Positions 1 to 64,000 of a DNA stretch of 64,000 nucleotides are shown one piece after another (the first letter of the stretch is position 1; every line of letters starts with the position of its first letter). The position numbers and the translations under genes are program-made. The notes below the pieces were generated by a model, which made no database searches, was not told the DNA's origin, and saw only the letters and a list, made by a program, of their open reading frames with translations. This stretch comes from Candidatus Poribacteria bacterium (GTDB taxonomy: Bacteria; Poribacteria; WGA-4E; WGA-3G): contig OZ240248.1 in NCBI GenBank assembly GCA_965198235.1, positions 2,912,001 to 2,976,000 on the forward strand, written 5' to 3'.

Positions 1-1946
1 TTGCCAGATTCTTTCGGCACAAACGAACCCGTGAACAACCCCATCGCATCTCCTTCACCCGGCTGCAGTCGGATTGTTTGTGTTTTACCCGAAGGCGAAA
101 TCGTCTGCACAACAACCGATCCTTTATCCAACGGACTGCCCAACGGATCGTTCACATTGGCGTTTAACATCACTGTATCATCGACGTGTGGTCGATCTGG
201 CGAATAAAACAACCGCATCGATTCGCCTTGTGCCATCTGCCGACGATACGCCATCCACCGGGCGACCTGACTCCAAAAGCGGTAGTGGTACTTATCCTCA
301 ACACCTTGCCGCCAACGCCATGCGCTATCTGTTCCCATAAACAACACTTTACCTGCACCGTACGTTTTGGTCACAATGAGCGGTACTCGTCCGGAAGCCG
401 TTGCGACCTCGTCATGCACCGCTAAAGTCTCTGTACCCGCCTTGGCTCGTTTGACCCCAGCGTACCAGTAGAAGCCGGGCAACGTGCGCCACACTTGGCG
501 GTTGATCTCCGTAGTTTCTCCGAGGCGAGTTAATAAACTTCGTTGTCCCAGCTGTGTGAGCGCGAAATATCCCAGTGTACCTGATCCAACACCATACGGG
601 GTCGCAGCGTCCAAAACCACAGGATAGAGATCCGCAAGCGGACCGGACATCAACGAATCATGCATCCCGGTACGTCCCGGCATAAAGACAAGCCCAGAAG
701 CCTGAGCACTGACCAGCTGCCGTAAGTCCCGTGTTTGTTCAACTGTTAACTGTTTCTCTTCGACACCGACATCACCAAGGAACACCACGTCGTAGCGGCT
801 TAGTTCGTTCGTCGTCGGGAAGTTTTTGATATACCTACGTCCTCCGCCGACCTTGGGTAGTTTCGGATGAAAAAGTAGACATGTCAATTCAACCCCGGGA
901 TCCCGTTCCAATGCGTTGCGCAGATAGCGGTACTCCCATCGTGGGTAGGATTCGACGACAAGGACTTTCAATTGTTCCTTGCGCACCGATATCGGCACAG
1001 AAATCTCATTGTTTTCCGGGATTAATTCCTGTGTGTCTCGCGGAATACGCATCGTTAGCGTGTAGTCACCAACTGCTGGTGGTGTCCAGATCATGTTCTC
1101 TTGCGCCTGGCTCATAGCGGGGACACGAATCAGCTTAGTAACCGTTGACTTCTTATTGACACTGAGGGTAACACTTACGTCCCGGTCCTGACCCAAGGTG
1201 CTGCGAACGACAAACGGAATACGAAGCTGCTTATTGGCAACCGCATAAGTCGGGGCATCCATACTAACCAATTCAAGGTCAGGTAACGGCACTTTACTGC
1301 CCACTCCAACCGCGAAAACGGGGATTCCTCTCATCCGAAACCGTGTAGCCGCCTCAACAGGTGAGTTACCGATATTCCAGTCCCCGTCCGACAATAGCAC
1401 GACACCGCGAAGGTTTGCGTGAGTGTCTAAAACCTGCGACAGTCCGGCGTTCAAATCTGTCGCTTCCTCCGCCGGATCTAACTGTGAAGAGAACGGTTCA
1501 AACACCACACTGAGGGCACTGGCATCCGAAGGCTTCCAAACCTCCTCAGACATCAGAGGTTGAATCGTCTCCGCGCGGCTTTTCGGGTCTCTTCGGTCAA
1601 GGTCTTGTGCTTGACCATCAACTCGTGCGTTTGAAAATGTGGAATCCGAGTTGATGGTCAAAACTACATCCCGCGTTTTCATACTGTTAGATTTGTCCCA
1701 AAGCACGGCGAGGGTGGAGCGCCGATCTGGTAGTTGCGTTTGCAACCATTCGGGTTGATTCAGGGTTACAACGACCAAACAAATCAACACAAAGCGCAGC
1801 AACTCAAGTGCCCCGGTCTTCTTGCTATAACCGCTGCGATGCCACGCCAACCAGCACAATATGCCTGCCACAATTATGATAACCAAGCTCAAACCTAAGA
1901 AGGTTCCGCTTGAGAAAAATTCAAGATTTCCCTGCTGTTCCTGCAT
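1..1946 (-). CDS. Membrane-anchored vWA-domain protein of the MoxR/DUF58/BatA cluster (runs off the window edge)
   Basis: Not in the ORF track because it has no stop in the window. Manual translation from ATG 1946 gives MQEQQGNLEFFSSGTFLGLSLVIIIVAGILCWLAW...LAVLWDKSNSM (two TM helices, MIDAS-like DxSxS), later VLLSDGDWN. Confidence 0.8.
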   Translation of the reverse strand, partial: MQEQQGNLEFFSSGTFLGLSLVIIIVAGILCWLAWHRSGYSKKTGALELLRFVLICLVVVTLNQPEWLQTQLPDRRSTLAVLWDKSNSMKTRDVVLTINSDSTFSNARVDGQAQDLDRRDPKSRAETIQPLMSEEVWKPSDASALSVVFEPFSSQLDPAEEATDLNAGLSQVLDTHANLRGVVLLSDGDWNIGNSPVEAATRFRMRGIPVFAVGVGSKVPLPDLELVSMDAPTYAVANKQLRIPFVVRSTLGQDRDVSVTLSVNKKSTVTKLIRVPAMSQAQENMIWTPPAVGDYTLTMRIPRDTQELIPENNEISVPISVRKEQLKVLVVESYPRWEYRYLRNALERDPGVELTCLLFHPKLPKVGGGRRYIKNFPTTNELSRYDVVFLGDVGVEEKQLTVEQTRDLRQLVSAQASGLVFMPGRTGMHDSLMSGPLADLYPVVLDAATPYGVGSGTLGYFALTQLGQRSLLTRLGETTEINRQVWRTLPGFYWYAGVKRAKAGTETLAVHDEVATASGRVPLIVTKTYGAGKVLFMGTDSAWRWRQGVEDKYHYRFWSQVARWMAYRRQMAQGESMRLFYSPDRPHVDDTVMLNANVNDPLGSPLDKGSVVVQTISPSGKTQTIRLQPGEGDAMGLFTGSFVPKESG

Positions 1947-2009
1947 TACGATTGCCTCGCAGTGAGAGTTGTTTCTCAACTGTCAGTTCTGATAGCCGAA
2001 TGCTAACAA

Positions 2010-4154
2010 CTACTCCGTCCTTCTACCTGCGACTGTGCGGTCGATTAAAGGGGTAGCTTTAACTCTCTTACTTGGTAAACTCAGTACCGCCTCTACAAGA
2101 AGTGCCACTATCATTGCAATGAGAAAGATGCGCCACAGTTCACTCGCTAAGGCGGATGTGTCGCCAACATCAACATCAATCCGCCGATACGACATTCCAT
2201 CAAATAGGGCATCTACCGTCTCGACAGGGACCGCCGTGGCACTGTCTTCAATTTGGCTACGGTTCACAGCCGTCCAATATACTCCGTCTCGGTATACGCC
2301 GGCGTGTAGCCCGCGTTGTGAAAGAAGCGGCGAATTGTCCGCAGGAGCCACTAACTCCCACTGGTTACGGTCTGCCAGCACACCAGGCCCCGCGTCGCGT
2401 TGAGATGCCACAGCCAACGCGCGACAGCCTTGATCCAACGCCCGCTGTAAAATCACGTAAAAGGTGACACCTTCGCGTTCGAGGGAGGAAAATTGTGCCG
2501 TAGGTAGTGTGCTACAGAAATATACCGCACCACGATCAGTGGCGACGCGGGTGAGCAGAGGAGCCTCGTCATCAAACCTCGCCAACGGTGTCCCAAGGCT
2601 TTCAAAAGATCGATATCGATAGGTGCGTAGTTCGTTCAATGGCAACGCGTCTCCACTCTCTACGTGTGCCAGCAGATCTGTATCGCCACGCCACCATGAG
2701 ATACCGAAGGAATGGCTGTCGGCTGTCGGCTGTCGGAAGCCATCAGCAAAGAGGTTTCCTGATAAACCAGAGTCTTCTTGCTGACTGCTGACCGCTGACC
2801 GCTGACCCCTATTCCCAGGTGTTTGCCAGTCCACCCAACGTGAGCCAAATAGCCGTTCATCTGCGTTTTGACTCCCCTTCCCAGTAACGGGTGGGGATCC
2901 CGGTGGGAAGAACATAACTACACGTCCCGTGTCAACGAATTGCGCAATCTGCTCGGCTACTGACCCGCGCGGTAGAGCCGCTTGCCAGATCAATAACCCT
3001 GTACTTTCCCAATCAATTTCTGCAACGCGATCTATGGAGATCACATCAACCCGATGTTGGAGCCGAGAGTCTATTGGAATAGCAAGTGCCCGACGAAACG
3101 CTTCACCATTTTTTACATCATCACTGACAACAACGGCTCTTCGCGCCAGCGGTTCTGAAAACACAAAGAAAAACCGATTGTCTAAGGGATTCGCATCACC
3201 CGGCAATCCGACCGAACCCCAACCTGAACGGAGTTTGGTATCAATTGGAATACGGTGTCCCTGTAAAGAAGCACCCTGTCTGTCAAGCTCCACTTCAACG
3301 ACAGACCGAACGTTGTTGACTTCAAACGCAATTCGCGTCTTCCGCGTTGTGTCACTGCTACCTTTCGACCGAACTATCACATCAAGAACAAGTTCCGCAT
3401 CGTGGTTTCCGCGTTCCCACCGTTGTACGTTCTCTACCCTTACCGACAAATTGCCTGAAGGTAAATCTGCGTCCGCAAGCAAGAAATGATGTACACCCTC
3501 TAACTGAGCAAACTCCTCGCGTATCGCTCGCCAGCGTCCGCTTTCAACATCCCAATCGTTTTCGCTCAAGTCAGAGCAGATCCACACGTCAACTCGTCCC
3601 GACTCATTCGCTTTGAGATACGTCAAGGCGGACTCAAGCATACCCGGAATATCCGCACTGGTGGCACTTGATTCGGTTGTAGGTAAACCCAATAGGGCTT
3701 TCGGTGAATCTACCTCCTGTAGTTGACCGCTCGCACTATCGATCAGAACCAAGTGCGTCCCATAATCACCCTGTTCCAGCAATTCCGCAAGCCGCTGTAG
3801 CGCAGCAGATCTCTTTGACTGACCCGCTTGTAGGTCTTGCATTTCCATGCTGGTAGAGCGATCGAGAAGTATCAAGGTGGCATCCGGTTTACCCATTCCG
3901 ATGCTACCCAACCATCCACCGGACAGTGGACGACTGATTACGAAAATCAGAGCCGCTACTGCAAGCACACGCATCAACAGGATAAGGAAATGCCGGAGAC
4001 GTGCCATGCCCTTGCTCATCCGCTTCGCATTCATGAGGAACATCATCGCTGCCCAAGGAATAGTGCGGTGCCGATGCTGATTGATAAGGTGGATAAGGAT
4101 CGGTAACGCGATCAAAGGGAGTGCGATTAATGCCAACGGTTGTAGAAAACCCAT
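2010..4154 (-). CDS. BatA N-terminal domain / vWA protein
   Basis: N-terminal 'LPILIHLIN...W.AM.FL' BatA motif, MIDAS-like LLDRSTSM, C-terminal TM helix. Confidence 0.85.
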   Translation of the reverse strand: MGFLQPLALIALPLIALPILIHLINQHRHRTIPWAAMMFLMNAKRMSKGMARLRHFLILLMRVLAVAALIFVISRPLSGGWLGSIGMGKPDATLILLDRSTSMEMQDLQAGQSKRSAALQRLAELLEQGDYGTHLVLIDSASGQLQEVDSPKALLGLPTTESSATSADIPGMLESALTYLKANESGRVDVWICSDLSENDWDVESGRWRAIREEFAQLEGVHHFLLADADLPSGNLSVRVENVQRWERGNHDAELVLDVIVRSKGSSDTTRKTRIAFEVNNVRSVVEVELDRQGASLQGHRIPIDTKLRSGWGSVGLPGDANPLDNRFFFVFSEPLARRAVVVSDDVKNGEAFRRALAIPIDSRLQHRVDVISIDRVAEIDWESTGLLIWQAALPRGSVAEQIAQFVDTGRVVMFFPPGSPPVTGKGSQNADERLFGSRWVDWQTPGNRGQRSAVSSQQEDSGLSGNLFADGFRQPTADSHSFGISWWRGDTDLLAHVESGDALPLNELRTYRYRSFESLGTPLARFDDEAPLLTRVATDRGAVYFCSTLPTAQFSSLEREGVTFYVILQRALDQGCRALAVASQRDAGPGVLADRNQWELVAPADNSPLLSQRGLHAGVYRDGVYWTAVNRSQIEDSATAVPVETVDALFDGMSYRRIDVDVGDTSALASELWRIFLIAMIVALLVEAVLSLPSKRVKATPLIDRTVAGRRTE
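2714..2807. repeat. Heptamer-arm palindromic repeat lying in frame inside the BatA CDS
   Basis: (GGCTGTC)x3 at 2714-2734 and (GCTGACY)x4 at 2780-2807 form imperfect inverted arms. The same architecture occurs intergenically at about 8330-8425. Confidence 0.75.
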
Positions 4155-4196
4155 TTTTTTAATTTATTCCTCCTGGGCGTTGCTCAGATTCAATCG

Positions 4197-5099
4197 TTAG
4201 AAAAGCCGCTTCGGTGTCCGTCCCAACAGGAATCGCGCCAACACATCATCGTAGTTCTCATCAATGCGGATACGGTGGTAATCGACTTCAGTATCCTGAA
4301 TTACTGTGTTCATACTTTCGAGATACATTTCGAGTGCACGCTGGTATTGCGCGCCGATGACAGTTGGATCCGCCAATATAGGTTCGCCTCCCTCCATATC
4401 AACGAAACGCATTGGACGATCGAATTCCAACTCCAACTCACTCTGCTCCAACAGATGAAACACCGCGACATCATGCTTACGGAACCGCAAATGCTCAAGA
4501 CAGTTCCGAACGACTTCCGGCTCAATGAACAGATCGGAAAGGACGATGATGAGTGCCCTTTGCGGAACGCGTTCAGCGGTTTCATGGAGAACGTTCGCCA
4601 ATCCCGTCTCACCAGATGCTTCCATAGCACCCAATTCATCGAGCACCGCGCTAAGGTGCATTGCGCTACGTTTTGGTGGGATCTCTTTGTGGAACCCCGC
4701 GCCTGCACAGTAGAGTCCGACAGCATCACCTTGCTGGGCAGCGATATAGGCTAAAGTTCCAGCGATACGACGGGCATAGTCCAGTTTACTCGTCCCGTTA
4801 TACGCGAAATTCATAGAACCGCTGGTATCAACGACTAAACACATCCGTAAATTGGTATCAGCCTCAAACTCTTTGATGTAGTAACGATCATTCCGCGCGT
4901 AAGCCCGCCAATCAAGTCTGCGAGGGTCATCACCTGGGACATATTTGCGATATTCCGCAAATTCAAGGCTGGAACCACGAATCGGACTCCGATGTTTGCC
5001 CGATACGCTCCCGATCATAGGCAACCGAGCGTGCAGTTGAAGGGTCGAAAGCCGTTCCAAAACCTTCTGATCAAGGTAATCTCGTTTGAGTTGTAGCAT
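4197..5099 (-). CDS. DUF58 family protein (vWA-like, MoxR partner)
   Basis: GSSLEFAEYRKYVPGDDPRRLDW signature, DTSGSM. Confidence 0.93.
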   Translation of the reverse strand: MLQLKRDYLDQKVLERLSTLQLHARLPMIGSVSGKHRSPIRGSSLEFAEYRKYVPGDDPRRLDWRAYARNDRYYIKEFEADTNLRMCLVVDTSGSMNFAYNGTSKLDYARRIAGTLAYIAAQQGDAVGLYCAGAGFHKEIPPKRSAMHLSAVLDELGAMEASGETGLANVLHETAERVPQRALIIVLSDLFIEPEVVRNCLEHLRFRKHDVAVFHLLEQSELELEFDRPMRFVDMEGGEPILADPTVIGAQYQRALEMYLESMNTVIQDTEVDYHRIRIDENYDDVLARFLLGRTPKRLF

Positions 5100-5307
5100 A
5101 TTTTTCTAACTATGGGGATATGAACATCGTTCCACTTCGTTTCACGATGGTGTTTGGTGAAGTCAGAAACCTTTCAGCACCTAGGAGCAGGTTGCTAACT
5201 TTACCGGAAACCGTTGCGGAATGAAATTAGGTTTCCTTAAATGGCATAATTTGTCTTTGCTTTACATTTGGAGCAACGCCCAGGAGCAATCAGTTAAAAA
5301 ATCAGAT

Positions 5308-6321
5308 TCAATCGTTAGACAACTCCTCAACGAGTCGGTTGACGATGTCTTTACTGGTGATATTCTCAGACTCGGCAGCGAAGGAGGTGATAACACGATG
5401 CGCCAGCACCGGATTCGCCACCGCAACAACATCTTCAAGTCGTGCCATGTAGCTTCCACTGAGTGCCGCACGGGCTTTCGCACCGAGAATTAGGTACTGA
5501 ACCGCCCGCGGACCAGCACCCCAAGCCACCAGAGGCTGCAACCAGTCAGGTGCTGCGTCGCCTTTTGGACGTGTACTTCGGGCGAGATCCACGGCGAATT
5601 CGTAGATATGCTCGGCGACCGGGATGCGACGCACAAGGTCTTGAAACGCTCGAACCCGTTCACCCGTCAGAACATGCTCCAGCGTCGGGAGGGACGCACC
5701 AGTCGTCGTGCGGGCAATCTCAATCTCTTCAAACCGCGCTGGATAGTCCACCTCGATTCTGAACATGAATCGGTCTAATTGTGCTTCCGGCAATGGGTAG
5801 GTTCCTTCCTGCTCGATTGGATTTTGTGTTGCTAAGACAAAGAAAGGGAGATCCAGAGAGTATGTTCTGCCGATGACAGTGATTTTGTATTCCTGCATTG
5901 CCTCAAGCATAGCGGCTTGTGTTTTTGAAGGGGCTCGGTTAATCTCATCCGCTAAAATGAGATTCGCAAAGAGGGGTCCCTTTACGAACTCGAACTCCCG
6001 TCTGCCTCCTGGGACTTCCTGAAGGATGTCGGTGCCGGTGATGTCCATCGGCATGAGGTCAGGCGTGAACTGGATTCGACTGAATCGCAACGCCATCGTC
6101 TCGGCAAATCGACTGACCAACAACGTTTTTGCCAAGCCGGGAACACCCATCAACAGCGCGTGCCCTTGAGAAAATAGACATATCGCCAAGTGTTCGATAA
6201 CCTGCTCCTGACCGATGATGATCCTCGCAAGCGATGCCTTTAACTGGTCGTAGACGTTTCGGAGTTCGTCAATTTCAGCAACATCGTCGGCATGCATTCC
6301 GTCATTTATTGGGGTCGCCAT
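5308..6321 (-). CDS. moxR: MoxR family AAA+ ATPase
   Basis: Walker A GVPGLAKT, RIQFTPDLMP, Walker B LADEINRA, ATQNPIEQEGTYPLPEAQLDRF. Confidence 0.95.
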   Translation of the reverse strand: MATPINDGMHADDVAEIDELRNVYDQLKASLARIIIGQEQVIEHLAICLFSQGHALLMGVPGLAKTLLVSRFAETMALRFSRIQFTPDLMPMDITGTDILQEVPGGRREFEFVKGPLFANLILADEINRAPSKTQAAMLEAMQEYKITVIGRTYSLDLPFFVLATQNPIEQEGTYPLPEAQLDRFMFRIEVDYPARFEEIEIARTTTGASLPTLEHVLTGERVRAFQDLVRRIPVAEHIYEFAVDLARSTRPKGDAAPDWLQPLVAWGAGPRAVQYLILGAKARAALSGSYMARLEDVVAVANPVLAHRVITSFAAESENITSKDIVNRLVEELSND

Positions 6322-6410
6322 AAAATTCCTTTTGTTTATTAGGAGTTGACAATTTTCGGTTTGCAGTCAGAAAAGCGTTCCCTTTCCGACATTTAAACGT
6401 GATATATGAT

Positions 6411-6620
6411 CTCATTCAACTATTAGTGACGCACCTTGGCAGCGGAAATGGTGCATAATTTTAGAAAAAATCAAAAAACTACCTATACGCAAACACCAAG
6501 ACCCAAGAAAACCCTTTACTGCAGTTTGAACTTATTTAATCGAACTCATGCCAATTCTTAGTGACACACTTTTAGGGTGGAAAGGTTGCAGAATCTTAGA
6601 AAAGTCACCAAAGCACCCTA
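6411..6620. repeat. Degenerate ~75-bp direct repeat, period ~135 bp
   Basis: CTCATTCAACTATTAGTGACGCACCTT...TTAGAAAA (6411-6485) versus CTCATGCCAATTCTTAGTGACACACTT...TTAGAAAA (6545-6620). Confidence 0.6.
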
Positions 6621-6706
6621 AGTTTTAACCTAAAAAATCGAATATAAGTATTCCACCGTAAGCTTTCTTTAAATACTTAAACCGAACCTACGTTACCGCA
6701 ACAGAG

Positions 6707-6723
6707 AGCAAATTCCGTGCCAA
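6707..6723 (-). promoter_or_regulatory. sigma54 (-24/-12) promoter facing the moxR operon
   Basis: The minus strand reads TTGGCACGGAATTTGCT, matching the consensus YTGGCACGRNNNTTGCW. Confidence 0.65.
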
Positions 6724-6847
6724 TCTGAACAGGATCATACTGTCGGAATTTTTGGGGGAATACCCAACCCGTTATCCAACTTTATCTATCCAATTTATCT
6801 TGAAGATACATGTAAACGCGCCTGTAAAAATCCATATAGCGATTTCG

Positions 6848-8308
6848 TTAGTGCGAAGCGACACGCGGTATCATCTGAGGGTGTGCATAAACGGTTGCGT
6901 CGAAACTTTTCTCCATCAGTTCCCATTTGACGGCTTGATAATCGGCATGATCCGAAAGGTCGTTATGTTCCCAAGGGTCGTTGTCGAGGTCGTAAAGTTC
7001 GCAAAGCCCTTTTTGATGGTAGGTTACGAGCTTCCAGCGTCGGTCCCGATACATCGTGGCGTGTGTCCGGTCGGGCATTGAGATTGCATCGAAAAATTCA
7101 CAACGAACCGCTTCTCGATGCTCGTTGGCAGGAACATCCCCGCGCAACAGTGGTGCGAGGGATTTGCCTTGTACGTAGTAGGGAATGTCCACACCCAACG
7201 CATCATATAGCATAGGAACAATATCGAGCAGTTCAACGAGGGCATCACTCTGAACGTTTTGCAAGAACTGCGCCGGCCACGAAATCATGAGCGGCACCCG
7301 CACCGATCCTTCGTAAAAACGACACCCTTTGAATGCCAATCCGTGGTCCCCAAGTGCCTCTCCGTGGTCGGAAGTAAAGATAATAATCGTATCTTCACGA
7401 AGTCCTTCAGCATCAAGATAGTCGAGTGTACGTCCGAACTCATAGTCGAGTTGTTCAATCATAGCGTAATAAGATGCCTGCATCCGCTTGTCGTCCCACT
7501 CTGGAGGCGGTTTCGCCTGAGATTGAAAGTCGATACCCGCATCTGTTAATTTCGACTGAAAGGCAATATCGCTCTCCTGAAAGTGCGGACCGGGCAGTGT
7601 TTCCGGGTCGTACCGTCGATAATACTCCCATGGCGCATCAAACGGCGGATGTGGGTCAAATGGATTGATACTAAGCATCCACGGTTGATTTTCTCGGCGG
7701 TTTTTCCCAATAAATTCGATTGTTTTTTCGGTACACCAGTAGGTCTGATGGAGATGCGGTGGGACATTGTCAATATCCGGGGTCGGTTCTTGCACGCGTC
7801 CGGTCCTGTTCGGATACTTTTGGGAGATCGCCTTTCCCGCTATCAACGCTTCAGGATCAACCCCTTGCGCGCGTTGCCAATCTGCGTATTCGTGTCCGAG
7901 CGCGTTCGGCTTGCCGTGGTCGTGGCTATATTGGAAGTAGCGATATCCGTCATCCACGCGCTGTTCTTGGGCATCAAAAGCACTCGCGAGATGGAGTTTA
8001 CCGATTAACCCACAGTCGTAGCCATCTTGCGCCAGCGCATGCGTTATCAGTCGATCTTCATAATATTTGGGGAAAACCCGGTTGCCGTTACCAGTGACGC
8101 TCACGGCTGAAGGATACATACCCGTCATGAAGCTTGCACGAGAAGGCGTGCAGATCGGAGACTGGCAATAGGCGTGAGTAAACGTTACCGACTGCCCCAT
8201 AAATTCGTCGAGTCTTGGCGTGTTGATATACGGGTTTCCTAACGCTCCGATAGTATCGAAACGTTGCTGGTCTGTGCAGTACCATAAAATATTTGGACGT
8301 TTTTCCAT
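6848..8308 (-). CDS. Cys-type (formylglycine-dependent) sulfatase
   Basis: PNILW..TDQQR, CTPSRASFMTG signature, GKLHL, FTSDHG. Confidence 0.95.
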   Translation of the reverse strand: MEKRPNILWYCTDQQRFDTIGALGNPYINTPRLDEFMGQSVTFTHAYCQSPICTPSRASFMTGMYPSAVSVTGNGNRVFPKYYEDRLITHALAQDGYDCGLIGKLHLASAFDAQEQRVDDGYRYFQYSHDHGKPNALGHEYADWQRAQGVDPEALIAGKAISQKYPNRTGRVQEPTPDIDNVPPHLHQTYWCTEKTIEFIGKNRRENQPWMLSINPFDPHPPFDAPWEYYRRYDPETLPGPHFQESDIAFQSKLTDAGIDFQSQAKPPPEWDDKRMQASYYAMIEQLDYEFGRTLDYLDAEGLREDTIIIFTSDHGEALGDHGLAFKGCRFYEGSVRVPLMISWPAQFLQNVQSDALVELLDIVPMLYDALGVDIPYYVQGKSLAPLLRGDVPANEHREAVRCEFFDAISMPDRTHATMYRDRRWKLVTYHQKGLCELYDLDNDPWEHNDLSDHADYQAVKWELMEKSFDATVYAHPQMIPRVASH

Positions 8309-8424
8309 CGTTACTCCTTTTTAGGGTCTTTCAGTAATCGGCTTTCAGTCAGACGTGTGGCTGTTGCCAACGTTCTTATCTATCATAAACAACTCTTTAC
8401 TGATTGCTAATGGCTGATGGCTGA

Positions 8425-9663
8425 TTATCCCACTATTTCACTCAGTGCCTCGTCAGTCGTGACGACATGTTTTCCACCTGAACCCTCGATTCTGGTTATC
8501 ATCAAGGCTTTAAGTTCTTTCAGCTCTAACGGTGTCAATTCTTCAACGAGAGGACTCTCAATAAAGTTCCGATAGGCGCGACTGGTATCCGTTTTCGGCA
8601 TGATGTACATCGGAATGATGGCTTGCAACATTGCTGCGCGTTTACGCTCCGTACGATTCACCCCCGCGCGATGCCAAATTCTGGAGTCATAGAGGATATA
8701 ACTTCCTCCCGGTGCCTCGACGACATCCGCATTGGGTCCATTGTAGGGCAATCCATGAGCAGCCCGATAACCCGGTTGTCGATAGATGTGTCCCGGGCCC
8801 CATTCGTCCGGTGGACCCTCACCGAATATATGCGATCCGAGTTTGAAACAGGTCGCCCCGTTCTCCTTACGGAATTCGGAAACACACAGATTGCGCTGAA
8901 CACCCATAACCAATTCAGGAAAGTTGTGGGGTGGTATTTCTGGACCGGTGCCACGCGTAGCGAAAATTCCCCAGTGGTAAGGGAAATCGGAATGCCAACC
9001 TTGCACATCTCGCTCACCATCGTCCGGCGTGAGTATCGCAAAACCGGGTGAATGACCGAGCCGAATTTCACTCGTTCGCATATACTGGCGCATCAGCCAT
9101 AAGGACACCGGTTCTGTTGCGGCTTGTGCGACAGCAATACTTTTAACCAGTGCTCCTTTGCTACGGTCATAGGTTTCGTGGTCCCACCGACCGGTACAAC
9201 TAACCCGCTCCAACTCTTCAACAATATCGGGTGCCATGATAGAGGGGAGGCAAACCCATCCGTTCTCCTTGAGGGATTTTAGATATTCTGACGGAAGATG
9301 TGCAGGTCCATGTCCAGCGGAGAAGATCGCACCTTCATTGGCTGCCACAGTCCCATCGCTGGCAACCCGAACTCCGTTATGCCGAAGATAACAACCCGTG
9401 GGAGGGGTGTTTTTGCTTGGGTGTTTCCCTGATACTTTATCAACTTCCACTTTAAGGACAAGATCGGTGACCACATGGCGATACGCAGTCCCATCTTCAA
9501 CTGACTCCCATATCGCTTTATCGTCTACATAATCAAAAACTGCAAGTCCATCCTCAGAGACACCAAGGAATTCACCGTTCGGGGTGCCCAACAACGTCCA
9601 ATGCGCTGACGGGCGTTCCACACGAACGACACGTTCCTGAAAAAGTTCATTCTCGTATGACAT
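8425..9663 (-). CDS. Phytanoyl-CoA dioxygenase (PhyH)-family Fe(II)/2OG dioxygenase with extra N-terminal domain
   Basis: WHSD (HxD), NGAT and WHRAGVN motifs. Start moved to ATG 9663, which follows an AAGGAG RBS. Confidence 0.8.
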   Translation of the reverse strand: MSYENELFQERVVRVERPSAHWTLLGTPNGEFLGVSEDGLAVFDYVDDKAIWESVEDGTAYRHVVTDLVLKVEVDKVSGKHPSKNTPPTGCYLRHNGVRVASDGTVAANEGAIFSAGHGPAHLPSEYLKSLKENGWVCLPSIMAPDIVEELERVSCTGRWDHETYDRSKGALVKSIAVAQAATEPVSLWLMRQYMRTSEIRLGHSPGFAILTPDDGERDVQGWHSDFPYHWGIFATRGTGPEIPPHNFPELVMGVQRNLCVSEFRKENGATCFKLGSHIFGEGPPDEWGPGHIYRQPGYRAAHGLPYNGPNADVVEAPGGSYILYDSRIWHRAGVNRTERKRAAMLQAIIPMYIMPKTDTSRAYRNFIESPLVEELTPLELKELKALMITRIEGSGGKHVVTTDEALSEIVG

Positions 9664-9734
9664 AAATCTTGACTCCTTATTAGTTTCCACTAAGCGTACC
9701 CATTCGGACAGATTCACCGAAACGCGGTTATGCA

Positions 9735-10694
9735 CTACCACGCATACGCCTCTGGTGCTTCACCACCAGGACCCGCCCAAATCTTATCGAGCCTTGCGAT
9801 GATTTCATCGTCTAATTCCAATTCCAAGACCGATAAGTTCTGCTCAAGTTGTTCGACTGTCCGCGGTCCGATAATCGGCACTGTAACGTCCGGGTTGTTG
9901 AGTACCCACGCCAAGGCAACGTTCGCTGGCAGTTGTCCTATCGACGCGCAGAGTTCTTCATACGCTTCCAATTGTGATCGGTGTGTCTCAATCGTGTCTC
10001 TCAGTGATTCCCTGCCCCGTCGACCGGTAGTCGGGCTATCCAGCACACCGCAGAGCAGCCCACCACCCATCGGACTATATGGAATGACCGCCAAACCGAG
10101 TTCCCGGCAACACGGTAACACCTCAAGTTCAATTTTCCGACTGCGGAGATTATACACGCTCTGCTCTGAGACGAGACCGAGGAAATTGCGTTGGGTAGCA
10201 ATACCTTGTGCGCGGGCGATATGCCACGCCGCGAAGTTGCTACTGCCGACGTATGAAATTTTGCCTTCACGCACCAATTGCTCCATCCCCTGCCAAATTT
10301 CATCCCACGGCGTACGGCGATCAATATGGTGCATCTGATATAAATCTATATGGTCTGTTCGTAAACGGCGTAGACTGTCCTCACACGCGCGACGAATATG
10401 ATACGCCGACAGACGACCGTCATTGGGTCCCTCACCCGTCGAACCATACAATTTGGTCGCCAGAACAATCTGATCGCGTCGACTTTTATCCTCTGCTAAC
10501 CAGTTTCCAACGATCGTCTCCGTTAAACCTTCATTATAGATGTTAGCAGTATCGAAAAAGTTAATTCCGGCTTGCAGTGCCCGACTCAGCACCGGCAACG
10601 CATCTTCTTCGGACGTATGTCCCCCAAAATTGACGGTGCCGAGACAGAGACGGCTCACCCGCAGTCCAATCCGACCGAGATAGGTATACTCCAT
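9735..10694 (-). CDS. Aldo/keto reductase
   Basis: GLRVSRLCLGT, FDTANIY, LATK, DLYQMH, YSPMGGG. Confidence 0.95.
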   Translation of the reverse strand: MEYTYLGRIGLRVSRLCLGTVNFGGHTSEEDALPVLSRALQAGINFFDTANIYNEGLTETIVGNWLAEDKSRRDQIVLATKLYGSTGEGPNDGRLSAYHIRRACEDSLRRLRTDHIDLYQMHHIDRRTPWDEIWQGMEQLVREGKISYVGSSNFAAWHIARAQGIATQRNFLGLVSEQSVYNLRSRKIELEVLPCCRELGLAVIPYSPMGGGLLCGVLDSPTTGRRGRESLRDTIETHRSQLEAYEELCASIGQLPANVALAWVLNNPDVTVPIIGPRTVEQLEQNLSVLELELDDEIIARLDKIWAGPGGEAPEAYAW

Positions 10695-10813
10695 AGCGAA
10701 TGCTCCTTATCTGTATAGATCTTGGTAACGTGAAATCCGGTAGCTAAGAACGTTTGCTAACCATTTTATCAAATTTTGGCTTTTTGATTAACAAAAATCT
10801 GTCACACTTTCGC

Positions 10814-10842
10814 TTGCCATGCCGATAAAGACATGATATATT
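10814..10842 (+). promoter_or_regulatory. sigma70-type promoter of the M81 peptidase gene
   Basis: TTGCCA-N17-TATATT with extended TG, followed by an AAGGAG RBS. Confidence 0.55.
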
Positions 10843-10875
10843 GGTTTCGTATCCAAGCACGAAAGGAGATAACCC

Positions 10876-12351
10876 ATGCGAATTGCAGTCGGTTGTATCG
10901 GACACGAAACTAACACATTTTCACCCGTCCTGACAACCATTGATAACTTCAAAAAGGGGAGTTACCACCGCGGTGAAGAAATCATCGCCGCGTTCCAAGG
11001 TACCCGAACCATTACCGGTGGTTTCCTTGATGTCGCCGAACAACTCAATTTACAACCCGTCCCACTTCTGTGGGCGTTTGCGACACCCTCCGGCATGGTA
11101 GAGCAACCCGCTTATCAGACGCTTAAAACGGAGTTTTTGACGCTTTTACAGAACGCCGGAGAACTTGACGGGGTCCTTCTCGACTTACACGGCGCGATGG
11201 TAACAGATGAACTCGAAGACGCGGAAGGCGACTTGATTCAGGCAGTACGTGAGACAGTAGGTGAAACGTGGATCGTCACAACGCTCGACCTACACGCAAA
11301 TATCACCGCCAAAATGGCGTATTACTCCGACGTTATCATCGGGTTTGATACCTATCCGCACATAGACTGCTACGAACGTGGGTTTGAAGCCGGACAACTG
11401 CTCTTCGGTATGATCGAGAACAAAATTCGCCCCACAATGGCATACCGTCAACTCCCTCTACTGACCGCGCCCCCTGCACAGTGCACAATGAAATCCCCCA
11501 TGATAGACGTGATCAACGCACTTCATAACCTTGAAACCGAGCGCGGCGTTGTGACGGCAACCCTCTCTATGGGTTTTCCGTTTGCCGATATAACGGATGC
11601 CGGCGTTTCAGTCCTCGTTACCACCAACGGGGATGTGGCACTTGCCGAAGCATACGCGGATCAGTTTGCATCCAATATCTGGGAGATGCGCGAGCAGTTC
11701 ACTTTTAACCTGCACACTGTCGAAGCCGCAATTGAAATCGCTAGCCAAACAGATGGCAATCCGATTGTACTCGCCGACGGCGCGGATAATCCGGGTGGTG
11801 GTGGTCCCTGTGACGGCACAACGATTCTCCAAAAGTTTATAGAAGCAGACGTTCAAGACGCAGTGGTCGCGGTGATCGCAGATCCCGAATCAGTTGCCCA
11901 AGCAGTTGAGGCAGGTGTCGGAAACCAGGTCCAACTGCGCGTCGGTGGCAAAACGGACACGCAACACGGGGCACTCGTCGCGCTAACAGGATCCGTCAAA
12001 ACCCTCTCTGATGGCAAATTTATCCTCAAGGGTCCTATGGGGCGCGGCACTGTTGGGCAAATGGGCACAACAGCTGTCATCCAAGTGGGTGGGATTGAGA
12101 TTATCCTGACGGAAAGGCGAATCCAACCTTACGATGCTGAAGTGCTTCGGAGCGTTGGAATTGAACCGAAGGCGCGTAAACTCATCGCACTCAAATCCGC
12201 TGTCCATTTCCGCGCAGATTACACACCCATCGCACATCAGATTTTGGACGTGGATACCCCTGGCGTTCACAGCCCGAACCTTTTCAGTTATGATTATCAG
12301 AAGTTAAGGCATCCAATTTATCCATTTGATCCAACCGTTACTTACGGGTAA
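10876..12351 (+). CDS. MlrC-like M81 metallopeptidase/deacylase
   Basis: HETNTFS, LHGAM, DLHAN, YPHID, DNPGGG and KSAVHFRA motifs. Confidence 0.92.
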   Translation: MRIAVGCIGHETNTFSPVLTTIDNFKKGSYHRGEEIIAAFQGTRTITGGFLDVAEQLNLQPVPLLWAFATPSGMVEQPAYQTLKTEFLTLLQNAGELDGVLLDLHGAMVTDELEDAEGDLIQAVRETVGETWIVTTLDLHANITAKMAYYSDVIIGFDTYPHIDCYERGFEAGQLLFGMIENKIRPTMAYRQLPLLTAPPAQCTMKSPMIDVINALHNLETERGVVTATLSMGFPFADITDAGVSVLVTTNGDVALAEAYADQFASNIWEMREQFTFNLHTVEAAIEIASQTDGNPIVLADGADNPGGGGPCDGTTILQKFIEADVQDAVVAVIADPESVAQAVEAGVGNQVQLRVGGKTDTQHGALVALTGSVKTLSDGKFILKGPMGRGTVGQMGTTAVIQVGGIEIILTERRIQPYDAEVLRSVGIEPKARKLIALKSAVHFRADYTPIAHQILDVDTPGVHSPNLFSYDYQKLRHPIYPFDPTVTYG

Positions 12352-12690
12352 CCGATGTAATCTAAACTGATTATTGCTCTCAGCACGTTGGGTATCAATG
12401 CCGAGTGCGCGTCCGGCATTCGTCGGGGTTGAACGGAAATTTCTGTCGTGGTAGGTCAGAACCATGCGACCCATCGTCGATAATTGTAGTGAATTATGAA
12501 AATATTTAGGCATTTCAGTGAGTTGGGACTGAGAGAACACCCCTTCCACCGCAGGCGAAGTTTCCTAACCTCGCCTGTTCACGTTGTATTGTTAATTCTA
12601 TATTTCACTATAGATGCAGGGGTAGTTCTTGCGCCTATCCCGTTCTTACCAACAACCGAAAACCGACAACCATTCAAAGGACAAGAGCAA

Positions 12691-14058
12691 GTGATAGAAA
12701 GACGTGTCACCGGAAACTATGAAATGAACCTGGTGTTAACTGGGAAGCCAGGCACTGCAGAAACCAAAATCTTCTTCTCCGGGGATACTATATCAGGAAA
12801 ACGAGCATATCTCACGATTTCCACGAAGGGCTTCAAGATCGCCCGCGAAATCGATGCTGACACGCGAATCTGGAAAACTTATGATAACATTGGAAAACCG
12901 CCGTGGAACGTCAGGATTCTAAAGAAGGGCAATTTTTTCAGGTTTTGGGTCAGCGGGACGACCGGCTGGATTCGAGGTCCTTTGGGTGAATGGGAGGATA
13001 TTCACGAACCGAGGGACAACCATCTCAGTGTTGAAACACCATCAGGCATCCAACTCCAATCCTGCACCATGGCAACCCTCCCATGGCTTCAAGAGATCAC
13101 CACATCGGTCATATCTTGTGGTCCAAAGGGCAGCTTCTATGAGGAACAGATCATACCGGGTGCGATCATTGAATACGACGGCTTGTATTACATGTACGTC
13201 ATGGCAGGGATGGTAGGCGACAAGGAGGGATCTTCAAGACGGACGATCGGTGTGGCTGTGAGTCCAGACCTGAAACAGTGGGAAGTGCATCCAGAACCCC
13301 TCATCTCCTATCTCGATACACCGTACGACAATCTGTATGTCAGCGGTGCTGTCGTCACAGATGAGAAGCGCGTCGCTATCATGTTCTCTGCGCAGAAGTT
13401 TCCAGAATGGCAAGGCTTTATGTTAGCAACAGCGAACCACCCGCTGGATTCATTTGTGCAGCATACGGACAATCCAGTCTATAAGCATCCCACGCATGCA
13501 CACGAGTTCGATCTCATTCGCGCTGAAGGACTACCGCATCGCTATCTCCTTTTCTACGCTGGATTTACGCCGGAGCCTCAGCACGGATCGGCAGGAGATC
13601 GAGGGTATCTACTCTACAGCGACGATCTGGTGAACTGGCACTCCGACAAACGGAATCCGGTCTTCAGTCCCGAAACACTGGACAACTGGGACGCGATCCA
13701 CGTCCGACCGAGATCTCTGAACAAGGTCGGTGATACATGGTATCTGTGGTATGAGGGATGCAACACATGGAAACCGGAGGGTGTGTCTCATCACGGTTGG
13801 TGGGATACGGTAGGACTCGCACGTTCAGAGGACCTCGTCAACTGGGAATACTACCCGAGAAACCCGACTCTACCCGGTCTCGGCATCAACGCCGACCAAT
13901 TCGACAGCAACTGGGTCGGCTGGCCACGTATGTACATCAAAGACGGTATCGGATACGTCTTTTATACAGGAAACGCCCAAGTCGGATTACGGACGATTCT
14001 CTTGGACGATCTCACCAACTGGCAAACAGAAGGCGGACAGATATTTAACTTACCATAG
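12691..14058 (+). CDS. Five-bladed beta-propeller glycoside-hydrolase-like protein (GH32/43/130 clan); start uncertain
   Basis: Repeated SxDLxxW boxes (SPDLKQW, SDDLVNW, SEDLVNW) and NPV motifs. The ORF-track extension to 12496 runs through repeat sequence, so GTG 12691 was chosen. Confidence 0.7.
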   Translation: MIERRVTGNYEMNLVLTGKPGTAETKIFFSGDTISGKRAYLTISTKGFKIAREIDADTRIWKTYDNIGKPPWNVRILKKGNFFRFWVSGTTGWIRGPLGEWEDIHEPRDNHLSVETPSGIQLQSCTMATLPWLQEITTSVISCGPKGSFYEEQIIPGAIIEYDGLYYMYVMAGMVGDKEGSSRRTIGVAVSPDLKQWEVHPEPLISYLDTPYDNLYVSGAVVTDEKRVAIMFSAQKFPEWQGFMLATANHPLDSFVQHTDNPVYKHPTHAHEFDLIRAEGLPHRYLLFYAGFTPEPQHGSAGDRGYLLYSDDLVNWHSDKRNPVFSPETLDNWDAIHVRPRSLNKVGDTWYLWYEGCNTWKPEGVSHHGWWDTVGLARSEDLVNWEYYPRNPTLPGLGINADQFDSNWVGWPRMYIKDGIGYVFYTGNAQVGLRTILLDDLTNWQTEGGQIFNLP

Positions 14059-14066
14059 CATATCCT

Positions 14067-14452
14067 TCCTGTAGAAGTGAACTCCGATTCTCCGACGGCT
14101 GACCTCCCTTCTTGTAGAAATATCTATAGATTCGCAAATCTGACTATATTTTCACAGTTTTCATAGCAAATCCGAGAAATCAATAAGTGTCGTGAAAGGG
14201 GATAAATCCTCACGTGTATTGGGTTTTAGACGGTTTTCATCACAGCGTATTATGAAAGTTGCTATGAAAGTTGCTATGAAAATTTCACACCGGTCTCTAT
14301 CAGTCATAAAACTTTCTCGGTGCTGGAGTGATAATTGTATATCTTCCTATCTATAAATGTTCCGAAGGATTCCTCACTTTCACGGAGGCTTCACGGAGGT
14401 TTTTACGGGCGTAGGCGTGCCGTGTAGGAGTGACCTTTCGGTCGCGACTCCT
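14067..14452. repeat. Cluster of REP-like GTAGGA elements and short tandem repeats
   Basis: GTAGAAGTGAACTCCGATT (~14071), GTAGGAGTGACCTTTCGGTCGCGAC (~14424), a TATGAAAGTTGC tandem with an inverted TTTCATAGCA, and TTCACGGAGG x2. Confidence 0.6.
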
Positions 14453-14505
14453 GCTGATAACGGACAACGCTTGTAACTGAACCAAAGACGTTGGCTAAAT
14501 AGACT

Positions 14506-15747
14506 CTACACACGCCTCTCCAAAACCACGCCTTCCCGTTCAATACGCTCGAAGGTCTCTTTGTATTCAAAACTGTGATCGTTATCCCAATACATCGTGG
14601 AAATAGGAGCGGTGTAGCTCATTGGAATCAGGCGACTCCGATCCGGACGGACCATGAAAAGCGAATTCTTCGGATCCGCGATGTTATACATATTCGTACC
14701 ATTTTTGAATTGGGATTTGAGAATCCACCGCTTCTGTTCCGGTAGATTTAAAGACTTCAGACGCTCTAATTCATCACGGTTCAGCGTCACGCCGAGTCCA
14801 GGAGATTCAGGGACACGCACAAATCCGTTAATCGGGGTCAATTTCTCGTTGACCACATCTGTTTTCCATGTCTCGGTATCCGAATGAAAATGAAAGGTCG
14901 CCGTTGGAAATGCTGTCATCATATGGGTTGTCATCGCACGCGTGATATTTCCACCCACGTTTTGAAGCATGAACGGACTTCCATTTGCCGCAAAAAGCCC
15001 AGCGCGTCGGATTGCATCACCGATCTTCGCGTGCCCCAGCATGTAAATATCTGCAGGTTTCATAAACACCTCGTAAGTCGCACCCATCGGAAAATGGTGG
15101 AGTACAATCGGCAGTCGTGAACGTTGGCGGAGTTCGATGTAGCCCTGTATGTCTTCACCGGGCAATGGATCTTCAAAGCAACCAGCGATCCGGTATTGAG
15201 ATAACGCATCAACCAATTCAGGAATGTGGTCATCTGTCCCACCCATCGTAAAATCGTAGTGGATTTTGAACCCATCCGGTGCAACGGTTTCCATCGCCTC
15301 GGTCTGGTCGAAGACATTTTCGAAGGGTGAGAGATGATATTTCATCCATGTGTACCCTTGCGCCGCATAAGTAGCAACGGTTTCTGCCATGCGCGCGGGG
15401 TCGGTCGAAACAGTCCAACAGCCGACAGGCACCCACGAACGATACTTTTGTCCGAATAACTTATACACCGGCACGCCTGCCGCCTTCCCCATCAAGTCAT
15501 ACATCGCCGTGCCAAGTCCAAGCGAGGCCTCATCTCCTACCCAGTCAAACGGATTTGTCCCGATGTACTGATCAATAATATCTTGAGGCTCGCGTCTCCC
15601 GCTCTCACCCAATCCCTCCAAGCCCGTATCCGTGTGGACAACATATACAGTACGCCGGATCGGACCGTAGTAGTGATTCAGTTGATAGGCGAGAAAATCT
15701 TGGTATTCAAGCGTGATCTCGTGAACTTCAATTTCTGTAATCTTCAT
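14506..15747 (-). CDS. Enolase-superfamily (mandelate racemase/muconate lactonizing) enzyme
   Basis: MKITEIE start, TDTGLEGLGE, AMYDLMGKAAGVPVYKLFG, FEDP, VPESPGLGV. Confidence 0.85.
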   Translation of the reverse strand: MKITEIEVHEITLEYQDFLAYQLNHYYGPIRRTVYVVHTDTGLEGLGESGRREPQDIIDQYIGTNPFDWVGDEASLGLGTAMYDLMGKAAGVPVYKLFGQKYRSWVPVGCWTVSTDPARMAETVATYAAQGYTWMKYHLSPFENVFDQTEAMETVAPDGFKIHYDFTMGGTDDHIPELVDALSQYRIAGCFEDPLPGEDIQGYIELRQRSRLPIVLHHFPMGATYEVFMKPADIYMLGHAKIGDAIRRAGLFAANGSPFMLQNVGGNITRAMTTHMMTAFPTATFHFHSDTETWKTDVVNEKLTPINGFVRVPESPGLGVTLNRDELERLKSLNLPEQKRWILKSQFKNGTNMYNIADPKNSLFMVRPDRSRLIPMSYTAPISTMYWDNDHSFEYKETFERIEREGVVLERRV

Positions 15748-16080
15748 TATGACTCTCAGATATTGCGGACCAAAATCCTCTTTTGAGGACACCCAAACTT
15801 GTCCGAAGGATTCTCTTTCGTATTTTTTTGTCCTTGCATTCCTTCAACGTACCGAAAACTGAGCGACGCGACCTACCAATTTTACCCTCTACATCTGAGC
15901 GCGGTTTGCTACACGTGGTTTATAGAGTATTATATCGCAAAGCAGATGTCAAGGGCTTTGTTTCAAAAATGAAAGTTGTTTCAGTCGTGAAAACCGTTTG
16001 TTTCTGATGTTCCCAGTTGTTCTCAGCACGTAGATTAGGTTGAACATCAGCAAACCCAACACTTGCAGGAGAGGTCTCCG

Positions 16081-16219
16081 AATCCGCGTAATCCGTGTAA
16101 TCCGTATAATCCACAGAATCCACGATTCGGACAATGAATAACTAACAACCTCAAAAAACTATTGACGCTCTCCCTAAAATATGCCAAAATATAAATGAAA
16201 TCCGTGTAATCCGCGATCC
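16081..16219. repeat. Nonamer tandem repeat AATCCRYRN
   Basis: Five units at 16081-16125 and two more at 16199-16219. Confidence 0.8.
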
Positions 16220-16278
16220 AGACAATTAACAATCACCGAATGTGCTTGAAATGAACACTGAATGTTAGGAGGTTAATT

Positions 16279-18123
16279 GTGCGTACTTCAACCTTTACAC
16301 CCGAAGAAGCCGGTGCCGGTTCTATTCATTTTGAACCAGTGCCTATGGAGACGGTGGAGCAAACCGAACTTGCATACCATCAACTCTGTCGTGCTGATGA
16401 GTTTCAAGACTTGGAAGGCAAACCATTCCACGTCAACGGCACACACTTGGCTGTTTTCAAATACCAAGATAAATTTTACGCTGTTGATAACCGATGCCCA
16501 CACATGGGGTATCCTATGTCCAAAGGCAGCATCCGAGATGGGGTCCTGATCTGCCACTGGCATCACTGGGAATTTGATCTCAAATCTGGTGGTTGCTTTC
16601 TGGCTTTCGGCGATGATCTGAAAGCCTTTCCCGTCGAACGCCGCGATGACGGTTATCTGTATGTCGGATTAGCAAAGGGTGAGCGAGAGGCGGCAAAACG
16701 ACGCGTCATTGACCGTGGCAAGCGGGCACTTGAGCGAGGACTCAAAGACCGCAGCACTTTCTTTATCGCTAAAGCTGTCACCGCGCTTCGAGATGCGGGC
16801 GCAGCACCGAGCGAAATTATTCATCAGGGACTCCACTACGGCGCACATAAGAGTAGCGAGGGATGGTCATCTGGCGTAGCTATCCTCACCTTGGCGGCGA
16901 ACTTGTGGGACGATGTAGACCCAAAAGACCATAACCTGTTTCTCGTACACGGCTTGAGTCAGATTAGCCGTCGAACGACAGGAAGTTCTCGCCCCTATCG
17001 TGCACCGTTTCCCACAATGAGTGAGGAGCACGACCTTGAAACGCTCAAGCGGTGGTTCCGCTACTTTGTGGATAAACGGCACTCAGGTGCAGCCGAGCGT
17101 ATCTTGTTGACGCTTAATGACCGCGGCTACGATAAATCGATGATTGCAAATTTCGTCTTCACTGCAGCGACTGACTACTACTTTACGGGCGATGGACATG
17201 CCCTCGATTTCGCCAACAAAATGTTTGAGGCGTTAGATTATGTCGAATGGGAAGGGGCACACGAAATTTTGCGCCCGATTGTTATCGATCTGATAAGCCG
17301 AACCCGCCATGAGGAGACTTCTCGGTGGGCAGATGCCGTGCCTGTGTTAGAACCCGTCTTTGAGCGGCTTGATAGTATCTGGAAGGACAACCAAGCCAAC
17401 GAAGCGGAACTCGATATTTCAGCGTTTACACAGACACTCCTCGGCGACGATTTCGAGCCGACTGTCGTTGAGGTCGAAGAAAAACTTCGCGCGGGTGTGA
17501 ATCCGAGAGACATCTGCCGCGCGATGACCTACGCTTCTGCAATTCGGACGGCTCGTTTCCATCTGAAGAACGAAGGGGATTGGCACGATGTAGCGAACAT
17601 TTACTCGTATGCGCACGCGCTTTACCACGCTTTTGATTATGCACCGAGTGCCAGTTTACTGCGTGGTATTTTTCATGGTGTGGTTTTCTTGGCATATTTG
17701 CGTTGGCTGAACATGCCTGCCGCCCGCATACCGAGGCACGGGCAGCGGGTACCTGATGAAACTTATGACTCCTCTGATAAGATGCTGGAGAGGTTACAAG
17801 AGTTTGCGGACTTCCAGAAGGTCTACGAGGCAGAGATTCTGGTGAACCAGTATCTGGAAGAGGGGCATGAGATTGCGCCATTGAAGCAAACACTTGCACA
17901 CATTCTGCTCCGCGAAGATGCCGAACTCCACATGTTTCAGGTACTGGAAGTGGCGTTCCGGCATTACGAGTTGTCGGTTGATGTGGAAGAGCAGCGAATG
18001 CATCTATTGGCAGCGACCCGTTACATCACAGCGCAGAAGCTGATGAAGAACATCTTGTGGTCTACCGAAAACGCGGAGCGTCTCGCACGAGGTGAGTTGC
18101 TGAGTGAACGCGACGATGATTGA
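16279..18123 (+). CDS. Rieske [2Fe-2S] domain fused to a large helical domain of unknown function
   Basis: CPH...CHWH Rieske ligands in the first ~130 aa. GTG start after AGGAGG. Confidence 0.85.
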   Translation: MRTSTFTPEEAGAGSIHFEPVPMETVEQTELAYHQLCRADEFQDLEGKPFHVNGTHLAVFKYQDKFYAVDNRCPHMGYPMSKGSIRDGVLICHWHHWEFDLKSGGCFLAFGDDLKAFPVERRDDGYLYVGLAKGEREAAKRRVIDRGKRALERGLKDRSTFFIAKAVTALRDAGAAPSEIIHQGLHYGAHKSSEGWSSGVAILTLAANLWDDVDPKDHNLFLVHGLSQISRRTTGSSRPYRAPFPTMSEEHDLETLKRWFRYFVDKRHSGAAERILLTLNDRGYDKSMIANFVFTAATDYYFTGDGHALDFANKMFEALDYVEWEGAHEILRPIVIDLISRTRHEETSRWADAVPVLEPVFERLDSIWKDNQANEAELDISAFTQTLLGDDFEPTVVEVEEKLRAGVNPRDICRAMTYASAIRTARFHLKNEGDWHDVANIYSYAHALYHAFDYAPSASLLRGIFHGVVFLAYLRWLNMPAARIPRHGQRVPDETYDSSDKMLERLQEFADFQKVYEAEILVNQYLEEGHEIAPLKQTLAHILLREDAELHMFQVLEVAFRHYELSVDVEEQRMHLLAATRYITAQKLMKNILWSTENAERLARGELLSERDDD

Positions 18124-18176
18124 TGCCGCTCTTGAGTTGTATAGTAAGATCCAAAAATCAAAAATGTGTGGACAGT

Positions 18177-18297
18177 TGTTCAGTGAACAAGGTTCTATCT
18201 CTGCCTATTTTCTATCGCCGAACCAACAGGTCTATCGCTTCTGTTGTTCAGTGAACAAGGTCCTATCTCTGCTGGCGAGGATTGTATCCTCGCCTAT
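18177..18297. repeat. Tandem TGTTCAGTGAACAAGG units plus a GGCGAGG...CCTCGCC palindrome
   Basis: Two near-identical units 68 bp apart, each with the palindrome TGTTCAGTGAACA. Confidence 0.65.
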
Positions 18298-18860
18298 TCA
18301 TTCACAAGGAAGCAATTTTGGACAGTGATGTTTTCGGACGAGGGTCCTTCACCACTGACTTTGATTGCTGCACCGCCTCCCACAGGTCTTCCATACTCGC
18401 GGCGTACCGCGTCGATACGGCAGTCGGCTACCGTTACGTTGTGACACTCAGAGAGATTAAGCCCATCGCTACCCGTTCGGATGTCAACGTTGTCACTGAG
18501 TAGCCCGTCGCAACCTTCAGCCAGAATCGCGGAATCACCACCTCTATAGACGTTCAAGTTGCGGATTTCCACGTTTTTGCAGCGTTTCAAGGCGATACAC
18601 GTGCTGCCCGTGCCATCAAGGGTTCCAGGACCGTAGATTTTTATGTTTTTCAAGTCCTCTCCGACAAGCAGTGAGAGATCTGCATTAGGGTAGGAAAACT
18701 TAAGGACAGCACCCGCATCAACCGCGAGGGTAACATTACTCTTCAGGTGGATAGAGCCGGTTGCGTAAACACCGGACGGCACGAAGACCGTGCCACCCCC
18801 AGCCGCGTGGCAGGCGGTGATAGCTCCATTGATCGCGTCCGCGTCATGCCTTTTGGTCAA
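18294..18860 (-). pseudogene. Truncated pectate-lyase-3 / GH28-like beta-helix gene
   Basis: DAINGAITACHAAGGGTVFVPSGVY...LKSNVTL is the typical GH28 N-terminus, but it is only ~190 aa, lacks a convincing start or signal peptide, and abuts the upstream gene's stop. Confidence 0.55.
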
Positions 18861-19449
18861 CCATGCTTGTGAGAATGCCGAGGATTTCGCTACACTGACG
18901 GATGTGATAGATCTCCATATCAATATGGAGTTTCTGCTCCTCCAACTTGAGGAAGAGCCACTCAGTGCCCGTAGTGGTAGCTCCATAAACGCGCGGAATG
19001 TTATTTCCTCTTTCCTCATTAAAGCGTTGGGCGGCGATCATCTCCGCAACACATTGTCCTAATCCAGTTGTTGGGTCAGCGTTCTTCGCTTCAACGATGA
19101 TGATGACAGGGGCCTCAAGATAAAATTGGTCTGGGGACAGACTCACTAAAAAATCGCAGACCCCCGTTAATCCGCTTTCAACATCAAGACTAAAGTCAAT
19201 CCCGGAGAAAAAACTAATGCGGTGCTCAAAGTGCTCCCGAAGTTCAACGAGAACATTAGCCACAATTAATTCCGACCGCGCTTTCTCTGTTCTTATAGCA
19301 ACGGCTAAGGGCACCTTCTTTGCCAACTCCTTTGTGAGTTCTACACTCGGATCCACCGGTTCGCTACTGGAAAAGATGTCTGTGGATTCAATTTTCTCGA
19401 GATCAAACGTTTTCCGTACCGTTTCTAAGGTAAAATTGCTATAAGCCAT
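18844..19449 (-). CDS. PD-(D/E)XK nuclease-fold protein (HsdR-N-like)
   Basis: G.CDFL...IIVEAK...GQCVAEM...YGATTTG.EW.FL pattern. Confidence 0.65.
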   Translation of the reverse strand: MAYSNFTLETVRKTFDLEKIESTDIFSSSEPVDPSVELTKELAKKVPLAVAIRTEKARSELIVANVLVELREHFEHRISFFSGIDFSLDVESGLTGVCDFLVSLSPDQFYLEAPVIIIVEAKNADPTTGLGQCVAEMIAAQRFNEERGNNIPRVYGATTTGTEWLFLKLEEQKLHIDMEIYHIRQCSEILGILTSMVDQKA

Positions 19450-19504
19450 TTGTACAGAACCTCATTTTATGTCACAACTATCGCAGTGAGAAATTGTCAG
19501 TTCC

Positions 19505-20269
19505 TTACGGGCTGGTTTTTATATTTCCCCATGTGGTGGCTAATTTGCCCGCGGGGTAAACCGCCAGCGCGGATTTCAGCCCATTTGTCATGAGGACCTT
19601 GATGTCATCTTCAGTGAGCGCGACACTGAAAAACGCAATCTCGTCAAAGAGACCAGAAAAATATTGTCCCCATTGATCTAAAAAATTCGCACCGATACCG
19701 ATATCCGTAAAAGTATAAGAATCGGCAACTGTGTCACCCTCTTTGCCATTGTAATAGCCTGTCACATTCCCCTCGCCATCAAATACAAACGCATAGTGTC
19801 CCCATTTATTGTCATCAAATTCTGGGATGACAGGTTTCCATGCGCTACTCCAGATTTCAACCGCTCCATTTTGGTACCGAGTTGTGAAAGCCGGATTTGT
19901 CGGTCCACTGATGTTCGATATCAACCGATCATCATTAGCAGCATCACTCGGATTTGCCCATAAAACCAATGTAACCTCTCCAGACAAGCCTAAATCCCCA
20001 ACAATGATATGTCCCTTACTCTCATTTCCATCAAATCCCAGCGCGGATCCGAACTTACTGTTCTTTGTCCATTTCGGACTGTTCTCAAGTTTCCCATCAT
20101 TACCATTTTCAGAGGAATCCGCCGCTGTATTACCCTTGCCCTCATCAAAGAGCCACATCCCGGCAACGGTTTTCAGATCAAATTCGGCATCGCTGATGCC
20201 CACAAACATCAGGCTCAGGATAATTAAACTGACACATGCAAGCATTAAATTCGCTATTACGATTTTCAT
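19505..20269 (-). CDS. Secreted LamG-like jellyroll protein
   Basis: Signal peptide, WLFDEG, W.HYAF, FSGLFDEIAFF, C-terminal AVYPAGKLATTWGNIK. Confidence 0.9.
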   Translation of the reverse strand: MKIVIANLMLACVSLIILSLMFVGISDAEFDLKTVAGMWLFDEGKGNTAADSSENGNDGKLENSPKWTKNSKFGSALGFDGNESKGHIIVGDLGLSGEVTLVLWANPSDAANDDRLISNISGPTNPAFTTRYQNGAVEIWSSAWKPVIPEFDDNKWGHYAFVFDGEGNVTGYYNGKEGDTVADSYTFTDIGIGANFLDQWGQYFSGLFDEIAFFSVALTEDDIKVLMTNGLKSALAVYPAGKLATTWGNIKTSP

Positions 20270-20733
20270 CCGCCATAACCTCCTTTAATTATGAAGAGAG
20301 TTGTGAATTGAGAATTCGTGACGACACATGGGGTTAAATGTGTGATGCGTGAATAGACAACTAACTCATCTTATCAATCGTCTGCTATTTTATCACGGAC
20401 TCAATTAGCAGTCATCTTTTCCTGAACGACGCAGAAAATAAAGTCGTTGCTAATATTCCATCCGGATTTTGAATCCGACTGAAAACCATTATAACATATA
20501 GATTACAAATGGAATAAAAAATTCTTTCGGTAATCTGGGAAAACAGTCAGAATTTGTAGAAAATTAGTGTCACTCGGTTCTCCTATAGCGACGCTACTTG
20601 GACCTTGCTATACCCGCGAAAGGAACGATCTCCAAATAACGACTTTTTGAATCGGACGGACAGAAAACCGAAACGGGGATCCTCGCACAAATTATTGGAG
20701 AACTAAATAGCCCGAAAGGGAAATAGATTCCGC

Positions 20734-20762
20734 TTGACATTATGCGTCCCTTATAATAAAAT
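20734..20762 (+). promoter_or_regulatory. sigma70 promoter
   Basis: TTGACA-N17-TAAAAT upstream of the gene at 20830. Confidence 0.65.
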
Positions 20763-20829
20763 AGGGGAAAATTAATGCCTCAACGATTTGTTTAGGCAAT
20801 CCACTCACATTTCATAGGAGATTTGTAAA

Positions 20830-21636
20830 ATGACAAAAAATTGGGCAATACTATGCATTTTGGCGGTACTGGGGTTGGCATTGATCCCGCTGCACAGTTT
20901 CGCTGCAGTTGACCACGAGACCGCTGTCGGTGTTTGGCTTTTCGACGATGGCGATGTTAGCGATTCCAGCGGCAACGGAAACGATGGCGAACTTATAAAC
21001 GGTGCCGAGGTTACCGATGGCGGCAAGTGGGGAAAAGCCCTCAGCCTCGACGGTGACGATGACTACGTCAATGTCGCAAATTCAGCCAGCTTAGACAGCA
21101 CAGCTGAAGCCTACACGGGTGTCGCATGGGTAAAAATTCAAAGAAAAGGTGATCCCCACAGTGGATGTTGCGCCGACGACCACATGGTCATCGCCTTTAC
21201 GACCGATTGGAACAATATTTTAAATGTTTTTGGTCCCGGTAGAAGCGGAAATCAAGGGAAAGTCGAAGTCGGTAGTCGTGAGTTGAATCCACGCTGGCTC
21301 TTTGGACCTACCGCTGTCAACGATGATCAATGGCATCACCTCGCTTTCACCTACGACGGTGCGAAGAAAATCCTCTACATCGACGGTGAAGTTGACATTG
21401 AGCATGATACAACCGGTGTCTTTGGCGTAGCAGGTGTTGATGTCCATTTAGGTGGAACACCTACTCAAAGACAGGCGTTGGGATTGATGGACGAGATCGC
21501 AGTCTTCAATGTGCCACTCGAACAAGCCGATATTCAAAACCTGATGAACGATGGACTCGGCTCTGTGCTCGGTTTAACGCCTGTCACCCCGCAAGGACGG
21601 CTAACGACAACGTGGGCAGACATTAAGTCGCAATAA
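20830..21636 (+). CDS. Secreted LamG-like jellyroll protein
   Basis: Signal peptide, WLFDDG, WHHLAFTYDG, GLMDEIAVF, C-terminal PVTPQGRLTTTWADIK. Confidence 0.9.
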   Translation: MTKNWAILCILAVLGLALIPLHSFAAVDHETAVGVWLFDDGDVSDSSGNGNDGELINGAEVTDGGKWGKALSLDGDDDYVNVANSASLDSTAEAYTGVAWVKIQRKGDPHSGCCADDHMVIAFTTDWNNILNVFGPGRSGNQGKVEVGSRELNPRWLFGPTAVNDDQWHHLAFTYDGAKKILYIDGEVDIEHDTTGVFGVAGVDVHLGGTPTQRQALGLMDEIAVFNVPLEQADIQNLMNDGLGSVLGLTPVTPQGRLTTTWADIKSQ

Positions 21637-21706
21637 TTAAGTTAGATATAGTGGTAGTGGATGGGGTTAAAACTCCGTCCCTATACACTCCTATTCCCTC
21701 GAATCT

Positions 21707-22873
21707 ATGACCCCATTCAAATGTATCCTCGCGCTCCTGATACTGTTCCAGCCCTCACTTACCATTGCAGCACCGAGATACCATCCCGAAGCGGCACGGT
21801 TATATGACGTTGGATTACGCGCCCTCGCTCACGGAGAGCAGGAAAAAGCGAAAACCGCTTTAGAGAAAGCCGTCACACTGGATGCCTCGTTAGCGGATGC
21901 CCACTGCGTTTTGGGATTGATTTATAAAGGTGCTGAGGAGACCCACGCCGCGGCTGAAGCGTTTCAACAGGCGACAGTCGCAGATGAAAACTATATTGAG
22001 GCGTATTATGAGCTGGGTGATGTGTTGCTCATTCACTTAGGGGACACCGCACAAGCTACACAAGTCCTACAAAAAATAGTAGCGATGGATGCCGATCATG
22101 CGCGCACGCGGACCCTATTAGGCATCGCCTATTTTCGTGATAATCTGACCGATGCTGCCATTCGTGAACTTCAACACGCTATTAAACTCGATCCGACTTC
22201 GCTGATGGCACGCTACACGCTTGGTAATGCCTTTCTTCAACAGGAAGCGTGGCAGTCCGCTATTGATACTTTTAAAGAACTCATTGAAATTGATCCCTTC
22301 CACGTGAAGGCACATTTTTCTTTAGGCACCGCGTATCGCCGTATTGGGGAAACAGAAGTAGCACAGAGGAGTTTACAACGTTTTGAGGTTCTGTCTATTG
22401 AAGAAGAGCAGTTGACACATCTCAAGCGATTTGTGCGGCAAAACCCTACCAACTCCGAACCGTGGTACCGACTTGGCAGAATCCAACTAAGGCGGCAACT
22501 CTGGACTGAGGCAACGCAATCTTTGGAACGTTACGTTGCACTCGCGCCACAAAAGACGCGCGGCTATGAAGCACTCGGTTATGTCCACTTTCAGCACCAG
22601 AACTACAAGCAGGCGGCGGCGATGTACCAGAAAGCAATTCAGCAGAAACCGAACGTCGCAACGTACCGCAACAGTCTTGCCGGTGCTTATTTGATGTTAG
22701 AACAGTATTCCGAGGCGATAGAGCAATATCAAACAGCCATTCATTTAAAGCCTTCTGAACCGCGCTTCTATCTGAATCTCTCCAAAGCTTACGAACTCGC
22801 TGGGGCACACACAGAAGCAGAGAAGACCTATCAAGAATATGAACGTCTCACGTCAAAATCCACTTCTCAATAG
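21707..22873 (+). CDS. Secreted tetratricopeptide-repeat protein
   Basis: Signal peptide and about ten 34-aa repeats with A...LG...A...A...P pattern. Confidence 0.92.
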   Translation: MTPFKCILALLILFQPSLTIAAPRYHPEAARLYDVGLRALAHGEQEKAKTALEKAVTLDASLADAHCVLGLIYKGAEETHAAAEAFQQATVADENYIEAYYELGDVLLIHLGDTAQATQVLQKIVAMDADHARTRTLLGIAYFRDNLTDAAIRELQHAIKLDPTSLMARYTLGNAFLQQEAWQSAIDTFKELIEIDPFHVKAHFSLGTAYRRIGETEVAQRSLQRFEVLSIEEEQLTHLKRFVRQNPTNSEPWYRLGRIQLRRQLWTEATQSLERYVALAPQKTRGYEALGYVHFQHQNYKQAAAMYQKAIQQKPNVATYRNSLAGAYLMLEQYSEAIEQYQTAIHLKPSEPRFYLNLSKAYELAGAHTEAEKTYQEYERLTSKSTSQ

Positions 22874-23681
22874 CAAATTTTCGGCACTACTTGCAAGCCG
22901 AAATATCCTCATCTTACTTTATGTCCTCTTGGCGTTTTCACCCTGCGTGTGGACTGAACCCGAAATGTGTCTCATCCCCGCGGGGCATTTCACTATGGGT
23001 AGCGATGATGATCTGCCGAATGAAGCACCGGTACACAAAATCTATTTGGATGCCTATTATATCGGTAAAATGGAGGTAACCAACGCTGAATACCATCAGT
23101 TTTGGCTTGAAAACGGTGGAGTCGGTAGTGAGCACACCCCGATCAGTTATGACGGTGAATTTGGTACCTGGCCCCGCATCGCAAAAACGAAACCGAATCA
23201 TCCCGTCATGGGTGTATCATGGCGTTCTGCTGTTGCTTACGCGACGTGGCGAGGCATGCGGCTACCTACCGAAGCGGAATGGGAAAAGGCGGCACGCGGA
23301 ACAAACGCCAGACGGTGGCCCTGGGGTAATACCTTCACGCAACGCATCAAGGGAACAACCGTCCACGCGAACATACGGAAGCAATCGGGTGCGCATCTGC
23401 AACCCGTTGGTGCCTATCCTACAGGGATAAGTCCTTACGGCACACACGACATGGCGGGGAACGTCTGGGAATGGGTGGCTGACTGGTATTCCGAAACGTA
23501 CTATCATCAGAGTCCTGATCGAAATCCGAAAGGACCGGCAGTTGGGAGTCGGCGTGTTGTGAGAGGGGGATCGTGGTTGAACAAGGAAAAGTTAGCGAGG
23601 TGCTCCACTCGAATTGGGCAATACCCAGCGATCGGGACCAGTTTTATCGGATTCCGCCTCGCAAAAGATTATGAAAAGTAA
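22839..23681 (+). CDS. FGE-sulfatase (SUMF1) domain protein
   Basis: FTMGS, RLPTEAEWEKAARG, DMAGNVWEW, RGGSW, GFR. Confidence 0.92.
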   Translation: MNVSRQNPLLNSKFSALLASRNILILLYVLLAFSPCVWTEPEMCLIPAGHFTMGSDDDLPNEAPVHKIYLDAYYIGKMEVTNAEYHQFWLENGGVGSEHTPISYDGEFGTWPRIAKTKPNHPVMGVSWRSAVAYATWRGMRLPTEAEWEKAARGTNARRWPWGNTFTQRIKGTTVHANIRKQSGAHLQPVGAYPTGISPYGTHDMAGNVWEWVADWYSETYYHQSPDRNPKGPAVGSRRVVRGGSWLNKEKLARCSTRIGQYPAIGTSFIGFRLAKDYEK

Positions 23682-25803
23682 AGGCATAGGCATCCTCATA
23701 GTCCTCTTTGTATGTGTTCCATTCTCGCTGTCATCTGCCGCGATTCAATTCGTTGATGTGACTATGGAGGCAGGCATCAATTTTAGGCACATCAATGGTG
23801 CTGAGGGGGCATATCACCTGCCCGAAACCCTTGGTGCTGGTGGTGCCTTCTTCGATGCCGATAATGACGGTAATTTGGACCTTTACCTTGTTAACAGCGG
23901 TTATTGGAAGGAATCGTCCCCAACAGATAAAGCACTCGGTACGCTCTATCGTAACAACGGTGATGGAACCTTTACTGACATCACAATGACTGCAGGCGTA
24001 GGCAACCGCGGCAACTACGGACAAGGCGCAGTTTGCGCCGATTACGACAACGATGGCGATGTAGATCTTTACGTGACCAATTTTGGTGTCAATGTGCTCT
24101 ACCGCAATAATGGTGATGGAACCTTTACCGATGTCACAACTCACGCGGGAATCGGCGACCCAGCTTGGAGTAGCAGCGCGTGCTTTCTGGACTATAACCA
24201 AGACGGGCACCTCGATCTGTTCGTTGTTAACTATCTTGTGTATTCGCTGGATGTTCCCTACCGTCCATGCGGGGAAGACGGGATTCAAACCTATTGTCAT
24301 CCTTCCCTCTTTGAAGGCGCGCCTGATACACTCTATCGCAACAACGGCGATGGAACTTTTACGGATGTCAGCCATGAAGCCGGTGTTGGAGGTATTGGTG
24401 GCTTGTTTCACGGAAAAGGATTAGGGGTCGTCTCAGCCGACTTCAACAACGATGGTGTTCCAGACCTTTATGTCGCAAATGACGATACCCGAAACGATTT
24501 TTTTTATAACAACGGTGATGGAACGTTCAGTGAAATTTCGCTGCTCGCTGGATGTGCTTACAGTTTCAATGGTGTTGCACAAGCAGGGATGGGTGTTGCC
24601 ACTGACGATTACAACGGCGACGGATGGTTCGATATTTTCGTTACAAACCTCTCTTATGAAACCAATGCGCTTTACCGTAACAACGGTGATGGTACGTTTA
24701 CTGATGTCATTTATGAAGCACATCTCGGTAAAGAGAGTTACCTGTTCGTCGGATTCGGCACAGGCTTCTTAGATGCTGATAACGATGGCTGGCGAGATAT
24801 ATTCATCGCTAATGGGCATATCATTGACAATATTGAAGACACACATGATATCCTGACCTATCGCCAACGCGATCAAATTTTCCGTAATCAAGGAGATGGC
24901 ACATTTCAAGAGGTATCAGCGAGCGCGGGAGACTATTTTCAAAGCACCGCAGTCAGCCGCGGTGCGCTTTTCGGTGATTATGATAACGACGGGGATGTCG
25001 ATATGCTCGTCACACAGTCTAACGGTCCTGTAACCTTATTGCGAAACGAGACCGAAACACAACACAACTGGGTTCGGATTAAAACTGTCGGTGTTATCAG
25101 CAGTCGGGACGGAATAGGGACGCGCGTTACCTTGACGGCAGGCGGACACACACAAATACGGGAGATCAATCGAGGCGCAAGTTACCTGTCCAGTCACGAC
25201 GGTCGACTCCACTTCGGATTAGGAGCGCACACGACCGTTGATAGGCTTGAGGTGCGGTGGCAGAGCGGTGTTGTGCAAGTCTTTGAGAATCTCCCCACAA
25301 ATCGGGAACACGTCATCTCTGAATTTTCAGACACACCCGAGGATAGACTCTTCAAAGCTGCATGGACAGGTGATACTACGACTCTTCACAACGCGATCGC
25401 CGATGTGAACGTAGAAGATGCACTCGGCAGGACACCATTGCACATCGCTGCAGAAAAGGGGTACGGGGATGTAGTGATGTTTTTCGTCGAAAATGGAGCA
25501 GACGTGAACATCACAGATGCCAACGGCAATACACCGCTAATCTTTATTATTCACAAGACAGGAAATCTGGAGATTACCAAACGATTGATTGCGAGAGGTG
25601 CGGTCGTCAATGCCCAAAACCGTACCGGTGAAACAGCGTTGATGTATGCGGCGTGGCGTGGGCATTCTGAGATTGTCGAGTTTCTGCTTGAGAACCACGC
25701 CGATGCTACTCTGAAAAACAGACAAGGCGACACCGCGCTGACGTTAGCGGAATCAAGAGGGCATCTCGACATTGTGCAGATACTCCAAGCAACCATGAAA
25801 TAG
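23671..25803 (+). CDS. CRTAC1-like FG-GAP/VCBS + ASPIC/UnbV protein with C-terminal ankyrin repeats
   Basis: Many DYDNDGDxDL and YRNNGDGTF repeats, SYLS...LHFGLG, then GRTPLHIAA / GNTPL / GETALMYAA / GDTAL. Start placed at MKSKG. Confidence 0.9.
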   Translation: MKSKGIGILIVLFVCVPFSLSSAAIQFVDVTMEAGINFRHINGAEGAYHLPETLGAGGAFFDADNDGNLDLYLVNSGYWKESSPTDKALGTLYRNNGDGTFTDITMTAGVGNRGNYGQGAVCADYDNDGDVDLYVTNFGVNVLYRNNGDGTFTDVTTHAGIGDPAWSSSACFLDYNQDGHLDLFVVNYLVYSLDVPYRPCGEDGIQTYCHPSLFEGAPDTLYRNNGDGTFTDVSHEAGVGGIGGLFHGKGLGVVSADFNNDGVPDLYVANDDTRNDFFYNNGDGTFSEISLLAGCAYSFNGVAQAGMGVATDDYNGDGWFDIFVTNLSYETNALYRNNGDGTFTDVIYEAHLGKESYLFVGFGTGFLDADNDGWRDIFIANGHIIDNIEDTHDILTYRQRDQIFRNQGDGTFQEVSASAGDYFQSTAVSRGALFGDYDNDGDVDMLVTQSNGPVTLLRNETETQHNWVRIKTVGVISSRDGIGTRVTLTAGGHTQIREINRGASYLSSHDGRLHFGLGAHTTVDRLEVRWQSGVVQVFENLPTNREHVISEFSDTPEDRLFKAAWTGDTTTLHNAIADVNVEDALGRTPLHIAAEKGYGDVVMFFVENGADVNITDANGNTPLIFIIHKTGNLEITKRLIARGAVVNAQNRTGETALMYAAWRGHSEIVEFLLENHADATLKNRQGDTALTLAESRGHLDIVQILQATMK

Positions 25804-25843
25804 GTGCATCTATGAAAGACTGAGAAAACTTTAGGAGAATTAC

Positions 25844-27754
25844 ATGCCTTCGGCTTTAACCCGCGGTGTCACCTTCAAATCGGTTATATTATCACTCATC
25901 CTTATCCCGATCAACTGCTATTGGATTATGTACACGGAAATGGTCTGGTGGGGGCTTTTTCCGACAACAATGTCCCTATTTTTCAATGCGGTCTTCTTCG
26001 TATTTATGATCACCCTCCTCAATCTACTTGTCCGGCGGATAAATCGGCAGTGGGCATTGACACACGGCGAACTGCTTGTCATCTATGTGATGCTTTGCAT
26101 GGCGAGTGCGATTGCGTCCCATGACCACGCCCAAGTGCTCATCCCGATGATCGGACACGTCTTCTGGTTTGATACACCTGAAAACGAATGGCGAGAACTC
26201 TTATACCGATATATACCGACGTGGGGAACAGTCCAAGATAAGGCGATTTTAGAAGGGTTTTACGAAGGACAGACAACGTTTTATCGCATAGAGGTGCTAC
26301 AAGTATGGCTCGGCCCGGCTTTGTGGTGGACGAGTTTCATTGTAGTCCTTGTGTTTGTGATGTTGTGTATCAACGTTGTACTGCGGAAGCAGTGGACTGA
26401 ACGTGAGAAACTCGCCTACCCAATCATCCAGTTACCGTTAGAAATGACGCGCGACAGCGGTGCGAACTTCTTCAGAGGTAGACCCTTTTGGACGGCATTT
26501 ATCCTCGTCTCGTTGCTGAACCTTATTAACGGGTTCAGCTACCTCTTCCCGACGATTCCGATTATTGGCGTTCGGTTTCGGAATATCAGTCAATTTTTCA
26601 CGGAAAAGCCGTGGAACGCCATCGGTTGGACCCCCTTTTCTATCTATCCGTTCGTCATCGGACTCGGATTCTTTATGCCTTTGGACTTATCGTTCTCTTG
26701 CTGGTTTTTCTATCTGTTTCGCAAGATGCAACGAGTCGGCGGAGCCATCATTGGGATTCGGGGATTACCGGGTTTTCCTTACGACCGCCAACAGTCACTG
26801 GGTGCGTATCTTGGGCTTGCGATTTTCGCGGTATGGGCAAGCCGAAAATACCTCGCAGAAGTCTTTAAACAGGTCGCCACGGGACGCTCCAGCCTTGATG
26901 AATCGGTTGAGCCGATGCGGTATCGGACTGCTATTGTGGGTATTGTGTTAGGATGTATCTATCTCATCGCGTTTTCTGTAAAGATAGGCATTAGTATTTC
27001 GCTCGGCATTGCCTTTTTCGTGATGTATTTCGCGCTGTCAACAGGTATTACCCGGATGCGGGTGGAATCGGGTGCCCCAGCACACGATCTCCATTATATG
27101 GGACCGGATTACGCCTTACCGACGATTCTTGGCTCACGAGGTATGGGGGGGTCTAATCTCACAGCACTTTCCTTCCTATTTTTCTTCAATCGTGCGCACC
27201 GTAGCCACCCAATGCCACATCAGTTAGAGGGGTTCCAACTCGCCTCGCGGGCGCGGTTTAATCCGAAGCCGCTGGTGTGGGTAATACTCTTAGCAGTTCT
27301 TGTCGGTTCGATCGGTTCTTTCTGGGCATATTTGCACGATGTCTATCGCTTTGGATCGGCAGGGAGTTTTGCACATCATCCTTTCAATCGACTCCAGCAA
27401 CAACTTAATTTTCCGATGGGACCGAATATCCCGGAAGTGACATCCATGGGCATCGGGATGGGGTTCACGTTTCTTTTGATGTTTTTACGGATGCGTTTCT
27501 TTTGGTGGCCCTTCCATGCCGTTGGCTATGCTGTCTCAGGGGCAGCGGATTGGTGTATGAACTGGCTCTGGATCTCACTTGTGATTAGCACGACCGCAAA
27601 ATGGCTGATTATCAAGCACGGTGGATTGCAGTTGCATCGAAAGGCGGCACCATTCTTCTTCGGTTTAATTCTCGGCGAGTTCGTCGCGGGGAGTTTATGG
27701 AGTTTCTACGGGATGGTGACAGAAACGCGCATATTTCCGTTTAAAGATTGGTAA
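25844..27754 (+). CDS. Polytopic membrane protein, DUF6785/DUF6784-like (possible OPT-type transporter)
   Basis: Many TM helices with RKQW...EKLAYPIIQLP, RMRVESGAP, WWPFH.VGY and FFFGLILGE. Confidence 0.7.
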   Translation: MPSALTRGVTFKSVILSLILIPINCYWIMYTEMVWWGLFPTTMSLFFNAVFFVFMITLLNLLVRRINRQWALTHGELLVIYVMLCMASAIASHDHAQVLIPMIGHVFWFDTPENEWRELLYRYIPTWGTVQDKAILEGFYEGQTTFYRIEVLQVWLGPALWWTSFIVVLVFVMLCINVVLRKQWTEREKLAYPIIQLPLEMTRDSGANFFRGRPFWTAFILVSLLNLINGFSYLFPTIPIIGVRFRNISQFFTEKPWNAIGWTPFSIYPFVIGLGFFMPLDLSFSCWFFYLFRKMQRVGGAIIGIRGLPGFPYDRQQSLGAYLGLAIFAVWASRKYLAEVFKQVATGRSSLDESVEPMRYRTAIVGIVLGCIYLIAFSVKIGISISLGIAFFVMYFALSTGITRMRVESGAPAHDLHYMGPDYALPTILGSRGMGGSNLTALSFLFFFNRAHRSHPMPHQLEGFQLASRARFNPKPLVWVILLAVLVGSIGSFWAYLHDVYRFGSAGSFAHHPFNRLQQQLNFPMGPNIPEVTSMGIGMGFTFLLMFLRMRFFWWPFHAVGYAVSGAADWCMNWLWISLVISTTAKWLIIKHGGLQLHRKAAPFFFGLILGEFVAGSLWSFYGMVTETRIFPFKDW

Positions 27755-27847
27755 TTAATCTTCTGAACGATTCTATCGCCGATTCTACCTCGTCGAAATA
27801 CATTTTGCGTCCTATGGCATTTTAACCTCAGCGTGCGAACATGTTCG

Positions 27848-27878
27848 TATTTTGATAATGAAACTCATTATCAAAATA
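27848..27878. promoter_or_regulatory. Fur-box palindrome
   Basis: GATAATGAAACTCATTATC (27854-27872) matches the Fur consensus GATAATGATAATCATTATC at 17/19 and lies within a perfect 14-3-14 inverted repeat. Confidence 0.7.
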
Positions 27879-28252
27879 TGTTTTTCCAAAGTAATGATAT
27901 TTCGCTCGGAATCCAGACAACCACTGGGTTCATGGACTTAATACTGCGGAATTCTACTGTACATTTTGAATCAAAAAGTGTCCGTTATTTAACAACAGGA
28001 TGCCAGATAATTGCAACAGAATTTCTCCCTAATTATCTGATCTGGATAGGATTGTAGGTTGGGTTGAACGGCAGGAAACTAAGTATTATTCATTCAAATA
28101 GAGGTTCTGCTAATCCGATGCGATTGTTGTCTATGGAGTTGATAGTGAAACCTAACATCTCAACGACTTACAAAAAATCCGCCTGTTAAAATCGAATGCC
28201 CACTTTAACACATTTTAACAAACGAAATGTTCTAATCACACGCCGAGGTGCC

Positions 28253-28282
28253 TTGACCTATTTTCCAGTTTCGTGGTAAACT
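28253..28282 (+). promoter_or_regulatory. sigma70-type promoter of the VOC gene
   Basis: TTGACC-N18-TAAACT with extended TG, then an AGGAGG RBS. Confidence 0.5.
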
Positions 28283-28318
28283 GAGATTACTGATTTCGAT
28301 ACCGTAGGAGGGTGAAAA

Positions 28319-28795
28319 ATGTTAGCCGTTAAGGAACTTGGCCATGTCGGACTCTACTGCAGCGATGTACAAAAGTCCCAAGACTTCTATACCCATATTC
28401 TCGGTCTCACCGTTACCGACGCGCATCCAGAAGGACATATTATTTTCCTGAGTGCGCAGCCAGAATCGGAACACCACGAACTTGCGTTGTGTCCGGGCAG
28501 GGATGCCCCACCCGGCGCAAAGGTTGTTCAACAGGTCTCGTTTATTGTTGAGGATCTCGCGGATTTAAAACAGTTCCACGCGCTTCTGAAGTCGGAAGGG
28601 GTAAGGATTCGGAGTGTAGTAAATCACGGTATTGCTCTGGCGATTTACTTCTATGATCCAGATGAGAATGTCGTTGAGATTTATGCGAAGACTCCCTACA
28701 AGATTCCGCAGCCATTCTCTGAGGACGTAGACCTTGACTTGGACGATGATCAGCTCATGAAGATCGCTGAGACCGGCACTTCTACAGCAGACTGA
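28319..28795 (+). CDS. VOC / glyoxalase family protein
   Basis: LGHVGL...FY..ILGL, HHELAL, IYFYDPDENVVEI. Confidence 0.9.
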   Translation: MLAVKELGHVGLYCSDVQKSQDFYTHILGLTVTDAHPEGHIIFLSAQPESEHHELALCPGRDAPPGAKVVQQVSFIVEDLADLKQFHALLKSEGVRIRSVVNHGIALAIYFYDPDENVVEIYAKTPYKIPQPFSEDVDLDLDDDQLMKIAETGTSTAD

Positions 28796-28815
28796 AAAGT
28801 GAGCAGGAAACTACC

Positions 28816-28863
28816 GTAAGGCGAGGTGTCTTTGGGGAAATACCCAAGCAAAAACACCTCGCC
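28816..28863. repeat. REP-like palindrome GGCGAGGTGT...ACACCTCGCC
   Basis: 10-bp perfect arms. Related copies occur at ~12555, ~18274 and ~38207, and its loop sequence recurs at ~6750, 9406, ~30505 and ~32740. Confidence 0.7.
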
Positions 28864-28988
28864 GATCGATTTCAAATGCGGGAAGGGGTACAGGGCTATC
28901 GGAAGTTTCCTCCTACGAGGGGAGGTGAGTCAGCAACCAGCAAGTGTTGAGAGCGAGGTTCGTTTCTAATGGTGAAGGTTCTATGCTC

Positions 28989-30338
28989 CTAAGATAACTC
29001 TTTCAAACTGCCGGTGCTATCGCCTAATTGTGCAAGGTTGACATCCATGCGATTGAGCATTGATAGCCAGAGATTGTTAAGCGGGGTCTCTTTCGGATAG
29101 CGAATATGACGACCACTTTTGATCGTGCCACAGCCATTTCCAGCGAGCAGAATTGGGAGATTGTGGTGGCTGTGTCGGTTGCCATCTGCATTCCCGCTAC
29201 CGTACAGAATCATTGAATGATCCAAGAGCGAACCCTCCCCTTCAGGGGTAGCGTTGAGTTTTTCCAGGAAGTATGCCAACTGTTGAGAATGGAAAATATC
29301 AATTCGTTTGATTTTTTCTATTTTCTCTTCATCACCACTGTGATGTGACAAGTAGTGGTGTCCGTCTGAAACATCGACAAACGGATAGGGTCTGTTGCTT
29401 CCTTCATTTGCGAGGACGCAGGTTGTAACGCGGGTTACATCCGCCTGAAATGCGAGTACCATCAGGTCCATCATCAGACGCAGATGCTCCTGATAATCTG
29501 CTGGAATTTCCTCCGGCACGGTATAATCAGGGCTTTCGATGGGGGGGTACTTTTCAGCCGATGCGATTCTCAACTCGATATCCCGAATGGCGGAGAAGTA
29601 CTCATCGAGTTTCCGGACATCGTTCCCGCTGACTTGACGGATTAACTCTTTTGAGTCCTGTCTGACAAAATCGAGGATACTTTTTCGCTGTTGATCGCGT
29701 TCTTCTCGTTGTGTGTCAGGCAGAGAGGAGAATAGCCGTTCAAAAGCAAGTTTCGGATTTACCTCTTTGGGAAGCGGTTGCGTAGAAGAACGCCATGACA
29801 GTGTTGATGAATAGACGCAGCTATAGCCAGAATCGCAATTTCCTGCCCTTCTTCCAGGATCGATTCCGAGTTCAAGCGAAGGCATTCGGGTCCGGTTACC
29901 GATATGCGATGCCGCGACTTGGTCAACAGAAACGCCAGCCTGAATGTCAGCACCATCAGTTTTACGGGGCTGTGCGCCTGTAAGGAACGCCGCCATGGCA
30001 CGGGCGTGATCGCCACCGCCGTCCCCGTTAGCACGGGCTTTATCAGCCGTTAGACCGCTTAGCACCAACATCTTGTCTTTCACATTTTCCAGTGGTTTCA
30101 GGATATCCGTGAGTTCATAGTTAGCTCCGATCTGCTTTGGGGTCCAATCCTCCATAATCTTTCCGTTGGGCACGTAAAGGAATGCCATCCGATTCGGAGC
30201 TGTCTGGTGTGCTACCCCACTCGCGGGAGCGTTTGCCCACGATGTAACGGGTCCCATCACTTCCAGCCACGGTAGAGCGATACTAACTCCCAAACCGCGT
30301 AAAAACGTTCGACGTGAAAGTTGCTTTGAAGTATTCAT
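28989..30338 (-). CDS. DUF1552 protein with Tat signal
   Basis: SRRTFLRGLG...ALPWLE, FLYVPNG, GDHAR, CDSGYSC.Y, HYLSHH, H.H.NLP. Confidence 0.93.
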   Translation of the reverse strand: MNTSKQLSRRTFLRGLGVSIALPWLEVMGPVTSWANAPASGVAHQTAPNRMAFLYVPNGKIMEDWTPKQIGANYELTDILKPLENVKDKMLVLSGLTADKARANGDGGGDHARAMAAFLTGAQPRKTDGADIQAGVSVDQVAASHIGNRTRMPSLELGIDPGRRAGNCDSGYSCVYSSTLSWRSSTQPLPKEVNPKLAFERLFSSLPDTQREERDQQRKSILDFVRQDSKELIRQVSGNDVRKLDEYFSAIRDIELRIASAEKYPPIESPDYTVPEEIPADYQEHLRLMMDLMVLAFQADVTRVTTCVLANEGSNRPYPFVDVSDGHHYLSHHSGDEEKIEKIKRIDIFHSQQLAYFLEKLNATPEGEGSLLDHSMILYGSGNADGNRHSHHNLPILLAGNGCGTIKSGRHIRYPKETPLNNLWLSMLNRMDVNLAQLGDSTGSLKELS

Positions 30339-30438
30339 AATTATTCCTTCGTCAGCTTCCCACAGTTAAAGCAGTGCGAAACTTGCGGAGCCGCTGCCGT
30401 CACTATATGATTTCTCGTTTCATAACGCCTATATCACA

Positions 30439-30467
30439 ATTATACCTTATTTTACATGGATTGTCAA
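30439..30467 (-). promoter_or_regulatory. Consensus sigma70 promoter of the DUF1552 gene
   Basis: TTGACA-N17-TATAAT on the minus strand. Confidence 0.75.
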
Positions 30468-30565
30468 GTGTTTGTGCAGAGCCATTCGGCTCTCTTGTAG
30501 GAGGGGGGGAAACGCCCTATCAAAAACACTCCGATTCCCGACTCCTCTAAGTGTTTATGGCGTGT

Positions 30566-31615
30566 TTAAAAGTACGGCACCCCTTGCGCATTGACATAAA
30601 CTGAATAGAGGGATTGGCTGCCTGCCATAAAGAGCCTGTTGCGTTTCACGCCGCCGAAACAGATATTTGCACAAATTTCTGGAAGATGAATTTTCCCGAT
30701 AAGTGTTCCGTCTGGTGCGAAGATATGCACACCGTCGTACCCTTCGCCGACCCAGCCAGCACCCGCCCACAAATTTCCGTCAATATCGCACCGAAGACCA
30801 TCAGCAGCACCAGGTACCATATCAGCGAATACCTGTTTGTTAGCCAACCGTTCACCGTTTGCTACATCATAGACAACGATATTTTTTGGTGTACCGGTAT
30901 CAGCAATGTAAAGTTTATTGTAATCGGGCGAAAAACAGATGCCGTTCGGTCTTTCGATTTCATTCGTCACAACGACTGCTTCGCCAGTGTCTGGGTTCAG
31001 GCGGTAGACGGAAGTAGGTAATTCAAATTCTGCTTTATGTCCTTCATAATGGGAAAGGATACCGTATCCCGGATCAGTAAACCAGATGTGTCCGTCAGGA
31101 TGGACAGCCGCATCATTCGGTGCGTTGAAGCGTTTTCCGTCAAAGTTGTCTATGAGGACGGTGATAGTCCCGTCGTATTCAGTGCGTGTGACACGTCGTG
31201 TCCCGTGTTCACAACTGACGAGTCTACCTTGCCGGTCGCGTGTGTGCCCGTTGGTATAGTTAGCGGGTTTGCGATAGACACTCACCATACCGGTGGCTTC
31301 CTGCCATTTCAGAATACGATTGTTTGGAATATCACTCCAAAGGAGGTAGCCTCCATCACCGAACCAGACAGGTCCCTCTGCCCAGCGCGATCCCGTCCAT
31401 AACCGTTCCACAACAGCGTTCCCGATTTTGTATTTGGCGAAACGCGGGTCAATGACTTCAACGGCTGGATCGGGATAACGGGTAATCGGTCCCTCTTTCG
31501 TAGGAATATCTGCCCAAGCGGTTAGAGGACGGATCGCTTCCAACCACGGCAGAGCGGCACTGACCCCCAAACCGCGTAAAAATGTTCGACGTGAAAACTG
31601 TTTTGATGTGTTCAT
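30566..31615 (-). CDS. SMP-30/gluconolactonase family protein with Tat signal
   Basis: WAEGPVW, WSDIPNNR, NAPND, WFTDPGYG, PNGICFSPD, DGLRCD. Confidence 0.93.
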   Translation of the reverse strand: MNTSKQFSRRTFLRGLGVSAALPWLEAIRPLTAWADIPTKEGPITRYPDPAVEVIDPRFAKYKIGNAVVERLWTGSRWAEGPVWFGDGGYLLWSDIPNNRILKWQEATGMVSVYRKPANYTNGHTRDRQGRLVSCEHGTRRVTRTEYDGTITVLIDNFDGKRFNAPNDAAVHPDGHIWFTDPGYGILSHYEGHKAEFELPTSVYRLNPDTGEAVVVTNEIERPNGICFSPDYNKLYIADTGTPKNIVVYDVANGERLANKQVFADMVPGAADGLRCDIDGNLWAGAGWVGEGYDGVHIFAPDGTLIGKIHLPEICANICFGGVKRNRLFMAGSQSLYSVYVNAQGVPYF

Positions 31616-31676
31616 AAGCATCTCCGATAATTGGTGTTCAGTTCACCATAATATGCCAGTAATTTGTCACATTGAT

Positions 31677-32672
31677 TTACATAACATCAGACGTGCCCCA
31701 ACGTTCAACATACATAAGCATAATCTGATTGTGAATAAATTCATATTTCTCAGGGCAACAGGAACGGAGTTTATGGGGATATAGAAGATAAGATGCGATA
31801 CTATCTGCCATATCCTCATTTGGATCTTCTTCAAAAGCGTAATCTGTTATAAACTCTGATCGTTCTTTGGTTGTTGACCAACCCGATTCGCTTGAATCTC
31901 GACGCCATCCCCCAAGTTTCGCCCACTCCGCTCTCAGTTCTCTATTGAAAACATAAGCCCATAAAAAATGCGCCTTCTCGTGGGCAATTACGTGCCGAGC
32001 CCTAAAAGAATTACCGCGGCGAAAAATGGATTCAGCAAACTCTATGTGACCACGACCTGTCCGAGCATAACTAATTCCTCTTTCATCCTTATTTTCATCC
32101 TTATCAATTCTACGAATTATATACTTTAATCTCGGTATTTTATGGAGTGCCTGAGGGAATGCTTCAAATACTGATATAACGAGCATCAGCTCTTCATTTT
32201 CAAAATTTGAATAGCGTGTTAATGTCTTGCTTGTGGTGCCCTCGGTTGATGAATCATAAGAGGGGACGTATATACCGTACCTTTTTTGCAATATCAATTC
32301 TATTATGGATCTGTTTGTCCCATTCTCTGTTATGAATTGAACGATAGCGTAATATAGGTGCTTGCCCGGTGATACAACCTCTTGGGATCCTTCAACTGGA
32401 AAAATATCCTTACTAACAGTAACGAACTTTACTTTATCTTTGGATTCAATTTTAATTCCATTTTCTAAGCCATCTTCACTTATATTCCATCTGGAAAATT
32501 GTAAATTCAGATTTGGGGATATGGATTCAAAGACTTTAAAAAGCGCGTATGCATGTTTTGTAGTCCACGTAGCATCTAAGTAAACGGAATATTTTTCCTC
32601 CAACTGTGACATAGGATTGTTACTTGGCATTTCATAATAATGAGATGTATAACAACTTGGCTGGAGAATCAT
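31677..32672 (-). CDS. Putative zincin metallopeptidase (HExxH); AT-rich, start uncertain
   Basis: IAHEKAHF plus downstream YA...EDMADS third-ligand pattern. The ORF-track extension to 32858 passes through repeat sequence. Confidence 0.6.
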   Translation of the reverse strand: MILQPSCYTSHYYEMPSNNPMSQLEEKYSVYLDATWTTKHAYALFKVFESISPNLNLQFSRWNISEDGLENGIKIESKDKVKFVTVSKDIFPVEGSQEVVSPGKHLYYAIVQFITENGTNRSIIELILQKRYGIYVPSYDSSTEGTTSKTLTRYSNFENEELMLVISVFEAFPQALHKIPRLKYIIRRIDKDENKDERGISYARTGRGHIEFAESIFRRGNSFRARHVIAHEKAHFLWAYVFNRELRAEWAKLGGWRRDSSESGWSTTKERSEFITDYAFEEDPNEDMADSIASYLLYPHKLRSCCPEKYEFIHNQIMLMYVERWGTSDVM

Positions 32673-32854
32673 GATTAACAAAGGGAGAGCGGCAAAACCG
32701 AAAGGTAAATTAAAAGAGGTACATCCTGAAACAAAGTGGAAGGGTTTTGCTTGAGGTATTTGCTTGGAAATTTCTTCAGATATACGGAATAGGCACGTCG
32801 ATTTAACCAACACAACTGACCGAACCGCAAGGAAAATTAGAAAAATTCGCATCA

Positions 32855-35293
32855 TCAATTGTCCTTTGTGCCACGTCGCAACCGGAACGGATCACTCTTG
32901 ACGATCTCTGTAATCAGCACAGAGCTTCTATAACCTCTGGCTTCAAGTTGTGCAACGATCCTGTCAACGATCGATCGGTCATAATATTCCAATCCTCTAC
33001 CTAAAGCATAGATTAACATTTTCTCTGTCAAACAGCGTAGGAATTGCTGTTTTCTGTCCTTGACGACCTGTTTCAGGTCGGCTACGCCGTGCAATACTGT
33101 TCCGTCTGGCAATTCCGCGGTTGTATCAATATCCAATTCGCCATCTTTCCACCGAAAAGCCCCAATCGCGTTGTAGTTTTCGAGTGCGAATCCGATTGGG
33201 TCCATTTTCGCATGACAGTTGGCACATGCGGGGTCTGCTCGGTGTTGCTCAAGCCGTTCACGTAGTGTACTCCCGTGAACCGCCTCACCCTCTTCTTCCA
33301 ATTCCGGGACATCTGGTGGCGGTGGTGGTGGTGGTGTACCGAGTATCTGTTCCAGAACCCAACGCCCCCTTTTGACGGGAGAGGTGCGCGTTGGGTTAGA
33401 AGTCACCGTCAAGACGCTGGCATGGCTAAGAATCCCACCACGCGAGGTACTCTGCAGCTTGACCCGTTGAAACGATCTGCCTTTAATCGCTTCGCCGCCG
33501 GGAACGATGTTCTTTTGTCCTCTCCAGTTTCCCTGTGTATCCATAATGCCGTAGTGATTTGCCAAGGGAGAATTGAGGAAAGTGTAATCGGCATCAATGA
33601 GGTCAAGTACACTCCGGTCTTCACGAAAGATTGATTCAAGAAAGAGTTCCGTCTCCTTTAACATGGCAGCGCGCAGTGCACCAGTGAATGTCGGAAATTG
33701 TTCGAGGTCGGGGGCAGCCGTTGTTAGTCGTTGGATTTGAAGCCATTGGGTTCCGAAATTACGGCCCAATTCGGATGCTTTCGGATCTGCCAACATGCGT
33801 TTAACTTGCGACTCCAGATTGGCAGTGAGTTGCTTCTTCCCAGCGAGTTCAAGGAGTTCGTCATCTGGCATGCTGCTCCACAAGAAGTAGGAGAGCCGAG
33901 AAGCGAGTTGAAACTCATCAATCGGATACGATTCTGAACGCTGTGGACGGTCGTCCAACTCCAACCGAAATAGGAACTTCGGTGAACAAAGAATGACTTT
34001 AATCGCCTCTTGAATGCCCGCTTCCCACGGCGCGCCATCCGCTTGAACTGATGCTACAAACTGTGTGAGTTGTTCCACTTCGTTTTCGGTGGGTGGACGA
34101 CGATAGCCGCGCCGAAGCAAACGCGTTAGCACTTCACGGGTCTGTTCTGCTTGGGAGATATCAGGTATGCACGCCAGAATTTCAAAATGAGAATCGGGTC
34201 TGGTTTCTAATGGTCCCTCTGCCCAGAGCGTGCGAATCTGGAGTTTAGCATGCGGTTCACCTTCTATTGGCTTAAGCATCGCAATACCGACTTTTTCAAT
34301 GTTAGGAATACCGGTCATAAGGAATTCAATTGTCTGTCTTTTTTCGTCATCGCGGGCGGTAATCTCAAAAGCCTTCAAAACCTTGATATTATTGTCTACC
34401 GTAGGATCTATGCCAACTAAGCGTGCGAGTTTCTCCGGTGGGGTCGTCTCCTCCAATTTGTCACCCTGAATGAATAAAGCGACTTCCACGGGTGTTTCGC
34501 TGTCCGTTTCGGCGTAAAGTGTTGCGCGGTAGACGATTTCTGCATCGGGAGATATCTTGAAATATGTCGCTCCCGTTGTAAAGGGACCAGATTTCCATGT
34601 TTCTGTGGCGGTTGGATCGAGCAGGCGGTAACGTTCATCAGGGACATCATCGTGGCGCGGATCAAGACGATTACCATTTTGGTAACGTTTGGAGGGTGGT
34701 GGTGGTGCCAACAAGATAACACGCGTGGCGATTGCCTCCGCGGCTTCAAGGTAACGCTCCATTAGAAGCGGTGACATCGTGAGCACATCACCGATATTAT
34801 CAAATCCGTGTCCGACATCATCTGCAGGAAAATTTTCGGTCGGGTTGAAATCAACTCCGAGTAGGTCTCGGACGGTATTCTTGTATTCGACTTTATTGAG
34901 TCGGCGGACCGTTACTCGTCCAGGGTCTGGCTTAGCCATGCGATCCGCATGTTCAAAGATCGCTTCAATGTGCGCAACAAAAGATTCCGACACTTCCATC
35001 GGCGGTTGATCGCTGTCCGATGGTGGCATCTGACCTGTCGTTAGCATGTCCAGAACCCGTTCCCAGATGTCCCGGTTTCCAATTAACGAGTGATTGTCCG
35101 TGAATGAATCCAAGGAGAGTTCGGCGGCAGGCTGATCACCGGCGTGACAACTAAAACAGTACTGTTCCAAGAACAAAGCACCATTTTGCGAAAAGTCGGA
35201 AGTGTCCTTTTCACCCGGGTTGGCAGTAAGTGCAACGAGCAGTAGCACTAAAATCAGACAAAAACATTGTGAGACATAATTGAGCGAAATCAT
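32855..35293 (-). CDS. DUF1592-type planctomycete cytochrome c protein (PSCyt/PSD domains)
   Basis: CFSCH and CANCH heme motifs, RRLNKVEY.NT, LASRLSYFLWSSMPD, RTSPVKRG.W. Confidence 0.93.
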   Translation of the reverse strand: MISLNYVSQCFCLILVLLLVALTANPGEKDTSDFSQNGALFLEQYCFSCHAGDQPAAELSLDSFTDNHSLIGNRDIWERVLDMLTTGQMPPSDSDQPPMEVSESFVAHIEAIFEHADRMAKPDPGRVTVRRLNKVEYKNTVRDLLGVDFNPTENFPADDVGHGFDNIGDVLTMSPLLMERYLEAAEAIATRVILLAPPPPSKRYQNGNRLDPRHDDVPDERYRLLDPTATETWKSGPFTTGATYFKISPDAEIVYRATLYAETDSETPVEVALFIQGDKLEETTPPEKLARLVGIDPTVDNNIKVLKAFEITARDDEKRQTIEFLMTGIPNIEKVGIAMLKPIEGEPHAKLQIRTLWAEGPLETRPDSHFEILACIPDISQAEQTREVLTRLLRRGYRRPPTENEVEQLTQFVASVQADGAPWEAGIQEAIKVILCSPKFLFRLELDDRPQRSESYPIDEFQLASRLSYFLWSSMPDDELLELAGKKQLTANLESQVKRMLADPKASELGRNFGTQWLQIQRLTTAAPDLEQFPTFTGALRAAMLKETELFLESIFREDRSVLDLIDADYTFLNSPLANHYGIMDTQGNWRGQKNIVPGGEAIKGRSFQRVKLQSTSRGGILSHASVLTVTSNPTRTSPVKRGRWVLEQILGTPPPPPPPDVPELEEEGEAVHGSTLRERLEQHRADPACANCHAKMDPIGFALENYNAIGAFRWKDGELDIDTTAELPDGTVLHGVADLKQVVKDRKQQFLRCLTEKMLIYALGRGLEYYDRSIVDRIVAQLEARGYRSSVLITEIVKSDPFRLRRGTKDN

Positions 35294-35311
35294 CAGCTTC
35301 TTCAGGCTTTC

Positions 35312-36379
35312 CTATATTTGAAATGTGAGTGGTAAGGCAATATTTTCTTGCTTTACAATGGGTTGTTTAGATATAGGTTTATATCTAAAGTTAAGGCGTT
35401 TCAGTATTTTGCAGTCCGATACTTTTGCGGAAAGTGTCAGACGTTTGCCGCCTTCCACGGGTTGTAAACTCACCCCGTCTTTTTGGTGACCACATATCAC
35501 AGCAAGACCATGCTTGATATGCTTTACCAGTGTACCTTTGGTATATCCGAGGCATCTCGTGCCGCCATATCGCGGTCTTTTGCCGCCCTTTCTGGGCAGC
35601 TCCCTGTGTAGATTGCGTCTTTGTATAGATATAGGCGATATACAAAATATATCTGCATTATCCACATAAGGATTGCCGCCTACCACATGATATGCCAAGC
35701 ACCAACTATCCACACAATGTGCCTCAAAGACTTCAGCAGTCTTATTAGAGGACTTCTTCAAGCCAAGCGAGTCGCGTATATCTTTCGTTTCATGTCCCTG
35801 AAGTGTGAGCAACTCCCACTTCTTTCGGATTTCGCTATAGAACCATTCCTTGCCCACTTCAAGGGGGCTGAATGACTGGTTCCACTTCTTTTGATGCTTC
35901 TTGGTTCTTGCCTTAATATCTTCCACACATACTTGTGTGATTGGATACAGATTGGACAGCCAATCTAATATGTGCAGTTTCCAGTTCCACCTTCCACGCG
36001 TGCCAGCAGGGATGCGTTGCTTGTTAGTGAGTCTATTCATACGGTTCTTTCTATTGGGACACTTGCGTGAACGCCTGGACCTACGCAACTCTCGCCTTTT
36101 CGCAATCTTCTTGCCCACTTTGTTATGGGCATCGGCTTGAACATTCAGGTAAGTATGTTTCTCAGACTTCACTGTGAAACCTTCCTTTTTACTGCCAGGA
36201 TCCACACCAACCGCAATGTCCTGAGTATCTCTATCTGAAGGTTCCTTGTTAAGCCTTATACAAAATATGCCATTGTTAAAATAAGGTGTTGCTGCGCCAC
36301 GCTGAATAAGTTTCCTGGCACGCGAGGCATGCATTGGCATCAATTGCTGACCATCCTTCGATTTTACAGGTACTAACAT
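35312..36379 (-). CDS. isrB: IsrB, RNA-guided OMEGA nickase (RRXRR protein, split RuvC, no HNH)
   Basis: PLMP domain (GQQLMP...RARKL), RuvC-I GVDPGSK, Arg-rich bridge helix RRELRRSRR, RuvC-II CVEDIK, RuvC-III AHCVDS. 355 aa with no CxxC/HNH. Confidence 0.82.
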   Translation of the reverse strand: MLVPVKSKDGQQLMPMHASRARKLIQRGAATPYFNNGIFCIRLNKEPSDRDTQDIAVGVDPGSKKEGFTVKSEKHTYLNVQADAHNKVGKKIAKRRELRRSRRSRKCPNRKNRMNRLTNKQRIPAGTRGRWNWKLHILDWLSNLYPITQVCVEDIKARTKKHQKKWNQSFSPLEVGKEWFYSEIRKKWELLTLQGHETKDIRDSLGLKKSSNKTAEVFEAHCVDSWCLAYHVVGGNPYVDNADIFCISPISIQRRNLHRELPRKGGKRPRYGGTRCLGYTKGTLVKHIKHGLAVICGHQKDGVSLQPVEGGKRLTLSAKVSDCKILKRLNFRYKPISKQPIVKQENIALPLTFQI

Positions 36380-36590
36380 AAGTTTACATCTCCTTCTCAG
36401 GGTGTGTGCTTCCCCATCGAGATCGCGGAACCAGAGAGGATATAGACTTGAGGAGCATCCAATACCATCTTGTTGACTGCCACGCCAAGGTCCGCGATAT
36501 TTTACTCTATTCAGATTCTCACGTTGCAGGGTCCCCGCTTGGCTGCGGATATTCTAACAATCTCCAGTCTTTAGACTGGAGTATCTGAAT
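35312..36590 (-). mobile_element. Non-autonomous IS200/IS605-superfamily (isrB) element; right end uncertain
   Basis: isrB plus upstream scaffold with a subterminal hairpin at 36562-36581 and a candidate right-end hairpin at 35366-35389. No tnpA in the window. Confidence 0.6.
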
Positions 36591-36610
36591 CGTATGCTTC
36601 CCGAACTATG
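36385..36610 (-). ncRNA. omegaRNA (5' guide ~36610-36591, then scaffold)
   Basis: Nested stems: ATTCAGAT/ATCTGAAT (36590-36583 with 36516-36509), CTCCAGTCT/AGACTGGAG, ATCGCGGA/TCCGCGAT (36498-36491 with 36429-36422). The GGATGCTCCTCAAGTC loop can pair with downstream TCGATGGGGAAG as a pseudoknot, resembling known IscB/IsrB omegaRNA motifs. Confidence 0.72.
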
Positions 36611-36676
36611 GAACTAAGGTTTTGCTTTCTTGTGAAAACGTTTCGTTTGGTTATAAGTTTACGCTAATATGCAACC

Positions 36677-36706
36677 ATTATATCTCAGTATGAAGCCTAA
36701 AGGCAA
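36677..36706 (-). promoter_or_regulatory. sigma70-type promoter reading into omegaRNA-isrB-DUF1592
   Basis: TTGCCT-N18-TATAAT on the minus strand. Confidence 0.5.
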
Positions 36707-36881
36707 ATAAAAACCCACTAAATACGGGATTATTTAGTTTTCTGAACAGAATTTGCGCTTTATGGTCAATTCTGCTAAAATAGCGGCGTTAGAAACAGCA
36801 AGATTCCAAGCGACTGTCCACGTGTCCTTCTCACCCAACGCATCTAAATGTGTTGAAAACGCTATAGGAGTATCTCCAGCC

Positions 36882-37952
36882 ATGAATCGACACGAACAAG
36901 AAGCAATTGTGAACGCAGCAGCGTTGCAAACCGTCTGTAGCCAACTTTACCAAAAAGTAGGCGTTGCTCAATCAGATGCTGATACCGTCGCAGAAATGCA
37001 AGTCCTGATGGATTTACGCGGCGTTCATTCGCACGCGACACGCGCCGTCCCGCGTTATGTTCGCGGTATCATCAACGGTGATATAAATCCTAATCCACAA
37101 CTTCAAAGGCTTGAAGACAACGCCGCTTCTGTCTTGTTAGATGGCGACCGCGGATTGGGGCATCTCGTCGGTGTCCGTGCAATGAACATCGCCGTTGAAA
37201 AAGCGAAGTCGGCTTCGATTGGCGTGGCGATTGTTCGGAATAGCAATCACTTCGGGGCTGCTTCCAGCCATGCGATGCGAGCCACGGAACACGATATGAT
37301 CGGTTTCGCAACCACTAACGGACTCGGTGTGAATGTCGCTGTCTTCGGCGCAAGAAGCACTTCGATCGGGAATAATGCGCTCTCCTTTGCCGTCCCCGCC
37401 GGTGAAGAGCCGCCGATCGTATTGGATATGGCGTGTGGTGCTGCCGCCGCTGGGCGGATTGGTACCGCGAGGTTATATCAAGAAAAAATCCCGTTGGGAT
37501 GGGCACTGGACGCAGATGGCAATGAAACCGATGACCCCGGGAAGGTTGCCGCTATCTTACCTGCCGCGGGTCCCAAAGGCTCTGCCTTGGCAATCGTGAT
37601 GGATGTCTTATGCGGTCCGTTGAGTGGTGGGCTGATGGGGATCAACAAGCATTATCAGCCTGGAGATGCACCACGAGAAAAACGCGTATCAGCACACTTT
37701 TTCTTCGCAATCAACATCGCCAGTTTCACTTCCATTGTAGAATTCAAAGCTGAGATTGACCGACAGATTCGGATGACACGTCAAGCCACCCCGCGTAGCG
37801 GATTTACGCGCGTCACCCTACCTGGCGAGATTGAATGGGAATTGACGCAAGAACGCCTCGCAAACGGGATTCCCCTCCACAGGGAACCATTGCAGGAGAT
37901 TGAGCGACTCGCTGACGAATTAGATATTGAAATTCCGTGGGACCGAGTGTAA
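36882..37952 (+). CDS. Ldh_2 family (malate/L-lactate/ureidoglycolate-type) dehydrogenase
   Basis: DLRGVHSH, RNSNHFG, GNNAL.FAVP, LDMA, GPKGSAL, LPGE. Start at the ATG after TAGGAG. Confidence 0.9.
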   Translation: MNRHEQEAIVNAAALQTVCSQLYQKVGVAQSDADTVAEMQVLMDLRGVHSHATRAVPRYVRGIINGDINPNPQLQRLEDNAASVLLDGDRGLGHLVGVRAMNIAVEKAKSASIGVAIVRNSNHFGAASSHAMRATEHDMIGFATTNGLGVNVAVFGARSTSIGNNALSFAVPAGEEPPIVLDMACGAAAAGRIGTARLYQEKIPLGWALDADGNETDDPGKVAAILPAAGPKGSALAIVMDVLCGPLSGGLMGINKHYQPGDAPREKRVSAHFFFAINIASFTSIVEFKAEIDRQIRMTRQATPRSGFTRVTLPGEIEWELTQERLANGIPLHREPLQEIERLADELDIEIPWDRV

Positions 37953-38161
37953 TTACTGGTGGATACCGCAGAAGTATAGCCTGAACCGTGGATGACACAT
38001 AAGGCATATCCGAAAAAAGAGTAAAATCAATCAAACGGATATTATTATTTATAATACAGTAAGTTATGTATAAATTAACTTACTATTTCGTTTTCTATCG
38101 GTTCCATGAGATAAGTCGCGATCAGGAGGTCGTTCCCAAGCAAGTATCGTTAGATTTAGAT

Positions 38162-38252
38162 AGGACTTACGCAATTTTCCCATGGGACCTACGTATTGTG
38201 TGCTGCTGGCGAGGTTTCAAACCTCGCCAGCAAGGGTGTTTGCGTAAGTTCT
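38162..38252. mobile_element. ~90-bp MITE-like element with a nested REP palindrome
   Basis: Terminal inverted repeats AGGACTTACGCA / TGCGTAAGTTCT enclosing CTGGCGAGGTTTCAAACCTCGCCAG. Confidence 0.6.
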
Positions 38253-38297
38253 GTTAGAGATTGTTTACTGACTGACTTTGGAACAAACAGAAAAGAT

Positions 38298-38326
38298 TTG
38301 ACATTCGTCAGAGAATAGGATATAAT
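38298..38326 (+). promoter_or_regulatory. Consensus sigma70 promoter of argF
   Basis: TTGACA-N17-TATAAT. Confidence 0.75.
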
Positions 38327-38445
38327 TATGATTTCTCATTCACCAGTAGCGGTTGAAAACAGTCCAATAGGGGTAAGCTTTCCATGATTGACGAAAATAA
38401 AAGAACCGCGTGTGGATTTCTAAGCACCCTATTGTGGAGGTAATT

Positions 38446-39384
38446 ATGCACTTAATTACACTGAACCCATGGTCAGAAACAGACATTCTTGAAACAGTTG
38501 AAAACAGTCTGAACATCAAAAACCATCCCGAAAAGTACAGACACGCTGTCGGTGGAAAGAGCCTCTGTCTGCTTTTCCAAAAGACCTCTACGCGAACGCG
38601 CTGCGCCGGTGAGATTGGTATAACGCAGCTCGGAGGGCATGCACATTACCTCGATTGGCGCACCACAAACTTCGGTTTAGCCGACCTTAGCGATGAAATA
38701 CGCGTCCTCTCAGCGTATGTTGATGTCATCTTAGCCCGGTTCTTAAAGCACTCGGAACTCGCTGAAGCAGCAGCTGCAGCGACAGTACCGATGATTAATG
38801 GTTGCTGTGACAGATACCACCCAACACAAGCCCTCGGCGATCTGATGACGATACAAGAGCATCTCGGTAGACTGGAAGGGGTCAAATTGTGCTTCATCGG
38901 CGTGCATAACAACGTCTGTAATTCGCTGATTGCTGCCGGCATCAAAGTAGGTATTGAAGTCACGGTCGTTGCACCAGAGGTGAATCCTGCCGCTGTTGAC
39001 AAGGAACTGTGGGATGAAGCTTCTCGGAAAGGTCTCTATAAAACGTTTGATACCAATACCGAATCGGTAGGGAGTTCACTGGAGAAAGTGATTGCCGAAA
39101 GCGATATCGTCTACACAGATACATGGGTGGACATGGAATTCTTCACGGATCCGGCTTTTGCCAAAGAACGGAAACGTCGGTTAGAAAAGATGCTGCCGTA
39201 TCAATTGAATGCGGAACTGCTGAAGGCGCACGAGTGCCGGGTTATGCACTGCCTTCCTGCACACCACGGGTATGAAATTTCGGGTGAACTCGTCGACGAT
39301 GAACGTTCAATTATCTTCGAGCAATCCGAAAACCGCCTCCATAGCATGAAAGCGATCCTTCTCAAACTGCTTGCGCATGCCTAA
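38446..39384 (+). CDS. argF: Ornithine carbamoyltransferase (divergent clade)
   Basis: STRTR, HPTQ and HCLP motifs. Start at the ATG after GGAGG. Confidence 0.85.
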   Translation: MHLITLNPWSETDILETVENSLNIKNHPEKYRHAVGGKSLCLLFQKTSTRTRCAGEIGITQLGGHAHYLDWRTTNFGLADLSDEIRVLSAYVDVILARFLKHSELAEAAAAATVPMINGCCDRYHPTQALGDLMTIQEHLGRLEGVKLCFIGVHNNVCNSLIAAGIKVGIEVTVVAPEVNPAAVDKELWDEASRKGLYKTFDTNTESVGSSLEKVIAESDIVYTDTWVDMEFFTDPAFAKERKRRLEKMLPYQLNAELLKAHECRVMHCLPAHHGYEISGELVDDERSIIFEQSENRLHSMKAILLKLLAHA

Positions 39385-39554
39385 GTAAAGTAGTATGCAC
39401 GCTCCGTGGGTTCTCCGTAAACCATGAAAAGTAGTAAGCACATTCCGTGTGCCGTCCATCTACGGTTCAGACAACAATTATCACGCCTCTTTTGAATATC
39501 TAACCCAAGGAACTCTGAAAGCCTCCTCTTCCTTTCTAACGGTTACATAAAGAC

Positions 39555-40706
39555 ATGAAAAACTATCTCCAACATCTTGAATGTAGTAAGTGTAGTGCAA
39601 CCTATGACCATCTGGCACCGCAGAACGTCTGTACCACTTGCGGGAAACCTCTGCTTGCCCGCTACGCGCTTGAGCAGGTAGCAGAAACATGGACATGTGA
39701 CGCGCTCCGGTCGAGACCTGCTTCACTCTGGCGTTATTGGGAACTCCTGCCTATATCTAATCCAGCCGACATGGTGACGCTTGGGGAGACAATGACACCC
39801 CTCGTCCATACAAAGAGGTTAGGAGAAACGTTCGGACTTACAGAGGTATGGGTGAAGGACGAATCCCGATTGCCTACTGGAAGCTTCAAGGCGCGCGGTT
39901 TGGCAATGGCAGTCTCCAAGGCAAAAGCACTCGGACTAACGCAATTAGCGATCCCCTCCGCTGGGAACGCTGCGACTGCACTCGCACTTTACGCCGCTGC
40001 CGCAGGTATATCAGCACACATCTTTATGCCACAAGATACACCTCCCTTCAATAAGGAGACGTGTCAACTCGCCGGGGCAAACGTTACACTGATTGATGGT
40101 CTAATTACGGATGCAGGCAGAATTGTCGCAGAACGGAAGGAACAGGAAGGATGGTTTGACATATCAACGCTTAAAGAACCGTACCGCGTAGAGGGCAAAA
40201 AAACGATGGGGTTTGAGCTCGCGGAGCAGTGTGGTTGGGAACTACCGGATGTTATCATCTATCCTACCGGCGGGGGCACAGGTATTGTCGGAATGTGGAA
40301 AGGCTTTGCAGAATTAGAAGCGATCGGTTGGATAGGCAAAAAACGACCGCGGTTCATCTCCGTGCAATCAACAGGATGTGCCCCGATTGTTAAAGCGTGG
40401 GAAGACGGTGCTGCTGAAGCAACGCCGTGGCGTGATGCGCATACCGTTGCAAGCGGTTTGCGGGTTCCACAAGCAATCGGCGATTTCCTCATTTTAGAGG
40501 CGATTCGTAAAAGTAATGGCGCGGCGATTGCTGTCACGGACAATGCTATCCGTGAGGCAATGCAACTGCTCCCCACAACCGAAGGGTTTTTGACATGCCC
40601 TGAAGGAGCAGCAACAGTTGCGGCACTCAAACACCTCGTCGCGAACGGAATGATTGAAGACTCCGAACGCGTTGTGCTTTTCAATACAGGCGGTTACCAG
40701 TCATAG
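39555..40706 (+). CDS. thrC: Threonine synthase
   Basis: N-terminal Cys ribbon, PTGSFKARG (PLP lysine), EGKKTMG.E, PTGGG.G, FNTG. Confidence 0.88.
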   Translation: MKNYLQHLECSKCSATYDHLAPQNVCTTCGKPLLARYALEQVAETWTCDALRSRPASLWRYWELLPISNPADMVTLGETMTPLVHTKRLGETFGLTEVWVKDESRLPTGSFKARGLAMAVSKAKALGLTQLAIPSAGNAATALALYAAAAGISAHIFMPQDTPPFNKETCQLAGANVTLIDGLITDAGRIVAERKEQEGWFDISTLKEPYRVEGKKTMGFELAEQCGWELPDVIIYPTGGGTGIVGMWKGFAELEAIGWIGKKRPRFISVQSTGCAPIVKAWEDGAAEATPWRDAHTVASGLRVPQAIGDFLILEAIRKSNGAAIAVTDNAIREAMQLLPTTEGFLTCPEGAATVAALKHLVANGMIEDSERVVLFNTGGYQS

Positions 40707-40733
40707 ACGGAAGGTCCCGATTGCGGATCGTTC

Positions 40734-41462
40734 CTACTTTCTTTCAAGATAGTCGTAAGCCGGTTGCCTTGCGGTTTCCGCTTCAGATGCCTTCGTCTTG
40801 AGATGATAGCCTATGTCATACTTGCGGACGGATACAATCGGATAGGGACCGTCAAATCCTGTGATTATACCCTTTACCTCGACCGGTTTATTGTTGTTCG
40901 CCGCATCAATCCGCAGCTGATCAAACTCAGGGTTCGCGCTGAAGACGAACTTCTGTTCCTCGTTCCCGGCAGTCATTGCATGATGGATATGAGACGTATC
41001 AGGTCGCCAGCGTCGCCATGAAGGAACATTTCGGAGGTAGCTCCGGGCGAAGCCGGGATGTGCAAACAGGTCGCCGCGAATGGTAGCCTCGGTATTAAGA
41101 ACACGGGAGTGTCCAATGCCGTGGCGACCCCGGAAACGCGAATCGTTGAGTTGACGCATGATGTCATAGACGTCAAACGTATGTGTTTCGCTGTATTTAG
41201 AGACACCTTGTCTCGGTTTAACTTTCACAAGTGTAGTGAAAAGTCGTTTTCTGCCGTGCTTGTCAACAGGCGTATGAAATGTGATGTCCTTTGGATCCGC
41301 CCAAGGTTCTAATAACCGTCGAATTTGCCTCGCATCGGCGTTGCTGACGACATCGGAAATTTCCACCTGCAAGACAGCGACTTCAGCCATGCTTACCATA
41401 CTGATACCAACAAACAGAAGGACCACCACAACGGTTAGGCAGTAGAAATGTGCGCGTTTCAT
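40734..41462 (-). CDS. Exported hypothetical protein downstream of the RND system
   Basis: Long ORF with signal peptide MKRAHFYCLTVVVVLLFVG and a GAGG RBS. Confidence 0.7.
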   Translation of the reverse strand: MKRAHFYCLTVVVVLLFVGISMVSMAEVAVLQVEISDVVSNADARQIRRLLEPWADPKDITFHTPVDKHGRKRLFTTLVKVKPRQGVSKYSETHTFDVYDIMRQLNDSRFRGRHGIGHSRVLNTEATIRGDLFAHPGFARSYLRNVPSWRRWRPDTSHIHHAMTAGNEEQKFVFSANPEFDQLRIDAANNNKPVEVKGIITGFDGPYPIVSVRKYDIGYHLKTKASEAETARQPAYDYLERK

Positions 41463-41711
41463 CTCGATTTCCTCGCTTAATTCGTAAGTTTTTCGTTCCT
41501 TATACTTGTTAGACACCATTCAACGAAAAAAGTTTCAAAAAAAGTTACAGAGGTCCAGTCTAATGACTTCTGTAGCGTAGAGCCGGTATAAGGTTTTGGA
41601 GTGTAAAAGCACTAAATTCGATTGTTTCTACGTATCTGCAGTGAAAACTCGCTTCACTTAAAAGGTTAAACAGTCAACGCCCCAAAAAAGTTTACATGGG
41701 AGGCATATAAT

Positions 41712-44700
41712 TTACGCTTTTACGCTTTTACGTTGAAAACCAGCTAACCAACTTAATTCGACAATGTAGTACAACACCGGTAAGACGATAAGCGTCAAGA
41801 ACGTCGCTGTTATCATCCCGCCGCTGATGACGATTGCAAGCGGCTTCTGAAGTTCTGCCCCGGAACCGTGCGCAAGCGCAAGGGGCAGCATCCCTAATCC
41901 TGTGGTTAAAGCCGTCATTAACACCGGACTAATGCGCTCTTCGGCACCCTTCATCACGGCATCATAGAGCGACATTCCTTCTGAACGCAGCGTATTGATG
42001 TGTGTCACCAAAATAATTCCGTTTCGCACAGCAATACCGAATAGCAGAATGAAACCTACCATTGACGGAATACTCAACACACCGCCGGTCAGGAAAATAC
42101 TGATAACACCACCGATTAACGCCAACGGCAGATTGAGCATCACCAACAATGAAAGCCGAAATGAACCCATCGCCAGAAACAACAGAACACAGATGCCGAT
42201 TAGAACAAAACCCGTCTGAATCAGAATCCTTTTTTGCGCCGCCTGTTGACTTTCAAACTGCCCGCCATAGGAAAGAAAATACGCTTCAGGCATGTCAATG
42301 CGTTCGTCAATCTCCCGCTGAACTTCTGCGATAAAGTTGCCGAGATCCCGATTTTGAACGTTACACTGAATGACGATACGCCGAGAAACGTTCTCACGAT
42401 TGATGGTATTTGGTCCATAACCATAACCAACATCGGCAACCTGTTTTAGCGGGACGAATGCGCCTGACGGGGTTCGGATTTTTAAACTTTCGACGGCTTC
42501 AGCTGTGTTGACGAGCGTCGGATCTACTCGAATTAAAAGGGTATATTGGCGTTGTCCTTGGATGATCTGACTGACCGGTTCCCCTTTGAATGCAGTTTCT
42601 GCAAAATGCGTCACGTCTTCAACCCGTAAGCCGTAGCGCGCTGCTTCGAGCCGTTTAACCTGGATCTGAAGTTGCTCCACCTGCACTTGCTGTTCCACCT
42701 GTAAATCCGCTACGCCTTCAATTTCCGAGATGACCGTCCGAATTTCCTCCGCCTTTGCCCTAAGTGTGTCGAGATCCGTCCCGAACAATTTCAGTGCTAC
42801 CTGTGCATTGACCCCTGACAAAAGATGGTCGAGACGATGCTGAATCGGTTGACCGACAGATACCAGCACACCCGGAAAGTTTTCAGGAGACAGCAACTCA
42901 CGGACTTCAGAGAGAAGTTCTGCTCGCGTTTTCTCTCGTTCATCAGGCGGGATAAAGTTCACAAGGATCTCATGTGTGTTTACGTCGTGGGCATGCTCAT
43001 CTGCCTCTGCGCGCCCAGTGCGGCTGCTCACACTCGTTACTTCTGAAATCGTCAGAAGCCTCATTTCCATCTCTCTGCCGATACGCGTTGATTCTCCCAA
43101 CGAGGTTCCTGGTGGTGAAAAGACACTAATAATAAACGTGGCTTCATCCATTACAGGCAAGAATTCACGCCCCAAACGAGGAATCGCTGCCACAGTCAAC
43201 ACCACCAGCAGTAATGCCAACGCTACAATACCCCAACGCAGTCGCATGACCCAAACCAGTAGGGGACGATAGGCACGTTTAATCCATACAACCACGGGAC
43301 TCTCTTTCGAAAGACGGGGTTCCGACTCAGACCCATCCGATGGACGCGACCTTTGGAAACGCGTCAATAGCAAGTCACTTAACACTGGAACGACTGTGAG
43401 CGCAACGAGTAGCGACGCTGCCATTGAAATAACAACAGCCCAGCCAAGTGGACGGAACATTCTGCCCTCCATACCACTAAGGCTGAACAGCGGCACAAAA
43501 ACGAGGATAATAATCAACGTTGCAAAAACAATTGATGCTCGAATCTCCTCACTCGCTCGCGTTACAACCTCCGACGGCGTTTCTTCAGGTTCCGCGCCCG
43601 TCCAACGAAGACGAAAATACTCTTGCAATCGTCGGAAAATGTTTTCGACGTAAACAATCGCGTCGTCAACCACCATTCCAACCGCAATCGCCAAACCGGC
43701 GAGCGTCATGATGTTGAGGGTCCCACCCTGAAAAAGAAGAGCAATAACGGCTATAATCAGGGACAATGGGATCGCAGTCAAGGTAATCAGCGCGGTGCGA
43801 ATGTTGAAGAGAAAAATAGCCAGAACAATAACAACCAGAATCGCACCATCGCGCAGGGCATCTTTAACGGTGTCAACAGCACGACGAATTAGGTCTGCTT
43901 GGGCGTATTCAATTTTAATCTTTACACCTTCAGGCATTGACTGCTCCAGTGATTTCAACACGGATGTCACTTTGTCATTCAGGTTCATCGTGTTGACACC
44001 GGGTTGCTTGACCACCTTGCCCAAGACGGTTTCTTTTCCATTGTGACTCCCCGCGCCACGTCGGATTTCTGGAAGCGATCCGATTTTCACCGTCGCAACA
44101 TCCTTAACAAGAATCGGTCTGCCGTGTCTTCGCACATTAACAACGACGTTTTCAATGTCAGAAACCGAAGAAATCCGTCCTAATCCCCGAATCATCAACT
44201 CGCGAGCGTCTTTGATGAGGAAACCGCCTGCGGAGTTTTCGTTGCTCTTCTCAAGGGCAGTGGCAACGTCCTCAAGTGAAAGATTATGGCTTATCAACCG
44301 CTCAGGATTGACGAAAACTTGGAATTGCTTTACGTAGCCGCCGATGTTGATCACATTGGCAATACCGCCCTGTGATTGCAGCTGGTAGCGAATCACCCAA
44401 TCTGCGAGGTCTCGCATTTCCATCTCGTCAAATTCCCCTGTTTCATCAACGAGGGCGTATTCCATAATCTCACCCAAGAGAGAGGAAGTCGGCAAGATAA
44501 TTGGCGCGTCAACACCCTCGGGCAAAGTCGGGGCAACCAGTTGAAGCCGCTCAGAGACCATCTGTCGCGCAAGAAATACATCCGTCCCCCAGTCAAATTC
44601 AACAAACACGAGCGACAAACCAATTGCAGAGGAAGATCGGACCCGTGTGACATAGGGTGCACCGTTCATCGAACTCTCAATAGGTAACGTAACCAAGGTT

Positions 44701-44885
44701 TCCATCTCTTCAGGCGACCATCCGTGTGCCTCAGTGAGTATGGTAATACGAGGCGGATTGATGTCAGGATAAACATCAATCGGTGCCGATTGAAACATCC
44801 TGAATCCAATGATGACTACCGCAACCATACAAGCAAGCGTCAGGAGTCTATTTTTGAGAGAAATCTCGGTGATTTTCGACCACAT
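41712..44885 (-). CDS. CzcA/CusA-family heavy-metal RND permease
   Basis: 1057 aa, PEEMETLVT.PIE, GMVVDDAIVYVEN, RNGII, PVLMTALT. Confidence 0.95.
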   Translation of the reverse strand: MWSKITEISLKNRLLTLACMVAVVIIGFRMFQSAPIDVYPDINPPRITILTEAHGWSPEEMETLVTLPIESSMNGAPYVTRVRSSSAIGLSLVFVEFDWGTDVFLARQMVSERLQLVAPTLPEGVDAPIILPTSSLLGEIMEYALVDETGEFDEMEMRDLADWVIRYQLQSQGGIANVINIGGYVKQFQVFVNPERLISHNLSLEDVATALEKSNENSAGGFLIKDARELMIRGLGRISSVSDIENVVVNVRRHGRPILVKDVATVKIGSLPEIRRGAGSHNGKETVLGKVVKQPGVNTMNLNDKVTSVLKSLEQSMPEGVKIKIEYAQADLIRRAVDTVKDALRDGAILVVIVLAIFLFNIRTALITLTAIPLSLIIAVIALLFQGGTLNIMTLAGLAIAVGMVVDDAIVYVENIFRRLQEYFRLRWTGAEPEETPSEVVTRASEEIRASIVFATLIIILVFVPLFSLSGMEGRMFRPLGWAVVISMAASLLVALTVVPVLSDLLLTRFQRSRPSDGSESEPRLSKESPVVVWIKRAYRPLLVWVMRLRWGIVALALLLVVLTVAAIPRLGREFLPVMDEATFIISVFSPPGTSLGESTRIGREMEMRLLTISEVTSVSSRTGRAEADEHAHDVNTHEILVNFIPPDEREKTRAELLSEVRELLSPENFPGVLVSVGQPIQHRLDHLLSGVNAQVALKLFGTDLDTLRAKAEEIRTVISEIEGVADLQVEQQVQVEQLQIQVKRLEAARYGLRVEDVTHFAETAFKGEPVSQIIQGQRQYTLLIRVDPTLVNTAEAVESLKIRTPSGAFVPLKQVADVGYGYGPNTINRENVSRRIVIQCNVQNRDLGNFIAEVQREIDERIDMPEAYFLSYGGQFESQQAAQKRILIQTGFVLIGICVLLFLAMGSFRLSLLVMLNLPLALIGGVISIFLTGGVLSIPSMVGFILLFGIAVRNGIILVTHINTLRSEGMSLYDAVMKGAEERISPVLMTALTTGLGMLPLALAHGSGAELQKPLAIVISGGMITATFLTLIVLPVLYYIVELSWLAGFQRKSVKA

Positions 44886-44998
44886 TTTTTAATCTTCCTC
44901 CGTTCAGATTTTTAAACTATGGGAAATAGCAACTGCCACAACGATCTACTGACAACCGACAACCGATAGTTCTCACTGCGAAGCAAGCCAATAAAACC

Positions 44999-46861
44999 CT
45001 AATGCGGATGTCCATGGTCACCCATCACTTCGGAGACATCCGCTGTTGCTCTCAGCAACTGATGTTGCCCCTGCACCACTACATACTCCTCTGGAAACAA
45101 ACCTTCTCTGATTTCGACATACCGGTCATCTCTGGCACCCACCACAACTTCCTGCTTAGTGTAAGTCTCTCCGAATTCGACAAAAACAAATCGGCTGCCT
45201 CCGTCTTCAAGCACGGCGTTCAGCGGGACACTCAAGACCTCGGCTCCTTTTTCCAAGACAATTGTCTGTTCAGCAAACATCCCCGGTTTGAGTTTATGCG
45301 TCGGATTGTTGACTTCCGCCCAAAAGTGGACGGTACGTTCCTCTGGGTTCATAACACCTGAGATATGTGAAATTCTTCCCGTGAAAATTGTTTCTGGGTA
45401 AGCAGAGGCGCGGACGCGAACCTCACTACCTATCTGCCACTTGTCCTGAAGGCGGACAAGCGCGTCCTCATGAACCTCACCTTCAACCCAGACGAGGTCG
45501 GTGTCGAGTATTGAGAAAAGCATATTGCTTTTTTCAACCGTCGTACCGAGTGTCACATGTTGCTTAATGATTTGCCCAGAAGCAGGTGCCGTGACATAGA
45601 ATATTGGAGAGAGTTCCCCTTCTTGAACAACCTTGTCTATATCAGCGAGCGTCAATCCAGACACCTGAAGTTTCTGCCGAACCTTGTTTAAAGTGATGCT
45701 GGCACTACGAAGTGCTTCTTCGAGTTGGAGCACTCCCTCAAGTGCCTCTGAACTCTCCACAAACGCAAGGTAATTTTCAATCAGTTCATCGGTGGACAAA
45801 TCGTTGAAAGGGACAATAGCCTTGGTCTTAGCCAAGTTCTCAAGAAGCGTTTCAGTGAGACCGGCAGCCAAGGCGCGTTGTTTGTTTGCTGCGACCTTGA
45901 TAGCAGCGATTTTGTATGTTGCTTCTGCATCAACCAACGCTGTTCCTTCTCCACTAAGCATCGAGTATTTTTCCAGTAAGACTTCTGCGTCCAATTCGTT
46001 GGCATTTAATAGTGAGAGGATTGCGGTTTCCCCGCTGTCGTGAAAGATTTTTTCCAGCGTCTGCTCGCTGACATCGAGGATTTGGAATTGCCGCTTCGCA
46101 TTTGCCAGTTCACTCCGTCCTTTTCTGTGTGCTGCCTGTTGAGCAATAAGTTCTTTCTGTGCCGAGATACGCTTTTCTGTGAGGGCTTCGGTTCTCTTGA
46201 GCGTAGTCTTTAGCAACCGGAGTTCAACGTCGGCTTTAACCAATCTAAACCGCATCTGTTCCAAAGCCGAGATAACCTTCGTTATAGCAAGTGCTTTGCG
46301 TTTTTCAATGGCTGTCTGTAACTCTTGCAGTTCGGAAAGCGATTGCAAGTAGTCGATTTGACGGGTCTGCAATTCACGCCGAATTTGCTTGGCGAAAACC
46401 TCTGTCAGCCTCACCAATTTGGATTCCAACGATTTCTTTTGCGCGACCGCTTCAATCATTTCAATCTGCGCCATTTGCAAGTCAAGACTCTCCAGTTCAA
46501 GTAGTAAATCGCCTTTTTTGATAAATTCACCAACACTGGAATGGATACATTTCACGATACCACCGATCCTTGGCGTGACAATTGCCTGCCGCCCAGGATG
46601 GGCTACTATGTTGCCGTGAACGTGCACAATCGTCTCAATTGCGCGAACATCGACTTCAGCGGTCCTCAAACCGATATTGGCTTTTGCTTTATCAGTGAGC
46701 GTTACCGTCTTTTCTTGGCTGTGCGTGTGATTAGTGTTATCGTCCTGCACTTGTGTATTTTCCGCCCAAGTTAATGTAGAAGTAAGGTTTAGAGGAACCA
46801 AGCCTCCTACCCCAATAACAAAAATAGCAAAAAATAGCGAAAAATGAGCGTAACGTAACAT
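44999..46861 (-). CDS. CzcB-like RND membrane fusion protein with a long helical insert
   Basis: Lipoyl halves (IVTPRIGGIV, VTAPASGQI), LKPGMF, His-rich ends. Start follows AAGGAG. Confidence 0.88.
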   Translation of the reverse strand: MLRYAHFSLFFAIFVIGVGGLVPLNLTSTLTWAENTQVQDDNTNHTHSQEKTVTLTDKAKANIGLRTAEVDVRAIETIVHVHGNIVAHPGRQAIVTPRIGGIVKCIHSSVGEFIKKGDLLLELESLDLQMAQIEMIEAVAQKKSLESKLVRLTEVFAKQIRRELQTRQIDYLQSLSELQELQTAIEKRKALAITKVISALEQMRFRLVKADVELRLLKTTLKRTEALTEKRISAQKELIAQQAAHRKGRSELANAKRQFQILDVSEQTLEKIFHDSGETAILSLLNANELDAEVLLEKYSMLSGEGTALVDAEATYKIAAIKVAANKQRALAAGLTETLLENLAKTKAIVPFNDLSTDELIENYLAFVESSEALEGVLQLEEALRSASITLNKVRQKLQVSGLTLADIDKVVQEGELSPIFYVTAPASGQIIKQHVTLGTTVEKSNMLFSILDTDLVWVEGEVHEDALVRLQDKWQIGSEVRVRASAYPETIFTGRISHISGVMNPEERTVHFWAEVNNPTHKLKPGMFAEQTIVLEKGAEVLSVPLNAVLEDGGSRFVFVEFGETYTKQEVVVGARDDRYVEIREGLFPEEYVVVQGQHQLLRATADVSEVMGDHGHPH

Positions 46862-46931
46862 TTTGATTTCTCCTTGTATTGTCCGAATCGTAGGTACATG
46901 CTGCATAACGTCAACCTATCCCACCGCGCTT

Positions 46932-48248
46932 CTACGGCAGCAATTCGACGGGTGTGTCTATACTGGCTTCGAGTTGAGCCAGTGCCTTGTAGTACGCCGC
47001 GAGTACTTCAAGGTAAGCAAATCGCATTTCGACAAATTCGTTCTGCATCAAAATAACCTCCAAAAGTTTTGCCTCACCCAATTCGTAGGCAGTCCGCGTC
47101 AGTTTGAGATTTTCATTGAGCAATTTCACTGAATCACCTTCATAAAACTTAAGCGTTTTTTGCGCCGTTTTCAGGGAGAGAAACGCTGCCATCACCTCTC
47201 GGCTAATTTGTCGCTCTTGACTGCTGATTTCGATGGCGTCTACCTGCTGTTGCGCTTTTGCTGCATTAATCTCAGCACGATTCCGATCGAAGAATGGCAA
47301 TGGAATCGTAAATTTTACGCCAAGCGTGTTCTTACCTCCGCCGCGTTGGGCAAGTGCTCCGACACTCAAGTCGGGGATGTTTGCCGCTTTTGCGAGTCGA
47401 AGTTCGTTTTCAGTCAACGCCGCGTTTAATTGAACCGACTTCAGGTCGTTGCGACGCGCGAGTGCATGTGTCTTCAAGACATCAAGCGTCAATTTTGAAG
47501 ATACATCTGGCGATATGTTTGACGTAGCTTGCAACTCAAAACTTGCTGCTGAAAGGTCAGACAAACCTCCGACGGCAATACGCGCCGTTTCAAGCGGCAT
47601 GCCCATTAAGGCGTTCAGTTCAAGTTGTGCCAGCTGCAATTCACCTTCTAACTTTACCGCTTCGCGCAGTGCCGATTGTAGCCGAATATTTGCCAAATTT
47701 GCTTGTGTTACCGAAATATCGCCAGCCTCAAACCGAAACTGAGCAATGTCGGACATCTGTTCGCTGTGTTGGATAACCTCTTTAACTAACTTAAGTTTTT
47801 CTTGGACAAGTGCCAACTCATAAAAAGCTATTTTTACCAATTTCGTAAGCAGGCGGGAGGCTTCGGCAAGTTCAGCGTTTACCTTTTCAAGATGGATCTT
47901 CGCAATTCGCCTTTGATGTCCTCGCTGTCCGCCGAGCTGAAACGATTGGGTGAGTTCGAGTCCCTGATCGCCGTCTATCCCTCCAGCGAATTCGGTTTCC
48001 AATTCGGGGTTACCAAGCAACGCGATGCCCTCAATTCGAGCGCGGGCAACTTTAAGTTTTTCACGAATCACGTTGAGTTCCGGGTTTTCGCGCATTGCTG
48101 TCTGGATTGCAACTTCAAGCGAAACCTGCCCTTCCTCATTTGAAAAGGCTTCATTTGAAAAGGCAGACGGCATTTGCCACATGCTTAATGCTAACAGACA
48201 AATTATGCCTATCATGAAGATGGGGTTGAATGTGAGTTTCGTACGCAA
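46932..48248 (-). CDS. TolC/CzcC outer-membrane efflux protein
   Basis: A...NPEL, RFEAGDIS, IPLPFFDRN, AYELGE..LLEV. TTG start after GGAGGAG preferred. Confidence 0.9.
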   Translation of the reverse strand: MRTKLTFNPIFMIGIICLLALSMWQMPSAFSNEAFSNEEGQVSLEVAIQTAMRENPELNVIREKLKVARARIEGIALLGNPELETEFAGGIDGDQGLELTQSFQLGGQRGHQRRIAKIHLEKVNAELAEASRLLTKLVKIAFYELALVQEKLKLVKEVIQHSEQMSDIAQFRFEAGDISVTQANLANIRLQSALREAVKLEGELQLAQLELNALMGMPLETARIAVGGLSDLSAASFELQATSNISPDVSSKLTLDVLKTHALARRNDLKSVQLNAALTENELRLAKAANIPDLSVGALAQRGGGKNTLGVKFTIPLPFFDRNRAEINAAKAQQQVDAIEISSQERQISREVMAAFLSLKTAQKTLKFYEGDSVKLLNENLKLTRTAYELGEAKLLEVILMQNEFVEMRFAYLEVLAAYYKALAQLEASIDTPVELLP

Positions 48249-48470
48249 TGCTCTCCTCCATGTAAAATAAACGATCTCTTGTATATGACGACTCCGCTCG
48301 ATTTTGTCCTGCTTCGCAGTGAGAACCAAACAAAACCTGCTAAATATAACCGTGTGCACTTACAATAGTCGGTGCTGGGTTAAAATACTCGCAAATCAGT
48401 GGGAGTTAGTGCTTAACTCTCAATCACACGAGGGCGATGAAAGCTGTACATCAATAGAACGGGTTAGGGT

Positions 48471-48920
48471 TTAAATGAGGAGTGTGGTAGTCCGAAGAGA
48501 TGCGAGAGTAGGGTCTACTACTGATGGGATATCCAGAAGAGGGGTATGTGTTAGAAGCGTGGAACCATTTGCCCGGTATGCTATGAGTGTAGCTACGGGA
48601 GCAGGTGGGTGTATTAACGCATCTTGGACTGGAACAAGATACGATTCGATGTCTAAAGAGACAAAGATAGCGAGATCAAGGCACGAGCCGCAGTGATTCT
48701 CTCCGGGGGTAACCGCAGTGATCACAACCTCTGTGTGCCCTTCGTCAAGGTTGTACGCGTCAGCGCATCGTCCATTGACTGCGATTTCAAATTCGACGTG
48801 TCCATCCGTGCCAATGCACAAAACATAGTTGGACAGCTGCATCGGAACTATGGAAAGATAAATGAGTAGCCAAATCAGAGGGATGGCAGTCCTCTTTTTA
48901 TTTCCTGAAATAAATTCCAT
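48471..48920 (-). CDS. Small Cys/His-rich protein heading the efflux operon (CzcI-like position)
   Basis: TM/signal helix, VLCIGTDGHV.FE, HCGSC.D. Confidence 0.6.
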   Translation of the reverse strand: MEFISGNKKRTAIPLIWLLIYLSIVPMQLSNYVLCIGTDGHVEFEIAVNGRCADAYNLDEGHTEVVITAVTPGENHCGSCLDLAIFVSLDIESYLVPVQDALIHPPAPVATLIAYRANGSTLLTHTPLLDIPSVVDPTLASLRTTTLLI

Positions 48921-48992
48921 TTTTCTCTTCCAAAAAGTGATATAAGGCTTTAAACGCATCCAGTTGACTGTCTGTTCAAATACTTTTTATTT

Positions 48993-49021
48993 AGTATACA
49001 CGACTTTTTCAAAAAGTTCAA
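48993..49021 (-). promoter_or_regulatory. Promoter of the efflux operon with a palindromic operator candidate
   Basis: TTGAAC-N17-TATACT, with ACTTTTT-C-AAAAAGT (49003-49017) overlapping the spacer. Confidence 0.5.
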
Positions 49022-49217
49022 GAAAAAAGAGAAAGTCGGAATCACTCGACTACGCTAATGCCCTAAGCACGATAGTCACATCGCACAGATACACGAAATT
49101 CCTTGCAAAATTAATGGAAACTATGTTAAGATTTAAAAATAAAAGCGTCGCGTATAGCGCGCGCTTACGAACCATAGATTGCGCTTACAAAGCGCACAGT
49201 AAAATGAGGAGATACAA

Positions 49218-50150
49218 ATGATGAAGAAGATGTTTTGGGCACTGGTGCTGTCGGTTCTATGCGTTACCATCAGCTATGGACAATATAATGGAGAATGTTG
49301 GGTAGTCAGCAAAGGAGATACAGTTTATAAATTATATGCCGATGGAAACGCTGATCCACAGGTTATTCCAAATTTACCGCAAGCAAGTGCTGCCGAAGTG
49401 AATCCGGCAGATGGCGTTGTCTGGATCGCAGTCTCAGCAGCAAATACTGTTTATCGCTATAATCCAAACAGCGGAGATTTTCTCGCGATTCCGGATATCA
49501 CTCGTCCGAATATGGTATCTATTAATCCTGCCGATGGTTCCGCGTGGATCGCGGGGCTTGATGCTGTTAAAAAAGTATCCGGTGATGGTACCCAAGTTGT
49601 CGCTACAATACCCGCCCATGAACCCGCAGTGGCGGTGAATCCTAAGGACGGATCGGTGTGGATAACAAACGCCCGAGGTCCAATTGCACGTTACGATGCG
49701 GTAGGAAACAAAATAGTTGACGCTCAAAATATGGGCGAACCCAAAGGGGTGACCGTTGACTACGAGGGTAATGCTTGGATCGCCGACAGTCAGTATAGTG
49801 TACTCAGACGGGTCTCACCGACTGGACAGACACTCGTAGAAATTACCGATATTCCGAATCCTACGTCACCCCGTGTCAATCCAATGGATGGGAGTGTTTG
49901 GGTCGTCTCACAACAATCAATGCTCATCAACTTGGGAGTGGATGGAACGAAAAAGGCCGAATTTCTTGCTGGGATGGCAATTGTGGCAATCAGTGTTTCG
50001 CCTTCAGATGGCGGTATTTGGATAGCGGACCTCCTTGGTGAGACATTCCAAGGCGAAATTAGTAAATGGACATCTGCCGGACAGCGACTCTTCAAAAACC
50101 CTATCCCTCAACCTTCCTCGGTTTCCGTTGGGTACTGGTCAGGAAACTAA
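49218..50150 (+). CDS. Secreted beta-propeller protein (NHL/Vgb-like)
   Basis: Signal peptide and about seven repeats of V(N/S)PxDGxVW. Confidence 0.85.
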   Translation: MMKKMFWALVLSVLCVTISYGQYNGECWVVSKGDTVYKLYADGNADPQVIPNLPQASAAEVNPADGVVWIAVSAANTVYRYNPNSGDFLAIPDITRPNMVSINPADGSAWIAGLDAVKKVSGDGTQVVATIPAHEPAVAVNPKDGSVWITNARGPIARYDAVGNKIVDAQNMGEPKGVTVDYEGNAWIADSQYSVLRRVSPTGQTLVEITDIPNPTSPRVNPMDGSVWVVSQQSMLINLGVDGTKKAEFLAGMAIVAISVSPSDGGIWIADLLGETFQGEISKWTSAGQRLFKNPIPQPSSVSVGYWSGN

Positions 50151-50269
50151 TGTAGAATCGGTAGGAATTGAGTTGCCACGCTTGCTTGCTTCGTTGAAAG
50201 ATAAACCAAAATCTGGTTGTGGCACTCGCCGGAATAATAACAACTTCTTTGACAAATGTGAGGTGCATC

Positions 50270-52705
50270 ATGATTAGGTATCCTCGTTTGACGCAGCGCG
50301 TAGGTTTCCGAAATCTACTGTTAAGATTGACAATCGGAATGTTTGTTATTGCCTTCTTTGCGACAAGTGGATTCGCACAACTGCCAGACTTCCAGGTTGA
50401 CGCTGATAGTATCTCCTTTTCCAATCCAACACCGGTTGAAGGGGAAGAGATTACCATCTCAGTTGAGGTGAAGAATATTGGCGACGGAACACAAACGATG
50501 AACCAAGATCTGGTTGTTAACCTTTACGAGGCGGATCCGGCGACACAACCGCTCCAAATAGTCTGTAAGGATGTGATCTTGGAGTTAAAACAGGGAAAGA
50601 GCAAGCCGGTGAAAACACAGTGGCAACCCCCTCCCGGTAAGACCGAAATCTATGCCATCGTTAACCCAACCGGTGCAAAACACATTGAAGAAACGGACAT
50701 AGGAAACAACCTTACCCATGCGACGCTCGTCGTTGAGTCGCGGACGTTTCCACCTGTCACCCCTGAACAGATACAGAACGCGATAACGAAAGGCGTTGCT
50801 TGGATAGAAGCACAACAAGGAAAGCATAGCCGGACCTGCCTACAGTGTGGGACTGAAAACCAACTTATCTTAATCTGCATTATCTGCGGAGCAAGCCTAA
50901 AAGGGCTCGCTGAAAACTTCATTCCAGGCAAGTCTTGGAATTTTGGTGAAGATCAGACACAAGAAACAGCGTTGGCATTGCAAACGTTATTCGCAACAGG
51001 ACGGACGCCTTTGCACCCTCCAGTGCAAAAAGGCTTAGAGTTTCTCTTGGCGCGGAACTGGAACGAATTCGCTGTTTATCAATTTGCCGTGATTATTCCA
51101 GCCTTAGTCGCGACGCAAGATGCCGCATACAGAGAGCGTGCCCAGTTTGCTGTGAATCAATTAGTCAAAAAGCAGCTCCCTATCAGCGGCAGTGAGTTCA
51201 CAGACGAGCGCGATGATGGCGGTTGGGGATACGGTTATACTGCCGATGGCGCGCATATGAACATGGTTATCTACGCACTCTATGCTGCAAAGCAGTGGGG
51301 GCTTGATATTCCTCCTGACACATGGGTACGTGCCGAGCAGTGGATTCGTCGAAACCAAACTGAAACGGGGGGATGGCTCTACAATTTAGTTGATGACGGT
51401 TCGCCGTGGGCAATAGGGGTCTACGGAAGCATGACCGCAACTGGATTGTGGGCACTTCGTGCATGTGGCGTTCCTGCTGACGATCCGCAGATTCAGAAAG
51501 GCACCGGATGGGTCAAAAAGCATTGGACCTTAACCCGTAACCCTGGTTCTAACTCGTGGCTTTACTACTATCTACTTTCACTGCAACGGTTCTGCGACAT
51601 TCCCCCAACTTTAGATACACTTGCTGGTTACGATTGGTACGATGAAATCTCACGGATGATGGTCGCACAACAGGAATCTGATGGGAGATGGCGCGGATCT
51701 GAGAGCAATTTTTTGTCGACCTGTTTCGCCGTGATGTCCTTGAGTCATGCCTTGGTAGGTCCAACAGAGCCGAATATCGGGATTGTCCCACAAAGCCTCC
51801 GGTTCTCACCACCTACGCCACGCGTCGGCGAAGTGGTACGACTCAGTACAACCCTTCGGAATACGGGAACCCCTCTTGACGAAATTCTCAACGTCGGGTT
51901 TTATGTCGATAATGAGAAGGTTGCTACAACCGAAGTTCTTTGGACTCCGAAACTCGCAGAGACCGTCATTTCTGCCGATTGGGCACCTGCAATGGAAGGT
52001 CAGATAGAGTTTGTGGCACGCATAGACATCTCGGATGCAGACGAGAGTGATAATAGTGCTTCGGAAAAACTCACTGTCTTTCCACAATCCACTGCAGCAG
52101 CAGATGTCCAGTTAGCAAAACCGAAGCAAATTAGCGAAAATATTTATCAACTCGGCAACGTTGTTTTCGATACCAGTAAACGCGAGGTAACGGTGCCGGG
52201 TGAAATTAACATTGTAGGTGGAGATGCCAATATCGAATTCTTTGCCTGTGGTAAACTCGGCAAAACACATGAAAGCATTTTAATCGTTGATGCTGAACCG
52301 ATTTACATACTTACAGCACTCGGAGTTTTAGATTTTACACCCGGCATGAATCTCACGGTTGAAGGTGATCCGCGAACTCCTATGGGGGCACCTGTTGACA
52401 TCTGGGTAGAATGGAACCAAGGCGACGAGATAGTCTCGCGCCGCGCAAGAGAGTTAGTCTGGAATGCCTTTACGGAGCAGCCAATGCAAGAAACACTATG
52501 GGTCTTCACAGGTGGACGGCTTAAAAACAATCAATTCACTGCCCAGCTTTTCCACAACATTATCGCTGTCTATCGCGACCCAGATTCACTTTTTAACCAC
52601 CCCTTACCTACTGGCACCGATGATCGGACGTATCGTGTCAATACTGATGTAATCCCTCCTAAAGGCACAAAGATAAAACTCATCATCCGACCTACCACAG
52701 CTTAA
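50270..52705 (+). CDS. CARDB + Zn-ribbon + prenyltransferase/terpene-cyclase-like alpha-barrel + CARDB + YdjY-like domain
   Basis: F.NPTP.EG..I.VEVKNIG...NN, CLQC..CIIC, QW-like repeats (DGGWGY, Q.ETGGW.Y, Q.SDGRW), IEFFAC...KTHES. Confidence 0.7.
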   Translation: MIRYPRLTQRVGFRNLLLRLTIGMFVIAFFATSGFAQLPDFQVDADSISFSNPTPVEGEEITISVEVKNIGDGTQTMNQDLVVNLYEADPATQPLQIVCKDVILELKQGKSKPVKTQWQPPPGKTEIYAIVNPTGAKHIEETDIGNNLTHATLVVESRTFPPVTPEQIQNAITKGVAWIEAQQGKHSRTCLQCGTENQLILICIICGASLKGLAENFIPGKSWNFGEDQTQETALALQTLFATGRTPLHPPVQKGLEFLLARNWNEFAVYQFAVIIPALVATQDAAYRERAQFAVNQLVKKQLPISGSEFTDERDDGGWGYGYTADGAHMNMVIYALYAAKQWGLDIPPDTWVRAEQWIRRNQTETGGWLYNLVDDGSPWAIGVYGSMTATGLWALRACGVPADDPQIQKGTGWVKKHWTLTRNPGSNSWLYYYLLSLQRFCDIPPTLDTLAGYDWYDEISRMMVAQQESDGRWRGSESNFLSTCFAVMSLSHALVGPTEPNIGIVPQSLRFSPPTPRVGEVVRLSTTLRNTGTPLDEILNVGFYVDNEKVATTEVLWTPKLAETVISADWAPAMEGQIEFVARIDISDADESDNSASEKLTVFPQSTAAADVQLAKPKQISENIYQLGNVVFDTSKREVTVPGEINIVGGDANIEFFACGKLGKTHESILIVDAEPIYILTALGVLDFTPGMNLTVEGDPRTPMGAPVDIWVEWNQGDEIVSRRARELVWNAFTEQPMQETLWVFTGGRLKNNQFTAQLFHNIIAVYRDPDSLFNHPLPTGTDDRTYRVNTDVIPPKGTKIKLIIRPTTA

Positions 52706-52712
52706 AGGAAAA

Positions 52713-52910
52713 ATGATGCCAATTTTTGAATACCATTGCAATGACTGTACATCTGAATTTGAAGTACTTCAACGCGTAAGCGATGCCGATATACCTCCGA
52801 AATGTCCCCCGATATGTCCGAAGTGTGGCGCATTGAATTCAACGAAACGCTTCTCTACGTTTGCTACCGCAGGTACGCAGAAGGGGACCACCAGCGACAA
52901 CGCAACCTGA
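52713..52910 (+). CDS. FmdB-family zinc-ribbon protein
   Basis: MPIFEYHCNDC..EFE...CPKCG...S.F. Confidence 0.85.
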   Translation: MMPIFEYHCNDCTSEFEVLQRVSDADIPPKCPPICPKCGALNSTKRFSTFATAGTQKGTTSDNAT

Positions 52911-52939
52911 GCGATTCCAGTTGGTGGCAGTTTGCCCCA

Positions 52940-54334
52940 ATGAAACAGAAACCTACAAAGCCTGCACCAAACATCCTTCGCGAAATCCAAGCGGACAAAG
53001 TCCTACCGGTATATCTACTCTGTGGCGAAGAAAGTTTCCTCATTGAAGGAACCCTCAAACAGATACTCGACCATCTACTCTCACCTGAAACACGCGATTT
53101 TAACCTCACCTTTCTCGAAGGCACCGATGTCACAACTCGGGAGATTCTGAGTCAAGTTGACCTCTATCCAGTTATGTCAAAATGGCGAGTGGTAGTTGTC
53201 CGAGACGCACCCTTTTTTAAAGCCCAACAACGTACACTGCCGATAACGCTTCTCCGAAATGCATTCAAAATTGAAATGACAAACCCACAAAAATCTATCT
53301 CTACAATGGAAAAACTTTTAGAGGTGAGTCCCCAACAAATCGCCGAACAGCATTTTGACTTCGCAAATGCGGTTGAAGCGCTCATCAATGAGTTAGGTAC
53401 AAAATTAACCGACGAAGAACGCAGTTTCTTAAAACGCTTACCGGAAATCGCTCAACAACTGGATACGTATGCTACTGAAGCCGGTGCCACTGATGACGTT
53501 GACTTACTCCTTGAGTGGCTCCAAGCCGATCTGCCGAAAAATAGCGTTCTGATATTTACAGTACGCGGACCCGTGAATGAACGCAACAGGGTCGTTAAAA
53601 CGATTGAAACTGTCGGACGCTATAGGTCCTTTGATCCGGTGGAAGCCGGTCGATCGCTGAACCAAGACCCGCTTTATAAAAAAGTCTCGGAAAAGTTCAG
53701 TGAATTCAATAAACAGATTACACCCCGTGCTTTCACGCAACTCAGGACTCGCACTGGGGGCGATATGCACACAATTGCCGAAGCGATCAACAAGATTGTT
53801 GATTTCGTGGGCGACAAGCGTCAAATTGACGAGCATGATATCCAGAATATCGTGACGCAAAACACATTTGATAACATTTTCGACCTCACCGATGCGATTG
53901 GAAGGCGTTCAATTGGACAAGCATTGAAAAGTCTTTACGAGGTATTAGCAAGCGGTCAAGAACCCATCTTGGTGAATTCGACGATCACGCGTCAATTCCG
54001 TTTTGCCCTCCAAGCCAAGCTAATCGCAAATAGGAAGGGACTTCGACCGCTTCGTAGTCGGATGCCGTTCTCTGAATTTACGAAGAATATTTTTCAACCG
54101 TTTGTTGAAGAAATGGGAAGTTTTTTACCGAAGTCAGCCACTCATAACATTCTGAAGCAGAACCCTTATGTCGCCTACAAGATTTTTCAGACGCTCCACG
54201 CTTTCACCGCTGAGGAGTTAGTCATTGCGATTGAAAAAACCCTCATAGTGGATACCCAATTGAAAACAAGCGAACTAAACGAGACAAGCATTCTGGAGCA
54301 ATTGGTGTGTGAACTTTGTACCACCCGGAAATAG
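52940..54334 (+). CDS. holA: DNA polymerase III subunit delta
   Basis: PVYLLCGEE.FL, DFN...L.G, NIFDL.DAI, D..LKT...LE.L. Start at MKQKP. Confidence 0.85.
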   Translation: MKQKPTKPAPNILREIQADKVLPVYLLCGEESFLIEGTLKQILDHLLSPETRDFNLTFLEGTDVTTREILSQVDLYPVMSKWRVVVVRDAPFFKAQQRTLPITLLRNAFKIEMTNPQKSISTMEKLLEVSPQQIAEQHFDFANAVEALINELGTKLTDEERSFLKRLPEIAQQLDTYATEAGATDDVDLLLEWLQADLPKNSVLIFTVRGPVNERNRVVKTIETVGRYRSFDPVEAGRSLNQDPLYKKVSEKFSEFNKQITPRAFTQLRTRTGGDMHTIAEAINKIVDFVGDKRQIDEHDIQNIVTQNTFDNIFDLTDAIGRRSIGQALKSLYEVLASGQEPILVNSTITRQFRFALQAKLIANRKGLRPLRSRMPFSEFTKNIFQPFVEEMGSFLPKSATHNILKQNPYVAYKIFQTLHAFTAEELVIAIEKTLIVDTQLKTSELNETSILEQLVCELCTTRK

Positions 54335-54916
54335 AGCAGATCGCTTCTTTCTGGCGTGATACTTGAGCGCGATTAAGAAACCATCAGCATTTGATTCCGT
54401 TTTAAATATCATAGTACTAATAACGTGAGTTCGATGTAAAGATTGTCTGAATACTCTCTGATTTCAAATTTCCAATGCTCAGACATACTATGATTGATAG
54501 GGATATTCACGCAAACCCGAGAGTCTCCCCATGTGGGTTTCCCCGCCTATGTAAGGACACATTTTAGAAGAGATGCCGACGTGCAAAATCGCTGAATGCA
54601 GCAATTTTTGCGCCTTATACCACATTTTTTGTATGTTGGTAATAGCAGGCGGGTTGCAAATAGATTCTACTTTTTCGACGAAGATAATTTTTTTGGGGAA
54701 GATAACGCTTCGACTCGTTTTGATAAATCTAATATCTGTCTGTGTTCCAGAGGAGTCTAATGAAACATGTTTGGAATCTCAGTGTTGGTTTGAGGTAGTT
54801 ATTGCGTTTCATCAAGGGCATTGGCATAGAACTTGCTTAAATCATCGTAGGAAACGTGATTTAGTTTCTATTTTACCAACTCTTATTAGGAACAAGGTTA
54901 GGAACAAGGAGTTTTT

Positions 54917-55684
54917 ATGAAAGGCACAAGACCTTTAGATAACACTGAAATCCATAAGGTATCGGCAGCTTTTGATAGAGTGTTTGCTATTCGGAACAGA
55001 AGTTTATTCATGCTGGGTGTTTCCGTCGGTGGGCGGATTAGCGAACTGCTCGCCCTGAAAGTGCACGATGTGTGGCAAAACGACAAACCGGTCGCTGATT
55101 TGCTGTTTGATCGGAACATTGTGAAGGGTGGTGAGGTATCGAGAGCTGTACCGGTGAACATAGACGGCAGGCAGGCAATTGAAGACCTTGTCGCTTGGCA
55201 TATCGAACTATATGGAAATGTCGATCCGACCCGTCCATTGTTCCCGTCCCGGAAAGGACGAGGTTTGCAAGCAATGACGAGGATAGCGGCACACAGTGTG
55301 CTAAAGGGCGCGTTTGAAGCGGCGGGGTTAAATGGAAAACTCGGCACGCATTCCCTGCGGAAGTCATACGCACAACGCCTCTATGAACAGACAAACGATA
55401 TTTACGCCGTCCAAGAAATGTTGGGACATAAAAGCGTGGTAACAACCCAACGATATTTGGGGGTAAACTACGCCAACGTTCGGGATGCATCGGAGGCGAT
55501 GTCAATTCATTCCGAATCTAACAGAAGTGTGCAAACGTTAAGTTCGGTCAATGATGCCTCGGATGACGTGCTTTTAATCGAATTGCTCCGTAGGGGATAT
55601 GATGTCGCTCGTTTACTTGAGAAAAGCAATATACAGCAACCTTTTCAACTTCCAGATGAAGAGACTACATCAAAATTCGTTTGA
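54917..55684 (+). CDS. Tyrosine recombinase/integrase (catalytic domain only)
   Basis: GGRISELLAL (R), VKGG (K), HSLRK (HxxR), LGH, TQRYL (Y). Confidence 0.93.
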   Translation: MKGTRPLDNTEIHKVSAAFDRVFAIRNRSLFMLGVSVGGRISELLALKVHDVWQNDKPVADLLFDRNIVKGGEVSRAVPVNIDGRQAIEDLVAWHIELYGNVDPTRPLFPSRKGRGLQAMTRIAAHSVLKGAFEAAGLNGKLGTHSLRKSYAQRLYEQTNDIYAVQEMLGHKSVVTTQRYLGVNYANVRDASEAMSIHSESNRSVQTLSSVNDASDDVLLIELLRRGYDVARLLEKSNIQQPFQLPDEETTSKFV

Positions 55685-55778
55685 ATAAATTGATTGACCT
55701 TTTTTTACTATCTTTTTAGTGTTCTGCTGACTCTAATAATATAAGATTACATTTTATTAGAAAATCGGAGGGGTTGAA

Positions 55779-56015
55779 ATGGGAGAAATCGTTTTGATTA
55801 TTGCCATTATATTTGGGAGTATCGCAGTAACAACGCTTGGATGTGTCTGGATGGGTACTTCTTACAGCGCAAAGCAAAAGGGCTTGAAAAGCGGAGCGTC
55901 GCAGCGCGAGGTAGAAGTACTACAGCAGAAAGTAAGCGACGTTCAGCAAGAAATAGATGCTCTCAAAAAGGAAGTGAAACGACTCATCAAAATCGCCAAA
56001 GGTGTGAGTGAGTAA
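55779..56015 (+). CDS. Small membrane protein with a coiled coil
   Basis: GGAGG RBS, N-terminal TM helix, heptad-rich C-terminus. Confidence 0.75.
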   Translation: MGEIVLIIAIIFGSIAVTTLGCVWMGTSYSAKQKGLKSGASQREVEVLQQKVSDVQQEIDALKKEVKRLIKIAKGVSE

Positions 56016-56030
56016 AGGAGGAGAACAGAC

Positions 56031-56360
56031 ATGTCAGCGTTACTACTGATTTTTCTCTTGTTGGTATTCTTCTTTATTTTTAAGTTTACAGCCGCGCTTG
56101 TCGCTATTGTGGCAATAGTTGTGGGGACAACAACAATCACTACACTCGCATGTGTCTGGCTGGGAACATCGTATTACCTGAGAGCATCGGGATATGATCC
56201 AAACAGTGCCGAACAGACTTACCGTCGGGTGGATTCAGATTTAAAGCAGATTGTTGGGGATTTACAGGAAATGCGCTTTGAATTAGAGGAAGTAGAACCG
56301 TATCTACGAGATGTAGAATTTTTAAGATACGCCCGCCAGAACCACAAAGCGGAGAATTAG
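56031..56360 (+). CDS. Small membrane protein, paralog of 55779-56015
   Basis: AGGAGG RBS, shared TTLxCVWxGTSY motif, C-terminal coiled coil. Confidence 0.75.
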   Translation: MSALLLIFLLLVFFFIFKFTAALVAIVAIVVGTTTITTLACVWLGTSYYLRASGYDPNSAEQTYRRVDSDLKQIVGDLQEMRFELEEVEPYLRDVEFLRYARQNHKAEN

Positions 56361-56385
56361 CGTCGTAAAGTAGAAAAAGGTGAAA

Positions 56386-56421
56386 TGTAGGCAGGATATG
56401 TCTTTATCCTGCCTATTGCAT
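56386..56421 (+). terminator. Hairpin after the small-gene pair (terminator or REP)
   Basis: TAGGCAGGATA-TGTCTT-TATCCTGCCTA inverted repeat with no strong U-tract. Confidence 0.45.
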
Positions 56422-56602
56422 GTACGAAAATATTTCTTGAAGTAATTTAAGCTGTTACAATGCCCTGTATTTTTTGGGTAGGGTTACCATAGCAGGGCAT
56501 CTTTTGCAGGGGGCTTGTAGGGCATTCTCGAAAGCTTTTTTTCTCATCTCTCCTGTAGGAGGGAACTCCGATTCCCGAATCTAACCGCTGACCGCTAAAA
56601 TC

Positions 56603-57790
56603 CTAAAAAGTTAACCATCGGTGAAATAGGACCCCTTTTCCTTCCGGCTCAACGACCCGCAATAAAACTTTCCCGTCTTTAAGAAAATCTATCGCCATGA
56701 AACCGGAATGCTGATGTGCAAACAGGGTATTATCTCCAGACATCACTTCCGTCACTTTTCGGCTCGCCGCGCTCCCACTCACGAGGAGATAATCAGTAAC
56801 TTCGCCTTTCAGTACTTGGAGGGAATGTTCATGTCCAGAAACATAGATTAAGAGCGGTGGACCTTGGGGTGGCAATTTTCGTCTGGCAAACGCTTGATTC
56901 AACTGTGCTACCATATTTTTGTTACGTGCGCCGTTCATATCTTGATCGGATCTGTAAAGGTGCCATCGTGCGTATGGATACACAGAACCCACTATGGGTA
57001 TCGGAATCCAGAGCCATCTTTTCACAAATCTGACAGGAAAGAGGTGTGCCTTCCAGTCGTAGACACCACCATGTGATCCATAAGTTTCCAGTGGATGGTG
57101 TCCGACAACGATAACCGGTAATTCCGTATCTAATAGTGCTACAAGTTCTTCTATCACCTTTTCAGGTGCTTTTTTTCGTTTTTCATGTTGATGGAGCCAC
57201 CACTGCGTATCCAGCACGATAAGTCGTACTGCAGGGTTGGTTTTCGGGAGTTCGAGTGCAACAGGACCGGGTGAACCTCCAGATGGTAGGAAATTCGCTT
57301 CACCAGCAAGGGCATCGTTGATAAACTTTTCTTGTGCAAAGACTGCACTAAGTCCTTCCGCTTTCCCCTTTGCCCAATCATGGTTACCGGGTATAAAGAG
57401 ACCATGAGCACCTGTAGTTTTGATAACTGCGAGTTGGGGTGTAAGCCGAGCCGGTGCTTCATGTTTTTTGCGTTCTGTCATCCCTTCAGGATACATGTTG
57501 TCACCTAAAAAGACAATGCTCGTGCTGGAAGCATCCTTCGCCGCCCACTCGCTGAGCGTTTTCAGAACAGGTTCATCCTGTTTCGGAAGTCCACCATCAC
57601 CCAGTAATAAAAGACGGTACCGGAGAGTGCCTTCCGTTTCACTCTCATGTTTCGCGCTATCGGGAATATCAGGATGATAATACGGCTTTGTGTGACTACA
57701 CCCCGCAATTGTCAGTTGTACTGCTTGAACAATGCAACAGAGGAGAACAATATAGCGGGTGAAGTTGGGGCGTTGATAAAATCGTTTCAT
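56603..57790 (-). CDS. Calcineurin-like metallophosphoesterase (exported or lipoprotein)
   Basis: GDGG, LGDNMY, PGNHDW, GHHP, SGHEH. Confidence 0.9.
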   Translation of the reverse strand: MKRFYQRPNFTRYIVLLCCIVQAVQLTIAGCSHTKPYYHPDIPDSAKHESETEGTLRYRLLLLGDGGLPKQDEPVLKTLSEWAAKDASSTSIVFLGDNMYPEGMTERKKHEAPARLTPQLAVIKTTGAHGLFIPGNHDWAKGKAEGLSAVFAQEKFINDALAGEANFLPSGGSPGPVALELPKTNPAVRLIVLDTQWWLHQHEKRKKAPEKVIEELVALLDTELPVIVVGHHPLETYGSHGGVYDWKAHLFPVRFVKRWLWIPIPIVGSVYPYARWHLYRSDQDMNGARNKNMVAQLNQAFARRKLPPQGPPLLIYVSGHEHSLQVLKGEVTDYLLVSGSAASRKVTEVMSGDNTLFAHQHSGFMAIDFLKDGKVLLRVVEPEGKGVLFHRWLTF

Positions 57791-57846
57791 CTTCCAGTAC
57801 TTTCACGCTCCTGTTGTCGTTTGGGACATTCAAGTGGATAATCGCT

Positions 57847-59178
57847 TTAGCCGTCTATCCACCTTTGGATGTGTTCAACAAATTCCTCCCGCGGGACGAT
57901 TTGTTGCTCTCTGCTTGCGAGATTCCGAATCGCCACTCTGCCTGCCTCTAATTCATCAGAACCGAGGATGACAGCATACGGTATACCTTTGGTATCCGCG
58001 TATTTTATCTGTGCGCTGAGACGCGCCGAGCGACAATAAACCTCTGTCCGGATGCCATCTTGACGCAGAAGCGTCGCCAATTTCAGGGATTCTTGGGCGA
58101 GTTCAGCATCGAAGACAGTGACTAACACCTGTGTCACTGTTTTGCCTACGGTAGCGGGGAACATATCAAATTCTTCCATCACGTCAATAATCCGCTCAAT
58201 GCCGAAACTGGTCCCAGTTGCTGGGTAACCCTGTTTGCTGAAGCTTCCGATGAGTTCATCGTATCTTCCGCCGCCGGTGATACTCCCAATTTTGGGTTCC
58301 TCAACAACGGTTTCATAGATCGGACCGGTGTAGTATTCCAAGCCACGCACCATTGAAACGTTCACCCTATAGAACTCGTCCGGTACCCCAAACGTTGCGA
58401 GATAGCCATTCAGCTCTTCTAATTCCGCAATACCTTCTCTTGCTACCTCAGAATCGTCGAGTTCTTCACTGAGTGCGTTCAGCACCGTTGCCGTATCGCC
58501 TTCAATCTGAAGCAGCGCGAGCAACTTCTCAATAACCGGTTCCGGAATCTGATTTTCCGCTAATTCGTCCCTGACCCCTGCAAGCCCAATTTTATCCAAC
58601 TTATCAATGGATCGATAGAGCCCGCCAAGTTGTTCATCAGGCACGCCAGCGAATTGCCCAATCCCGGTGATTAATTTTCGGTCGTTGATATTAACCTCGA
58701 ATTGCTCAAAACCGAGACGAGTTAGCACCTGATAGATAAGATTGACATTTTCAGCATCAGCGAGCATACTCTCGGTTCCTACCGTATCCGCGTCGCACTG
58801 GAAGAATTGACGGTAGCGCCCTTTTTGTGGGCGTTCCGCTCGCCAGACGGGATCGATTTGGTATCGCTTAAACGGTTTCGGGAGTTGCGGATACATAGCA
58901 ACAACCCGACAAAGCGGTACTGAAAGATCGTAACGGAGGGAGATGTCTTCCTTTCCGCCCGCGTGTCCTGCCTGATAGATAAGTTTCTCGGCATCCGGTC
59001 CGTACTTGCCCGTGAGCACTTCAGACAATTCAAGGGCGGGTGTTTGCAAGGGTTCAAACCCAAATTCCTCGAACACGTCCCGAATCACATCTATAACATA
59101 CTGTCTGCGAATCATCTGCTCAGGTAAAATGTCTCGCATCCCGCGCGGAACGCGCGGTTTAATCAAAGCCCTTTCCAT
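57847..59178 (-). CDS. hisS: Histidine--tRNA ligase
   Basis: PRGMRD, LRYDL.VP, WRAERPQKGRYRQF.QCD, RGLEYYTG, GGGRYD, GIER and an anticodon-binding domain. Confidence 0.97.
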   Translation of the reverse strand: MERALIKPRVPRGMRDILPEQMIRRQYVIDVIRDVFEEFGFEPLQTPALELSEVLTGKYGPDAEKLIYQAGHAGGKEDISLRYDLSVPLCRVVAMYPQLPKPFKRYQIDPVWRAERPQKGRYRQFFQCDADTVGTESMLADAENVNLIYQVLTRLGFEQFEVNINDRKLITGIGQFAGVPDEQLGGLYRSIDKLDKIGLAGVRDELAENQIPEPVIEKLLALLQIEGDTATVLNALSEELDDSEVAREGIAELEELNGYLATFGVPDEFYRVNVSMVRGLEYYTGPIYETVVEEPKIGSITGGGRYDELIGSFSKQGYPATGTSFGIERIIDVMEEFDMFPATVGKTVTQVLVTVFDAELAQESLKLATLLRQDGIRTEVYCRSARLSAQIKYADTKGIPYAVILGSDELEAGRVAIRNLASREQQIVPREEFVEHIQRWIDG

Positions 59179-59297
59179 AAATTCTCCTCCTCTTAAATAC
59201 TAAGAAACCTGGACTCCCACGCAAGCACGCCCGACCTCATTAGAAACCGGCGATCTGACAACGGAAGATCGTGGCGAAGGCCCATAGGTAAAAAACC

Positions 59298-60077
59298 TTA
59301 AATGTGCCCGGGGAGTGCCGGACTCCGCCTTCTTCGTAAACCTTTCTGTAGTGTTTGTTTGAACTCTTCAATCTTTTCCTGCTTCCATGGATCTCTGAGC
59401 GACCTCGGATTGGCGATGAGGGTCGAAACAGTCTCTCGCAAAAGTTCGATGATTTTGAGTTGATTCGCCTTGATTGTGCGCCGCGATGTAGTCGAATTGT
59501 CGATAATAGCATCGGCTTCTTCCGGTGGTTTTCCCTCGGTTGCCCCGAAAGACAGCATGAGTGTAATAGGGGATTGGTAAGTGCCGCGGGTGTTAAGTCG
59601 CTTCCACGGTGTTAAAATCGCAGGTGCGACCCTATTTTCCGTCTTTTCAAGGATATATTTCTCGGCAATGTTCAAATATTCGGTAGAGATACGGATGTCC
59701 CTATCGGCAAGGTTTATTAAATCCTCAAATGTGCTGAGGTCGTCTCGTTCTTGACGGACCGCTAGTACAATATCCATGCGACCATATTCCAATGGTAGAA
59801 TTTCGTCAACCTCTGCATCAGTTTCTTCAACCCAATCTTGACCGGTAATCCCTAAATCGTAAAAATCATCCATACCGACATAGACTGGTATCTCTTGCGG
59901 ACGCGAAATTTTGATTTGAAATTCGCTATCATTGTGGAAGGTCGCGCGATAGGACCTATCAGTTTCGGTATAACCGTTAAGTTCATAACCGGCGCGCTGA
60001 AACATTTCAAGCGTATCCGCCTGTAGGCTACCTTTCGGTAAAAGTAGTTTCAACGTCCTTTGTGATTCCATTTGCAT
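59298..60077 (-). CDS. hisG: ATP phosphoribosyltransferase (no C-terminal regulatory domain)
   Basis: LPKGSL, RPQEIP.YV, DLGITG.D, I.TEY, GATE...D. Confidence 0.9.
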   Translation of the reverse strand: MQMESQRTLKLLLPKGSLQADTLEMFQRAGYELNGYTETDRSYRATFHNDSEFQIKISRPQEIPVYVGMDDFYDLGITGQDWVEETDAEVDEILPLEYGRMDIVLAVRQERDDLSTFEDLINLADRDIRISTEYLNIAEKYILEKTENRVAPAILTPWKRLNTRGTYQSPITLMLSFGATEGKPPEEADAIIDNSTTSRRTIKANQLKIIELLRETVSTLIANPRSLRDPWKQEKIEEFKQTLQKGLRRRRSPALPGHI

Positions 60078-60164
60078 TTTTTTAATTGTTGTCCTTTCTC
60101 TGAGCGGATTTAGATGTCTAAGGGCAATTGTATTCCTTTCCAGTTTTTAGCAGGCGCGAAACAT

Positions 60165-61601
60165 CTAAAGGAGATCGTTGACGGTGATTACCTCTGTGTC
60201 GCCAGTTTTGATTTGAATTCGGCGCATGGGTTCATCGGGAACCAGGCGGAGCAGAGAATCGTAATTCGCTTGGTTTGCGTAATCCTGTTGCGCCTGTAGA
60301 TCGCGTTCCATCAAGTCTACCTCAACGTTCTTACCTGCTTTCCGCAAGGTTTCAGCAAGACGTTGTGCCTCCGCAATGCGTTCTGGTGTTTCTGCTGCGA
60401 TGAAGTAGTCTTTTCTCCCGTTAACAGTTGCCTGGCTCGTGTCGGTGAAGGCTTCTACAAGTGCGTCAAATTGAAATGCAAATCCAGCACCAGGCATCGA
60501 CGGACCCCCGAAGGAGGCGATCAAGTTGTCGTATCTCCCACCGCCACAAATCGGTAAACGTTTCTCAGACAATTCAATCTGAAAAACCGTGCCGGTATAG
60601 AAATCGAATCCGCGCGTGATGCCCAAATTGATTTCAAAATCTGTGATACCATAGTTTTCCAAACAGGCACAGAGGGCAAGCAGTTCTTGATGTGCTGCTT
60701 GTGCGGTATCACCGAGACACGTCTCCCACGCTGTCATCACGGTGTTCTTATCGCCACAAACCTTTGAGACATCTATGCAACACTGTGCTATCTCTTCAGA
60801 AACACTGAAATAACGGTGCCATCTCGCCTTATAGGTCTCCTCAGCAATCGTCGGTAGCTTCTCCGCAAAAGCAGGGACGGTGCTTTCGGTTAATTCCTGA
60901 ATCGCGGCGATCTCAATCTTGTAAGCACCTTGGTAGTCAGGTCCTTGCAAACGACGCAACATATTAAACGCATCTCGGAGCGTTTCCAGATCCCAAAGTT
61001 CGCTTTCGTTACGGAGTCGGACAAGATGGTCGATATCCCAAATCATTTCTGCTTGGTCTTTTGGATCCAGCGCGCCCTGTTTGAAAATCTCACGGAAGAC
61101 CCCTGTATTGCCGATTCTTAACTTTGTATGTGAGATGTTGAGTTTCTCCAGGACTCGGATCGGAATCGTAATAATTTCAGCGTCTGCATGGGCAGAAGCC
61201 GGTCCAATGAGTTCAACACCTGCTTGTCGGAATTCCCGTCTTACTTCGGCACCGTCGATAATCGGCTCCTGTCGAACACATTGCCCAATGTAGTAGAGTT
61301 TATATGGATAAGGAAGGTGTTTTAGTTCCCCATTGGCAATGAGTCTGCAGACAGGTGCAGTCAGCTCAGGTCTCAGGGCATAATCTACCCGATCCGAACC
61401 GACGAACGTGAACATCTTGTGCCGGATCTCTTCGCCAGATTGCGCGGATAATAGTGCAAAGGATTCAAACAGCGGGGTCTGAACCTGTGCGTATCCGTAG
61501 GTTTCAAAGGTTTCACGAACGATATTTTCAACGTAATTTCGTTGGACCATCTGCTCAGGTAAAAAATCGTTCGTTCCAGTAGGTTTATCAAACTTTTCCA
61601 T
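60165..61601 (-). CDS. hisZ: ATP-PRT regulatory subunit (HisRS paralog)
   Basis: LRPELTAP, REFRQAGVELIG, DFYTG, GGGRYD.L...G. Adjacent to the short hisG and a bona fide hisS. Confidence 0.78.
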   Translation of the reverse strand: MEKFDKPTGTNDFLPEQMVQRNYVENIVRETFETYGYAQVQTPLFESFALLSAQSGEEIRHKMFTFVGSDRVDYALRPELTAPVCRLIANGELKHLPYPYKLYYIGQCVRQEPIIDGAEVRREFRQAGVELIGPASAHADAEIITIPIRVLEKLNISHTKLRIGNTGVFREIFKQGALDPKDQAEMIWDIDHLVRLRNESELWDLETLRDAFNMLRRLQGPDYQGAYKIEIAAIQELTESTVPAFAEKLPTIAEETYKARWHRYFSVSEEIAQCCIDVSKVCGDKNTVMTAWETCLGDTAQAAHQELLALCACLENYGITDFEINLGITRGFDFYTGTVFQIELSEKRLPICGGGRYDNLIASFGGPSMPGAGFAFQFDALVEAFTDTSQATVNGRKDYFIAAETPERIAEAQRLAETLRKAGKNVEVDLMERDLQAQQDYANQANYDSLLRLVPDEPMRRIQIKTGDTEVITVNDLL

Positions 61602-61685
61602 ATTTTAATTTTTCCTTGCGGTTCGATCAAGTGAGTCTGAATCTTTATGGAACACAGTCCAGGATCCCATAAATTCAAAAAAGTC

Positions 61686-61768
61686 AAAAAAAAACCTAGT
61701 AAACAGTTTGCTCTTTTTCTCGCAAGCACCGACAATGCAGTGCTGAGGAGAGCGGCTCGTTTACCAGG
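61686..61768 (-). terminator. Attenuator terminator upstream of hisZ
   Basis: Basal stem CCUGGUAAAC/GUUUACUAGG (61768-61759 with 61704-61695), inner stems GCUCU/AGAGC and AGCACU/GGUGCU, then nine U. Confidence 0.8.
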
Positions 61769-61809
61769 GTCCAAACAAGTTAAACTTGCTTCGTATCAAG
61801 AATGTTTAT

Positions 61810-61887
61810 TTATTTTCCCCTCATCCGCTCTACCCAGAAGTGGACCGAATGATGGTGATGTATATTAAATGTAATAGCGTTACACAT
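61810..61887 (-). CDS. hisL: his operon leader peptide MCNAITFNIHHHHSVHFWVERMRGK
   Basis: 25-codon ORF with CAT CAC CAT CAT plus a fifth His codon, lying between a promoter and a terminator upstream of hisZ-hisG-hisS. Confidence 0.85.
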   Translation of the reverse strand: MCNAITFNIHHHHSVHFWVERMRGK

Positions 61888-61985
61888 TTTTCAGTTTCGC
61901 TCGCAATCTCGAGGTCCCATCTGTTACCGGGACAGGACTAAACTCGCTGTTAAAAAGTCAGTGACTTTAAATTGGATTTAATGAT

Positions 61986-62014
61986 ATTATACCCTATCGG
62001 AAGGCAAATGTCAA
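61986..62014 (-). promoter_or_regulatory. Consensus sigma70 promoter of the his leader/operon
   Basis: TTGACA-N17-TATAAT on the minus strand. Confidence 0.8.
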
Positions 62015-62040
62015 ATTTTTTAGAAACTACCGAACACTCA

Positions 62041-63672
62041 ATGAAAATTAAACCTATTTACATCATCTCTATACTCGGTTTACTGCTATCAGTACTCCTA
62101 TGCAGTATCTACTTCCAGTTCTCCTACTTTGAACCCGATACTGTTTCATATCTATTCCAAGCAAAACTGTTCGCGGAAGGTAAACTCTCGGTGCCCGCAC
62201 CCTCAGAACACGGGTTCTCTTCTTCTCCGCATATCAACGTTCTCAACGGTAAATGGTATTCAAAATATCCGTTCGGAAATGCCTTGATGCTGATGTTCGG
62301 CGTATTTATCAACGCACCATGGCTGATTCCCGCACTTGCAACGGGGGGTGCGCTACTACTTCTCTACCTTTTTGTGAAAGAGATATATGGGAACATCCAT
62401 CCCGGAATTGCACTTATTGCTGCGGTGCTCGCGCTCATTTCGCCAGCAACACTTGGAATGGGTTCGACGTGGTTCAGCGAACCGGTGAGTCGTTTCTACC
62501 TTTCACTCTATCTCCTTACACTCTTCAGGACTCTGAATTGCAAAGACGATGCTTCTCTCCTCGCGCGAATTGGCTACCCGCTTCTCTCAGGGTTTGCGTT
62601 GGGATACGCGTTCAATACGCGACCACTCTCGGCAGTAGTCTTTGGCGTTGTCGGCGCGGGATTAACAGTTTATCACCTGTTTGCCCAATGGCAACATCGA
62701 CACGAAGCGGTGCAAGCATTGCCCTCCACAATGAAACGATTAGGGTTCTTCTTTATCCCGTTTATTGTGATGCTTGGCGTATGTATGACGTGGAACGCAC
62801 ATTTCACGGAAAGTCCGTTCATGTTCACGCATACCGTCGCGCAGCCCTACGACAAAATCGGTTTTGGTGTTCGCACAGAAGGCTACGAACCCGATCTTGA
62901 ACGGGCGTTTATTTTTACACCGGCATGGGCGATCGAAAGGACCTGGCGACATATACTTCCATGCATCAGTTTCAACGCACTCGGTTGGGGAAGTTATCAC
63001 CACAATTTACTGAAGGACATAGAATTATCAGTGACGTGGCTCATCGCCTTTGTGCCGTTAATTCTGCCGTGGTGTCTGGTATTTATACCCTTCTTCCATC
63101 GATCGCGCAACAGATACGATGTGTTCTGCCTCGCCCTACTCGTGGGCAGCTTGCTGCTTTACGCCTTCTTCTACTTTGAGGGTTCGACGTGGGGGTTCAC
63201 CCCTGTAAATGCTCGCTATTACACCGAGTCGACATTTCTTGGGTTCATCCCGTTGGCAGCGCGCGGAATATTTATCCTCTATGAACGGTTCAAACCGTTC
63301 CAAAGACGCGGACTTACGTTTGTGATTGGGATATGTTTTCTGTTGCTCAGCGTCAATATCGTGTGGAGTTATGTCCGCATTGGGAGGGTGTACCAGAATT
63401 GGAGTCCTGTCTATCAGAAACTGCCGCCGATGATAGCGGAGCGCGGTATCCACAACGCCGTTATTTTCGTGTCCCGACACCGAGGCGCGCCGATTGGGGA
63501 TTATCCGTTTAAGAGTCTCCAAGAAGCGGACATTATCTATTTTAAACTGGGTCCCACACCACGGTGGAAACTAACAAACAGTGATTGGCAGAATGTCTAC
63601 GCCCAATACTTCACTGGTAGAAATGCGTATCTGTATGTACCGGGTGAGAACAGTCTTACACAGCTAAAATAG
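62041..63672 (+). CDS. GT-C fold (ArnT/PMT-like) membrane glycosyltransferase
   Basis: PD.VSYLFQAK.F..G, SKYP.G, many TM helices, NTRP, ARYY.E. Start at MKIKP. Confidence 0.7.
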   Translation: MKIKPIYIISILGLLLSVLLCSIYFQFSYFEPDTVSYLFQAKLFAEGKLSVPAPSEHGFSSSPHINVLNGKWYSKYPFGNALMLMFGVFINAPWLIPALATGGALLLLYLFVKEIYGNIHPGIALIAAVLALISPATLGMGSTWFSEPVSRFYLSLYLLTLFRTLNCKDDASLLARIGYPLLSGFALGYAFNTRPLSAVVFGVVGAGLTVYHLFAQWQHRHEAVQALPSTMKRLGFFFIPFIVMLGVCMTWNAHFTESPFMFTHTVAQPYDKIGFGVRTEGYEPDLERAFIFTPAWAIERTWRHILPCISFNALGWGSYHHNLLKDIELSVTWLIAFVPLILPWCLVFIPFFHRSRNRYDVFCLALLVGSLLLYAFFYFEGSTWGFTPVNARYYTESTFLGFIPLAARGIFILYERFKPFQRRGLTFVIGICFLLLSVNIVWSYVRIGRVYQNWSPVYQKLPPMIAERGIHNAVIFVSRHRGAPIGDYPFKSLQEADIIYFKLGPTPRWKLTNSDWQNVYAQYFTGRNAYLYVPGENSLTQLK

Positions 63673-63708
63673 GAATAATACCTTCACCTACTCCTACAGC
63701 CTGAGAAC

Positions 63709-63999
63709 CTACATCACCTGTTCCAAAATCACGATGTCCCCAGGGTTCCACGATTGCGCGATGATGTAAAGTTTGCCATCAATCTTACGGATCACTGCAC
63801 CGTGCAGATGCTGGAAGGTTTCCACACCCAACTCCTCTTTTAACATAACGGTTGAAACGAGGTTATTTCCTTCCAATATGTAAAGCGGCGCGCCTTTCTC
63901 TCTATTGGGTCCGAAGAGACTGGCAACGACAGCGTATCCCGCCTCGTAATCAATACTGCACGGAAATGAGCCTTTGATAAGCGAAAGTGTTTCTAAATA
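63709..63999 (-). CDS. C-terminal part of a probable beta-propeller protein (partial)
   Basis: Open frame from the window edge: ...FQHLHGAVIRKIDGKLYIIAQSWNPGDIVILEQVM-stop. Confidence 0.6.
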   Translation of the reverse strand, partial: YLETLSLIKGSFPCSIDYEAGYAVVASLFGPNREKGAPLYILEGNNLVSTVMLKEELGVETFQHLHGAVIRKIDGKLYIIAQSWNPGDIVILEQVM

Positions 64000-64000
64000 G

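Follow-up and report, generated by a model that had tools for sequence, protein, structure and literature searches.

IsrB proteins are small transposon-borne RNA-guided DNA nickases that are related to the ancestor of Cas9. The HEARO RNA, or IscB omegaRNA, an Rfam family, lies upstream of a nuclease of the RRXRR family and has the guide at its 5' end. In the available text on DtIsrB from Desulfovirgula thermocuniculi (8DMB; Hirano 2022, PMC9581776), the protein is described as PLMP, a split RuvC with a bridge helix and a TAM-interacting (TI) domain, with no HNH; the omegaRNA is encoded upstream, its terminal hairpin contains the Shine-Dalgarno sequence, and the TAM is NTGA/TTGA. The ISC transposons target N|ATGA and have subterminal hairpins, according to the available text of Kapitonov, Makarova and Koonin (2016, PMC4810608). 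For GstIscB of ISGst5, TTCAT is found 5' of LE, i.e., ATGAA on the IscB strand (Meers 2023, bioRxiv 10.1101/2023.03.14.532601).

We analysed a 64,000-nt stretch of DNA (the window) from a sponge-associated lineage in which the nearest named proteins are those of 'Candidatus Poribacteria', a host different from that of the Microcystis element ISC1-1_MA. With a probability of roughly 85%, the window carries a non-autonomous ISC1-type element with a complete IsrB and its cognate omegaRNA upstream, explained by homing and by fixation as a passenger. The initial annotation, which had proposed an intact IsrB and omegaRNA with the guide in the flank 5' of the scaffold, was borne out by sequence, fold, covariation and empty sites. 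The main features are:

35294-36589, minus strand: whole element, non-autonomous IS200/IS605 (ISC1-type), 1296 bp, delimited by empty sites
35312-36379, minus strand: isrB ORF, 355 aa, with QLMP, RuvC residues D60/E153/H221/D224, bridge helix at about residues 87-103, and TAM-interacting domain with R313 and L316
36380-36589, minus strand: predicted omegaRNA scaffold, 210 nt, from RNAalifold and pair counts

The isrB ORF contains no frameshift or stop, and its product is a full-length homolog of DtIsrB that possesses the RuvC catalytic residues and lacks an HNH domain. The GVDPG (D60), arginine-rich bridge helix, VEDIK (E153) and HCVD (H221, D224) segments noted earlier were all found, and alignment to DtIsrB placed the D60, E153, H221 and D224 regions on its RuvC I, II and III motifs. 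Among 30 homologs, these four residues and R313 are invariant or at least 90% conserved. The Pfam scan assigned only RRXRR (PF14239, residues 3-164, E 3.7e-32), in agreement with the annotated absence of HNH, whereas the same scan found HNH in the 621-aa IscB of this genome; the spacing from E153 to H221 is only 67 residues. The RRXRR match also upheld the region annotated as PLMP, but the motif itself reads QLMP, with the first P replaced by Q. Of the IscB/IsrB profiles, the NCBIfam model guided_IscB, unlike RRXRR, stayed below its cut-off (92 against 175 bits, residues 5-164 covered), as one would expect of a relative that lacks HNH, and the score did not enter the membership assignment.

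Residues 3-314 matched the DtIsrB chain 8dmb_P with an E-value of 6.7e-37 (phmmer), and the two proteins, 355 and 353 aa in size, are 31% identical. The AF2 model (pLDDT 85, pTM 0.83) had as its best Foldseek match the same chain, thus an IsrB and not an IscB (E 2.1e-27, TM 0.77/0.83). A RuvC active site in the predicted structure was a premise of the initial annotation, and RuvC folds were indeed among the Foldseek matches. Since thousands of homologs exist (3246 matches, and 1282 representative clusters in a separate search), the copy adds little as an IsrB: it is complete but ordinary within a known family. No relative of it was found at above 80% identity that would allow selection on it after the insertion to be gauged.

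The RNA upstream of isrB was resolved into the following elements:

36589-36583/36516-36510, minus strand: omegaRNA helix S1
36581-36574/36569-36562, minus strand: omegaRNA SL1, which doubles as transposon-end hairpin
36560-36524, minus strand: omegaRNA SL2
36507-36489/36432-36419, minus strand: omegaRNA S2
36488-36473, minus strand: omegaRNA SL4
36461-36443, minus strand: omegaRNA SL5
36401-36392, minus strand: omegaRNA terminal hairpin with the Shine-Dalgarno sequence
36479-36543, minus strand: pseudoknot 1, SL2 loop GCCA (36543-36540) with SL4 loop UGGC (36482-36479)
36412-36453, minus strand: pseudoknot 2, SL5 loop CCUC (36453-36450) with GGGG (36415-36412)

Judging from covariation, these 210 nt are a conserved multi-helix omegaRNA with two pseudoknots. 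The three perfect stems seen earlier in this stretch were recovered (TTCAGAT/ATCTGAA, CTCCAGTC/GACTGGAG and CCGC/GCGG), and in the window copy each of the 59 consensus pairs is a standard one. Compensatory changes were seen at 29 of 51 pairs in 8 paralogs and at 37 of 59 pairs in 35 copies from the genus, where 91.6% of the cells are paired. None of 500 shuffles reached the observed level, and slid controls were 35-44% paired, so the stems do covary, a point on which the annotation depended. It had also suspected a pseudoknot; two are supported, one of them by covariation. At column 55:132 of pseudoknot 1, the 35 copies have 22 GC, 8 AU, 3 GU and 2 other combinations, while in pseudoknot 2 of the same copies 100% of the cells are paired, with wobble changes only and zero compensatory ones. 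The structure is supported by this covariation and not by single-sequence folding, as the minimum free energy of 36380-36620 was no better than that of shuffled sequences (z -0.60).

A covariance model built for this RNA (R1) matched 141 times, across 19 of the 21 genomes of the genus. The suggested comparison with omegaRNA covariance models, on the other hand, failed: unlike the HEARO/IscB omegaRNA, which it resembles in its position upstream of an RRXRR-family nuclease and in its guide at the RNA 5' end, the locus had no omegaRNA or HEARO match in Rfam (35000-37200, E at most 10). A Yfr10 match (26.1 bits against a gathering score of 43, E 0.45) was taken as chance or a terminator-like hairpin. 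The predicted scaffold is shorter than that of DtIsrB (210 against 262 nt). By analogy, its topology, with SL2-SL4 and SL5-linker pseudoknots, matches the 'group A' IsrB omegaRNAs, in contrast to group B1 for DtIsrB, both assigned from the available text of that paper. Its upstream position and the Shine-Dalgarno sequence in the terminal hairpin are common to both systems.

The scaffold had been called divergent, possibly marking a distinct subfamily with its own TAM, on account of its closing stem. However, ATTCAGAT/ATCTGAAT is one among the covarying forms of a helix that reads GTCAGTG/CATTGAC and GTCAAC/GTTGTC in paralogs of the same genome. As the stem covaries with the GTCAAC form, it does not argue for a subfamily or a TAM that would be new, and the claimed divergence has to be withdrawn.

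A separate reason for a modified TAM may lie in the protein. R313, the equivalent of R323 in DtIsrB, is conserved, while L316 stands in place of Q326, the DtIsrB residue that reads the fourth TAM base, and departs from the Q/T majority. Together with QLMP for PLMP and a C-terminal extension of 20 aa that is poorly modelled (low confidence for residues 338-355), this sets the protein apart from DtIsrB, and the L316 or QLMP change could alter or weaken IsrB activity. It is conceivable, though unlikely, that the locus is a decaying relic whose ORF and RNA are intact merely for lack of time and whose RNP no longer works owing to L316 and QLMP. Decay is evident in other copies in the genome, namely c734 with 2 stops, 4-5 fragments and several ORF-less minis, and L316 is a minority residue. 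Against this, the catalytic residues, the standard RNA pairs and the uninterrupted ORF are all kept. Leucine at the Q326 position is found again in a Q..L clade, likewise with A at TAM position 4 of its flank, and is thus not obviously disabling. The variants in RNA-library contigs (2 synonymous, 2 missense, 0 disruptive) point the same way. Among the IsrB paralogs dN is 0.14-0.33 and dS is saturated in 9 of 10 pairs, so that the result is usable only qualitatively, as dN far below dS.

We return to the complete element, the ends of which were delimited by comparison with related genomes:

35290-35293, minus strand: flank ATGA, transposon target and predicted TAM, its ATG being the start codon of the downstream gene
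36590-36609, minus strand: predicted guide AUAGUUCGGGAAGCAUACGA, 20 nt of flank DNA with which the 5' leader of the host gene ends
35294-35311, minus strand: TAM-side (LE) end remnant GAAAGCCTGAAGAAGCTG, with the subterminal hairpin absent by by-eye alignment to paralogs

The empty-site alleles sought by the initial annotation were found in four sister species (G018, G014, G012 and G006), with the sequence ...GCATAC(GA|TC)ATGATTTC, and fixed the ends at 36589 and 35294. The insertion separates ...GCAUACGA from ATGA and left no duplicated target. Another copy, for which G006 supplied a second empty site, sets the register, with a start at the T or G of TTCA/GTCA and an end in ...TG, and paralog homology begins at 36589/36590. 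Two other registers, an element ending before a TTGA flank and one spanning 36591-35296, were dropped because of the second empty site and because the bases preceding ATGA vary among copies. The annotated guide was consequently correct in location but not in register: 36610-36591 becomes 36609-36590, one base further 3'. Its predicted extent adjoins the element boundary on the 5' side, with a length of 20 nt borrowed from the available text on DtIsrB (PMC9581776). The only perfect match to the guide in the genome is the one in situ, which is followed by TTCA; the occupied site would therefore be no target, and there is no self-target.

By 4-mer count, ATGA flanks 14 of 16 hairpin-bearing copies. 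With a trimmed HMM it follows 61 of 66 LE ends, of which up to 35 had been chosen for ATGA in the HMM training, which leaves about 26 of 31 as an independent count. The flank is the known ISC target and fits the NTGA TAM of IsrB, from which the TAM of this locus is predicted; the closing stem gives no hint of a TAM of its own. As far as the available text on ISC1 goes, the element also resembles ISC1 in being non-autonomous, in its subterminal hairpins, in its insertion 5' of ATGA without duplication, in the 5' terminus GTCA of most genus copies, and in having TnpB relatives on the opposite strand with end hairpins in common. It differs in that the window copy starts with TTCA, a covarying variant, and has no 3' hairpin.

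The arrangement resembles that of GstIscB/ISGst5 (Meers 2023), with the guide at the RE side, a TAM that is the TnpA target 5' of LE, TnpA in trans and a donor-joint homing model. A transcript that starts in the flank, probably at the promoter of the host gene itself, would yield a guide of about 20 nt (36609-36590) fused to the scaffold. Excision by TnpA would produce an empty donor joint (...GCATACGA|ATGA...), and a nick at this joint would lead to recombinational restoration of the element, as in the model of Meers et al. GstIscB has an HNH and makes double-strand breaks, whereas IsrB is a nickase; by analogy, RNA-guided nicking of the non-target strand is predicted for the window IsrB. No report of homing by a nick for any IsrB was found in the literature surveyed. 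The value of the locus lies in a cleanly resolved natural example, with exact ends from empty sites and a 210-nt omegaRNA backed by covariation, and its predicted guide and TAM are directly usable for a nicking assay.

The guide-side hairpin (SL1) is kept in the window copy, while the TAM-side hairpin is kept in paralogs only: c734, c4757, c4077 and c4528 carry CTCCATGC-TAAA-GCATGGAG at the LE end. This loss was judged by eye, in an alignment to paralogs with an identity of only about 72%. Six genes for Y1 TnpA (PF01797) are present in the genome, 0 of them beside an IsrB. C-rich/TAAA hairpins are common to TnpA, TnpB and IsrB elements, with related hairpins in two TnpA elements, and by this gene content a Y1 transposase is available in trans. 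Y1 transposases bind subterminal hairpins at both ends, as known from IS608 work. As the TAM-side hairpin has been lost, the window copy is probably immobile.

Continued mobility, with the missing hairpin dispensable or replaced by another structure, appears quite improbable. At least four sister species lack the insertion, which is hence not ancient, and the similar end of copy c4678 would be most easily explained by a hairpin-less progenitor that had moved. However, of 67 copies that have a C-terminal match, 46 carry a recognisable hairpin and 21 carry none (hairpin-anchored heuristic), hairpin and outer stem covary across copies, which argues for their necessity, and binding at both ends is what IS608 work and the available text of PMC4810608 would lead one to expect.

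As a separate observation, c4678 lies at a different locus and its hairpin-less end is very similar. This shared state fits poorly with equating hairpin loss and immobility unless the deletions were independent.

The immobile window copy would then be a fixed passenger that still codes and is transcribed together with the downstream gene, in whose leader it lies. This gene encodes a DUF1592-like protein of 812 aa (32855-35293, minus strand). The element has the same orientation and sits 0 nt upstream of the gene's start codon. Contigs of sponge metatranscriptomes contain the locus. At 99% identity or more, RNA-library contigs cover 35494-36419, 36400-36656 and 35169-35473, reaching 36656 and 36626, and one bridges the junction between element and gene; they give no strand, ends or level, and could include DNA carry-over. 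A possible start of the guide-omegaRNA-isrB transcript lies further upstream, in the flank:

36677-36706, minus strand: promoter-like site TTGCCT-18-TATAAT, 10/12 in a consensus scan, a weak candidate

Four such sites were counted across the region against 3.0 expected. None of the contigs from the RNA libraries X1-X4 lies over 36676-36749, and X2-X4 give partial cover, which is no evidence of a transcript start.

The exact position between host leader and start codon, the shared orientation and the bridging contig could also mean that the IsrB-omegaRNA has been exapted and serves the host, e.g., by coupling to or regulating the DUF1592-like gene; in the available text of PMC9581776, the PLMP domain of DtIsrB makes contact with the Shine-Dalgarno hairpin in the protein's own RNA. 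We regard this as very unlikely, because ordinary mobile copies are placed likewise, so that no host function is needed, because the catalytic residues are kept, in contrast to nuclease-dead domesticated relatives, and because the guide, being of the same sense as the mRNA, could not pair with it.

In the genus as a whole, 35 of 59 such elements lie exactly at a host start codon (the ATG of ATGA). We propose tentatively, at slightly less than even odds, that N|ATGA IsrB elements insert preferentially at host start codons in co-orientation, that the window copy is a frozen case, and that the TAM-reading residues track the flank. The guide would correspond to the 3'-most 20 nt of the host 5' leader, with the Shine-Dalgarno sequence among them, and the ATG of the TAM would be the initiator. 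Such placement would lend the host promoter to a guide outside the element and leave the host ORF unbroken, the element's end would become the gene's new translation-initiation region, and the window copy, with one hairpin lost, would be an insertion frozen in place. No such rule is stated in the literature searched, and 'start codon' has 0 occurrences in the available text of PMC4810608 and PMC13565253. By the hairpin-anchored rule, R..Q/T residues go with ATGA, R..R with ATGG and Q..L with ATAA, although this rule favours ATG[AG] over ATAA, 21 of 67 rows have no hairpin and 2 are ambiguous. Both patterns are heuristics from one genus. Start-codon insertion and the co-variation of R313/L316-type residues with the flank could be of interest for OMEGA biology and TAM engineering; if true, the pairing of residue and flank would amount to a natural read-out code by which IsrB TAMs might be retargeted.

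The locus is a real, complete IsrB-omegaRNA of known kind (ISC1 / IsrB, with a group-A-like RNA and an N|ATGA target). The initial annotation had proposed an intact IsrB with RuvC motifs and without HNH, and both a profile search and a structure prediction agreed with this reading of the following ORF.

36379 to 35312, minus strand: isrB ORF, ATG to TAG, 355 aa

RRXRR (PF14239) was the sole Pfam family in the ORF (E 3.7e-32, residues 3-164); no HNH domain was found by the same scan, which does detect HNH in the genome's 621-aa IscB. The NCBIfam IscB model matched the N-terminal half alone, with a score under the cut-off. The top match among PDB sequences was the Desulfovirgula thermocuniculi IsrB, DtIsrB (8dmb_P; E 6.7e-37, residues 3-314), and IscBs matched residues 3-114 only. 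GVDPG, VEDIK and HCVD aligned with RuvC I, II and III of DtIsrB. Among 30 aligned homologs (33-78% identity), E153 was invariant, and D60, H221, D224 and R313 were at least 90% conserved. The AlphaFold2 model built from these aligned homologs had a mean pLDDT of 85.0 and a pTM of 0.83, with residues 338-355 as the only stretch below 50; Foldseek ranked 8dmb_P first in the PDB (E 2.1e-27, TM 0.77/0.83, 31% identity), followed by IscBs and then RuvC resolvases. The reported PLMP motif is present but begins with Q (QLMP) in the window copy, and other paralogs carry I, K, Q or P at this position. The 621-aa IscB, with RRXRR and HNH by Pfam (L011:28-1893, minus strand, equal to 1472438-1474303 of the genome contig, G000:C1), far exceeds the typical IscB length and is a separate OMEGA system within the same genome.

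The 210 nt of non-coding DNA directly upstream of isrB contain the stems described earlier. The single-sequence folding energy of this region was no better than that of shuffles (z -0.60), and a check against covariance models (Rfam 15) returned no family matching the scaffold at E <= 10; the case for an omegaRNA is comparative. Protein-level matches in the genome number 12 (six of full or almost full length, of which one has two stops, together with fragments and one IscB), the upstream DNA recurs at about 70-84% identity, and eight paralogous scaffolds could be aligned along their entire length. RNAalifold on the MAFFT alignment of these eight predicted 51 pairs, and compensatory changes occur in 29. 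A covariance model made from the eight paralogs gave 141 matches in 19 of the 21 genomes of the genus. Thirty-five model-aligned copies supported a 59-pair structure, including two pseudoknots added by hand, with 91.6% of cells paired and 37/59 pairs changed on both sides; an alignment fitted to the model favours the structure, a bias of which the eight-paralog alignment is free. None of 500 shuffles equalled the observed pairing in these copies on any measure, and when the 3' partners were shifted by 1-3 columns, 35-44% of cells were paired, with a covariation score of 0.05-0.09 vs 0.371 observed. The first pseudoknot, between the SL2 loop (GCCA) and the loop of the next hairpin (UGGC), covaries (GC 22, AU 8, GU 3, other 2); the second (CCYC with GGGG) is paired in all copies and compensatory in none. 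All 59 pairs are standard in the window copy. The stems were borne out and the two pseudoknots supported, and the topology agrees with the 'group A' IsrB omegaRNAs as described in text of PMC9581776.

The same comparison spoke against a divergent scaffold marking a distinct subfamily. The guide-adaptor closing helix is TTCAGAT/ATCTGAA in the window copy and GTCAGTG/CATTGAC or GTCAAC/GTTGTC in paralogs of the same genome, with compensatory changes in 4/7 pairs. The closing stem is a variant form of this covarying helix and does not mark a separate family.

The suggested search for empty alleles, made in 30 relatives with 34300-37800 as the query, fixed the ends of the element. Both flanks adjoin in four sister species (G018, G014, G012 and G006): on the IsrB strand the empty site is ...GCATAC-TC-ATGATTTC in three species and ...GCATAC-GA-ATGATTTC in G006, and the occupied site runs from ...GCATACGA through the element (TTCAG...GAAGAAGCTG) into ATGATTTC. 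The insert measures 1296 nt, and the window site by itself leaves its ends ambiguous by 2 nt. This ambiguity was removed by the paralog c1585, for which the empty site in G006 reads ...CCCGAACA joined to ATGATATT, and the filled site ...TCCAGACA, then GTCAAC...GGTTTTG, then ATGATATT. The copy c1585 (L004, G000:C1:1584114-1585381) interrupts an ORF that reads through in G006 (L072) and by eye resembles a PIN-domain (VapC-like) gene.

36589-35294, minus strand: element, from the empty sites and the c1585 register
36590, minus strand: end of the guide-side flank, from the element boundary
36609-36590, minus strand: predicted 20-nt guide, the flank abutting the element boundary

The guide is thus the flank 5' of the scaffold as proposed, displaced by 1 nt from the earlier 36610-36591 by the boundary at 36589/36590. 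The genome matches it perfectly at one place only, its own site, where TTCA follows; the occupied site therefore carries no TAM. The opposite flank is ATGA, and the insertion is without duplication. ATGA lies 12-30 positions past the hairpin in 14/16 distinct copies of the genus, and follows 61/66 left-end matches of a trimmed HMM, up to 35 of which were picked for ATGA in training. The bases just 5' of it differ among copies (TTTTG, TTG, TAG, CAG, AAGAG), indicating that ATGA belongs to the flank; the guide-side flanks of the copies share no common motif. These ends agree with passages on ISC transposons (N|ATGA target, GT.. terminus, TnpB on the opposite strand; Kapitonov 2016, PMC4810608) and on the DtIsrB TAM (NTGA, or TTGA at 60 C; PMC9581776), and with the TTCAT 5' of the left end of GstIscB (ATGAA when read along the strand of the nuclease; Meers 2023, bioRxiv 10.1101/2023.03.14.532601).

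The stretch is present in four runs from a single sponge metatranscriptome study. The contigs, at least 99% identical, show presence in an RNA library only, are uninformative on strand, ends and level, and may include DNA carry-over:

35494-36419: ORF
36400-36656 and 36440-36626: scaffold, guide and a further 36-66 nt
35169-35473: crosses the end of the element and reaches the downstream gene

A sigma-70-like site (TTGCCT-18-TATAAT, 36706-36677) lies in the flank, in a region with 4 such sites vs 3.0 expected, and would represent the promoter of the host gene itself. Just upstream, a weak Yfr10-like Rfam match (36698-36776, minus strand; E 0.45, 26.1 bits vs a gathering score of 43) overlaps a hairpin of terminator type (36714-36728, minus strand) that precedes a T run; the match is probably a terminator or chance.

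None of the six Y1 transposase genes of the genome adjoins an IsrB. Two TnpA genes, and about thirteen 1.4-kb elements that terminate in ...TTAGATAA or TTGATAA, are bounded by paired hairpins (C-rich stem, TAAA or TGAA loop); in the one 1.4-kb element tested (L073), TnpB is on the strand opposite to IsrB's.

G000:C1 230864-232286, 58854-60263 and 4602752-4604178, for example: 1.4-kb IS605-type elements (about 13 pairs), CCCAAxCC-TAAA hairpins
G000:C1 4380189-4381983 and 4791485-4793279: TnpA elements with the same hairpins
G000:C1 2377105-2377470, 4757285-4757745, 4077017-4077203, 1070728-1071182 and 4416411-4416853: ORF-less mini elements

The boundary lies 8-9 nt from the hairpin on the guide side and about 17-21 nt on the ATGA side; with Meers' orientation, this geometry identifies the guide side as the right end and ATGA as the target at the left end. 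SL1 of the omegaRNA is similar to the left-end hairpin of the same element, in keeping with a remark in Hirano 2022 (PMC9581776) that nicking does not require SL1, which may have a role in mobility. The mini elements lack isrB but have a whole or partial scaffold, a left-end hairpin and a flank of ATGA or ATGG, two of them with a ~35-40-nt insertion within the scaffold; they are PATE-like and possibly stand-alone guides.

Compared by eye with c734, c4757, c4077 and c4528, the window copy is short of about 35 nt including the left-end hairpin, leaving ...AGGAA followed by AGCCTGAAGAAGCTG. This hairpin and an outer stem matter, since they covary across 35 copies. We infer that the window copy can no longer be excised and is probably fixed in place within a host gene's leader. 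A similar gap at a different locus, in c4678, could stem from an ancestor common to both copies that had no hairpin yet was mobile, or from repeated deletions spanning the palindrome.

According to sections of PMC9581776, DtIsrB reads G3 by R323 and A4 by Q326, and Q326R also accepts G4. The window-copy equivalents are R313 and L316. A hairpin-anchored rule, which favours ATG[AG] yet is blind to residues, was applied to 67 C-terminal matches (21 without hairpin, 2 ambiguous).

Residues 313..316 and the flank
R..Q: ATGA, 19/19
R..T: ATGA, 18/18
R..R: ATGG, 3/3
Q..L: ATAA, 4/4

The window copy is R..L with an ATGA flank; its predicted TAM is NTGA, or one relaxed at the fourth position. The closing stem gives no sign of the separate TAM proposed from it; a modified TAM may instead arise through L316. 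The copy c734 (G000:C1:733539-734802), with two in-frame stops, has R at the Q326 equivalent and an ATGG flank, in line with the reported Q326R phenotype of DtIsrB.

This residue-flank code and the placement at start codons are the parts worth follow-up. The ATG of the flanking ATGA opens an 812-aa ORF (window 32855-35293, minus strand), presumably a DUF1592-type protein with a cytochrome-c domain, a type frequent in Planctomycetes-like genomes; the element now separates this ORF from its native leader. Across loci and genome, at least 100 open codons follow the flank ATG at 35/59 decidable left ends, which are distinct insertion sites but kin copies from one genus, against 17.7% for all 41,895 genomic ATGA sites (binomial 1e-12) and about 24% under a stricter null of start-region and intergenic ATGA with crude greedy ORF calls. 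Of the 29 long ORFs that come from relatives, 10 were scanned with Pfam, and in 6/10 position 1-2 of the family model aligned no further in than residue 15 (Sulfatase twice, adh_short, Rimk_N, ArgJ and UvrD-helicase). By eye, several guide-side flanks contain AGGAG-like words. IscB elements show an orientation bias with the upstream gene (Meers 2023), and a start-codon rule was absent from the literature searched, with 'start codon' occurring nowhere in PMC4810608 and PMC13565253. One 72-codon ORF (MIKDSPIVED...) lies 3' of the left end both in the relative G011 (L062) and at G000:C1:4416853, reflecting either an orthologous insertion or the same start codon struck repeatedly.
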